This document shows positions 1 to 43,583 of a stretch of DNA of 43,583 nucleotides, in pieces. The notes under the pieces were generated by a model. That model was given only the letters and a program-made list of their open reading frames with translations. It ran no database searches and was not told the DNA's origin. Numbering within the stretch: position 1 is the first letter of the stretch; each line of letters begins with the position of its first letter. Source of the stretch: a virus (taxonomy: Duplodnaviria; Caudoviricetes). Made by a program: the position numbers and the translations under genes. The stretch is taken from the IMG/VR virus record IMGVR_UViG_3300045519_000021, positions 1 to 43,583 of that record; one strand, written 5' to 3'.

Positions 1-278
1 CGCACCGCGAAGAGCGCGTACGCCACGAGGAACGCGACGCCCGCCCAGCGCACGACCGACATGAGCCACGGCACGAGCTCGAGCAGCTGTCCGAGCCCGA
101 AGATGCCCGCCGAGATCAGCGTCGCGTCGGACACCGCGCAGAACAGCACGATTGGCAGCACGTGTTCGCGGCGAATGCCCTGCCGCAGCACGAACGCGTT
201 CTGCACGCCGATCGCGATGATGAGCGAGAGACTGAAGCCGAAGCCGGCGAGCGCGACGCCGAACGATCCCTGATTCAT
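1..278 (-). CDS. lysE: LysE/ArgO family amino-acid exporter (runs off the window edge)
   Basis: Manual translation from ATG 278: MNQGSFGVALAGFGFSLSLIIAIGVQNAFVLRQGIRREHV..., containing the IAIGxQNAFVLRQG signature; divergent from a LysG/ArgP regulator. Confidence 0.88.
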   Translation of the reverse strand, partial: MNQGSFGVALAGFGFSLSLIIAIGVQNAFVLRQGIRREHVLPIVLFCAVSDATLISAGIFGLGQLLELVPWLMSVVRWAGVAFLVAYALFAV

Positions 279-352
279 GAGCACGCACTTCAGCCTAAAA
301 ACGCCCGCGCCTAAGTCATAATCAGAATTCTTTCGTAGCCTTAGCAGCACTT

Positions 353-1234
353 ATGGAACTCGATCCCGCCCGCCTCCAGGCCCTCGCCGCCGTCGTCGAC
401 CTCGGCTCGTTTGATGCGGCCGCCGAGCGCCTCCACGTCACAGCGTCGGCCGTGAGTCAGCGCATCCGCGCCCTCGAGCAGGCCGCCGGCCGCGTACTGC
501 TCGTGCGGGCGAGGCCCGTGCGCCCCACCGAGCACGGGCTCACGCTGCTGCGGCTCGCGCGGCAGCTCGCGACGCTCGTCGATGACGCCGAGGCCGAGCT
601 GCGCGACGAGGGCGGCGCATCCCTCCCCATCGCGGTGAACTCCGACTCGCTCGTCACGTGGGTGCTCCCGGCGCTCGGGCCGCTCGCGCCCGACGTGCGC
701 TTCGACTTTCACCGCGGCGATCAGTCGCAGACCGTCGAGCTGCTGCGGGCGGGAACGGTCATCGCGGCGATCAGCTCTGACTCGACCCCGGTGCAGGGCT
801 GCACGCTGCGCCCGCTCGGCGCGATGCGGTACCTGCCGGTCGCGTCGCCCGACTTCGCCGCGCACTGGTTCGCCAAGGACCCGGTCGCGGCACTCGCGGA
901 GGCGCCACTCGTGCAGTACGACGAAGACGACGGGCTCCAGCACGACCTGCTGCGCCGACTCGGAATCGACGCGCGCCCGCCCCGGCATCGCGTGCCGGGG
1001 TCGGGGGAGTTCGTCGTCGCGGTCGAGCAGGGATACGGCTGGGGCATGGTGCCCGAGCTGCAGCTCAGCGGCGGGGTCGCGCCGTTCCTCGACACCGCGA
1101 TCGACGTGCCGCTCTACTGGCACAGCTGGGCGCTCGGCACGCGGGCGCTCGAGCGCGCCTCCGAGGCGCTGTTCGAGGCGGCCGCTCGGCACCTCTATCT
1201 CACGCCGACGCCCGGGGCTTCGCCGGCAGCGTGA
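353..1234 (+). CDS. lysG: LysG/ArgP-type LysR transcriptional regulator
   Basis: LysR HTH (GSFDAAAERLHVTASAVSQRIRALE), IAVNSDSL and VPLYWHSW motifs; divergent from lysE. Confidence 0.88.
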   Translation: MELDPARLQALAAVVDLGSFDAAAERLHVTASAVSQRIRALEQAAGRVLLVRARPVRPTEHGLTLLRLARQLATLVDDAEAELRDEGGASLPIAVNSDSLVTWVLPALGPLAPDVRFDFHRGDQSQTVELLRAGTVIAAISSDSTPVQGCTLRPLGAMRYLPVASPDFAAHWFAKDPVAALAEAPLVQYDEDDGLQHDLLRRLGIDARPPRHRVPGSGEFVVAVEQGYGWGMVPELQLSGGVAPFLDTAIDVPLYWHSWALGTRALERASEALFEAAARHLYLTPTPGASPAA

Positions 1235-2453
1235 ACAGCGCGATCAGCAGGCCGAGGGCGAACAGCCCCGCGACCGACCAGACGAGCGCATCCCAGCCCC
1301 AGTGCTGAAACACGAACCCGCCGGCGAACCCGAACACGCTCGACCCCACGTAGTAGAGAAAGTTATAGAGCGCCGTCGACTGCGCGCGCCCCTGCTTCGG
1401 CCAGGCCCCGGCCCAGCCCGACGCGGTCGAGTGTGAGCCGAAGAACGTCGCGGTCATGAGCACGAGGCCGCCGATGATCGCGACGAGGTGGGGGATGAGC
1501 ATGAGCAGCAGCGACGCGATCGCGAGCACGTCGCACACCACCATGACGCGCTTGCGGCCGTACTTGCCCGCGAGGCGCCCGGCGATCGGCGACGACACCG
1601 AGCCCGCGAGGTAGGCGACGAACACGAGCGACGTGAGCCACACGGGGAGCAGGTAGGGCGGGGCGCTGAGCGTGAACCCGAGGTAGTTGTAGATCGCGAC
1701 GAACCCGCCCATGAGCAGGAACGGCTGCACGAAGATCGCGAGCAGCACGGGGTCGTGCAGGTGCCGCCATGAGTTGCGCGTGGTCGTCACGATTGACTCG
1801 CGGATGCTCGCCTCGCGGCCGATCGGCAGGAACCCGCTCGGTCGCGGCGCGAGCACGATGAACAGCACGGATGCGATGGCTGAGATGATCGCGACCGTGA
1901 GGACGCCGAGCTGCCACGAGCCGGTGACCTCGGTGAGTGGGCCCGAGACGATGCGGCCCGTGAGGCCACCGATCGTGTTCCCCGCGATAAACGTGCCGAC
2001 GGCGGCCGCTGAGTCGGCCTTGTGCACTTCTTCGTTGAGGTACGCCATCGCGACCGCTGGCACGCCGCCGAGCGCGCATCCCTCGAAGAACCGCACGAGA
2101 ATTGCGAGCTCGAACGTCGGCATCGCGAGCGTGACGAACGCGAGCACGGTCGCCGCGACGATCGCGATCGACATCGCGCGCTTGCGGCCGATGCGGTCGG
2201 CGACGAGCGACCACGGAATCACCGCCGCCGCGAGCCCGAGCGTTCCCGCCGAGATCATGAGCGACGAGGATGCGGTGCTCACGCCGAACGACGTCGCGAT
2301 CTGCGGAAGCACGGCCTGCGGCGCGTAGAGCTGTGCGAACGTGGCGACGCCGGCGATGAACATCGCGAGCTGAATCAGCGTGTATCCGCCGCTGCCGCGC
2401 CGGTGACCGATCCACGTCGAGCCCGTCGCTGAGAACCCGGCAGATGTTGTCAC
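1200..2453 (-). CDS. MFS transporter (YnfM-like)
   Basis: About 12 hydrophobic segments, motif A (LVADRIGRKR), FAQLYAPQAVLP and AMAYLNEE. Confidence 0.88.
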   Translation of the reverse strand: MTTSAGFSATGSTWIGHRRGSGGYTLIQLAMFIAGVATFAQLYAPQAVLPQIATSFGVSTASSSLMISAGTLGLAAAVIPWSLVADRIGRKRAMSIAIVAATVLAFVTLAMPTFELAILVRFFEGCALGGVPAVAMAYLNEEVHKADSAAAVGTFIAGNTIGGLTGRIVSGPLTEVTGSWQLGVLTVAIISAIASVLFIVLAPRPSGFLPIGREASIRESIVTTTRNSWRHLHDPVLLAIFVQPFLLMGGFVAIYNYLGFTLSAPPYLLPVWLTSLVFVAYLAGSVSSPIAGRLAGKYGRKRVMVVCDVLAIASLLLMLIPHLVAIIGGLVLMTATFFGSHSTASGWAGAWPKQGRAQSTALYNFLYYVGSSVFGFAGGFVFQHWGWDALVWSVAGLFALGLLIALFTLPAKPRASA

Positions 2454-2494
2454 GCCCTCAAAGTTACCCCTCGGCGAGGGCGTGCCGTGCTGAG

Positions 2495-2523
2495 TTGAAC
2501 GGCGCGCGATCTTGAGCTAAGCT
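2495..2523 (+). promoter_or_regulatory. Putative sigma-A promoter of tRNA-Arg
   Basis: TTGAAC-17 nt-TAAGCT upstream of the tRNA. Confidence 0.55.
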
Positions 2524-2545
2524 AGCTCAGTCGCCACGGCGACGT

Positions 2546-2618
2546 GCGCCTGTAGCTCAATGGATAGAGCATCTGACTACGGATCAGAAGGTTGGGGGTT
2601 CGAGTCCCTCCAGGCGCG
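2546..2618 (+). tRNA. tRNA-Arg(ACG), prophage integration target
   Basis: Acceptor stem GCGCCTG/CAGGCGC, anticodon arm TCTGA-CTACGGA-TCAGA (ACG at 2579-2581), GGTTCGAGTCC T-arm; CCA not encoded. Confidence 0.97.
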
Positions 2619-2895
2619 CAGCACGCCCCTCATCGGTTTCGGTGAGGGGCTTTGTTGTGTCTGCGAAGAACTTCGCGACGGGCACGCCGATAAGCTCTGC
2701 GAACATCACGAGGTCCGACGGATCGAGCGGGGTCTCGCCGGCGAGGCGACGATTGACGTACATGGGAGACAGGCCGAGCGCCGCCGCAGCTTTCCGGCCC
2801 GACCAGCGCGTTCGCGAGAATTCGGCACGAACGTTGGATGCGACGACCATGTTGACGTCGACGGCCTCGGTCGTGGTTGGGGATGCGGTATTCAT
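2584..2895 (-). CDS. Immunity repressor (XRE HTH), prophage form, 103 aa; 3' end runs through the att core
   Basis: HTH (SGRKAAAALGLSPMYVNRRLAGETP); divergent from a Cro-like gene; C-terminal RLEGLEPPTF* is the tRNA antisense. Confidence 0.88.
   Translation of the reverse strand: MNTASPTTTEAVDVNMVVASNVRAEFSRTRWSGRKAAAALGLSPMYVNRRLAGETPLDPSDLVMFAELIGVPVAKFFADTTKPLTETDEGRAARLEGLEPPTF
2585..2621 (+). repeat. att core, tRNA-side junction
   Basis: CAGAAGGTTGGGGGTTCGAGTCCCTCCAGGCGCGCAG, identical to 43547-43583. Confidence 0.96.
2625..2658 (+). terminator. Phage-supplied intrinsic terminator for the tRNA, antisense within the repressor gene
   Basis: 11-bp stem GCCCCTCATCG-GTTT-CGGTGAGGGGC followed by TTTGTTGT. 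Confidence 0.75.
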
Positions 2896-2902
2896 AGCAC
2901 TG

Positions 2903-2932
2903 ATAGTAACGCTTTCCGTTACTTCGTGTCAT
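2903..2932 (-). promoter_or_regulatory. Putative repressor promoter (leaderless transcript)
   Basis: Minus strand ATGACA-18 nt-TACTAT, 7 nt before ATG 2895. Confidence 0.55.
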
Positions 2933-3014
2933 TCTACGGGGCACATTCTCAGGAAACGATTCAACCTGGCACGCAAAGCGGTTCACAACCTTGCCGTGTA
3001 CCGCAAAGCGTGAC
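2906..3014. promoter_or_regulatory. Three 17-bp operator-like sites (2906-2922, 2968-2984, 2998-3014)
   Basis: GTAACGCTTTCCGTTAC; GAACCGCTTTGCGTGCC (minus); GTCACGCTTTGCGGTAC (minus); dyad symmetry, overlapping both divergent promoters. Confidence 0.7.
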
Positions 3015-3019
3015 AGAAT
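2991..3019 (+). promoter_or_regulatory. Putative early lytic promoter (leaderless cro)
   Basis: TTGCCG-17 nt-CAGAAT with TGn extension; ATG 3027 lies 7 nt downstream. Confidence 0.6.
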
Positions 3020-3026
3020 GAACCGC

Positions 3027-3278
3027 ATGGTGAACCAAAACACCGCAACCGTACCCAACAAGGTACGCGGCATCGCAGCCGAACGCGGACTCCGACAAAT
3101 CGACCTCGCCGCGATCCTCGGTCTCTCACGACAAGCCATCGTGCGACGCCTACGCGGCGACGTCGTCTTCACCGCCGACGAACTCATCGCGCTCGCGGCA
3201 GCGATGGACGTCGCTGTCGGGGCGTTCTTTGGTGAGGTCGCGAGCAATTCGCGTGCCGAACTCAAGGTGGCCAGCTGA
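3027..3278 (+). CDS. Cro-like HTH regulator
   Basis: RGLRQIDLAAILGLSRQAIVRRLRG HTH; first rightward gene; start could be 3018. Confidence 0.82.
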   Translation: MVNQNTATVPNKVRGIAAERGLRQIDLAAILGLSRQAIVRRLRGDVVFTADELIALAAAMDVAVGAFFGEVASNSRAELKVAS

Positions 3279-3382
3279 TGGAAGCCCGCGCACTCGTCGA
3301 CGTCGCCGCTCTCGACCCCAAGTAAACGCCCTCGCGCCGGTGGGGCCGGCCGAGGGCATGGAAGACCTAACAGGAGGTCAAC

Positions 3383-3538
3383 GTGCCAATTCTCTCATCT
3401 AAGCCCTTCGCGTGGCTACGCCAGGCATTCGCGCCGATCGCGGATACCGCGACCACCCTCGCCGAGCGGCGCGACGACGCGCTCGAGGACGGCCTTGACA
3501 CCCCGATCTACTACGAGTTGAAGCGAGACGAAGCGTGA
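3383..3538 (+). CDS. Hypothetical phage protein, 51 aa (not in ORF track)
   Basis: AGGAGG RBS + GTG; MPILSSKPFAWLRQAF...; stop overlaps next start (GTGA). Confidence 0.65.
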   Translation: MPILSSKPFAWLRQAFAPIADTATTLAERRDDALEDGLDTPIYYELKRDEA

Positions 3539-3888
3539 ACACCTTCACCGACAGCGATAAGGACGCGATCGTGTACGCGCTCCGCTGGTGGGCGACCGAC
3601 TTCGCCGACCTGCTTCGCCGTGAGCGGCGTCTCGGTCTCTGCCCGCACTGCGTCGAGTGCGTGATGACGATCTGCGATCGCATCTCCGACCTCGGCATTC
3701 ACCACGGCCAACTGCCCATCAAGGGCGACGAGCGCGGCATCGTCGCGTCGGTGTGCGAGGGATTCGCGAAGTTCGCGCAGATCGCCGGCGCGCCCGACTC
3801 GCTCGACTACGAGCACCGCTGCCTCTACCTCAATCGCGCGCTCACCGCAGCCGACGTCGCGGCCCGAATCTCAGGAGCTACGGCATGA
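3535..3888 (+). CDS. Hypothetical phage protein
   Basis: Coupled by 4-bp overlaps on both sides. Confidence 0.7.
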   Translation: MNTFTDSDKDAIVYALRWWATDFADLLRRERRLGLCPHCVECVMTICDRISDLGIHHGQLPIKGDERGIVASVCEGFAKFAQIAGAPDSLDYEHRCLYLNRALTAADVAARISGATA

Positions 3889-4076
3889 CCCCGACCGTGT
3901 ACTGGACCGGCACCATCCTCGCGCTGCTCGGCACCATCATCGGCATCATCACCGTGTGGCAGGTGCCCACGAACCTCGTCGGCGCCGGCATGTGCTTCTC
4001 GATCGTGATCTGGGCGATGATCTCGTCCGAGCACGACCGCTCACTCGAGCAGGACGAGACCGAGGCAGAGTCATGA
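3885..4076 (+). CDS. Small two-TM membrane protein
   Basis: ATGA overlap, AGGAG RBS, two hydrophobic stretches. Confidence 0.7.
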   Translation: MTPTVYWTGTILALLGTIIGIITVWQVPTNLVGAGMCFSIVIWAMISSEHDRSLEQDETEAES

Positions 4077-4666
4077 CGTACCGCGTCGAGCTCTCTGATA
4101 AGGCCTACGCCGAGTGGCGTGCCCGCGCGCAGCGCGTCGGTCTCACGGTCGCTGAGTACCTCGCCCGGGCTCCGTTCGATCACGATCTCATGTACGGCGC
4201 GGCGGGCCAGCCACGCGCGTCGCTCGCGCAGCAGCACGCCGCAGCGGTGACCGCGCACCTCGCGCATTGCCGCCGCGACGGCATGACGATCGCGGAGGTC
4301 GCCGAGCAGGCCGGCATCGACGCTCCGGAGCTGCGCGAAGTCGCACGCGGTGTCGCGTCGCTCGATCGTGCCGAGACTCGGCGCGTGCTCGCCGTCGACC
4401 CGAGCAGCGGCCGCACTCGTCGCGCTGCTCAGCACCTGCACGATCTCGTCGAGGTCGGCGCGACCATGCGCGAGCTCGAGCTACTCACTGGCGTTCCGCT
4501 CGAGGTGCTCGCGCGTCTGCTGCGCGGCGACGACATGGCGATCTCGGCCGGCTACGCCGACGCCATTCACTCCGTGCCCGTTCTTATACCACTCGCCACC
4601 GCCACCGCCACCGCCACCGCCACCGCCACCGACACCGACACCGACCAGGAGACCGCACATGTCTGA
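4073..4666 (+). CDS. DNA-binding protein (RHH-like N-terminus plus HTH motifs)
   Basis: YRVELSDKAYAEWRARAQRVGLTVAEYL; GMTIAEVAEQAGID; GATMRELELLTGV. Confidence 0.65.
   Translation: MTYRVELSDKAYAEWRARAQRVGLTVAEYLARAPFDHDLMYGAAGQPRASLAQQHAAAVTAHLAHCRRDGMTIAEVAEQAGIDAPELREVARGVASLDRAETRRVLAVDPSSGRTRRAAQHLHDLVEVGATMRELELLTGVPLEVLARLLRGDDMAISAGYADAIHSVPVLIPLATATATATATATDTDTDQETAHV
4595..4642 (+). repeat. Hexamer microsatellite (GCCACC)6(GACACC)2
   Basis: Read directly; encodes (AT)6(DT)2 at the C-terminus of 4073-4666. Confidence 0.95.
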
Positions 4667-5000
4667 GGACCAGAAGCGCGAGGAGCCGACGCCGTTCTCG
4701 TCGCTCCTCGCTAACCGCCCGCTGATGTTCCACGAGCTCGACGAGAACCTCGTGGAGCTCACGAACGCCGTCATCGAGACCGGCAAGAAGGGCACGCTCA
4801 CGCTCAAGCTGACGCTCGGTCCGCTCGACGGCTCGACCGAGCAGCTGCTCATGAACGACGAGATCAAGCTCGCGAAGCCCCGCGCGCAGCGCAAGCCCAC
4901 GGTGCTCTTCCCGACAAAGAGCGGCGACCTGACCCGCAACGACCCGAACCAGCTCGAGTTCCAGCTGATGGACCTCGACGACAGCAAGACCGAGAAGTAG
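4659..5000 (+). CDS. Conserved phage protein that typically precedes DUF2303/YfdQ
   Basis: AVIETGKKGTLTLKL and LTRNDPNQLE motifs; AGGAG RBS. Confidence 0.75.
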   Translation: MSEDQKREEPTPFSSLLANRPLMFHELDENLVELTNAVIETGKKGTLTLKLTLGPLDGSTEQLLMNDEIKLAKPRAQRKPTVLFPTKSGDLTRNDPNQLEFQLMDLDDSKTEK

Positions 5001-5009
5001 GAGCCCACA

Positions 5010-5888
5010 ATGACCGCCATCACTCCCGAATTCGACCTGCCCGACAACATCGTCGACAGCAGCATCGCGACTCTCGTCGAGCTCGCACGCATCGCCGCCG
5101 ACCCGGTCCAGCTCACCCCTGACGCGGAGTTCCTCGTCGCGAACCCCGACGGCACACACGAACGATTCCGCACCGAAGCGCTGCCGCTCCGCAGCCCCCG
5201 CCTCAAGGCTTCCCGCCTCCTCGAGGACCTCGACACGTTCATCAGCTTCCTCGAGCGTCACGAGTCGGAGTTCACCGAGGTGTACGCATCGAAGCAGAGT
5301 CTGCGTTTCCACGCCGTCATCGACGGTGCCGCGTCCAACATGGAGGCAGAAGACGAGCGGTTCGGTCGCGAGGCGTTTAACGCCGTGTTCTCGCTGCGCG
5401 CCACCGAGTCTTGGAAGGCATGGACTGGCATCTCGGGCAAGTTCCTCGCCCAGTCTGAGTTCGCCGAGTTCATCGAGGACTGGGCCGACGACGTGCACGC
5501 ACCGGACTCGGCGACGGTCCTCGAGATCGCGCAGTCGCTCCAGGCCTCATCCGGTGTTGAGTTCTCGTCGTCGCGACGGCTCGACTCGGGTGAGGTCCAG
5601 TTCGGCTACACCGAGACGATCAAGGCCCGTGCCGGCCAGCGCGGCGACCTCACGATCCCGAAGGAGCTGACGCTCGCGCTGCAGCCCTTCGAGGGCGTGA
5701 ATGAGCTCCAGGGCAAGGTCACGCGCGTGCCGGTCACGGCTCGGTTCCGCTACCGCATCAACGACGGTGACCTCCGCCTCGGTGTGAAGCTGATCGGCCT
5801 CGACCGCATCATCGAAACGTTCTGGGCAAAGATCGTCGAGGAAGTGCGTTCGCGCGCGACGTCGCCCGTTTTCATCGGCCTCCCGTAG
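5010..5888 (+). CDS. DUF2303 / YfdQ family protein
   Basis: WKAW...QSEFAEFIEDW, LDSGEVQFGYTE, ARFRYRI motifs. Confidence 0.82.
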   Translation: MTAITPEFDLPDNIVDSSIATLVELARIAADPVQLTPDAEFLVANPDGTHERFRTEALPLRSPRLKASRLLEDLDTFISFLERHESEFTEVYASKQSLRFHAVIDGAASNMEAEDERFGREAFNAVFSLRATESWKAWTGISGKFLAQSEFAEFIEDWADDVHAPDSATVLEIAQSLQASSGVEFSSSRRLDSGEVQFGYTETIKARAGQRGDLTIPKELTLALQPFEGVNELQGKVTRVPVTARFRYRINDGDLRLGVKLIGLDRIIETFWAKIVEEVRSRATSPVFIGLP

Positions 5889-5897
5889 TAGGCCGTC

Positions 5898-6359
5898 GTG
5901 GAGTCCTCGCTCAGTGACCTCGTCCGGTCTCGTGACCACGGCTGCGTCGCCTGCGGCCGGCTTGCTGGTGTCTCAATGCAGCACCGGCAAGGGCGAGGCA
6001 TGGGCGGGGACCCGCGACGTCGCCGCGACTCTCCCGCGAACCTCGTGACGCTCTGCTCGACGACGAACGCGCGCCTCGAGAGCGACCTGCAGCAGCTCGG
6101 CATCCTCTGCGGCTGGAAAGTGCCGCGCTCGATCGACGCAGCTGCGGTGCCGGTCTGGCTCGCTCAGCACCGCATGTGGGTGCGGCTCGACGACGACCTC
6201 AACCGCCACGTGCTCAGCGACAAAACCGCTGAACGTCTCCACGACGAGGCCTACGCGGCCGACCTCGACTACCACCCGACCTACCTCGACCGACTCCGCG
6301 CTCTGTGGAGCGACGGTCGCGACTACCCCCTCGATTGGATGTGCACTCATGAGTTCTGA
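5898..6359 (+). CDS. HNH-like endonuclease
   Basis: RDHGCVACG...QHRQGRGMGG...NLVTLCSTTN. Confidence 0.7.
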   Translation: MESSLSDLVRSRDHGCVACGRLAGVSMQHRQGRGMGGDPRRRRDSPANLVTLCSTTNARLESDLQQLGILCGWKVPRSIDAAAVPVWLAQHRMWVRLDDDLNRHVLSDKTAERLHDEAYAADLDYHPTYLDRLRALWSDGRDYPLDWMCTHEF

Positions 6360-6633
6360 TGCTCTCTCTTGGGCGATGGAGCAACGGCGCCAGCACCCGT
6401 GCGAGCAGCTGCTGTTGATCGCCATGGGCGACTGCGCTGACGTCAACCACTGCGTCGACGCAGAGCCACACCGCTACCTCAAGCGCGTATCGCCGCTGTC
6501 GAACCCCGAGTTCGCGGACCACCTGCTCGCCGGCCTCCGCGCTGACGGCCTCGTCAAGCTCGTCCTCGACGAGGACGGCGAAAAGCGCCTGCAACTGCAG
6601 ATCACGCCCGCATGGTGGGAGGCCGCGGCATGA
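6349..6633 (+). CDS. Small protein resembling the winged-HTH N-terminus of phage replication initiators
   Basis: MSSDALSWAM...LLLIAMGDCAD pattern. Confidence 0.55.
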   Translation: MSSDALSWAMEQRRQHPCEQLLLIAMGDCADVNHCVDAEPHRYLKRVSPLSNPEFADHLLAGLRADGLVKLVLDEDGEKRLQLQITPAWWEAAA

Positions 6634-7631
6634 GCACCACCGCCACCAAATGGTCATTCACACACCTCAACGTCATCGACCTCGACGGCACTATCCGCCG
6701 CATGACAACGGTCGAGGGCGCCGTGCTCTTCGTGCTCGCCGACTTCGCGAACCACGAGACCGCATCGTGCTGGCCCGGGCAGACCACCGTGTCCACCCGC
6801 GCCCGCTGCAGCGAGCGTGCGACGCGTGCCGCGATGAAGGTGCTCGAGCACACCGGCCTCATCACTCGCACCCGTCGGAGCCACTCGAACGGCTACCGGA
6901 AATCGGACCATTTCACGATCAATCTCGACCTCAAACCGATCGACCTACCGGCGCCTGGTGCCGGTAGGAACATACCGAGCCAACCGGCACCACGTGCCGG
7001 TGACAACCGGCACCACGTTCCGGTTACAACCGGCACCACGTGCCGGGCAATAGAACCACTAGATGAACCACTAGATATGAACCATCAGATAACGCGCGAT
7101 GCGCGCGCGGAGATTGATGCTGATGTCGTAGATCCGGAAATCATCGATGGCGAGATCGTTGACGTCGAGATTGTCGATGACGAGCACGAGCCGGTTTCCG
7201 AGTTCGATCGCTTCTGGTCGGCGTACCCGCGCAAGGTCGGCAAGAAAGCAGCGCTCAAGGCGTGGGAGAAAGCTATCCGCGACGCCGACCCGGAGACGAT
7301 CATCGCCGCGGCACAGCGGTACGCCGCGAACCCGAACCTCGAGCCGAAATACACCGCGCACCCCACGACGTGGCTCAACCAAGGCCGCTGGGATGACGTC
7401 GCCGAAGACGTGGCCCCGGTCGCTGCTCCGCAGCTCGCTCGTGGCGGCATGGACTTCGAGTTCCTGCACGAACTCGACCGGCGTATCGCCGCTGGCGAGC
7501 AGATCGACTTCGCGTCGGGCGGGATCGTTGGTGGCCCGCAGATCACGATGGATCGCCCTGCGAACTTCGGCCAAGACGAGTTCGCGGCCGGCTTCCGCCA
7601 GCAGCGCCAGCAGTTGGGGTGGCAGTCATGA
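6630..7631 (+). CDS. Replication initiator (N-terminal wHTH, lambda O-like role)
   Basis: VLFVLADFAN...CWPGQTT...LEHTGLI; FDRFWSAYPRKVGK; HPTTWLNQGRWDD; internal iterons; upstream of dnaB. Confidence 0.82.
   Translation: MSTTATKWSFTHLNVIDLDGTIRRMTTVEGAVLFVLADFANHETASCWPGQTTVSTRARCSERATRAAMKVLEHTGLITRTRRSHSNGYRKSDHFTINLDLKPIDLPAPGAGRNIPSQPAPRAGDNRHHVPVTTGTTCRAIEPLDEPLDMNHQITRDARAEIDADVVDPEIIDGEIVDVEIVDDEHEPVSEFDRFWSAYPRKVGKKAALKAWEKAIRDADPETIIAAAQRYAANPNLEPKYTAHPTTWLNQGRWDDVAEDVAPVAAPQLARGGMDFEFLHELDRRIAAGEQIDFASGGIVGGPQITMDRPANFGQDEFAAGFRQQRQQLGWQS
6947..7090. repeat. Putative replication origin: four 19-bp palindromic iterons plus AT-richer 12-mers
   Basis: ACCGGCACCACGTGCCGGT variants at 6947, 6983, 7006, 7029; GAACCACTAGAT at 7053 and 7065, variant at 7079. 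Confidence 0.8.
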
Positions 7632-7915
7632 GCGCCCTGACGAGTGCCGACGTCGGCTCGCTGCTTCAGCGCATCGCGTCCTACGACGGCCGCGCGGTCA
7701 CGACGCCTGACGTCATCGCATGGCTGGAGCTGTTTGCCGAGTCGCAGCTGCGCCCGTCCGCGGTCGAGCTCCACACTGCGGTGCGCCGCTGGTACGAGTC
7801 TCACTCGACGTACGTGCGCCCCGCGAACCTGCTCCAGCTCGTGCGTGACGCTCGCCGCCGCTCGATGGTGCAGGACGTCACCGCGGCCCGACTCGCGGGG
7901 GAGCTCGAAGCATGA
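7628..7915 (+). CDS. Probable helicase loader/inhibitor-like protein
   Basis: LLQRIASYDGR...W...AVRRWY...VRPANL; lies between initiator and helicase. Confidence 0.6.
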   Translation: MSALTSADVGSLLQRIASYDGRAVTTPDVIAWLELFAESQLRPSAVELHTAVRRWYESHSTYVRPANLLQLVRDARRRSMVQDVTAARLAGELEA

Positions 7916-9207
7916 CCGACACGACCGCAACGCTCGACGCCGAACGCGCCCTGCTCGGCGCTGCGCTGTCGTTCGCGTCGTCGGCCCGCGTCGTCGCTTC
8001 CGACGTCCGCCCGAGCGACTTCGGCAGCTACGACCACGGCGTCATCGCCTCGGCGATCACCGCGCTCGTCGAGTCTGGCGTCTCGGTCGACCCGCTCACC
8101 GTCGGCGACGAGCTGCAGCGCCGTGGCGCGCTCACGGAATCGCTCACGCCGGCGCTCCTGCACGAGCTCACGGACTGGGCGTTCTCGGCCGGCGCGGCAC
8201 CGTCGTACGCGCAGCAGGTGCGCGACGACGCCACCCGTCGCAGCATCCGCGCCGCCGGCGAACGCCTCCACGCCGCCTCGGACGACCCGACGCTCACGCC
8301 CGAGCAGCTGCTCGCCGACGCTCACGCCGCTCTCGCTGACGTCGATGACCGTGGCGCGCACGATCCGCAGGATGTCGGCGAGCACATCGACGAGTGGCTT
8401 GCCGGCCTGACCGAGCCCGCACGGCTGATCGCGTCGCCGTGGGCTGACCTGGACGAGCTTACGGGTGGCTGGACGGCTGGCGGGCTCCACATCGTCGCTG
8501 CGCGCCCTGGCGGCGGTAAGTCCATCGTCGGGCTCCAGGCTGCCGTGCACGCGGCGCACACGGGCCCCGTCGCGGTTATCAGTCTCGAGATGAGCACGCA
8601 CGACGTGCTCGCCCGCATCCACGCACAGGTCGCGGGCGTCGACGTCGGCCGCACGATCCGCCACCAGCTGCACCCCGACGAGCTCGCCGCCGTCCGTACC
8701 GCCGCCGAGCAAGTGCGCCAGCTGCCGATCTACATCGCGACGAGCCACGACGTCACGACCGCGCAGGACGTCGTCGCGTACCTCCGCCGCATCACCCGCG
8801 AGCACGGCACGCTCGCGCTCGCGGTCGTGGATTACCTGCAGCTGCTGACGTCGGGGGAGCGTGGCGAGAACCGTCAGGTCGAGGTCGCGGGCTTCTCGCG
8901 CGCGCTCAAGCTCGCGGCCGGCCAGCTGAACACCCCGATCATCGCGTTGTCGCAGCTGCGGCGCCGCGAGCTCGCGGGCCCGCCGGCGGTGTCTGACCTG
9001 CGTGAGTCGGGCGCGCTCGAGCAGGACGCCGACCTCGTGGTCTTGATGTGGCGCGAGGACGATCAGCCGTCGATTCTGCACGTCGAGGTCGGCAAGTCGC
9101 GCAACGGCCGTCTCGGCCGGCTGACCCTCGATTGGGAGGGCCACCACTCGCGCGTACTCACCCGCTGGGCTCGCTCGGAGCCTTGGACGTTGGGACCGCG
9201 CTCATGA
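7912..9207 (+). CDS. dnaB: DnaB-like replicative helicase
   Basis: Walker A ARPGGGKS, SLEMS, VVDYLQL, LSQL, DLRESGALEQDAD. Confidence 0.95.
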   Translation: MTDTTATLDAERALLGAALSFASSARVVASDVRPSDFGSYDHGVIASAITALVESGVSVDPLTVGDELQRRGALTESLTPALLHELTDWAFSAGAAPSYAQQVRDDATRRSIRAAGERLHAASDDPTLTPEQLLADAHAALADVDDRGAHDPQDVGEHIDEWLAGLTEPARLIASPWADLDELTGGWTAGGLHIVAARPGGGKSIVGLQAAVHAAHTGPVAVISLEMSTHDVLARIHAQVAGVDVGRTIRHQLHPDELAAVRTAAEQVRQLPIYIATSHDVTTAQDVVAYLRRITREHGTLALAVVDYLQLLTSGERGENRQVEVAGFSRALKLAAGQLNTPIIALSQLRRRELAGPPAVSDLRESGALEQDADLVVLMWREDDQPSILHVEVGKSRNGRLGRLTLDWEGHHSRVLTRWARSEPWTLGPRS

Positions 9208-9326
9208 ATTTCGCCCCGGACCCGTCCACCAAGCCCGCTCCGCGGCCGCGCTGCTGCGCCCGCTGCAAAACCCCGTTCTGGTGCGCGACACCTTCGTGCC
9301 CCTGCCATCGAAAGGACCCCCGATGA
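9204..9326 (+). CDS. Cys-rich 40-aa protein
   Basis: ATGA overlaps at both ends; CCARC...C...CPCH. Confidence 0.55.
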   Translation: MNFAPDPSTKPAPRPRCCARCKTPFWCATPSCPCHRKDPR

Positions 9327-9511
9327 CCCCCATGAATCTCCTCGCTTGGGCCGGCACAGCCCTGCTGGCTGTGGTCGCGCTCGGCGCAGCCATCCTCGTG
9401 ATCGTCGTTGTCGCTCGTGCGACGCACGACATCGTGAAGGGCAAGCCCAAGCCGACCTTCGAGGAACCGCGTCCGACGACGGTCATCACGCAGGGCCCGT
9501 TCGATGAGTAG
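9323..9511 (+). CDS. Small membrane protein
   Basis: GAAAGGA RBS, one long hydrophobic helix. Confidence 0.65.
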   Translation: MTPMNLLAWAGTALLAVVALGAAILVIVVVARATHDIVKGKPKPTFEEPRPTTVITQGPFDE

Positions 9512-9710
9512 CCCGGTGGAAGCCCTCGACCGGCAGATCGAACAAGTCGAGGCACTGATCACGAAAAACTCGGAGATCGCGAACAAGCACCGCGAACTCT
9601 TCAAGCGCGCCGACGCCGAAGCGCTCCGCCTCGAGGAAATCTCGCTGAAACTCCGCCAAGTACGGCTCCTGATGACGCACCCGTTCCCAGGGCAGGACGC
9701 CAGTGAATGA
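9504..9710 (+). CDS. Hypothetical coiled-coil protein
   Basis: Overlapping operon structure, helical composition. Confidence 0.6.
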   Translation: MSSPVEALDRQIEQVEALITKNSEIANKHRELFKRADAEALRLEEISLKLRQVRLLMTHPFPGQDASE

Positions 9711-9942
9711 ACGCCGCCCTCAGCATCATGTCGTCGCGCTCGCGGCGGAGTTGCGTCGCCGCGGCCGCTGGGTGGCCCGCGAGGGCGCCCGGTCGGAGCA
9801 TCCGGGCCGGCGCCACTTCTACGAGGTGCTCGCTGACCTGTACCGGCAGGCCGAGCGGAACCTCACGCCGTCCCCGTCCGATCAGGCCCTGCGCGACGCC
9901 CACGCGCTACTGACTTTGAGCTTTAGGAGGCTCCCGAAATGA
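9703..9942 (+). CDS. Hypothetical phage protein
   Basis: Fills the operon; stop overlaps next ATG. Confidence 0.55.
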   Translation: MNERRPQHHVVALAAELRRRGRWVAREGARSEHPGRRHFYEVLADLYRQAERNLTPSPSDQALRDAHALLTLSFRRLPK

Positions 9943-10136
9943 TTCACCCGACGTATGTGGAGATCGCCGGCCAGCTGGCTGCGCATCTCGATCACGCGTA
10001 TGACCAGCTCGAGGCGTACGAGGACCGCGAGCATGCGGCCGTCGTCGCCTCGGATATCGCTCGTGCCCGGCAACTCCTCGGCGAGCTGTTGACGGCGGCT
10101 GCGCTGCAGCATCTCACGGCAGGAGCCCGCGCATGA
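9939..10136 (+). CDS. Hypothetical phage protein
   Basis: AGGAGG RBS, ATGA overlaps. Confidence 0.65.
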   Translation: MIHPTYVEIAGQLAAHLDHAYDQLEAYEDREHAAVVASDIARARQLLGELLTAAALQHLTAGARA

Positions 10137-10360
10137 GCGCCCCGGTCGTGGTGTACACGAAGCCGGCATGCCAGCAGTGTGTCGCGGTGCAGCGCTGGCT
10201 CGACCGTGCCGGCCTCGACTACGTGACCCGCCCCATCACCGACGACGACGCCGCAGCGGCCCGCTCCCTCGGCATCACTGCGGCACCGATCGTCGCGCAC
10301 GGCGACACGATCTTCGGCGGTTTCGACCCGAACCGCCTCGAGCAGCTCCGAAAGGCATAA
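10133..10360 (+). CDS. nrdH: NrdH-like glutaredoxin
   Basis: VYTKPACQQC...APIV...GGFDPNRL. Confidence 0.85.
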   Translation: MSAPVVVYTKPACQQCVAVQRWLDRAGLDYVTRPITDDDAAAARSLGITAAPIVAHGDTIFGGFDPNRLEQLRKA

Positions 10361-10363
10361 CCC

Positions 10364-10840
10364 ATGGCTGGCGACACCATCATCACGATCATCGGCAACC
10401 TCACCGCCGACCCCGAACTCCGCCACACCCCGCAGGACGTTGCAGTCGCAAACTTCACGATCGCGAGCACCCCACGCACATTCGACCGCCGCGCGAACGA
10501 GTGGCGCGACGGCGAAGCCCTCTTCCTCCGCGCATCCATCTGGCGCGACTACGCCGAACACGTCGCCTCCAGCCTCACCAAGGGCATGCGCGTCATCGCC
10601 CAAGGCAAACTCAACCAGCGCTCCTACGAGACCCGCGACGGCGAGAAACGCACCACCGTCGAACTCGATGTCGACGAGATCGGGCCCGCACTCCGCTACG
10701 CGACCGCACAAGTCACGCGCATCACGAACCAACAGCCGCCGGCACAACGCGCACCCCAGCCAACCGAACCCGCCCAACGGGCACATCAGCCCGCCTCCGA
10801 CGGCCCCGGCAGCGGCTGGGACGAAGAACCCCCCTTCTAG
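10364..10840 (+). CDS. ssb: Single-stranded DNA-binding protein
   Basis: [39 protein letters not shown]-terminal DEEPPF. Confidence 0.95.
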
Positions 10841-10965
10841 CCCCAACATTCGAAAATCACCGCCCAAAACCCGGGCTCTATCGAACAAACCCAACAACCA
10901 CCAACCGAACACCAACACCAAAACCAGCACCGCGCTCGCGGCGTGACCAGGGAAAAGAGAGTGCA

Positions 10966-11316
10966 ATGAGTAAGTACAAGACCTCGATAGAGATTGCGGC
11001 CGAGCTGCTTGAGAAGGGGCTCACGGCGCAGCGCGTCTCGCTCATGGAGGGCGACCCGGCGGCTGCGATGCTCGCGAACGCTGCCGCGACGATCGCGGTA
11101 GCCGAGCAGCTGCGCCTCACGAACATCATCGCGCTGGCGAACTCGAGCCACCTGATGCTGTCGCAGCAGGTCGCGACTGACGCCGCGGTCGCGCTCACCG
11201 ACTATCTCGAGCACACCAACCCTGACATCGGTGGCTGGCACCAGCTGACCGCCCACGTCGCGCGTCTGCTCGGCATCCACGTGCCGGCATCAGCGGAGGA
11301 GGCCGACGATGAGTAA
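10966..11316 (+). CDS. Hypothetical phage protein
   Basis: MSKYKTSIEIA...AVAEQLRLTNIIAL; purine-rich RBS. Confidence 0.65.
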   Translation: MSKYKTSIEIAAELLEKGLTAQRVSLMEGDPAAAMLANAAATIAVAEQLRLTNIIALANSSHLMLSQQVATDAAVALTDYLEHTNPDIGGWHQLTAHVARLLGIHVPASAEEADDE

Positions 11317-11629
11317 CGCGATGAAGTACTGGACCCGGCCGGTCGTTGTCGAGGCGATGCAGTGGGATGGCAGTGCTTCGGCTGCGATCGATGTCATCGA
11401 GTGGGTATACGGGCGGCGCGGTTTGACGGTCAGCTACCTGGAGACGAACGAGACCGATCACCGCGAGCACCCGGAGCTGTCGATCGAGATCTACGGACGC
11501 GAACCACTCACGCTTGAGTTCCGAGCGGCCCCTAACGACTGGATCATCATCGATCCCAGCGGCATAGTGACACGCCGCTCGCCGGCCAGTTTCGCGGCGA
11601 GGTACGAGGCGGTGACAGGCGATGAATGA
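11309..11629 (+). CDS. Conserved phage protein
   Basis: RPVVVEAMQWDG...APNDWII...FAARYE pattern common in phages. Confidence 0.7.
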   Translation: MSNAMKYWTRPVVVEAMQWDGSASAAIDVIEWVYGRRGLTVSYLETNETDHREHPELSIEIYGREPLTLEFRAAPNDWIIIDPSGIVTRRSPASFAARYEAVTGDE

Positions 11630-12350
11630 CGTTTTCGATGCCTCGAACGGTTTCGTCGTCTCCAAGGGTGATGGCCGTTATCTGAACATCGGCCACCGAA
11701 CAGCTTGGGTCGATGAGTCGATTGACATCGACATCTTCGGTGCGCTGGGCGAATACTCCGAGGCCGCCCGCGACGAGGCGCTCGGCCGCTGGCGTGACAC
11801 GGTGCTCACCCACCTCGTCGTGTATCCCAAGGAGCCCGAGGGCGCGGGGCGCTACGTCACCGTGCTCAACGAAGCGACCGGCGTCGCGTATTACCGCTGG
11901 GAGAACGACGGGCGAATCAACGGCACCAACGACGAGCACCCCGAGGTGACAGCGGCGGCGAACCGCTACTTTGACGCGCACCCGGAGCGGATGCCGTGGC
12001 AAGACGCGAAGTTGGGCGAAGTGTGGTTGATCGACCTCAAGGGCGACTGCGAGCACTGCGCAGTCGTGGTGCCGTACGGGCCGGGCGTGGCGTTCCTCTG
12101 GGCTAAAGAGCACCCGGCCAGCAGGGTCACTATCCCGCTCGGCTCCGAAGCCCTCAAGTCGGCTCGTCGCATTTGGCCGGAGGGAGACGACGATGCGGAA
12201 GAGCAGCAGCGGGCGCGTGCGCTACGGGCTGAGGGCAAGCTGGCCCAGATTCGCGACCTCGCCGGCAAGACCATGCCGGACGGGTCGCCGGTGGGCTTCG
12301 TATCGGCGAAGCGTCTCCTCGACATCATCGACGGTGGTGAGAACGCATGA
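11622..12350 (+). CDS. Hypothetical phage protein
   Basis: 242-aa ORF coupled to neighbours. Confidence 0.65.
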   Translation: MNDVFDASNGFVVSKGDGRYLNIGHRTAWVDESIDIDIFGALGEYSEAARDEALGRWRDTVLTHLVVYPKEPEGAGRYVTVLNEATGVAYYRWENDGRINGTNDEHPEVTAAANRYFDAHPERMPWQDAKLGEVWLIDLKGDCEHCAVVVPYGPGVAFLWAKEHPASRVTIPLGSEALKSARRIWPEGDDDAEEQQRARALRAEGKLAQIRDLAGKTMPDGSPVGFVSAKRLLDIIDGGENA

Positions 12351-12610
12351 ACGCGCAAGGCTGGTACTACGCGGCGGCTGCGCTGAATGCGGTCTCGATC
12401 ATCTTGTGGCTGGTGTCGGTGCGCATGCTCCGTCGTGAACGGCTGAACCTGATCTTCGCGCAGGCCGCAGCGAACGTCACGCTCGCCCGTATCCGCATGG
12501 CGCTCGATGATGCCCCGGTGTGCGACGTGCATGACGACGATGACCCGGTGACGTGTGGCTGGAAGTCCGACGTGCTCGAGGTACGCCGCATCCTGGAGGA
12601 GGGACGATGA
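12347..12610 (+). CDS. Hypothetical protein with N-terminal TM segment
   Basis: ATGA overlaps; CDVHDDDDPVTCGWK. Confidence 0.65.
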   Translation: MNAQGWYYAAAALNAVSIILWLVSVRMLRRERLNLIFAQAAANVTLARIRMALDDAPVCDVHDDDDPVTCGWKSDVLEVRRILEEGR

Positions 12611-12840
12611 GCAGCGGCCAGAAGCCCCGCACCCGCGCGTTCTTCCCGCGCATGAAGGACCGTGCAGCTGGCCGTCGCGCGCGGCGTGCACGTCAGCGGC
12701 GCGCGCTGGTGCAGTCGGCGGAGTACTACCGCCAGATCGCGATCGCAGCGAGTACCACGGGCGTCGCCTTCGAAACGATGGAGAACGCGTTCAACCGCCT
12801 CGCGTCGGAGCTCGCTCGGCAGATCGGAACGGCACGATGA
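12607..12840 (+). CDS. Hypothetical basic protein
   Basis: GGAGG RBS, ATGA overlaps at both ends. Confidence 0.55.
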   Translation: MSSGQKPRTRAFFPRMKDRAAGRRARRARQRRALVQSAEYYRQIAIAASTTGVAFETMENAFNRLASELARQIGTAR

Positions 12841-13079
12841 GCGACATCATCGACCGGCTCCGTGACGCGATCGCCACCGCCGTCGGCGAAGTCCTCCTCG
12901 ACGACCGCAAGCATTTGCTCGGCGACTTCGCGTTCATCGCGTCCACCCTCGGCACCGAAGACGGTGACGAGGGCGACTACCTCACCGTGTTCTCAAAGTC
13001 ACCACGCCACGCACAGATCGGCATCGTCGAACTCCTGCGCGGCTTCATCGAACTCACCGACGACGAGGAGGAAGCATGA
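12837..13079 (+). CDS. Hypothetical phage protein
   Basis: MSDIIDRLRDAIA...PRHAQIGIVE; ATGA overlaps. Confidence 0.65.
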   Translation: MSDIIDRLRDAIATAVGEVLLDDRKHLLGDFAFIASTLGTEDGDEGDYLTVFSKSPRHAQIGIVELLRGFIELTDDEEEA

Positions 13080-13447
13080 CCGCGATGTTCGAGTTCGACG
13101 ATGCCGGCGAACTCGCACAGCCCGGCGCGTGGGAAGGCCGCTCGTTCGTGATCTCGTCAGAGGAAGCCGCGTACATGGTGCGTGCAGCCTGGGCGGGTCG
13201 AGGCGAGCACAAGCAGCGCGCCGAGCAGCTGCGCAATGGCGAAGCCGTCACCACGTACAAGAACCCCACCCCCGAGCAGCTCGAGGAATGGGCACAGGCA
13301 CACGACGCCGCAGCCGACGTCATGGCCGTGCTCTGCGAACGAATGCGGGCCCGCCTCGAAGGCGACCCGCTCCCACCATTCCCCGCCAACACCCCACCGT
13401 GGCTCGCCGGCTCAAACAGCCACCTCATCGAGCGAGAACCACGATGA
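13076..13447 (+). CDS. Hypothetical phage protein
   Basis: GGAGGA RBS, coupled start. Confidence 0.65.
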   Translation: MTAMFEFDDAGELAQPGAWEGRSFVISSEEAAYMVRAAWAGRGEHKQRAEQLRNGEAVTTYKNPTPEQLEEWAQAHDAAADVMAVLCERMRARLEGDPLPPFPANTPPWLAGSNSHLIEREPR

Positions 13448-13545
13448 CCACCCAGGCGACCACACTCACCGCACCAGCAGCCACCCACCACGACACCCAC
13501 CCACACACCACCACCGCGCTCGCGGAAGTCTTGAAAGGCCTCACA

Positions 13546-14172
13546 ATGTCGCTCGCCTCGCTGGTCACCACGCTCGCGCGCCCGCACCGTGAAACGCACA
13601 AGGTCACCGATCGAGTCACCGGGATGCCGCACTCGGTGTCGCTGCTTCGTCGGCCGCTGCTCGATGACCTCGAGGACACGTCGGCAGCGACGCCGACGCA
13701 TCGGGGGAGTCGTGCTTGGGCGTCGCCGGTGCCGTTCGATGTGGCGGTGCACCGGCTCAAGGAGGCGATCCGGGGCGACCTGCTAGGCGACATGGTGCGG
13801 CTGGGCGTGACCACGTTCAAGTACGTTCCGCTGGCGCAGCAGCTGATCCAGTGGCACGGCGTGTTCGAGGCTTCGTTCCCGAACGGTGGCGAGGTCGCGG
13901 TGTGGATGGAGCAGTTGGGCCGGTGGGAGACTGCCATTCGCGCGGTGGTCGAGCCGCGCAAGGTTCGCGAGGTCTCCGACCCGTGCCCGATGTGCGGGTA
14001 CACCGAGGTGTACGTCGAGGATGAGCGGCGATCGATGCTGACGATCTCGTATGCCGAGGACTCACCGGCCGCGACGACGTCGCTCGAGTGCCAGCGGTGC
14101 GGGGTGCTCGCGACTGGCGCGGCTGCGGTCGCTGCGACACTCCGGGTGCACGTTGTCGACGGCTCGAAGTAA
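13546..14172 (+). CDS. Zinc-finger protein, candidate late-gene regulator (start may be 13444)
   Basis: CPMC...CQRC; last early gene before a promoter and structured leader; GAAAGG RBS before ATG 13546. Confidence 0.65.
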   Translation: MSLASLVTTLARPHRETHKVTDRVTGMPHSVSLLRRPLLDDLEDTSAATPTHRGSRAWASPVPFDVAVHRLKEAIRGDLLGDMVRLGVTTFKYVPLAQQLIQWHGVFEASFPNGGEVAVWMEQLGRWETAIRAVVEPRKVREVSDPCPMCGYTEVYVEDERRSMLTISYAEDSPAATTSLECQRCGVLATGAAAVAATLRVHVVDGSK

Positions 14173-14184
14173 CCGTGCTATATT
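14156..14184 (+). promoter_or_regulatory. Putative late promoter
   Basis: TCGACG-17 nt-TATATT with TGn extension. Confidence 0.5.
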
Positions 14185-14200
14185 CGACCTCGATCAGTAC

Positions 14201-14420
14201 ACGTGTGTCCAAAACACGTTGAGACACTGCCCCGGCCCCGCTCTGGTGCCGGGACAGTGTCGTTTCCAGACTTGGCAGGGAGTCGTTACCCGGGAGCGTG
14301 TGGTGTGCACGCGCCGAGACCACACACCCGGCGGCATATCTGCGCCGCTGACAAGCCCGGGGCGTCATCCCCGCGCACATACGCGCCGTGCCCGGCGGAC
14401 GCATACCGGGCCCCACATCG
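14201..14420 (+). other. Structured non-coding leader with several hairpins
   Basis: Stems at 14201-14219, 14223-14261 and 14290-14331, with further short stems downstream. Confidence 0.5.
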
Positions 14421-14439
14421 TCCCCGGATAGGCCAGAGC

Positions 14440-14832
14440 ATGAGTGCACACACTGGGCCAGCCAATGCGAACGGGCACCGGCGCCGTCAGGTACGGGCGC
14501 GTGTCCTCGCGGAGGAGACACACTGCGCGTTGTGCGACCAGGCTGTCGACAAGACCCTTACATTCCTCGCTGGCCAGCATGGTCCACGCTGCACGAACGT
14601 CGAGTGTCGCGGTTGCGTTCCACATCCGTTGCGTGCAGAGGTTGACGAAGACGTTCCGCGTGCTCGTGGTGGTTCAGCGATCGAGCGCAGCAACACTCGC
14701 TTGATGCATCGCCAGTGCAACGGATGGAAGGGTACGCGGACCCTGGCCGAGGCACGCGCGGTGTTCGCCGGGTTCTCGGCCGCAGCGGCGGCGCCGCCAG
14801 CGGGTGGTGTGACGAACCTCGTCAGCTGGTGA
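14440..14832 (+). CDS. Terminase-associated HNH endonuclease
   Basis: RARVLAEETHCALC...EVDEDVPRARGG...NTRLMHRQCNGWKG; adjacent to the predicted cos region. Confidence 0.8.
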   Translation: MSAHTGPANANGHRRRQVRARVLAEETHCALCDQAVDKTLTFLAGQHGPRCTNVECRGCVPHPLRAEVDEDVPRARGGSAIERSNTRLMHRQCNGWKGTRTLAEARAVFAGFSAAAAAPPAGGVTNLVSW

Positions 14833-14890
14833 CGATTCCCACCCGGGCGGCATTCTGGACACCGTCCAGGCCGGGCGATGCCGTGGAATA

Positions 14891-14961
14891 CCCCCAGGGG
14901 GTACCCCCTCCCCGCCCCTCGGCGGGGCCCCCCCGGAGGCATAGGGCCTTTCTCTCCCCGC
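14891..14961. other. Candidate cos / genome-end region
   Basis: Non-coding G/C-run palindrome GGGGGTACCCCC, then CCGGAGGCAT and TCTCTCCCC, between HNH and terminase. Confidence 0.5.
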
Positions 14962-15150
14962 GTTTTTCTCCACAGACTTCCGGGGGTCTCGTATTCGCCA
15001 CTGGGCGCCCGTCAGTGCCTCGAGCGGCGGTCTCGCCTCGCCTGTAGAGGGTCTGCCGATTCGGGCGGCTCTATCGTTGTCGCGTTTTCCGCATTCCTCG
15101 CCTTTCCAGTAAATAGGCGGGTTAAGTGTGACATGCGCTAGAATTGAGGC

Positions 15151-15678
15151 ATGTGGAAAGCACAACGATGCGAGGCTTGCGGGGTTCCGATGAACCTTAA
15201 ACGCGCCGGCGCGCGCAGCTGCTCGCCACGTTGCCGCAAACGTCTTTCCCGACGTCGCGTTTTCCCAGCCGACCTCATCGGCGCCGACCGCTGGCTCCGC
15301 TGGGAGCTACGCGACGGCCGGAAGGTGCCGCTGCGCGCTGACGGCGCCGGCTGCGCCTCCTCCACCGACCCCGCGACCTGGACGAGCTACACTGCCGCCG
15401 CCCGCTCGAAGATCGGCGCCGGCCTCGGCTTCGCCCTCGGCGACGGAATCGGCTGCTGGGACTTCGACCACTGCCTCATCGACGGCGTGCTCGACCCCGC
15501 CATCGCCGACCGCATCGACGCGATTCACGATCCGCTGTTCACCGAGGTCTCGCAATCGGGGGAGGGGCTCCACGTGTTCGTCTCAGCTCCCGAGCAGCCG
15601 GCGCAGGTCAAGGCCGGCGTCGAGTTCTACACCCATTCCCGATTCATCGCCATGACGGGAGAAATCTTCCGGAGGTGA
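15151..15678 (+). CDS. Stand-alone primase/polymerase (prim-pol/AEP-like) domain with N-terminal zinc finger
   Basis: CEACG...CSPRCR; RWLRW, KVP, STDPATW, DFDHC, EVSQSGEGLHVF, EFY...RFIAMTG; TAGAAT 6 nt before ATG (leaderless). Confidence 0.78.
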   Translation: MWKAQRCEACGVPMNLKRAGARSCSPRCRKRLSRRRVFPADLIGADRWLRWELRDGRKVPLRADGAGCASSTDPATWTSYTAAARSKIGAGLGFALGDGIGCWDFDHCLIDGVLDPAIADRIDAIHDPLFTEVSQSGEGLHVFVSAPEQPAQVKAGVEFYTHSRFIAMTGEIFRR

Positions 15679-15682
15679 TCCC

Positions 15683-16093
15683 ATGCGCCGCTGCCCAGAC
15701 TGCGGTGATCCCCTCCCGAAGAACGACCGACGTCGCAAGTACTGCTCCGACCGGTGCCGCAAGAACGCGTCGCAGAAGCGCGTCAAGCGGGCGAGCCCCC
15801 GGCACCTGCGGGCCGTCGAACCTAACGAGCGCCGCAACCCACTCGACCCTCGTCAGCTGACGGTCGACGTCGCAGCGAAAGAGGGCACCGAGCTCGAGCT
15901 GCTCATGGCGCTGCGCGACCGCATCGCGACACAGATCGCCGACCCGAACTGCTCGAGCCGTGATCTCGCTGCGCTCTCGAAGCGCCTCGAGGAACTCCGC
16001 AAGAGCATCTCGGCGGAGCGCCTGCGTCTGAAGGAGGAGCTCGCCGATGCCGACGACGTCGAAGACGAAGCCCTCGAAGCGTCGTCTCTCTGA
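15683..16093 (+). CDS. terS: Terminase small subunit with N-terminal zinc finger
   Basis: LELLMALRDRIATQIAD...RDLAALSKRL; directly upstream of TerL. Confidence 0.75.
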   Translation: MRRCPDCGDPLPKNDRRRKYCSDRCRKNASQKRVKRASPRHLRAVEPNERRNPLDPRQLTVDVAAKEGTELELLMALRDRIATQIADPNCSSRDLAALSKRLEELRKSISAERLRLKEELADADDVEDEALEASSL

Positions 16094-17564
16094 GGTTGCG
16101 AAGCACCTCGTGCTGCCATCCGGCATCACCTCGACCGGCTACCCGGCGGTCGCAGCACAGTGCAAGCGCATGGGCGTCGTCCACGACGACTGGCAGGCCA
16201 GCCTCGGCCAAGCGACGCTCGCGAAGCGCAAGACGGGCCTCTACGCCGCCGGCGTGACCGGCATCACCGTCTCGACGCCTCGCCAGCTCGGCAAGACGTT
16301 CACGTTCGGCACGATTATTTTCGCGCTGTGCATCCTCACGGCCGGCACGAAAGTGCTGTGGACGGCGCACCACTCGAAGACCACCGATGAGACGTTCGAC
16401 TCGCTCGCGTCCATGGCTCGCCGACCGCAGATCGCGCCGTACATCGAGCAGGTTCGCCTCGGCAACGGCCAGCAGATGATCAAGTTCCGCAACGGCAGCC
16501 GCATCCTGTTTGGTGCCCGCGAGCATGGGTTCGGTCGCGGTATCCCAGGTGTGGCGATCGTCGTGTTCGACGAGGCACAGATTCTCTCACAGCGCGCCGT
16601 GAACGACATGGTGCCGGCCGCGAACACGGTCAAGAACCCGCTCATCATCTACATGGGCACGCCGCCGCAGCCCGAAGACCCAGCGGAGGTGTTCAAGGCA
16701 CGGCGCAAGCGAGCGCTCTCTATTGCCCGTGAACGCGCCGACGACCCCTCGACGGTCTACAACGGCCTCTACGTCGAGATCGGCGCCGACTCGAACGCCG
16801 ACCTCGACGATCGTGCGCAGTGGCGCAAGGCCAACCCCTCGTACCCCGGTCGCACGCCAGAAGAGTCGATTCTGCGCATGCGCGATCAACTCAACGACCC
16901 GGCCGCGTTCCGCAGAGACGGTCTCGGCATCTGGGACGAAGAAGGCACCGGCACCCGCCACATCAGCAAAGAGCGGTGGCAGGCAACGGCCGTCGACCAC
17001 GTCGCCGCCGAGGGCGTTCGCTCGTTCGGCGTCGCGTTCTCACGCGACGGCATGCGCCAATCGGTCGCCGGCTCGCTCAAGCACGCGGCCGGTATCCACC
17101 TCGAGCTCATCGGCACGTACTCCGGGCCGATGGACGAGGGCGTGCGGCCGCTCGCGCGCTGGCTCGCCGAACGGTGGAAGAACACCGCGATGATCGCAAT
17201 TTGCGGCAAAGCCGGCGCAGCTGCCCTCAAGCAAGCACTCATCGAAGAAGGCGTGCCCGAGCTGTTCATCCACGAGATGAACTCGATCGAATACTTCGCC
17301 TCGGGCCCACTGCTCGTCGAAGCGATCACCTCGGAAACGGCGACGCACCCCGTCGCCGACGACGATGACGAACTCGAACGATCCATCGCCATTACCGACC
17401 GCATGTTCCGCGGCAAGAACGGCTCCTGGGGCTGGTACTCCACCACTCCCGACGGTGACGAAACCCCCGTCGAAGCAATTTCGTTCGCCCACTGGGCTGC
17501 CAAAACAACGCGCCGCGTACCTGGCGCCAAGTCGAGATCACGACGATCCGCCAGTAGGAGGTAG
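16047..17564 (+). CDS. terL: Terminase large subunit
   Basis: Walker A PRQLGKT, Walker B VVFDEAQ, YMGTPP, WRKANPSY. Confidence 0.93.
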   Translation: MPTTSKTKPSKRRLSEVAKHLVLPSGITSTGYPAVAAQCKRMGVVHDDWQASLGQATLAKRKTGLYAAGVTGITVSTPRQLGKTFTFGTIIFALCILTAGTKVLWTAHHSKTTDETFDSLASMARRPQIAPYIEQVRLGNGQQMIKFRNGSRILFGAREHGFGRGIPGVAIVVFDEAQILSQRAVNDMVPAANTVKNPLIIYMGTPPQPEDPAEVFKARRKRALSIARERADDPSTVYNGLYVEIGADSNADLDDRAQWRKANPSYPGRTPEESILRMRDQLNDPAAFRRDGLGIWDEEGTGTRHISKERWQATAVDHVAAEGVRSFGVAFSRDGMRQSVAGSLKHAAGIHLELIGTYSGPMDEGVRPLARWLAERWKNTAMIAICGKAGAAALKQALIEEGVPELFIHEMNSIEYFASGPLLVEAITSETATHPVADDDDELERSIAITDRMFRGKNGSWGWYSTTPDGDETPVEAISFAHWAAKTTRRVPGAKSRSRRSASRR

Positions 17565-17567
17565 CTG

Positions 17568-18992
17568 ATGGCGCTCGCGAATGCCCTCACGGGCGACGAG
17601 CTCAAGACGTTCCGACGTCTCCTCCACACCATTGCCGAGAAGCGCCGCCGGAACCACCTGCGCACGCGCCTTTACGACGCGCACCAGAACGTCACGCAGC
17701 TCGGCATCTCCGTGCCACCGAACATGCGCGACTTCGCGACCGTGCTCGGCTGGCCGGCGAAGGCCGTCGACACCCCTGCACGCCGTATCCGCCCCGACGG
17801 GTTCAGCACCATCGGCAACGAGACCACGCTTCTCACCGAGGTGCAGGATGCACTATCCTCGCCGCGCGCCGCCGCCATCGAGAAGCTCGCGATCCAGTCG
17901 TCGCTCAAACACAGCTGTGCGTTCATCTTCACCTCGGAGGGCATTGACGACGCCGGCGAGAAGACGGCGCTGCTCACCGCAGCGTCGGCGCTCGACGCGT
18001 CCGCCATCCTTGACCCTCGCACCGGCGCCACGCGCGCTGCGCTCGAGCGCGTCGATGGCGGCTGGTGGCTCTACGTCCCCGGCAAAGCCATCCACGTCGA
18101 ACGGCGCCGCAACGAGTTCATCGCGACCGAAGTCATCACGCGCGGCCACCAGCGCGTGACCTGCACTGTCTACTCGTGGGGCCGCACCCTCGATCGCCCG
18201 TTCGGCCGCTCGCGCGTGACCCGCCCGCTCATCGGACTCACTGACATCGGCGTCCGCGTCCTGCTGCGCCAGGAAGTCTCGGCGGAGTTCTATTCGTTCC
18301 CGCAGCGCTACGCCCTCGGCGCGCGCCAGCAGGACTTCACCGACGAGGCCGGCAAAGTGCTCACCGCGTGGGAGAGCATTATCGGCGGCTTCCTCGCACT
18401 GCCGGACGTGCCGATCGAGGAAGAGCAAGACACGAAGATGCGGCGCGCCGAACTCGGCCAGTTCCCGCAAATGTCGATGCAACCTCACAGCGATCACCTG
18501 AAGTCGGTTGCGACGCAGGTCGCGTCGGAGACGTCGCTCCCGCTGTCGTACCTCGGGGTCGTCCAGGACAACCCGCCATCGGCAGAAGCGATCCTCGCGG
18601 CCGAGGCCGACCTCGTCGAGATCGTCCGAGACGAGCTTGACTGGTATCGCGACTCGCGCGCGAACCTCGCCCGCGACGTCGCCGCCGTACTCCACGGCCA
18701 GTGGTCGACCTCGATGGCCAAGGACCTGCGGGGCATTCGCTCCGATTTCCGCGACCCGGCAACCCAGACGAAGGCCGCAGAAGCCGATTGGGCGATCAAG
18801 ATCACCCAGGCGTTCCCGTGGCTCGCTGAGTCCGAAACCATGCTCCGCATGGTGTTCAGCGAGCAGCTCACGAAGCAGCTGCTCGCCGACCGGCGAAAGA
18901 AGAACGCCTCCGGCGTGCTGCAGCAGCTGCGCGCCAACATCGGCACCGAGCAGCCCGGAGCCGAGCCCTTCGCCGTCACTACCCCCCGCTGA
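17568..18992 (+). CDS. Portal protein (SPP1 gp6-like)
   Basis: LGISVPP, LGWPAKAVD, RPFGRSRVT, AEFYSFPQRYALG, NPPSAEA. Confidence 0.92.
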   Translation: MALANALTGDELKTFRRLLHTIAEKRRRNHLRTRLYDAHQNVTQLGISVPPNMRDFATVLGWPAKAVDTPARRIRPDGFSTIGNETTLLTEVQDALSSPRAAAIEKLAIQSSLKHSCAFIFTSEGIDDAGEKTALLTAASALDASAILDPRTGATRAALERVDGGWWLYVPGKAIHVERRRNEFIATEVITRGHQRVTCTVYSWGRTLDRPFGRSRVTRPLIGLTDIGVRVLLRQEVSAEFYSFPQRYALGARQQDFTDEAGKVLTAWESIIGGFLALPDVPIEEEQDTKMRRAELGQFPQMSMQPHSDHLKSVATQVASETSLPLSYLGVVQDNPPSAEAILAAEADLVEIVRDELDWYRDSRANLARDVAAVLHGQWSTSMAKDLRGIRSDFRDPATQTKAAEADWAIKITQAFPWLAESETMLRMVFSEQLTKQLLADRRKKNASGVLQQLRANIGTEQPGAEPFAVTTPR

Positions 18993-19158
18993 CGAGCTGA
19001 AGGCGAAGTTCGACGCTCTCGGCGTCGCCGTCCGTGCGGGCGTCGACCCCGCGGCCGCCGCTCGCCGCGTCGGACTCGAGGGCGTGAAGTTCACCGGCGC
19101 CGTTCCGGTGTCGCTGCGACTGCCCGAGACACAGGCCGGTGACCTCGAGGAGAAGTGA
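18988..19158 (+). CDS. Start-less 56-codon +1-frame continuation of the portal
   Basis: ADELKAKFDALGVAVRAGVDP...LEEK begins right after a C6 run; its TGA overlaps the next ATG. Confidence 0.6.
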   Translation, partial: ADELKAKFDALGVAVRAGVDPAAAARRVGLEGVKFTGAVPVSLRLPETQAGDLEEK

Positions 19159-19892
19159 TGACGAATCGCGACGACGTCGAGGGGCTCGGCTCCGCGCACG
19201 ACCGCATCATCGACTGGGCTCGCCGCGATCTCTTCGCGCTCGTGTCGCGTCTCGACCTCACCAGCCCCGAGGTCGTGCGTGACGCGCTGCTCGAGATCGT
19301 GCCGGAGCTCGTCTCCGAGTATGGCGACCTCGCCGCGGTCGCCGCGTCCGAGTGGTACGCGAGCATCCGACCGGGCGCCGGCTACACCGCGGTGCTCGGT
19401 GATGTGTCCGACGAGCAAGCAGTTCGTGGGAGCGTCCGCGCGCTGGCCGGCGGGCTCTGGACAGACGCGCCACTCGACGCGGTCGAGCAGATCGCCGCGG
19501 CGATGAAGCGCCACGTGCTCTACTCCTCGCGCGACACTGTCGCCCGCAACGTGAACCGTGACCCGAATCGGCCACGATTCGCTCGCGTCCCTCGTGGCGC
19601 TGAGACGTGCGCCTGGTGCGACATGCTCGCGTCTCGCGGCTGGGTCTACCACACCCGTGAAACGGCCGGCGAGCAGGCGTTCAACGAGTTCCACGACTCG
19701 TGTGACTGCGCGATCGTGCCCGAGTGGGACGCCGATACGAGCCATATCGATGGCTATGACCCGGACGAACTCTACGACCGCTATCTGACGGCGCGGGCCG
19801 AGCTCGAGGCCGAAGGAGCTCCGGTGACCGACGCTGCCGTCGCTGCGCGTATGGAACTGCTGTTTCCGGACAACTACGCCCGTGCCGCATAG
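19158..19892 (+). CDS. Minor head / MuF-like (capsid maturation) protein
   Basis: RFARVPRGAETCAWCDMLASRGWVY...FHDSCDCAIVP; lies between portal and scaffold. Confidence 0.8.
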   Translation: MTNRDDVEGLGSAHDRIIDWARRDLFALVSRLDLTSPEVVRDALLEIVPELVSEYGDLAAVAASEWYASIRPGAGYTAVLGDVSDEQAVRGSVRALAGGLWTDAPLDAVEQIAAAMKRHVLYSSRDTVARNVNRDPNRPRFARVPRGAETCAWCDMLASRGWVYHTRETAGEQAFNEFHDSCDCAIVPEWDADTSHIDGYDPDELYDRYLTARAELEAEGAPVTDAAVAARMELLFPDNYARAA

Positions 19893-19988
19893 CGGCGGGG
19901 TTCTCAAGCTACCCGCCGGTTGGCGGGGTCGTTCACCCGAGCGTTTCGGGGTATCGCCGACGGGCGGAAAACGGAAAGGACAAGTCTC

Positions 19989-20480
19989 ATGACCGACGAA
20001 AACGGCGGCGAATTCACTCCTCCTGCCTCGCAGGAAGCGCTCGACCAAATCATCAACGCAGCTGTCGCTCGAACGCACAAGCGGTACGAGGGATTCGACG
20101 ACTACAAGGCCAAGGCCGAGCAGTTCGACCAGCTGCAGACAACCGATGGCGACGCACTCGAGCAGGCACGCGAAGAGGGTCGCGCCGAGGTGCGCAGCAT
20201 CCTCGCGACCGAGCGCGTCAATGCCGCATTCGACAAGGCACTCGCTGGCCGAGCCCTCTCAGCGAACGCGCTGCTCAACTTCGACCGAGCCGCGTTCATG
20301 AAGGGCCCCGACGGCGCCGACGTCGACGCAATCACCGAGTGGGTAAACGCGAACTCGACCGAGATCAAGACGACGAGCGAAGTCGTCCCCGGCTCGGGCG
20401 ACCGCACCCCGCCCCGCAACGGTGGCTCCGTCGACGAAGGCCGAGACCTGTACTCCAAGACCCGCAAGAAGTCTGCCTGA
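19989..20480 (+). CDS. Scaffolding protein
   Basis: FTPPASQEALDQII...YEGFDDYKAKAEQFD; GAAAGGA RBS; position. Confidence 0.8.
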   Translation: MTDENGGEFTPPASQEALDQIINAAVARTHKRYEGFDDYKAKAEQFDQLQTTDGDALEQAREEGRAEVRSILATERVNAAFDKALAGRALSANALLNFDRAAFMKGPDGADVDAITEWVNANSTEIKTTSEVVPGSGDRTPPRNGGSVDEGRDLYSKTRKKSA

Positions 20481-20512
20481 CCAGGCAAAACCACTCTCAA
20501 AGGAGCATTCAC

Positions 20513-20896
20513 ATGCCTCGCATGACCACCGAAACGTACGGTGCCGGCGACATGACGTGGCTCGGTTCCGCGCACGGCCTCCGCAACGCGCGCACCGAAG
20601 TCCTCGACGTGTCGGCATTCACCGCCGCAACCCACTACCCCGACGGCTACATCAAGTCGGGCACCCCCGTCGCCATCGTCGACGGCCTCGTCGTCCCCTA
20701 CGACGTCGACACCGACACCACCGACGGCGCAGGCGTCCTCGCCGGCTTCCTGCTCACCGACCAGCGCGTCGTTGGCAGCAACGACTTCGGCGTCCCCGTC
20801 CTCGACCACGGCCGCGTCAAGACCGCTGCCGTGCCGTACGCCAACTTCGCTGCGCCGGCCGCTGCGAAGAACAACACCACGATCGTCTTCGTCTAG
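20513..20896 (+). CDS. Head decoration protein
   Basis: WLGSAHG, YPDGYIKSGTP, LAGFL; directly upstream of the capsid gene. Confidence 0.78.
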   Translation: MPRMTTETYGAGDMTWLGSAHGLRNARTEVLDVSAFTAATHYPDGYIKSGTPVAIVDGLVVPYDVDTDTTDGAGVLAGFLLTDQRVVGSNDFGVPVLDHGRVKTAAVPYANFAAPAAAKNNTTIVFV

Positions 20897-20910
20897 GAAG
20901 GACCGGACTC

Positions 20911-21924
20911 ATGCCACTGTGGACTGAACTCATCGAGCCCGCCACGCTGACCGGTTACATCCGCGAAGCGCTCGCCGACATCGAGGCTCGCAAGAACTCG
21001 CTCGCTCGGTACCTCCCGAACCGTGATGTGCCGAGCATCTCCGTCCGATTCCGCAAGGGCCAGGCCGGCCTCGTCGCCGAAGCCGAATTCCGCGCGTTTG
21101 ACGCAGAGGTCGGCATCGGCAAGGGCCAGGGTGGCGGACGCGTCATGATCGAGCTCCCGCCGATCGGACACTCCGAAATCATCTCCGAGTACGACCAGCT
21201 CGTCGTACGCGACGCCGCCACCGAGCAGGTGCTTCCCGAGGCGCTCTCGACGACCCGTCGCGTTGCGCAGGCCGTGGCTGACCGCATCGAGCGGCTCCGC
21301 GGCATCGTGCTCTCGACCGGTCGCGCGACGATCCCCGAGATCGGCGGCGCGGACGACTTCGGCCGCAGTGTGTCGCACACCACGACCGCGAGCACGCTGT
21401 GGACCGACACGTCGGTGTCGCGCCTCGCCGACCTGCAGGCCTGGGCGGACATCTACGAGGACACCAACGGCGTCACGCCCGGCTCGATCGTGATCTCGCG
21501 CAAGATCATGCGACTCCTCGCCGCTGGCGACGAGTTCAAGACCACGCTCATCGGCGGCGGCGAGCGTCCCGCCACCGTTGAGGAGGTCACCAGCCAGATC
21601 GAGTCGCACGGCCTGCCTCCGATCGAGGTGTACTCGCGCAAGACCGCCGCCGGCGCAGTGCTCAACCCGAACGAGCTGCTCCTGCTGCCCGCTCCCGTCG
21701 AGCCTGACGCGTGGGAAGACTCGGAGCTCGGCGCGACGTTCTGGGGTCAGACGCTCACCTCGTCGAGCCCCGAGTTCGCGCTCGAGGGCGACCTCCCCGG
21801 CATCGTCGCGGGCGTGTACCGCGGCCATAAGCCGCCGATGATCGCCGAGGTCGTCTCGGACGCGATCTCGCTGCCCGTGCTCGCCAACGCTGACCTGAGC
21901 TTCAAGGCGACGGTCGCGGCCTAG
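20911..21924 (+). CDS. Major capsid protein (lambda gpE-like)
   Basis: AEFRAFDAE, ELPPIG, LGATFWGQT, SDAISLPVLAN; position and size. Confidence 0.88.
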   Translation: MPLWTELIEPATLTGYIREALADIEARKNSLARYLPNRDVPSISVRFRKGQAGLVAEAEFRAFDAEVGIGKGQGGGRVMIELPPIGHSEIISEYDQLVVRDAATEQVLPEALSTTRRVAQAVADRIERLRGIVLSTGRATIPEIGGADDFGRSVSHTTTASTLWTDTSVSRLADLQAWADIYEDTNGVTPGSIVISRKIMRLLAAGDEFKTTLIGGGERPATVEEVTSQIESHGLPPIEVYSRKTAAGAVLNPNELLLLPAPVEPDAWEDSELGATFWGQTLTSSSPEFALEGDLPGIVAGVYRGHKPPMIAEVVSDAISLPVLANADLSFKATVAA

Positions 21925-21938
21925 CAACCCCTCGGAGT

Positions 21939-21972
21939 TGGTGGGCACGACCCTCACCGGTCGTGCCCACCA
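21939..21972 (+). terminator. 14-bp perfect hairpin after the capsid gene (no U tract)
   Basis: TGGTGGGCACGACC-CTCACC-GGTCGTGCCCACCA. Confidence 0.55.
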
Positions 21973-21996
21973 CGAGCCCAGGCAAGGAGACTCCTC

Positions 21997-22329
21997 ATGA
22001 GCGCAATCATTCGAACCGACCTCGAGGGCATCGTCGTCGTGCACCTTGACGACCTCACGACTCTCAACCTCAAGGCCGGCGATCTCGTGCCCGATGGTGC
22101 GACGGTCGGCGATCACCTGCTCGCTCCTGCGCCGGTCGAAGCCGACGCAGATGAGCCCACCACCTCTGGCGACGAGCCTGATTCCGGCGCGACGGCTGAC
22201 GCAGCTGAAGAGCCGGAGCCCGAGAAGGCCGAAGCTGAGGACCCGGCGAAGGCCGAGCCCGCCGAGACCGCCGAGACCAAGGCGTCGGGCCCCTACGCGT
22301 CGACCAAGTCGACGCGCACTCGAAAGTAG
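21997..22329 (+). CDS. Head-associated hypothetical protein
   Basis: LKAGDLVPDGATVGDHLL then an acidic low-complexity tail; AAGGAG RBS. Confidence 0.7.
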   Translation: MSAIIRTDLEGIVVVHLDDLTTLNLKAGDLVPDGATVGDHLLAPAPVEADADEPTTSGDEPDSGATADAAEEPEPEKAEAEDPAKAEPAETAETKASGPYASTKSTRTRK

Positions 22330-22335
22330 GCTGTC

Positions 22336-22722
22336 ATGCCTGCGCTGCTCGCTGACCTGAATTACTACCAGGCCAACGGCTTCCCCATGAAGCAGCTCAC
22401 GGCGGAAGACGTCACGGCACTGCTCGGGCGAGCGTCACGGCTCATCCGCGGTGAATTCACGGACATCGACACCCGAATTCTCGCCGGCGAGATCGACGAG
22501 CAGCTCGTCGCCGATATCGCCTGCGAGATCGTCGTCGCCGCCATGCCGGTTGGCGACGCATTCGGGGTCGACTCGGTGCAGAAGGGTGCGGGCCCGTTCC
22601 AGACGACGCAGAAGTTCACGAACCCTCGCGGTGACGTGTACCTGTCTGCTCGTCACCGCCGGCTGCTCGCTGCTCGAGTTCCTCGGCGAGCGTTCACCAT
22701 TCGAACTGGCGGGGGCTCCTGA
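22336..22722 (+). CDS. Head-to-tail adaptor
   Basis: LLGRASRLIR...GAGPFQ...FTNPRGDVYLS. Confidence 0.8.
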   Translation: MPALLADLNYYQANGFPMKQLTAEDVTALLGRASRLIRGEFTDIDTRILAGEIDEQLVADIACEIVVAAMPVGDAFGVDSVQKGAGPFQTTQKFTNPRGDVYLSARHRRLLAARVPRRAFTIRTGGGS

Positions 22723-23072
22723 TGTTCGGCTGGGCGCGCACTCCGGTGACGCGGCTCCGGCCGGTCGAGGGCACCGAGGACCAGTACGGCGAAGTCATCG
22801 CGGGCGAACTCGAACGCGCTGAGCTCTCGCCGTGTCTGTTCGCCCCGGTGCCGACCGCGCTCGTGGTCGATGCCGGCGTTGCGTCGACCTCGACGCAACC
22901 AACGGCCTACTGGCCGGACGAACAGCCGGACGTGCGCGCCGGCGACCTACTCGAAATCGAAGGTGAGCAGTGGCGCGTCGACGGTCGCCCGCAACGGTGG
23001 CCGCTCGGCCTCGCCGTCACCCTCGTCGGAGAGGAGCACCAGCATGGTCAAGTTCACTCCGAATCTCCGTGA
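22722..23072 (+). CDS. Head-to-tail stopper
   Basis: DQYG...FAP...DLLEIEGEQWRVDGRPQRW. Confidence 0.78.
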   Translation: MFGWARTPVTRLRPVEGTEDQYGEVIAGELERAELSPCLFAPVPTALVVDAGVASTSTQPTAYWPDEQPDVRAGDLLEIEGEQWRVDGRPQRWPLGLAVTLVGEEHQHGQVHSESP

Positions 23073-23298
23073 GATGGAGCGGTTCCTCAAGTCGGCGCAG
23101 ATGCAGAAGTTCGTCGGCGACGTTGGCGACAAGGTCGCGCAGCGCGCCGGCGATGGGTTCGGGTCGCAGGTGAACGTCGGAGACGGCGGAAAGCGTGCGG
23201 GCCGTGCTCGAGCGACGGTGATGGCGGAAACAGCTGACGCGAAGCGCCGGCAGGCCCGCGATCACGTTCTCGAACGCGCCATCGGGCAGGGCCTATGA
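23044..23298 (+). CDS. Neck / tail-completion protein
   Basis: GGAGGAG RBS; GRARATV...ARDHVLERA. Confidence 0.7.
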   Translation: MVKFTPNLREMERFLKSAQMQKFVGDVGDKVAQRAGDGFGSQVNVGDGGKRAGRARATVMAETADAKRRQARDHVLERAIGQGL

Positions 23299-23660
23299 AG
23301 CCGCCAGACGTGAAAGCGCTCGTCATGGCGGCGCTCAAGTCGCTCGACGTACCGGTCGTTTCGCTGCGTCTCGACGACGGCACGAAGCGGTTCGTGCGCG
23401 TCGTCGCGACGGGCGGGCCCGGCCGCTCGAACCGCATCGTCCAAACCGTGCAGCTGACGATCTCGAGCTACGCCGAGTCCACCGGCCGCGCGGCCGACCT
23501 CGCGTCCGACGTCGAGGCACTCATCCTCGCCCTCCCCGCCGACCGCACCTCGCCCGTGTCGTCCATCCCCACCGCAACCACACCGATGGACGACCCCGAC
23601 CCCGACACCGGGCAATCCCGGTACGTCGCGACCTATCAGCTCACCGCCACATGCCGCTAG
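23295..23660 (+). CDS. Tail terminator
   Basis: RFVRVVATGG...PDPDTGQSRY; precedes major tail gene. Confidence 0.78.
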   Translation: MKPPDVKALVMAALKSLDVPVVSLRLDDGTKRFVRVVATGGPGRSNRIVQTVQLTISSYAESTGRAADLASDVEALILALPADRTSPVSSIPTATTPMDDPDPDTGQSRYVATYQLTATCR

Positions 23661-23672
23661 GAGGCACCACCA

Positions 23673-24257
23673 ATGGCTACCAACACCGCCAACTCTCTGA
23701 TGTTCGGCTCGGACGACGACTCCGTCTTCCTTGCCGAACGCACCACATCGCTCGCAGCGTCGCTCGCCGAACTCGAGTTCGACGACGACATCCCCACCGG
23801 CCTCATCGATTGCGGCTGGGTCTCAGAGGACGGCTTTGCGCTCGACCTCGAGGACTCGGTCGAGAAGATTCGAGGCCACCAGGGCAACGCCGTCGTCAAG
23901 GAATTCATGTCCTCGTCGGACACGACGCTCACCGCGGCGCTGCTCGAGTCGAAGCTCGAGATCGTGAAGTGGAACCTCGACGCCGCCGTCTCGAAGGTCA
24001 CCGGCGTCGACGGCGACTACGCCGAGATCAAGGCACCGTCGTCGCGCAAGGTCAAGAACCTCGTCGGCGTCGTCGACCTGTACGAGACCAGCGGCTCCGG
24101 CTCGCGCTGGCGCCTCATCTGTGACCACCTCACCCTCGGCCAGCGCGGAAGCCTCGCGTTCAAGTCGCAGGAGCTGACGACGTACAACTACTCGCTCGGT
24201 GTGCTCGGCGGCTTCCGCATCCTCACCGACACTCCGGCGCTCATCCCGAGCGTATAA
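23673..24257 (+). CDS. Major tail protein
   Basis: GWVSEDG...KIRGHQG...LLESK; AGGAGG RBS. Confidence 0.85.
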   Translation: MATNTANSLMFGSDDDSVFLAERTTSLAASLAELEFDDDIPTGLIDCGWVSEDGFALDLEDSVEKIRGHQGNAVVKEFMSSSDTTLTAALLESKLEIVKWNLDAAVSKVTGVDGDYAEIKAPSSRKVKNLVGVVDLYETSGSGSRWRLICDHLTLGQRGSLAFKSQELTTYNYSLGVLGGFRILTDTPALIPSV

Positions 24258-24340
24258 CCCTGACCACCTCGCGGCGCGGTGCACTCTCCCGCGCCGCGAG
24301 GTCCTTCCTCAGAGAGTGCACCGAACTAGGAGAGTGCATC

Positions 24341-24679
24341 ATGGCCACCACCCGAAAGAGCCCCACCCGTACCGCTGCCGCTGCGGCCGGCGCCAAGTTA
24401 CCCGAAGACCGGGCAGCGAAGGCCGAAGCGAACGACGACCTTATCCACGTCACGGTGCGCGGATTCGATTTCGAGTTCAACCCCGAACTCCTCGACGACG
24501 ACGACATTCTCAGCGCGATGGAGCGCGGCATCCCTGACCCGCTCCTCACCGAGATCAGCAGCCCGGAGCAGCTCGCGGAGATCAAGAAGTCACTGCGCGT
24601 CGACGGCAAGCTCAAGCGCTCAGCGGTGCTCGAGTTCGCCGCCGAAGTCATGCAGGAGATGGGCGAGGGAAACGCCTAA
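24341..24679 (+). CDS. Tail assembly chaperone (short form)
   Basis: Lies between major tail and tape measure; ends in slippery G GGA AAC. Confidence 0.85.
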   Translation: MATTRKSPTRTAAAAAGAKLPEDRAAKAEANDDLIHVTVRGFDFEFNPELLDDDDILSAMERGIPDPLLTEISSPEQLAEIKKSLRVDGKLKRSAVLEFAAEVMQEMGEGNA

Positions 24680-25062
24680 TCCTCCGGAGCCTGCTGCGGC
24701 GGTTCCCGGAGGAGATCGAAGCTGACCTGCAATCCGAGTACGGCATCGACCTGCTCGACCTCTACCGCGGCCGCATCTCGTGGCGCAAAGCCGCGGTGCT
24801 CGTGAAGCAGCTCCCGCCAGGGGCTCGCCTCTGGCGGGCCCACGGCGGGCCGGCCGCGTTCAGCGACGCGGTCACGTCGATTCACTACGAGGGCTACCGC
24901 ATCATGACCGGCATCATGCAGGCCCTCGGCGTGAAGAAAAGCAAGCTCCCCGATCCGATCACGGCGCCCGAGCCCGGGTGGCGTGAAGCGGCAGAGGCAC
25001 GCGCTGAGCGCTCCCGCCGCAAGGCCGCGAACTGGCTCGCGAGGCAGAAAACAACTCAATAG
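24667..25062 (+). CDS. Tail assembly chaperone -1 frameshift extension (fusion about 240 aa)
   Basis: XXXYYYZ heptamer GGGAAAC at 24667-24673; -1 frame reads GKRLIL...EIEADLQSEYGIDL...LPP. Confidence 0.85.
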   Translation, partial: GKRLILRSLLRRFPEEIEADLQSEYGIDLLDLYRGRISWRKAAVLVKQLPPGARLWRAHGGPAAFSDAVTSIHYEGYRIMTGIMQALGVKKSKLPDPITAPEPGWREAAEARAERSRRKAANWLARQKTTQ

Positions 25063-25067
25063 CGGAG

Positions 25068-28000
25068 GTGCCCGTGGCTGCGCAGAACGGTTTCGATTTC
25101 GGCGCAGCCTGGGTACAGATCGTGCCCTCGCTCCGCGGAGCCAGCAAGGCCATCACCGCGGAGCTCGCCGGCATCGACGTCAAGAAGGTCGGCAAGTCGC
25201 TCGGCGGCGACTTCACCGCCGCCCTCGGCGACGGCATGAAGGCCGCGCGCAAGCACGTGAGCGACGCCGCTGCGCCGCTGCGCGACTTCGTCGCCGGCTT
25301 CCGTGATGCTCGTGCAGCGCAGTCCGCGTTCACGGGCGGCTTCGGCACCCTCGGCGGGCAGACCCGCCGCGCGCTCGACCCGATCGCGAAGCAGATTCAG
25401 AACATCACCGGCCGGTTCACGCAGGGTTTCAACGATTCCCGCGTGGCCGCGTCCACGTTCAGCGGCATCGCTGGCTCGATCGGTGGCCGGCTACGCACCG
25501 CAGTGCAGCCCGGTCTCGACGTAGTCGCACGCCTCCGCGAGGGCTTCGCGAACTCGAGCGTCGCCGCGTCGTCGTTTAGCGGCATTGCCGGCTCGCTCGG
25601 CGGCGCAGCTGCTCGCGGCGTGACCGCTGTCCGCTCGGCGGTCACATCCGTCTCTGACGTGTTCGGCAAGCTGAGCGCACGCGTGGCGCCGATCGGCTCG
25701 ACGATCAGCAGCGTGTTCTCGGCATCCGCCAGCGCCGTCGCATCGGCGTTCAACGCCGTGCGCTCGGTCGCTGGCGGCGCGCTGAGCGCAGTCGGTGGCG
25801 CACTCACCACCGCGGCCGGCCAGCTGTCGTCGCTCGCGAATAGCGCGTCCACGCTCGGCGGGCAGTTCATGACGCTCGCCACGCCGCTGCTCGCAGCTGC
25901 TGGCGCAGCATCGGCCCTCGCAGCGACGCTCGGCTTCAAGCGCCTCGTCGGCATCGACACCGCGCAGTCCAAGCTGCAGGCGCTCGGCCACTCGACCGAG
26001 TCGGTCGAGCTGATCATGGACTCGGCGCTTGCTGCGGTGAAGGGCACCGCGTTCGGCCTCGGCGACGCCGCGAACGTGGCCGCTGCGGCGGTCGCCGCGG
26101 GCGTGAAGCCCGGCAACGACCTCGAACGCACGCTCTCGCTCGTCGGTGACGCTGCGGCCATCGCCGGCGTCGACATGCAATCGATGGGCTCGATCTTCAA
26201 CAAGGTCGCGGCCTCCGGCAAGGCACAGGGCGACGTGCTCGCGCAGCTCGGCGATGCCGGCGTGCCGATCGTGCAATTCCTCGCGCAGGAGCTCGGCGTC
26301 ACCGCCGAAGAGGTCTACAAGCTTGCCTCGGCCGGTGAGATCGGCTTCGCGGACTTCCAGAACGCCCTCGAGACGGGCCTCGGCGGCGCCGCCCAGATCA
26401 TGGGCCAAACGTCGTTCGTCGGCGCATGGGACAACGTCAAAGCGGCCATCAGCCGTGTCGGTGCCGCGTTCCTCGACGCCGGCGGCGAGGGCGGCGGCTT
26501 CTTCTCGCAGCTCAAGCCGCTCATGGCCGATTTCACGGGCGCGCTCGACAACATCACCCCGAAGGCTGCCGAGCTCGGCGAGAAGGTCGGCGCGGCATTC
26601 GCGACGATGATCGAGAAGATTCGCACCGCTGTCACGTGGTGGCAGAACCTCAACCCCGAGATGCAGGGCGTCATCCTCAAGGTCGCCGGCATCGCGGCAG
26701 CGATCGGGCCCGCGCTGCTCGTGTTCGGCAAGATCACGAGCATTGTCGGTGGCGCCGTCGGCGGTATCGGCGCGCTCGCCTCGGGCTTCGGTGGTCTCCT
26801 CGGCGCCGGCGGCAAGCTGACCGGCCTGTTCACGAAGCTCGGCCCGATCATGAAGGTAGCGTTCGGGCCGGTCGGCATCATCGTCGGCCTCATCGGCGCG
26901 CTCATCGCGTCGTCGCCCGAGCTGCAAAGCTCGCTCGGCGCGGCGTTCGGCGAGATCGCGACGGTGATCGGCGAGGTCGCAGCCGCGGTCGCACCACTGA
27001 TCCAAACGTTCGTCGCGCAGCTCATGCCGGTGTTTCAGCAGCTGATCGCTGCCGTAACCCCGCTGATCACGATGCTCGCGGCGGCGCTCGTGCCGGTGAT
27101 ACAGCAGATCGCGCAGGTCGTCGTCCAACTCCTGGCGACGTTCCTGCCCGTGTTCACGCAGATCGTCGCGGTCGTGCTACCGATCGCGACGCAGATCATC
27201 AACGCGCTGATGCCGATCGTGACGCTCATCCTCGAGGCCCTCGTCCCCGTGATTCAGTGGCTGCTCGAGGTCGTGAGCACCGTGTTCGCGGCGCTCGTAC
27301 CCGTCATTCAGGGCGCGATCACCGTCGTCGGCGCCATCTTCTCAGGAATCGTCGCGTTCATCTCGGACGTTCTGGGGCCGATTTTCACGTGGCTGTACGA
27401 GAACATCATCAAGCCGATTTGGAACGCGATCTCGACCGTGATCGGCGTCTACTGGGCCGCGGTGCAGATCATTTTCACCGCGATCGTCACCGTCGTGCGA
27501 GACACCCTCGCCCCGATTTTCACCTGGCTCTACGAGAACATCATCTCGCCGGTCTGGGAGAGCATTAAGGGAGCGATCGACGTCGTCGGCGCGTGGTTCC
27601 GCGACACGCTCAGCCCCATTTTCACGACCGTTACCGATGGCATCGGTACGGCGTTCGAGGGGATGCGAGACGTCATCAAGGACGTTTGGGATGCGATCAA
27701 GAAAGCTGCGGTCGCGCCGATCAACTTCGTGATCAACACCGTATACAACGACGGCATCAAGGCGCTGATCGACGGCATCGCGAAGGGCGTCGGGCTCGAT
27801 CTGCGCATGCCCACGATCGAACCGATCGCGCTGGCCTCCGGTGGTGTCCTGCCCGGCTACACACCGGGCCGTGACGTGCACAAGTTCTACTCGCCAACCG
27901 GCGGCATGCTCCACCTCTCCGGCGGTGAGGGCATCATCCGCCCGGACGCGCTCCGCGCGCTCGGCGGTAAGCCCTGGCTCGACCGGGTGAACGCGGCACG

Positions 28001-28910
28001 CTCGAACGCCGGCCAGACCCACTTCGCCGATGGCGGTATCTGGGACTGGGCAGCGGACGCGGTGAACAACATCACCGGGTTCGTGTCCGACGTCGCCAAC
28101 AACATCGGCGCCGTCATCGCTGACCCGCTCGGCGCGATCGAACGCATCGTGCTCGAGCCCGTCAAGGACATGCTCAACAACATCGGTGGTGGCATGCTCG
28201 GCGAGGCAATCGTCGGCTGGCCCATCGCCGCAGTCAAGGGCATCGGCGAGTGGTTCAAGAAGAAGATCGACGAGATGTTCGCGCCCGGCGGCGAGGACGG
28301 CGGCTACGACCTCGTGCCTGGGGTCGGCGGTGGAATCTCCTACCAGGGCTTCCACGGTGGCCGCGCGCTCGCTCGCCTCATCCCGGTGATCCAGAAGCAC
28401 GGCCTCTACGTCACGTCGACGTGGGATACCCCTGCACGCAACGCCGCGCTTGGCCGACGCAAAAACACCTACCACGCGGACTGGATGAACCCAGCCGTCG
28501 ACATGGCAGGTACACAGTCGGCGATGTTCGCAGCTGCGAGCACCATCCGCGCGATGGGCGGCTGGCGTCAGATTCTCTGGCAAGTCGCGGGCCACTACGA
28601 CCACATCCACGTCGCTCGCGACGGTGGCGTGTTCGGTGACCTCGACGAGGAGAAGCTGCCGCCGCACTTCGACTGGCGCGCGGCATTCGGTGGCGTCATC
28701 CCGAACCTGTACGACGAGGGTGGCTGGCTACAACCCGGGCTCACGCTCGCGTACAACGCGACGGGCAAGCCCGAGCCGGTGCTCACGTCTGACCAGTGGG
28801 ATGACATGCGCCGAGGCGACGTGAACATCTACCAGAAGAACTACATGCCGACGTCTGATCCGAACGTGATCGGCGACCGGCTCGCAGCGGCTGTCGTCCG
28901 CGAGATGTGA
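25068..28910 (+). CDS. Tape measure protein with C-terminal peptidoglycan-hydrolase-like domain
   Basis: AWVQIVPS start, VKGTAFGLGDAA, amphipathic W/F repeats, ASGG and YDEGG motifs; start may be 25074. Confidence 0.93.
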   Translation: MPVAAQNGFDFGAAWVQIVPSLRGASKAITAELAGIDVKKVGKSLGGDFTAALGDGMKAARKHVSDAAAPLRDFVAGFRDARAAQSAFTGGFGTLGGQTRRALDPIAKQIQNITGRFTQGFNDSRVAASTFSGIAGSIGGRLRTAVQPGLDVVARLREGFANSSVAASSFSGIAGSLGGAAARGVTAVRSAVTSVSDVFGKLSARVAPIGSTISSVFSASASAVASAFNAVRSVAGGALSAVGGALTTAAGQLSSLANSASTLGGQFMTLATPLLAAAGAASALAATLGFKRLVGIDTAQSKLQALGHSTESVELIMDSALAAVKGTAFGLGDAANVAAAAVAAGVKPGNDLERTLSLVGDAAAIAGVDMQSMGSIFNKVAASGKAQGDVLAQLGDAGVPIVQFLAQELGVTAEEVYKLASAGEIGFADFQNALETGLGGAAQIMGQTSFVGAWDNVKAAISRVGAAFLDAGGEGGGFFSQLKPLMADFTGALDNITPKAAELGEKVGAAFATMIEKIRTAVTWWQNLNPEMQGVILKVAGIAAAIGPALLVFGKITSIVGGAVGGIGALASGFGGLLGAGGKLTGLFTKLGPIMKVAFGPVGIIVGLIGALIASSPELQSSLGAAFGEIATVIGEVAAAVAPLIQTFVAQLMPVFQQLIAAVTPLITMLAAALVPVIQQIAQVVVQLLATFLPVFTQIVAVVLPIATQIINALMPIVTLILEALVPVIQWLLEVVSTVFAALVPVIQGAITVVGAIFSGIVAFISDVLGPIFTWLYENIIKPIWNAISTVIGVYWAAVQIIFTAIVTVVRDTLAPIFTWLYENIISPVWESIKGAIDVVGAWFRDTLSPIFTTVTDGIGTAFEGMRDVIKDVWDAIKKAAVAPINFVINTVYNDGIKALIDGIAKGVGLDLRMPTIEPIALASGGVLPGYTPGRDVHKFYSPTGGMLHLSGGEGIIRPDALRALGGKPWLDRVNAARSNAGQTHFADGGIWDWAADAVNNITGFVSDVANNIGAVIADPLGAIERIVLEPVKDMLNNIGGGMLGEAIVGWPIAAVKGIGEWFKKKIDEMFAPGGEDGGYDLVPGVGGGISYQGFHGGRALARLIPVIQKHGLYVTSTWDTPARNAALGRRKNTYHADWMNPAVDMAGTQSAMFAAASTIRAMGGWRQILWQVAGHYDHIHVARDGGVFGDLDEEKLPPHFDWRAAFGGVIPNLYDEGGWLQPGLTLAYNATGKPEPVLTSDQWDDMRRGDVNIYQKNYMPTSDPNVIGDRLAAAVVREM

Positions 28911-28923
28911 TCGGAGAAGCTGC

Positions 28924-29751
28924 ATGCGAGTGTGGATTGGTGGCATCGAGATCGGCGGCGGCGCCGACCCCAATGATGACGTCATCGTCACCGACGGCGG
29001 TATCAGCGGCTGGTACGACCTCCCCGGAGTGAAGACCAGCCTCGACGACCGAGCGGGGGCGGACGGCTCGTTCCGTCCCCGCTCGGTCGTCTACTCGCCC
29101 CGCACAGCAACGTTCAACCTCGCGCACCTCGGCGACACTCGTGAGAGCGCCATCGAGGTGTACAACCGGTTCAACACGCTCGGACACAGCCTCGTGGAGG
29201 TGCGCGTCGACGACGTCGACGACACCTCCGTCGAGGGCTGGATCGAAACCAGCTTCGGCTCACGCTGGGAGAGCACGGGCCTGTTCACCGTCACGGTGAC
29301 CGCGCCCGACCCGACCCGCTACTCGACCGAAGCGCAGAACGTCACCGTCCTCGCCGGAGCCCGCCGTGGCGGCATCGACTACCCGATCGACTACCCGATC
29401 GACTACGGCAGCGACGACGGCGCAATCGCGATCGCGACCAACCGCGGCACAACCACCTCGTGGCCCGTCATCGAGGTACAGGGCACCCTCCCCGGCGGGT
29501 TCATGCTCGAGGACGGCGCCGGCCGCGTCATCGACTACACCGGCGACGTGTGGCCCGGCGCACCCGTCACCGTCGATTGCCGGCACCGCACGATCATGGT
29601 CGGCGGCGTGCCCCGAACCGAGCTCGCCACGCGCCGAGCGTGGTTCGACATCCCCGCCGGCGGCAGCCTCACCGTGTCGCTGCACCCCCGCACCGACACC
29701 CCGGTCGGACAGACCTTCGCGACGCTCATCGCCCGCGACGCCTACATCTAG
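28924..29751 (+). CDS. Distal tail (Dit-like) protein
   Basis: Follows TMP; TAPDPTRYS, YPIDYP, NRGTTTSWP. Confidence 0.8.
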   Translation: MRVWIGGIEIGGGADPNDDVIVTDGGISGWYDLPGVKTSLDDRAGADGSFRPRSVVYSPRTATFNLAHLGDTRESAIEVYNRFNTLGHSLVEVRVDDVDDTSVEGWIETSFGSRWESTGLFTVTVTAPDPTRYSTEAQNVTVLAGARRGGIDYPIDYPIDYGSDDGAIAIATNRGTTTSWPVIEVQGTLPGGFMLEDGAGRVIDYTGDVWPGAPVTVDCRHRTIMVGGVPRTELATRRAWFDIPAGGSLTVSLHPRTDTPVGQTFATLIARDAYI

Positions 29752-29762
29752 AGGAGAACCAC

Positions 29763-30656
29763 GTGTCGGTTGGTATTGGAATCAAGAAGATCGGCGACGT
29801 CGGCCGGTCGCCGCTCGACGACCGCCTCCTCGTCCGCAGCGACTACCACAACCTCGGCATCGTCATGGGTGCCGTCGTGTCGACGTCGCCGTCGGTCATG
29901 AACTTCTCGGTCGGGCCCGGCAGCGACCCGGTCTCGGTCGCCGTCGGCTCCCGCTCCGGCGCTGACGGCGCGACGAAGTTCGTCGTCCCGACCGGCACCG
30001 TCACGACGACCGCCGCGCCCTCGTCGGGCTCCCGCATCGACGTCGTCTGGGCGCGCCAGCTCGACCCCGACAAGGGCGACCCGTCGAACCAATCGGTTCT
30101 CGGCGTCACGCAGGGCGGCGCATCGGCATCGCCCTCGCAGCCGGCCATCCCGACCGGCGCAGTCATCCTCGCCGTCTACCAGATTCCCTCCGGCATCACC
30201 CGCACCTCGCAGGCCACGCTCATCGCCCGCGGCGACTACGCCATCCCGTACGGTGCATCGCTCGGCGTGCTGCACCGGTTCGTCGACACCCAATCCGGGC
30301 TCGTGACTCAGGGGCGGGTGACGCTCGGCGCGGCCACGATCAAGCTGCCGACGCCGCGCACGGTCGCGATCTCGATCGCCCCGACCGTCGCCACGCTCGA
30401 CGTCGACGCTGACGGCGTCGCGCTCTACCGCATCCTCGTGAACGGTGCCGAGGCGTTCGCGTCGCACTACCACTACCTGGGCCGCTATAGCACCGGCTAC
30501 ATGGTCTATGTCGTCGACCTCCCGGCCGGCAACACCACCATCGCCTACACCCGCGAGCACATCACCGGCGACTTGATGTACCAGCGCCACGGCGTGTTCA
30601 GCGGCCGGCAGTACCCGGGCACGACGCTGCTCGTCGAAGACCGAGGAGTTGATTAA
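29763..30656 (+). CDS. Minor tail / baseplate protein
   Basis: GAGGAG RBS + GTG; AAPSSGSRIDVV...PAIPTGAVILA. Confidence 0.75.
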   Translation: MSVGIGIKKIGDVGRSPLDDRLLVRSDYHNLGIVMGAVVSTSPSVMNFSVGPGSDPVSVAVGSRSGADGATKFVVPTGTVTTTAAPSSGSRIDVVWARQLDPDKGDPSNQSVLGVTQGGASASPSQPAIPTGAVILAVYQIPSGITRTSQATLIARGDYAIPYGASLGVLHRFVDTQSGLVTQGRVTLGAATIKLPTPRTVAISIAPTVATLDVDADGVALYRILVNGAEAFASHYHYLGRYSTGYMVYVVDLPAGNTTIAYTREHITGDLMYQRHGVFSGRQYPGTTLLVEDRGVD

Positions 30657-30658
30657 CG

Positions 30659-31816
30659 GTGTGGACGATGGAGCGGTTTCAGACGGTCGACGGGCTCCGG
30701 CTCGGCGAACTCCCGCTGGTGCCGTTCTCGTTCACCCGTACCGTGCGTGACGGGAAGATTCTCGCACCGCCGCAGAACCTCGCGAACCAGTCCTCGTCGG
30801 GCCTGCGCTGGTCGGTCGACTCCCTCGCACACCTCATCGCACGCGACCGGCCCGACTGGCAAGCCCGCCTCCGCGACCTGCTCATGCCCTCCCGTATCGG
30901 CATCATGCTGCTCTACAACGGCGTCCCGATCATCGGTGGCCCGATCGGTGACACTGTCCGCATCACCACGGTCGGGGTCGAGCTCGAGGTCGTCGGCTAC
31001 ACGCAGCTGCTGAAACAGCGCTATCTCGTGCCCGAGGATGGGTTCAGCGCGAAGAAGCAGTACCGCTGGACGAAGCTGTCGCTCGGCACGATCGCGCGCC
31101 GCATCGTCTCGACCGTGCTCGAGAAAGCCTCCGGTGCGCTCCCGATCACGTTTCTGCCCGAACGCAAAGGAACGCACGAACGCACATACCAGGCGTTCAA
31201 CGTCCCGAACCTCGACGCCCACCACCTCCTCGAGAACCTCTCGAACGTGCAGAACGGGCCCGATATCGACTTCCGGCCCGTCATCGTCGATGACCGGTAT
31301 TTCGAGTGGCAGATGCTCACCGGCACCGACGAAGACCCCTACATCGGGCAAGACGTCATCCACGACTGGGAACTCGGCTCCCCGAGCGTCGGCCAACTCT
31401 CGGCCGACCTCTCCGCCGCGCCGATCGTGCACCGCGCGTACGGCATCGGCGACGGCCAAGACGTCGGCACGTACCTCACTCTCCAGTCCATCCCTGTCCC
31501 CGCCGGCTGGCCCATCCGAGAAACGACCGTCACCGACGGCCAAATCACCAAAGAGGGCGACAAAACCGGCCGGCTCGCCGCCCTCGCCCAGGGCATGCTC
31601 AACCCCTACCCGGTACTGCAACTCTCGCTCCAAGTCCGAGCCGACGGCGTCACCCCACTCGGCAAATTCTGGCCCGGCGAAATCGCCAACGTCACCGTCC
31701 GCGACCACCCCGCGCTCGCGGATGGCACGTACCGCCTGCGCATCCTCGAGTTCTCGGGCACCGAGAGCGACATGCTCACGCTGACGTTTGACCCTCTCAT
31801 CCTCGACAACGTGTAG
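30659..31816 (+). CDS. Minor tail / baseplate hub protein
   Basis: GGPI, LENLSNVQNGPDIDFRP, WPGE...RILEFSG; start may be 30668. Confidence 0.75.
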   Translation: MWTMERFQTVDGLRLGELPLVPFSFTRTVRDGKILAPPQNLANQSSSGLRWSVDSLAHLIARDRPDWQARLRDLLMPSRIGIMLLYNGVPIIGGPIGDTVRITTVGVELEVVGYTQLLKQRYLVPEDGFSAKKQYRWTKLSLGTIARRIVSTVLEKASGALPITFLPERKGTHERTYQAFNVPNLDAHHLLENLSNVQNGPDIDFRPVIVDDRYFEWQMLTGTDEDPYIGQDVIHDWELGSPSVGQLSADLSAAPIVHRAYGIGDGQDVGTYLTLQSIPVPAGWPIRETTVTDGQITKEGDKTGRLAALAQGMLNPYPVLQLSLQVRADGVTPLGKFWPGEIANVTVRDHPALADGTYRLRILEFSGTESDMLTLTFDPLILDNV

Positions 31817-31827
31817 GAGGTTCCCTC

Positions 31828-34758
31828 GTGGTGCGGAAATACCGTGTGCGTCCGACGCTCGCGTCGATACTCTCCGGCGTGCAGGCCTCGAGCCTGCAGG
31901 GTCTCGGCCGCGCGACGACGTCGCTCGAGGTGCAGAGCCCGCACGACGCGCCCGAGGGCATCTCCGATATCCCATCCCGCAACCTCCTCGAGGACCTCGA
32001 CACGCTCGACGAGGAACTCGACGCCGCCCGGCAGCGACTCACCGACGCTGAGGAGGCGCTCGAGACATCCACCGGCGACTTCACTGAGCAATTCGAGGCA
32101 CACGAGACCGCGATCGCCGCGGCGCAGGAGCGGCTCGACGCGGCGGAGCAGGAACTCACCGACCTCGACACCGACATCACTGCCGCAGCCACCGCCGCGA
32201 CGAACGCATGGAACGCCGCGCAGACCGCAACGAACACCGCCAATACCGCGAAGGACGACGCTGACGCCGCCGGGGCGAGTGCTCTCGAGGCACTCAACAA
32301 GGCGAACGACGCTTCGGATCGCGCGTCGACCGCTGACGGCCGCTACACCGTTGCCACGGCGAACCCGACCACGGCCGACGCGATCGGTAAGCCGCTCGGC
32401 GCGGTGTGGGAAGTCCGCTCGGGCAGCATTACGCAGCGGCGCTACGTCCTCACCGGCGCGACAACGTGGACCCAGGTCAAGGTCGGCCAAGACTTCATCG
32501 GTGACAAAGCCATCGGGCGCGCACAGATGGGTGACGCCGCCATCGGCACCGCGCAGATCGGTGACCTCGCGGTCACGAACGGCAAGATCGGCGACCTCGA
32601 CGTCGGCAAACTCACCGCATCCGGAACCTCGAAGTTCCAGGCCGCAGTGATATCGACGCTGCTCGCCGACGACGCGTTCCTCACCCGGCTCTACGCCGAA
32701 CGCGTCGTCATCGCCGCGCAGCCCGTGAACCTCATCGACAACGGCGCCGGCGAGCTCGGCTCTAAGGGCGGCTGGGCGGCGCACCCCTCGCTCACATGGC
32801 AGACGACCGACGTCGCCGCCGGCGAGGCCGGCGCGTTCACCACGGCTGCCGGCATGGGCAGCATGGCCACCACCGACACCCTCAAGCCCGTCGACGGTGG
32901 CCAGCTGCTGTTCGAGGTGTGGCTCAAGGCCGACAAGCCCGGCTCCCGCATCGTATTCGAGCTGCGCAACCAGGCCGCGGCGCACGGCACCGGCAGCAAC
33001 ACCGTTCTCCCCGGCGCAACGAGCGAGAACGTCTCAACCGGCTCGTACCCGCTCGTCGTCAACCCCGTGCCAACCGAGTGGACGAAGTACCAGATCGTCA
33101 TCAACCCGCTCTCGACCACGACCCACCTGCGGCTCGGAACGACGTATTTCAACCACTCCGCCGGCACGGAACGGCAAGCGGTCATCTCGGTCGCCGGGCT
33201 GCGTCTGCGGCCTCGCACGCAGGGCGAGCTCATCGTCGATGGCTCGATCAAGGCTCGCCACGTCGCCGCGCAGGAAGTCGCGGCCGCGGTCGGTGTTTTC
33301 GTTGACGCGATGATGACGAACCTCACCTCGACCGGTGTCGCGAACCTCAACGTCGCGGCAATCAACCAGGTGTGGGCGCGTCTCGCGGTCGTCGACCGGC
33401 TCCAAGCGCTGACGTCGATCATCACGCGCGACATGCTCGCGACCGGCTCCGTCACCGCCGAGAAGATCACCGCCTCGCAAGCGTTCTTCGACAAGCTCGT
33501 CACCTCCGAGTTCGCCGCCGGCAAGCTCGGCGTCGAAATGTTCCAGCTCGGCGAAAACGCCCGCTGGACGGAACAGGGCCTCGTCTTCTACGCGCCGGTC
33601 GTGCCCGGCCAACAGGTCGACGACTGGGCCAACCGACAGCCGATCATCGTCATCAGCCCGAACGGCGACGTCTCCATCGCCGTCGCACAGGACGGTGAAG
33701 TCACGGCCGGCATGCAGTCGACCGGTGACGTGTGGGGCGGGTTCGGCAGCTTCGACGAGCTCGAGGTCGGCGGCGTTCCGTTCATCGACCACCAGGGCCC
33801 TCGTGGCCCGATGTCGGCCGTCACACTCTCTGAAAACACGACGCTCTCGACGACCGAACGCATCCTGATTCGAGACAAGTTCTCACCGCTGCCCGACCGG
33901 CTCTACCGGTTCACGGCGCGGTTGTCGCTCGGCGGCAACAACGCCGGCTACTTCGGCATCAAGTCGTCGGGGTCGACGGTCTCGATGAACAACACGAGCG
34001 TGGTCAACGAAGGTTTTGGCGCGACCGGGTCGGATACCGAAGGAAAGCTGCTCATCGCCTACGTGCCGGGCTCCTATTTCACCCCGAACGCGGACGGCGA
34101 GACAGAGATCGGCTACACGGGTCGCGTCAAGTCGGGCACGACACCGCTCTACGCAGGGTCGGGCACCACCGACGCACTCAGTGGCACCTACTTCCTCATC
34201 GAGGACGCTGGCCCGGACATCCCATTCGACGTCGCAACCGCGACGACGCCCGCGAACACCACGCCGGCGCCACCGACGAAGAAGCAATACACCAAGACGT
34301 ACACCGCCAGCGGCGTGCGCGGCTACCGGGCCTCCGGCTCGCAAGCAGGTGACCCGCGCATCCTCATCGCTGGTTCCGCGTTCGGTGCAGCGATGTCGGA
34401 GCGGCTCGTGTTCTCGATGCCGGACGCGTTCTACTCCGACCTGCAGGGCGCGACGATCAAGTCGGCAAAGATCACGGTTCGGTGCACGCAGGTCTACTCC
34501 TCGAAGACGAACATCTCGTTCTACGTCGGAGTGACACCGACGAACGGGCTGCCCGCGACGATGCCGTCGTTCACGAACACGAACGAAGGTGCGATCACAA
34601 ACGGTCAGACGAAGACCTACACGGTACCGTCGGGCTATTTCGCGGCTATCATCTCGGCACGTGGCCTCACCGTCACGCCGAAATACGCGGGCTCGCTCTC
34701 GTCCTACGGCTATTTCGATAAGGGCGCGACGAAGATCACCGTCACCTACACGAAGTAA
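31828..34758 (+). CDS. Tail fibre / central host-recognition protein
   Basis: Coiled coil, AIGxAQ repeats, CBM-like NLIDNG domain, LIVDGSI and ITAEKI motifs, beta-rich C-terminus ending KITVTY. Confidence 0.82.
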   Translation: MVRKYRVRPTLASILSGVQASSLQGLGRATTSLEVQSPHDAPEGISDIPSRNLLEDLDTLDEELDAARQRLTDAEEALETSTGDFTEQFEAHETAIAAAQERLDAAEQELTDLDTDITAAATAATNAWNAAQTATNTANTAKDDADAAGASALEALNKANDASDRASTADGRYTVATANPTTADAIGKPLGAVWEVRSGSITQRRYVLTGATTWTQVKVGQDFIGDKAIGRAQMGDAAIGTAQIGDLAVTNGKIGDLDVGKLTASGTSKFQAAVISTLLADDAFLTRLYAERVVIAAQPVNLIDNGAGELGSKGGWAAHPSLTWQTTDVAAGEAGAFTTAAGMGSMATTDTLKPVDGGQLLFEVWLKADKPGSRIVFELRNQAAAHGTGSNTVLPGATSENVSTGSYPLVVNPVPTEWTKYQIVINPLSTTTHLRLGTTYFNHSAGTERQAVISVAGLRLRPRTQGELIVDGSIKARHVAAQEVAAAVGVFVDAMMTNLTSTGVANLNVAAINQVWARLAVVDRLQALTSIITRDMLATGSVTAEKITASQAFFDKLVTSEFAAGKLGVEMFQLGENARWTEQGLVFYAPVVPGQQVDDWANRQPIIVISPNGDVSIAVAQDGEVTAGMQSTGDVWGGFGSFDELEVGGVPFIDHQGPRGPMSAVTLSENTTLSTTERILIRDKFSPLPDRLYRFTARLSLGGNNAGYFGIKSSGSTVSMNNTSVVNEGFGATGSDTEGKLLIAYVPGSYFTPNADGETEIGYTGRVKSGTTPLYAGSGTTDALSGTYFLIEDAGPDIPFDVATATTPANTTPAPPTKKQYTKTYTASGVRGYRASGSQAGDPRILIAGSAFGAAMSERLVFSMPDAFYSDLQGATIKSAKITVRCTQVYSSKTNISFYVGVTPTNGLPATMPSFTNTNEGAITNGQTKTYTVPSGYFAAIISARGLTVTPKYAGSLSSYGYFDKGATKITVTYTK

Positions 34759-34766
34759 TCGATCGC

Positions 34767-34808
34767 AACGACGAATGCGCCCACCAGCTGGGCGCATTCG
34801 TCGTTTCA
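34767..34808 (+). terminator. 17-bp perfect hairpin between tail and lysis modules
   Basis: AACGACGAATGCGCCCA-CCAGC-TGGGCGCATTCGTCGTT. Confidence 0.65.
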
Positions 34809-34821
34809 CAAAGGAATCACA

Positions 34822-35625
34822 ATGAGTTTCAGCGTCGATAAAGTCATCGATCAAATGAACCGAGGCCGACCGTATTTCAATTGGAATCAGGAATGTGAAC
34901 GCCTAATTTGGTATGGCATCTGGGCGCACACCGGCAGCCAGGCACATCGCTCCTACTCCTCGGCGACGCTCGACTACCGCGCCTCCCGCATCGACGGCAC
35001 CGACCCGTACGCCGCCCCGCGCGGCGCCGTGCACTTCTGGGAGTGGTACCCCGACGGGCACGTCGGCTGGTCGCTCGGCAACGGGCTCATTTTCATGACC
35101 GGCGACTCGAAGGCCGTGTCGCGCCGTCTCGACCGGGGCGGGTCGATCAACTACGGCACCGTCGATTTCAACGATTACCAGCGCCGCAAGGGGCACAAGT
35201 ACCTCGGCTGGACCCGCTCCGCCGGCGGGCGACCCTCGCTCGTCTCGAAAACCTCGGGCACCTCGCCCGCAAAACCCACTCCAAAGGAGGATGACGTGGT
35301 CACGAAGGCAGAGATCGCAAGCATCGCCGAGGCCGCGGCCGCGGCCGTCTGGCGCTACGAAATGGAGGGCGGGAAGAAACTCCCGACCGGTGGGCAGATT
35401 CCCACCGAGACGGCAGGTGAGCGACTTCGCCAGGCCCGGCGCTCCACGAACGGGCTCATGGGTCGCACCCTCGACACCCAGGCCGAGATCAAGGCCCTGC
35501 GAGCCGCCGTCGAGACGCTCGCGAAAGCGAACGGGCTCGACCAGGACGCCGTCCTGAAACGCATCGACGGAGCGCTCAAGGACGCGCTCGCCGGCCTCGA
35601 AATCACACTCACCACGAGCGACTAG
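34822..35625 (+). CDS. Endolysin, Cys/His (NlpC/P60- or CHAP-like) peptidase
   Basis: ECER...APRGAVHFW...GHVGWSLGNG...YLGW; Pro/Lys linker; upstream of membrane genes. Confidence 0.78.
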   Translation: MSFSVDKVIDQMNRGRPYFNWNQECERLIWYGIWAHTGSQAHRSYSSATLDYRASRIDGTDPYAAPRGAVHFWEWYPDGHVGWSLGNGLIFMTGDSKAVSRRLDRGGSINYGTVDFNDYQRRKGHKYLGWTRSAGGRPSLVSKTSGTSPAKPTPKEDDVVTKAEIASIAEAAAAAVWRYEMEGGKKLPTGGQIPTETAGERLRQARRSTNGLMGRTLDTQAEIKALRAAVETLAKANGLDQDAVLKRIDGALKDALAGLEITLTTSD

Positions 35626-35634
35626 GGGCCGATC

Positions 35635-36057
35635 ATGCGGCAATTTCTCGTCCGTGTGTTCCTCGACCCGCCCCGGCACCGACCCGTCGGCCTCGTCGGC
35701 TACATCGTCGCCGTCATCATGGGCATCGCTTGTCTCACCGTGCCACCGCGCACGATCGAGAACGAACTCGGCACCGCGCTGACGTTCGTGTGGGGCCTCA
35801 TCATGCTCATCGGCGGGCTCGGCGGCTGCCTCACCGTCTACTCGCGGTGGTGGTGGGCCGAACGAGCGTCGATCCTCCTGCTCATGACCGGCCTGATGAT
35901 CTATCTCACGCAAGTCGTCTGGCTCATCATCACCGCCGAAGGCAATCGCGTTCCGCAGCTGTGCAGTCTCATTTTTGCCGAGCTGTTCTTCCTCTCTCGC
36001 ATCCTCAATATCCGAGGGTGGGATTATCGCCCGCCAATTCTCGATGACCGGGGGTAG
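35635..36057 (+). CDS. Four-TM membrane protein (lysis module)
   Basis: Four hydrophobic segments. Confidence 0.72.
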   Translation: MRQFLVRVFLDPPRHRPVGLVGYIVAVIMGIACLTVPPRTIENELGTALTFVWGLIMLIGGLGGCLTVYSRWWWAERASILLLMTGLMIYLTQVVWLIITAEGNRVPQLCSLIFAELFFLSRILNIRGWDYRPPILDDRG

Positions 36058-36062
36058 CGCCG

Positions 36063-36353
36063 ATGACTCCGGAGCAGCTGACCGGGCTTGGGATTGCGCT
36101 CTTCTCTAGTGGCGGAGTCGGCCTCTACATCGTGCAGAAGCTGCTCGACCGGCGAGGCAAGAAGCATACCGACGAGCAGAAGGCGTGGCGGCTCGTGCGA
36201 AAGATTCGAAATGACCTATTCGCAATGGAAGACGCATACAACGAACTCCGGCGAATTGCCGTCAATGCACCGTGCATTGACACCGACGAACTCCCGCGGC
36301 GCCCAGTTATTGGCGGCACCGGGGCAATCGAAACTCAAGGAGATTCCAAATGA
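36063..36353 (+). CDS. Single-TM membrane protein (lysis module)
   Basis: N-terminal TM segment, then basic/coiled region. Confidence 0.68.
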   Translation: MTPEQLTGLGIALFSSGGVGLYIVQKLLDRRGKKHTDEQKAWRLVRKIRNDLFAMEDAYNELRRIAVNAPCIDTDELPRRPVIGGTGAIETQGDSK

Positions 36354-36664
36354 TCGAATTCACCCTGCCACCGTCGCTCGTCATCTCGCTCGTCGTCGCC
36401 GTCGTCCTGCCGGCACTCGTTGGCCTCGTCACTACTCGCGTCACCTCGGGCGCGTTCAAGGGCATCCTGCTCGCTGTGCTCTCGCTGGCGACTGGTGTCC
36501 TCACCGAGCTTGGTGCGGCACTCGCCACGGGCGAGGCATACGACATCGGAGTCGGCGTCCTGAACGCCCTTCTCGCGCTCGGCGTCGCGCAAGGCAGCTA
36601 CGCCTCGATGTGGAAGCCCACCGGCGCGAGCGAGCAGCTGCAGCGCATCGGCAACGACAAATAG
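36350..36664 (+). CDS. Holin
   Basis: VLPALVGLVT...KGILLAVLS...WKPTG; 2-3 TM segments. Confidence 0.78.
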   Translation: MIEFTLPPSLVISLVVAVVLPALVGLVTTRVTSGAFKGILLAVLSLATGVLTELGAALATGEAYDIGVGVLNALLALGVAQGSYASMWKPTGASEQLQRIGNDK

Positions 36665-36679
36665 CGACGGAGGCGACCG

Positions 36680-37237
36680 GTGTCGATTCCTGCCCCTACT
36701 GACCTCGCGTACGGCCTCGTCGTCGGACGCGTCATCCGTTCCGTCGCCGACGGCGATGACGAGGACGACTACCCCGACACGCTCGCGCCGCGCGGCACTG
36801 GAGTGTTCACGCCGGTCGCCACGCTCGACCGCACAGAGCAATACTCCGCGCTCGTCGTGAAGGAAGAGATCCCGTTCGGTTTCGACTCGAACGGGAACAT
36901 ATGCCTCCTCAACGTGGACGACACTCCCCGGCCCCCGGGTGTGTGGCTCACCACCGGCGTTTGGCGTGCGCGGTTCAACCTCGTCGCCGCCGCGATCCCC
37001 GAGTTCCGGTTCGAGGTCACCGCGGCGCACACCTCGGAGGCGCCGCTCGACCTCGTTCACGCCGCACCACCGACGCCGGGGGAGGGCGTCACGATCGTCA
37101 CCGTCAACGTGCCGGCGGGCGGCTGGGCCGGCGCCGTGCTCGGCTACGAAAACGGCGGCATCGCGTGGGTCCAGCCCGAGAGCGCACTCGACGAGACCGC
37201 CATCCTCAACGCCTACACAGGAGCGCGAAATGGGTGA
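36680..37237 (+). CDS. Minor tail protein, probable fibre base/attachment domain
   Basis: YGLVVGRVIRSVADGDDEDDYPD...GVFTP...GVWL...PLDL, an N-terminal pattern of actinophage fibre proteins; GGAGG RBS. Confidence 0.68.
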   Translation: MSIPAPTDLAYGLVVGRVIRSVADGDDEDDYPDTLAPRGTGVFTPVATLDRTEQYSALVVKEEIPFGFDSNGNICLLNVDDTPRPPGVWLTTGVWRARFNLVAAAIPEFRFEVTAAHTSEAPLDLVHAAPPTPGEGVTIVTVNVPAGGWAGAVLGYENGGIAWVQPESALDETAILNAYTGARNG

Positions 37238-37613
37238 CCTGCAAACCTTCGCAGTACTCGTCGCCGAGGACATCAACGCAGTCGAATACCGGCTGACCGC
37301 CGCCGAGGGCCGACTGGACACCGCGCTTGTTGCGGAAGACCTCGCCCCGCTCGAGGGGCGAGTCACCGCTGCCGAGGGCCGACTCACCGCAGCTGAGGGC
37401 CGACTCGACGCCACGCTCGACGCCGACGACCTGGCCCCGCTCGAGGGACGTATGTCGTCGGCAGAGACGCGGCTCACCAGCGTCGAGGCGTCGCAGGGCG
37501 GCACATCGCTCGCCAACGCGAAATTCGGCGAGGGCGCACCAGTCGGCGGCGCACCGGTCGGGTTCTGGCACTACGACGTGCTCACCGGCGACATCTACCG
37601 AATGGAGGCCTAA
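37230..37613 (+). CDS. Coiled-coil fibre stalk / adaptor, 127 aa
   Basis: AGGAG RBS + ATG 37230; LTAAEGR heptads; ends GEGAPVGGAPVGFWHYDVLTGDIYRMEA. Confidence 0.72.
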   Translation: MGDLQTFAVLVAEDINAVEYRLTAAEGRLDTALVAEDLAPLEGRVTAAEGRLTAAEGRLDATLDADDLAPLEGRMSSAETRLTSVEASQGGTSLANAKFGEGAPVGGAPVGFWHYDVLTGDIYRMEA

Positions 37614-37615
37614 CC

Positions 37616-37990
37616 ATGGCATGGATGCGACGTGATCCAGACACAGGTGTCCGCGACATCACCGGCCTCATCACCGCAGCGGTCACGTCGGGCCGGCTCC
37701 TCGTGCAGCGGAAACGCTCGCGGCTCATCGTCGTTGGTGACGACCTCGTCTTCGCTGAGGCCGGCACCAACGTGCCGCTCCCGCGCCTCGCCGACGGCTA
37801 CCGGCCACGCTGGCGACTGCGCGAGACCTGGTACCCCTCCACCGGCTACACCGCCGGCGGCACGTTCTCGGTCACACCGGCCGGCTACTCGAACATCTAC
37901 TCGGTCGTCGCTGGCCAGCCGATCTCGTTCTACGCCGAGGTCGAGGCTGCCGGCGCGTTCCCATCGAACCTCATGGGGGTGAGCGGCTGA
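37616..37990 (+). CDS. Fibre-tip-like cassette 1
   Basis: MAWMRR leader; DTGVRDIT, GRLLVQR, LADGYRP, VTPAG. Confidence 0.8.
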   Translation: MAWMRRDPDTGVRDITGLITAAVTSGRLLVQRKRSRLIVVGDDLVFAEAGTNVPLPRLADGYRPRWRLRETWYPSTGYTAGGTFSVTPAGYSNIYSVVAGQPISFYAEVEAAGAFPSNLMGVSG

Positions 37991-38322
37991 TGCCCTGGCT
38001 CAAGCGCTCCGCGACGTCGGACTGGACCGACATCACGCACCTCATCAGCCGCCCCGTTACCTCGGGGCGGCTTCTGTTTCAGCAGAAGGCTGACGGCGAT
38101 CGTGTGATCGCGTTCGACGTGCTCGTGCTCGGCGACACAACCGGCGGCAATATCGCCGTCATCCCGTCAGAACTCGGCCGCCCAGCGTTCACCGAGGCCG
38201 AGTACCTGCCGGGCGTCACGAACCGCGTCCAGATCACCAACACCGGCAACCTCCAGGCCTACGGGCTAACCATCGGCCCGATTTTCGGACGCCTCACCTA
38301 CAGCACAAAGGCGGTCGCGTAA
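37990..38322 (+). CDS. Fibre-tip-like cassette 2
   Basis: MPWLKR leader; SDWTDIT, GRLLFQ, IPSELGRP, ITNTG; TGATG coupling. Confidence 0.8.
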   Translation: MPWLKRSATSDWTDITHLISRPVTSGRLLFQQKADGDRVIAFDVLVLGDTTGGNIAVIPSELGRPAFTEAEYLPGVTNRVQITNTGNLQAYGLTIGPIFGRLTYSTKAVA

Positions 38323-38714
38323 TGGCCTGGAGCCTGAAACCACGCCGAACCGGCCTGCGCGACATCTCTGCCGAGCTCCGCGACGGCTGGGCCGGTGTGC
38401 TCACCGTCGAACGCGTCGGTGACGTCGTCTGGTTCCGCGGCCAGCTCGACGGCGCCGCCGCAACCAGCGATATCCCGTGGCTCCTGCCCTCGGGGTTCCG
38501 GCCCGGAATCATCACCTCCGGTGGCCGCTACGAGTACGGGTCGGGGCTCGCGTCCAGCGCGGGTGGTGGACCCATCTCGATGTACCGCATCAACCACTAC
38601 AACAACCGCCTGCAGCTCGTCGCCGCGAACGGGGCGCCGACGCTCATCAACATCAACCACCAGATTCGGGCGCGCGACGCGTTCCCGACGGCATACCCGG
38701 GGGTTGGGATCTGA
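38322..38714 (+). CDS. Fibre-tip-like cassette 3
   Basis: MAWSLK leader; TGLRDIS, VERVGDVVWFRG, LPSGFRP; TAATG coupling. Confidence 0.8.
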   Translation: MAWSLKPRRTGLRDISAELRDGWAGVLTVERVGDVVWFRGQLDGAAATSDIPWLLPSGFRPGIITSGGRYEYGSGLASSAGGGPISMYRINHYNNRLQLVAANGAPTLININHQIRARDAFPTAYPGVGI

Positions 38715-39082
38715 TGGCGCTTTGGCAACGCCGACACCGGCAGCTGACCGACTGGATCGACATCACCAGCCGATTCGCAGTCCTCCCCGAGAGCGGGGTG
38801 ATGCGCGTCGCGCGCGAGGGGCGCACCGTCACGCTCATGGCTGACGGGCTCGTCTTCGCCGATGATGCGCCGTTCCTCAACCTCGGCGTCATCCTCGACG
38901 AACAATTCCGGCCGCATTACTCGAACACCGACATCGGTCTCGGCCGACGGCTCGCGGCCGACCCTGGCGGGTCGATCCGCATCGACCGCACTGGCGCTGT
39001 CTACCTCTACCAGGTGAAGGCAGGCCTCGCGATCCGCGGCACCGGAACATACCGCTGCGACAACCCGATCCCGGAGGCATAG
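38714..39082 (+). CDS. Fibre-tip-like cassette 4
   Basis: True start ATG 38714 (TGATG); MALWQRR; TDWIDIT, AREGRTVTL, LDEQFRP, IDRTG. Confidence 0.8.
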   Translation: MALWQRRHRQLTDWIDITSRFAVLPESGVMRVAREGRTVTLMADGLVFADDAPFLNLGVILDEQFRPHYSNTDIGLGRRLAADPGGSIRIDRTGAVYLYQVKAGLAIRGTGTYRCDNPIPEA

Positions 39083-39084
39083 CT

Positions 39085-39471
39085 ATGTGGGCTCTGAAAA
39101 CCCGTTCCGTGCGCGACTCCGGGCTGTGGAACGTCACGTCGCTCATCGGCGCACCCGTCACCTCCGGCAACCTCTACGTGCAACGCACCGGCGAAACACT
39201 GTGGCTGCTCGCCGACGCGCTGCGCCTCGGCGAGGTTTCGGGAACGTTTGACCTGCTGCCGTCTGGCACGCTCCCGAGTGGGCTCCGCCCGAGCGGGCGC
39301 AGCTGCTGGACAAACCTGTTCAACAGCGCCGGCCAGTTACGCCGGCTCGCGGTCTCGCCGGCCGGCTGGGTGCCGCTCTATTTCGCTGCGCCAAACGACG
39401 TGCTGCATTTCACGGTGTCGGTACCGGTCTCGGGTGATTTTCCGACGAGCTACCCGGGGGTGAAGGTCTGA
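39085..39471 (+). CDS. Fibre-tip-like cassette 5
   Basis: MWALK leader; DSGLWNVT, QRTGETLWL, LPSGLRP, VSPAG. Confidence 0.8.
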   Translation: MWALKTRSVRDSGLWNVTSLIGAPVTSGNLYVQRTGETLWLLADALRLGEVSGTFDLLPSGTLPSGLRPSGRSCWTNLFNSAGQLRRLAVSPAGWVPLYFAAPNDVLHFTVSVPVSGDFPTSYPGVKV

Positions 39472-39839
39472 TGCCTTGGTCGCTACGGCGCCAGCGCGCC
39501 ACCGTGTGGATCGATCTCACGACACAGCTCCTGAACGGGTGGGTGGCAGCGAGTCTGCGCGTGAAGCGCGACGGCGACATCGTCCTCGTCGAGTCGCAAT
39601 CTCTCGACGGGTCTGCCGCGACGAGTGACAACGTCGTGCAGCTTCCCATCGGCTTCTTCATCGCACGCCGGTCGTTCGTGTTCTCGACGGGTCTTGCAGC
39701 GGCGCCCGTGCAAAACGGATTTACCAACAACGCCGGAGTCCTCGCGCTGCCACGCACGATGGCCGTCACGAACGGCTACGCCGCCGGGCTGAGCCAGTTC
39801 CCGGTGCCCGGGGTGCCATTCCCGAAGGGAGCATCATGA
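39471..39839 (+). CDS. Fibre-tip-like cassette 6
   Basis: MPWSLRR leader; VWIDLT, KRDGDIVLV, LPIGF. Confidence 0.8.
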   Translation: MPWSLRRQRATVWIDLTTQLLNGWVAASLRVKRDGDIVLVESQSLDGSAATSDNVVQLPIGFFIARRSFVFSTGLAAAPVQNGFTNNAGVLALPRTMAVTNGYAAGLSQFPVPGVPFPKGAS

Positions 39840-40174
39840 GCTGGGTAAAGCGCCGCGGCCGCGGTACGTGGGAGAACCTCACCCTCCTCGCGGGAGTGAC
39901 TGGATCAGCAGCGATTCGCCGCGACGACGACACCGTCACGTTCCTCACGAGCGGGCTCACGGTTGGGAACGCGGGCAACGTCAACATCGCAAGCCTCACA
40001 TCGAACTACCTGCCCGTGCCCGACCCCGTCGGCATGAACGGTCGCCAGGGAGTTCTCGTCACCGCATCCGGTGAGGTCCGCCTCGTGTCGGTGTTCGCTG
40101 GCAACCTCCGCATCCTCGGAGCCACCGCCGGCGCAACCTACGCCGGCACCGTCACATGGAGAGCAGGGAACTGA
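39836..40174 (+). CDS. Fibre-tip-like cassette 7
   Basis: MSWVKRR leader; TWENLT, RRDDDTVTF, LTSNYLP. Confidence 0.78.
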   Translation: MSWVKRRGRGTWENLTLLAGVTGSAAIRRDDDTVTFLTSGLTVGNAGNVNIASLTSNYLPVPDPVGMNGRQGVLVTASGEVRLVSVFAGNLRILGATAGATYAGTVTWRAGN

Positions 40175-40458
40175 TGGTCTGGGCAAAACGTCCACGAGCG
40201 GCGGTAGTACTCACGAACGAGCACCTCGACACCATCACGTCGCCCAACCGGTACGTGGTGCAGTTTGGTGCGTACGCGACCGCAGCGAACGGCTACCCGT
40301 ATGACGAGGTGCCGGGGTTCCTCGAGGTGTTGCAGTGGCGTGATGGCCAGCCGTTGCAGGTATTCATTCCCTGGGACGGCGGATACGCGGTCGTGAAGCG
40401 GAGCTGCCTGTCAGGCGTTTGGCGTCCTTGGCGCGACCTAATGGGGGTGACGATTTAA
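40174..40458 (+). CDS. Fibre-tip cassette 8, pyocin-knob-like domain
   Basis: MVWAKR leader; LDTITSPNRY...NGYP...GFLEV...Q...KR...WRPW. Confidence 0.75.
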   Translation: MVWAKRPRAAVVLTNEHLDTITSPNRYVVQFGAYATAANGYPYDEVPGFLEVLQWRDGQPLQVFIPWDGGYAVVKRSCLSGVWRPWRDLMGVTI

Positions 40459-40526
40459 TGGTCTGGCAACGCAGAATCACGCCCGGCACATACGAAACCG
40501 GGCCGATCGCGGGGGTGAAGCTGTGA
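40458..40526 (+). CDS. 22-aa leader-only mini-ORF (cassette 9; not in ORF track)
   Basis: MVWQRRITPGTYETGPIAGVKL*; TAATG coupling upstream, GTGA overlap downstream. Confidence 0.65.
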   Translation: MVWQRRITPGTYETGPIAGVKL

Positions 40527-40921
40527 CGCGTACCGATTGGCAAGTCGTCCATACGTCCGCTGCCGGCCTCGCACCGCAGGGCCCGAACGACCCGATCCAG
40601 TTTTTCCGCGTGCTGCGGGTTGACCACACCGTGATTGTCGACCTGTCGGGGCTGCGGCTCGACACGACGAAGCCAGGGCTCGCCAACCTCGGTCACCTCC
40701 CAGATTGGGCGTGCGGGGCGCCGCTGCCGCACCAATACCACTGGGTGAACGACTCCGCGACATCGCTCCACCCTTCGCTGTGCTCGCTCTACTACGGCAA
40801 AACCATCTACTGGAACCAGCAGGTCGTCAAAGGATTGCTGGCGATCACCCGACCGGAGACGCTACGCGGCGGCTTCGAATTCACCACCCTTGCGTCGTTC
40901 CCGAAGCACCTGGAGGTCTGA
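40523..40921 (+). CDS. Fibre-tip-like cassette 10 (lacks its own Trp/basic leader)
   Basis: TDWQ, LRVDHTVIVDLSGL, HLPDWA, C-terminal FP. Confidence 0.72.
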   Translation: MTRTDWQVVHTSAAGLAPQGPNDPIQFFRVLRVDHTVIVDLSGLRLDTTKPGLANLGHLPDWACGAPLPHQYHWVNDSATSLHPSLCSLYYGKTIYWNQQVVKGLLAITRPETLRGGFEFTTLASFPKHLEV

Positions 40922-40923
40922 CA

Positions 40924-41364
40924 TTGGACATCGACACGATGAGCGACAGCGAGCTCGCCGACGCGGCCGCATCCGCGCAGGCCGAACTCGAGCGCCGACA
41001 GAAACTCGCGGACGCGGCGCGCCGAACCGACGCGATGCTGCTCGACTACCTCGTCGCCGAAGGGCGCGAGAACGGCGCCGCCTGGCAGGCACCGGTCGGC
41101 ATCATCGGCGCGTACCCCCGCGGGTGGCGCGTCGAGCACGCTGGCGCCCACTACGACGCCACTCAGCTCGGTGTCACGACCGAGCCCCCGGGCGACGGCT
41201 GGGAGCCCGCCACCGGCCCGCTTGTGCCGTTCTGGCAGCCGGGCCCGTTCCAGGCCGGCGACCTCGCCCGCGACGCCGGCCGAGTCTGGCGTGCCCTCGC
41301 CGACGTCCACGGCTCCCGCCCGAGCGAGTACCCGGGCGGCTGGGAACTCGTCGAGGCTGAGTGA
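40924..41364 (+). CDS. Protein with two CBM5/12-like (chitin-binding-type) repeats
   Basis: GGAGG RBS + TTG 40924; WQAPVG..AYPRGWRVEHAG..Y..EPPGDGW and FQAGDLARDAGRVW...GW. Confidence 0.68.
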   Translation: MDIDTMSDSELADAAASAQAELERRQKLADAARRTDAMLLDYLVAEGRENGAAWQAPVGIIGAYPRGWRVEHAGAHYDATQLGVTTEPPGDGWEPATGPLVPFWQPGPFQAGDLARDAGRVWRALADVHGSRPSEYPGGWELVEAE

Positions 41365-41606
41365 GCGTCATGGCGATCGAGCTCGATGACGTTGACCGGC
41401 AGCTCCTCGATTTCGAGGCCGAGTGGCCGCTGCACGGTGGCCGCAAGGTCGACGCAATCCGGCGCGCGTTCGGCTGGACAGCGACCCGCTACTACGCCGT
41501 GCTCGGCGCGCTCATCGAGCTGCCGGCTGCCTGGCAGTACGCGCCGATGACGGTGAAGCGTGCGCTCGAGCGACGCGACGCCGCGCGAGCTTCTCGCGTC
41601 GTCTGA
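41361..41606 (+). CDS. DUF3263 family protein
   Basis: DRQLLDFEAEW...GRKVDAIRRAFG...TRYYAVL..LIE.PAA...PMTVKR. Confidence 0.8.
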   Translation: MSVMAIELDDVDRQLLDFEAEWPLHGGRKVDAIRRAFGWTATRYYAVLGALIELPAAWQYAPMTVKRALERRDAARASRVV

Positions 41607-41620
41607 ACTGCACAACGAAT

Positions 41621-41670
41621 GCCCCTCCCTCTATGCCTACGGGCGTGGAGGGAGGGGCGATTTTCGTTTT
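41621..41670 (+). terminator. Intrinsic terminator ending the late operon (between convergent genes)
   Basis: GCCCCTCCCTCTATGCC-TACG-GGCGTGGAGGGAGGGGC followed by GATTTTCGTTTT. Confidence 0.82.
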
Positions 41671-41675
41671 CCGGG

Positions 41676-41786
41676 CTAGTGGAAGTCTCCCCACTCGAGC
41701 ATCGCGTCGGGCTCGCGGTCGAGAACGCGCGCGCCGAGCGCGAGGTACCAGCCGCGCGGCAGCGGTTCAGACGGGCACCCTGTCAT
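41676..41786 (-). CDS. Possible 36-aa protein
   Basis: MTGCPSEPLPRGWYLALG...; fills the gap to the terminator. Confidence 0.35.
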   Translation of the reverse strand: MTGCPSEPLPRGWYLALGARVLDREPDAMLEWGDFH

Positions 41787-41792
41787 GAATTG

Positions 41793-41966
41793 CTAGTCCA
41801 ATATGTCGTCGGGGAAATCGGCACGAGCCTCACGTTGTTCTGCGAGGTCGGGAACCTCGAGCGGCTGCAGCACTCCGACGCACCGGTTCACGGCTTCGAG
41901 TCGGTCATCCTCGGGCACGCGCTCGAGGTGCGCGACGAGCACATCGACAGCTTCGTCGAGACTCAT
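41793..41966 (-). CDS. 57-aa acidic hypothetical protein
   Basis: MSLDEAVDVLVAHLERVP...; ATG overlaps the lipoprotein stop (TGATG). Confidence 0.55.
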   Translation of the reverse strand: MSLDEAVDVLVAHLERVPEDDRLEAVNRCVGVLQPLEVPDLAEQREARADFPDDILD

Positions 41967-42535
41967 CAGAACTCGAGCTCGTATCCGGTCGAGCCCTCCA
42001 TTGCCACCATGCCCGTGGAGCCGCCGGAGACTTTGAGGATGATCGAGCCGTGCTCGTCAGGGAACGACACGAGGAGCACGCCGCGGGTCTTCTCGCCGCC
42101 CGAGATCGTGCCCTCGAACCCCTCTTCGTCGCTGATGTCGGCGATCGAGTGCTCGATCCCGTCGCTGATGTTGTAGCCCTCGGAGTCGACGCCGAGCCAC
42201 ACGAATTGCAGCGGTTCGGCGAGGTCGGGCGTCGCGGACGCGCTCACCGTCACGAGGAAGTACGTGCGGTCCTGGTCGAACGCGAACGCCGAGTCGGACG
42301 TGTCGACTTCCGCCATGTCTTCGATCGTGAGTTCACCGACCTCGGCGTCGCCGTCGTACAGGGTGACGGGTTCGCCGAGTTCCACGAGCTGGTGCCCGCG
42401 CTCGCTGGTGGCGACGTCAGTGGCTTGCTCTTGGCCGGCGTCGGGTTCGGTGGGTGCGTCGTCGGTCTGGCTCGCGCATCCGGTGAGTCCGAGCGTGAGG
42501 AGTGCGGCGACGGCCATGAGGGGTCTAGTGGTCAT
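41966..42535 (-). CDS. Lipoprotein with Ig-like (DUF4352-like) domain
   Basis: AGGAAGG RBS + ATG 42535; signal peptide with lipobox LTGC; ISGGEKTRGVLL. Confidence 0.75.
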   Translation of the reverse strand: MTTRPLMAVAALLTLGLTGCASQTDDAPTEPDAGQEQATDVATSERGHQLVELGEPVTLYDGDAEVGELTIEDMAEVDTSDSAFAFDQDRTYFLVTVSASATPDLAEPLQFVWLGVDSEGYNISDGIEHSIADISDEEGFEGTISGGEKTRGVLLVSFPDEHGSIILKVSGGSTGMVAMEGSTGYELEF

Positions 42536-42569
42536 GACGGGAGTCCTTCCTGCGGGGTTGTTGGGGAGT

Positions 42570-43403
42570 CTATGCGGCGCGGGGAAGCGCTTGGACGACG
42601 AGTCTTGCTCGCTGCGGGTCGGGGCCGACGTACGCGCGCGTGGTGGCGGGGGAGGCGTGGCCGAGCAGGTCTTGCACGATGAGGAGGTCCTTCGATTCGC
42701 GGTGTGAGAGCACGGCGAATCGGTGCCGGCCAGTGTGCAGAGTCCATTCACCGGGCAGCACGCGGGTCGCGAGTTTCCCGACGTACTTGGCCGACAGGTG
42801 GCCACTCACTCGGCCGGGGAAGAAGTAGCCGCTTCCGAGTTTGAGCAGCGCGGCCGCGAGGTCGGTGTTCAGCGGGATGACGCGGTCTTTGCCGCCTTTG
42901 CCGTGCGCGATGATCGAGTAGCCGTCGAGGTCGGGCAGCAGGTCACGTGAGTGGGCTTGCGCGATCTCGCCGCGGCGCATGCCGGCTTCGGCCGCGAGGC
43001 GCAGAATGAGTTCGGTTCGCTGGTCGGCGGCTTCCATGCCCTCGTGCAGGTACGGCGCGGGGATGGGGCGCGGCTTCGGCGCGCTCGCCTTCACGACCGG
43101 CAGGATCGCGGCGGTGTTCTGCTCGGTGCGGCCGGTCGCAACGCCCCACGCCCAGAAATGCCGGAAAGTCGTGCGCCGGCTCCGGCGAGTCTCCTGCAGC
43201 CAATCGCGCTCGGCGAACCACCCGAGCAGCTGCTCGGGCGTCACCGTCCACGGGCTGCCGCCGAGCCCGCGCGCCAGATTCGAGAGATGCTGACGCCGCG
43301 TGTACTGTGTGGTCGCTGGCGTGCCGGCAGCAGTCTGCTCGATGAAGTAGTCGGCGAGGGGAGTCTCCCACTCGTCCGGTACAGGTGTCGGTTTCAGGGC
43401 CAT
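42570..43403 (-). CDS. int: Tyrosine integrase, short (277 aa), C-terminal ...RAA
   Basis: GMRRGE, GKGGK, LHTGRH, LGHAS, TTRAY catalytic residues; next to att; ATG 43403 preferred over 43505. Confidence 0.93.
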   Translation of the reverse strand: MALKPTPVPDEWETPLADYFIEQTAAGTPATTQYTRRQHLSNLARGLGGSPWTVTPEQLLGWFAERDWLQETRRSRRTTFRHFWAWGVATGRTEQNTAAILPVVKASAPKPRPIPAPYLHEGMEAADQRTELILRLAAEAGMRRGEIAQAHSRDLLPDLDGYSIIAHGKGGKDRVIPLNTDLAAALLKLGSGYFFPGRVSGHLSAKYVGKLATRVLPGEWTLHTGRHRFAVLSHRESKDLLIVQDLLGHASPATTRAYVGPDPQRARLVVQALPRAA

Positions 43404-43546
43404 AACCAATATATTTAGATCGTGTTTAAATGACCACGCATGCACTCGGCGTATCGAATTCCGGCGCGAATTCTGCGGAGTTCCGCATTCTCGCGCGGAA
43501 GTCATCGATGCTAACGACGTCGGCGTGCTGGTCGTAGACCCCCGTA

Positions 43547-43583
43547 CAGAAGGTTGGGGGTTCGAGTCCCTCCAGGCGCGCAG
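43547..43583 (+). repeat. att core, integrase-side junction (duplicated tRNA 3' end)
   Basis: Identical to 2585-2621 up to the window end. Confidence 0.96.

Follow-up and report, generated by a model that had tools for sequence, protein, structure and literature searches.

The window analysed here (the whole 43,583-nucleotide stretch of IMG/VR record IMGVR_UViG_3300045519_000021) is a prophage integrated at tRNA-Arg, the tRNA being the sole match of an Rfam search, and its fibre module sits 3' of the lysis genes (Table 1). Directly 3' of the stalk gene lie ten coupled ORFs, all co-oriented and set off from the respective preceding gene by +2, -1, -1, -1, +2, -1, -4, -1, -1 and -4 nucleotides in order, which confirms the succession of overlaps and 2-nt gaps after a base and a stalk that an earlier note on this DNA had described. 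A purine-rich, Shine-Dalgarno-like (SD) run, judged by eye, precedes each of them, in line with the claim that every cassette has its own start; their GC3 values range from 0.76 to 0.86, and no sigma-70-like promoter was found in 34500-42600. All nine leader starts quoted in the earlier note are present, although the ninth (MVWQRR) opens only a 22-aa peptide. The array consists of eight receptor-binding protein (RBP) heads, which agrees with the eight ORFs said to share a common core, one knob-type domain and one remnant. The eleventh gene is not a tip; its product, with 55% identity to that of the gene 3' of the array at locus L010 and no PDB match, is possibly an assembly factor.

Table 1 Features of the fibre module and its surroundings in the window.
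Feature	Position	Strand	Basis
Holin (context)	36350..36664	+	phrog_8269 E 1e-19
Fibre base/anchor, 185 aa	36680..37237	+	40% identity over 173 aa (E 1e-26) to N-terminus of P0175
Stalk, 127 aa, coiled-coil repeats then 'socket'	37230..37613	+	homologue motif; weak profile match
Tip 1, leader + RBP head	37616..37990	+	phrog_3971 C-terminus E 1e-5; 54% to last L003 leader tip
Tip 2, leader + RBP head	37990..38322	+	alignment A1; BLAST to other tips E 8e-9
Tip 3, leader + RBP head	38322..38714	+	phrog_3971 E 1e-8; phrog_6614 minor tail E 1e-4; 43% to L003 tip 6
Tip 4, leader + RBP head	38714..39082	+	alignment A1; 35% to an L039 tip
Tip 5, leader + RBP head	39085..39471	+	AF2 model; TP901-1, PSA gp15, bIL170, Pa223 fold matches
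Tip 6, leader + RBP head	39471..39839	+	phrog_3971 E 2e-7
Tip 7, leader + RBP head	39836..40174	+	71% to an L015 tip
Tip 8, leader + knob-type fibre domain	40174..40458	+	phrog_6614 positions 307-390 E 2.5e-5; phrog_26622 tail fibre E 2e-4
22-aa remnant, leader + usual C-terminal tail, no body	40458..40526	+	ORF and leader listing
Leaderless, strongly conserved head	40523..40921	+	61-65% to orthologs in L003, L007, L010, L015
Fibre-linked gene, start 40924 TTG or 40939 ATG	40924..41364	+	phrog_18593 E 2e-7
Terminator-like hairpin at end of late unit	41620..41659	+	18-pair stem + T run; consensus match only

The AF2 model of tip 5, the one of the eight window heads to be modelled, reached a pLDDT of 95.7, with only 74 for the unstructured residues 1-10. 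Fold comparison of this model yielded Z 10.0 to the TP901-1 RBP (rmsd 3.4, 107 aligned), Z 9.9 to PSA gp15 and Z 11.3 to the Pa223 tail needle, values for the TP901-1, p2, bIL170 and PSA heads together spanning Z 9.2-10.0 (rmsd 2.4-3.6, 97-109 aligned), while Foldseek returned the bIL170 head at E 8.5e-4. Judged by this model, the window heads are of the lactococcal RBP fold; in the lactococcal (p2, TP901-1, bIL170) and Listeria (PSA gp15) proteins, in contrast, the head makes up the C-terminal domain within one longer polypeptide. Tip 8, knob-type by its PHROG matches, also matched an internal domain of the fused fibre P0122 (E 6e-9), and may be a 'pyocin knob', as an Atlas lead (0.84) suggests. 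Pfam gave no family name for any tip. An RBP-head fold, one of those expected earlier, was recovered for the modelled tip, and the fold matches back the assignment of the tips as fibre or receptor-binding proteins. By analogy with the solved look-alikes the tips are probably homotrimers, and from its fold such a trimeric head may bind a cell-wall glycan.

The leader, with the consensus M-x-W-x-[KR], begins nine of the ten window ORFs and 43 of the 47 array genes across seven arrays. A looser form of the pattern was present at 2 of the 114 SD-preceded starts in the rest of the window versus 9/10 array genes, and at 4/26, 5/76 and 1/33 starts outside the arrays of three related loci (L009, in which the array was unmasked, was left out of this control). 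The leader is conserved as protein, not as DNA: bases are fixed only at the ATG, TGG, stop and SD, and synonymous codons differ. Leaders differ in length by as many as 5 residues, Phe stands in place of Trp in two of those from L048, and at L005 one leader has been removed by a 25-nt deletion. Mutually unrelated domains carry it, namely heads, the knob-type domain (window, L015, L039) and a third small domain (L015:9972), for which Pfam H_lectin at E 0.2 is a hint only. We weighed a recurrent C-terminal 'PGV/MGV' as a possible motif for docking or recombination and dismissed it as unspecific, given that it overlaps the SD of the following gene and is found at the end of fused heads as well (A9 consensus). 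We likewise rejected a frameshift joining the 22-aa remnant to the ORF at 40523, as three relatives have the leaderless head without such a remnant.

A counterpart to the leader is found in relatives in which stalk and head form one chain. The base gene has no Pfam or PHROG hit, and its relative P0175 (319 aa) ends in the same head domain; in L041 and P0212 the stalk N-terminus continues directly into a fused tip domain. The stalk itself ends in G.P..AP.G.W..D..TGD.Y.ME-stop, a 'socket' motif that closes 32 of 34 stalk homologue hits (one of the 32 being a fragment of the window stalk). In fused relatives a four-strand module lies immediately ahead of the head, and the stalk end corresponds to its first three strands by a short and weak profile match (hhalign probability 7%, E 0.005, 22 columns, 41% identity), the leader Trp being in register with the fourth. 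Among 68 fused relatives with a TG-W-R anchor, the G.G.P..AP.GS..D module was flagged in 14, and a Trp occurs 7 residues before the anchor in 12 of these 14 versus 3 of the 54 others; in 37 anchor-bearing tips, the leader Trp precedes the anchor by 6-11 residues (mode 7-8). HMMER, unaided, placed the tip profile, starting at its positions 2-3, on the Trp strand in the fused proteins of L019, L022 and L036. The AF2 model of the fused P0077 places the four strands at 51-54, 69-72, 79-84 and 93-99 (pLDDT 92-94), with the fourth beginning at Trp93; fold searches with this model matched head and helix only and gave no solved structure covering the module. The leader thereby gains a structural rationale, as it corresponds to the final strand of a module found fused in related proteins.

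The locus is best explained as a siphovirus side-fibre that has been split into a base, a stalk and a set of alternative tips, and from the sequence comparisons we consider it likely that co-expressed tips dock non-covalently by completing the end module of the stalk. The stalk would trimerise, its C-terminal three beta-strands forming an unfinished module, and each tip would insert its Trp/basic leader as the missing fourth strand. The weak match between socket and fused module, the variation among leaders and the decay of some cassettes count against this scheme. One late transcript and translational coupling would ensure that all tips are made, and competition for sockets would result in a lysate, perhaps even a single virion, that shows several binding specificities without a DNA switch. 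Over evolutionary time, tips would be gained, lost and swapped by recombination at similar gene junctions. The further-reaching proposal, in which any of as many as nine tips, co-expressed and drawn from three unrelated domain types, completes one socket by donor-strand insertion to give combinatorially mosaic virions from one fixed genome, is tentative, and we give it somewhat less than an even chance. In the earlier reading that all tips dock on one stalk, fibre identity, the lack of a switch, own starts, recurrence in unrelated prophages with variable tip content and a rationale for the leader stand; binding to the stalk, expression of all tips and mosaic virions are predictions.

Alternatively, the leader may not plug into the stalk at all, the tips instead sitting elsewhere on the tail or capsid, being chained to one another or serving as free lectin-like decoys or shields. 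The weak socket match and the position of the window module after the lysis genes would fit this explanation, as would the persistence of the leaderless head, which is the last gene in L003, L007 and L010 and bears a leader in L015; this best-conserved head lacks the leader in four of the five arrays that have it, which leader docking does not account for. We nevertheless regard it as improbable, because a socket-ending stalk is followed directly by leader tips in all seven arrays, the Trp register matches, in L003, L007, L010 and L015 the module is placed within the tail genes, ahead of the lysis genes, and the tips do not themselves end in the socket motif.

The search for related prophages with a common stalk and variable cassettes, as suggested earlier, revealed six further distinct arrays in Gulosibacter, Brachybacterium and other contigs, which share the anatomy and differ in tip set and order. 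Tip queries retrieved L003, L007/L009, L010 and L039, socket queries L015 and L048; loci L001, L011, L017, L049, L056 and L058 were dropped as non-homologous or partial. Each stalk (67-137 aa) is accompanied by 4-9 tips of about 90-140 aa. This variation in order and content, including a two-for-one cassette swap between L003 and L007 that ends in a leader and in a gene tail, would also be expected if docking were real for only one or two tips at a time, with the others forming a reservoir accessed by slow recombination or deletion, be it due to an expression drop along the coupled operon or to one far better-binding leader. Decayed cassettes (the 22-aa remnant of the window and, in L048 and L039, first tips that are short or shifted) point the same way. 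Against this, every tip keeps SD, start and leader at any place, and tip order is constant in five L003-type contigs (L008 partial) and in four runs of the window phage. Distal tips are moreover under purifying selection (five window pairs, dN 0.26-0.52, dS 1.04-1.46), a measure with dS near saturation that does not show current use. Overall, such restricted use appears unlikely, and docking of the whole co-expressed set remains our preferred reading.

The array system is rare in sampled genomes. The socket profile was found in 1 of 401 genomes (the seed genome) and tip profiles in 6/401, 6/68, 2/13 and 6/401 of the samples, counts from an initial screen that scored only part of the candidates; arrays occurred only in G001, G002 and G438, and a row with a different leader in G290. 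Since tblastn of the socket and of the leaderless head against 50,697 phage records gave no match, that of the L010 stalk three weak N-terminal matches and that of tip 3 eleven partial Arthrobacter phage matches, which were left aside, no cultured phage with an array was found in these records.

We also considered whether a DNA switch or recoding event joins the tips to the stalk singly, through a shufflon-like deletion by an integrase, slippage or readthrough. A tyrosine recombinase lies ~1.2 kb from the array, and such an enzyme serves the Rin shufflon on similar heads (PMC6109161). However, this is the sole recombinase in Pfam scans of 56 + 21 window ORFs, it adjoins attR, and a dedicated invertase beside the cassettes, as in the invertible fibre systems Rin, Min, Gin and Cin, was not found. 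The same scans revealed no reverse transcriptase family and 36000-43583 holds no long near-identical repeat pair, which upholds the earlier statement that the prophage has neither a shufflon nor a DGR. Equally sustained was the claim of no common recombination repeat, the longest word common to the window junctions being 4-11 nt, and in all seven arrays the cassettes are co-oriented. Gaps between stalk and tip 1 (+2, +3, +3, -1, +4, -1 and -1) cover all three frames, so the junction frame is not fixed. In polyG phase-variable RBP arrays, a homopolymer tract gates each gene; no run of at least 6 like bases occurs in the window, L010 or L048 arrays, and the other arrays hold single or paired 6-mers. 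Contigs of four public runs, possibly the source of the window DNA, contain no indels or substitutions over the array and no rearrangement beyond one 21-nt-sided joint, which is best explained by a related phage; contigs of runs and relatives drop rare variants, which leaves some room for a switch, and the RNA-labelled runs are contigs that say nothing on expression. Taken together, we consider a switch very unlikely and retain non-covalent docking.

Docking of an RBP through an N-terminal peptide is already known: in podophages KP32, K11 and KP34 of Klebsiella, a conserved RBP2 N-terminal peptide docks on a T4 gp10-like branching domain of RBP1 (PMC13352976). Both systems would thus join a separately encoded RBP to the virion via a short portable N-terminal peptide, here as a prediction. 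The Klebsiella phages, however, have one RBP2 with its own branching site and a peptide of ~29 aa on a large enzyme, whereas in the arrays 4-9 small non-enzymatic tips have in common a leader of 6-10 aa and, it appears, a single site, which is the end left by cutting a fibre module that relatives keep fused. The conserved N-terminal peptide of branched RBPs thus has its counterpart in the leader, while Pfam, PHROG and PDB sequence matches placed no gp10-like branching domain in base or stalk. T-even gp38 caps the trimeric gp37 fibre of phage S16 (PDB 6F45) non-covalently via conserved tryptophans (PMC6851490), and resembles the predicted Trp-based attachment of a separate tip protein to a trimeric fibre. 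In contrast, gp38 is a single monomeric adhesin per genome, with three Trp on a helical bundle, a polyglycine head and no array; the tip 5 model has no helix of at least 4 residues and one leader Trp, unlike the gp38 architecture. The Rin shufflon of Bifidobacterium prophages likewise belongs to an actinobacterial prophage and has diverged TP901-1-like RBP heads lined up after a constant N-terminal part, but its invertase, 11-bp rix repeat, inverted cassettes and in-frame fusion were not found in the window array. Fletchervirus RBP1-4 of Campylobacter phages form a row of several alternative RBP genes without recombinase-driven fusion (PMC10877375); host and docking differ, and the window array has no homopolymer tract of at least 6. 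No account of this arrangement was found in the main texts of the mostly open-access literature searched, and 4-9 alternative tips lined up for a single socket seem undescribed.

If true, a temperate phage would display many receptor specificities at once with its DNA unchanged, adding to DNA inversion and DGR mutagenesis a third route; its host range would therefore not be readable from a single fibre gene, and resistance based on one receptor would work less well against it. A tag of 6-10 residues might then also load proteins onto a phage tail. With parts this small, and with arrays present in two named type strains, Gulosibacter faecalis ATCC 13722 and Brachybacterium rhamnosum JCM 11650, the idea lends itself to direct testing, and the occurrence of fused and split forms together suggests how severing one small domain can give rise to a multi-tip system.

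Re-examination of the array behind the base and stalk genes bore out the genes, gaps and leaders (M-x-W-x-[KR] N-termini) claimed in the earlier note, with four refinements: all nine leaders are present, the ninth heading a mere 22-aa remnant; the last head, 40523 (genes are named by start coordinate), belongs to the array without a leader; 40174 has a leader but carries a knob-type domain other than the head, with 'pyocin knob' as a weak lead to its identity; and the gene downstream of the array is no tip. The leader pattern occurs in 9/10 array genes versus 2/114 control starts elsewhere in the window. The array lies in a prophage of ~41 kb, complete within the window, whose gene content includes tape measure, capsid and terminase and whose insertion site is a tRNA-Arg(ACG); the 37-nt attachment core occurs again next to a tyrosine integrase gene (Pfam scan). 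Window DNA is present in ant metagenome runs, and the named relatives are actinobacteria.

Features of the window (W) and of related loci (L numbers)
Position	Feature	Observation
W 353-2453	Host genes encoding a LysR regulator and an MFS transporter	Left of tRNA-Arg attachment site
W 2546-2619	tRNA-Arg(ACG)	Insertion site
W 35635-36057	Lysis-region membrane gene	By eye, looks like L003/L007 counterpart (12722-13144), despite unrelated tail modules
W 36680-37237	Base gene	
W 37230-37613	Stalk gene	
W 37200-37260; L003:4587-4960	Base C-terminus (D..AI..AY...RNG); stalk N-terminus (M.DL...A...AED.N)	Each conserved between otherwise unrelated upstream genes
W 40560-40862	Short-sided joint and loose end in sequencing run X19	Similar to last head of the L003/L007 type, perhaps from a related prophage in the sample
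W 40924-41364 (start 40924 or 40939)	Gene downstream of array	No tip
W 41361-42535	DUF3263 gene (E 2.5e-21); lipoprotein-like gene, minus strand (phrog_806, E 5e-5)	Former downstream of array, latter adjoining integrase
W 43547-43583	Second 37-nt core	Adjoins integrase gene
L005 ~5246-5604	Second tip	25-nt deletion vs L003 removes start and leader; single contig, natural or assembly effect
L048:1115-1372; L039:1164-1475	First tips	Appear internally deleted or frameshifted
L048:2090-2785	Tip	Single leader, then two heads
L010:6553-7862; L041:284-1815	Gene before stalk	Ends socket-like (G..P...PLGAHW....G..Y.R), next gene begins M-x-Y-x-x-R-x-W; possibly a second plug-and-socket tier
L025:34-1426 (G290:C3, contig start)	At least three head genes in a row	Common start MSAPTL[QR]A, no Trp leader; following small gene resembles the window 40939 N-terminus; may be a parallel plug-in system

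The expected receptor-binding protein (RBP) head fold was recovered for gene 39085, whose structure model (pLDDT 95.7) matches lactococcal and Listeria RBP heads at Z 9.2-10.0 and a Pseudomonas phage tail needle at Z 11.3. The C-terminal portion of phrog_3971 is matched by five of the eight window heads (E 1e-8 to 0.017), and four of those match phrog_6614, a minor tail protein, as well. A head-profile search gave 327 relatives at E <= 0.001, 150 of them listed; among the matches listed (P0030-P0175), 84 exceed 145 aa, with the head mostly C-terminal, and 39 of 62 short proteins show the leader pattern. Since the base gene resembles in sequence the N-terminus of one fused head-bearing protein, and long relatives mostly carry the head C-terminally, the locus resembles a known fibre of one piece, split into base, stalk and tip.

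Related prophages with a kept stalk and changing tips, as the earlier note anticipated, comprise six further distinct arrays (L003, L007/L009, L010, L015, L039 of genome G438, and L048), all of whose stalks end in a conserved motif, the socket, with 4-8 array genes directly after; the L003-type array recurs in L004, L005, L006 and L008, while those of L007/L009 and L010 are from Gulosibacter faecalis and Brachybacterium rhamnosum, respectively. Across the seven arrays including the window, with limits drawn by eye, the leader is found on 43/47 array genes, with Trp in 41 and Phe in 2, the other four genes being the orthologous last head. L003, L007 and L015 are not independent because they have a common tail module, from which those of the window and L010 differ. 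Orthologous tips occupy unlike positions (window tip 1 corresponds to the last leader tip of L003), the L015 and L003 stalks are 88% identical with largely different tip sets, and between L003 and L007 two cassettes are swapped for one, the ends of the swap falling in a leader and a gene tail. The stalks of the latter pair show a dS (synonymous sites) of 0.42, versus 0-0.08 for six shared, almost identical tips; the tip block seems to have been transferred recently between phages.

Regarding a switch at the DNA level, the claimed absence of a recombination repeat held over 36 junctions, where conservation is confined to SD, stop, ATG and TGG, with variation at synonymous codons, and Pfam scans likewise gave no second recombinase and no reverse transcriptase. 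No homopolymer gate was found in the window array, nor a constant stalk-to-first-tip frame between arrays. The array is unaltered in contigs of four runs, although contigs mask rare variants and the runs may be the source of the window DNA. Gene layout and head type are shared with the Rin shufflon (PMC6109161), whereas the Rin enzyme and sites were not found; by the features looked for, the window array groups neither with shufflons (no dedicated invertase, no repeated crossover site) nor with DGRs (no reverse transcriptase, no long near-identical repeat pair) nor with polyG arrays (no homopolymer gate).

We consider docking of the tips on the stalk the most likely mechanism, with reasonable confidence. 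The socket ends 32/34 stalk homologs, and many fused relatives show, before the head, the consensus G.G.PEG.V.AP.GS.Y.D...GA..W.K.....GW.V..GDTGWR, a module modelled by AF2 as four strands (pLDDT 92-94), the last beginning with Trp. The stalk end aligns with the first three strands over 22 columns at 41% identity, but with an hhalign probability of only 7%. Trp lies at -7 from the anchor (the TG-W-R motif) in 12/14 module-flagged fused proteins versus 3/54 other fused proteins, and the leader Trp at -6 to -11 in 37 tips, some of them chosen with the leader pattern, in which the Trp is set and its distance from the anchor is free. HMMER, unaided, put the tip-profile start onto the Trp strand in three fused proteins. 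The leader Trp is thus in register with the fourth strand; as the stalk end resembles strands 1-3 and the leader is unstructured in the lone-tip model of 39085, we propose that the leader would supply the fourth strand, completing the module. Conservation of both base C-terminus and stalk N-terminus suggests an additional non-covalent joint at their junction. A 573-aa protein, P0213, also ends in a stalk-type socket, and a similar body without it precedes a fused double head in L033.

Orthologous tips show dN < dS, with dS near saturation for window pairs. Full use of every tip is disfavoured by the 22-aa remnant, the odd first tips of L039 and L048, the leader loss in L005 and the leaderless head, for which docking by a leader gives no account, and mosaic virions with several tips per particle are a tentative possibility.

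In its proposed way of working, the system resembles Klebsiella podophage docking-peptide systems (PMC13352976) and gp38 capping gp37 (PMC6851490); the modelled tip lacks the helical Trp bundle and polyglycine sandwich of gp38. Actinophage fibres can consist of several small chains, and no tip array of the window type was seen in the accessible portion of that account (PMC13252515); literature searches found no description of a multi-tip split-fibre arrangement. This split-fibre, multi-tip system, apparently undescribed, is real and recurrent.
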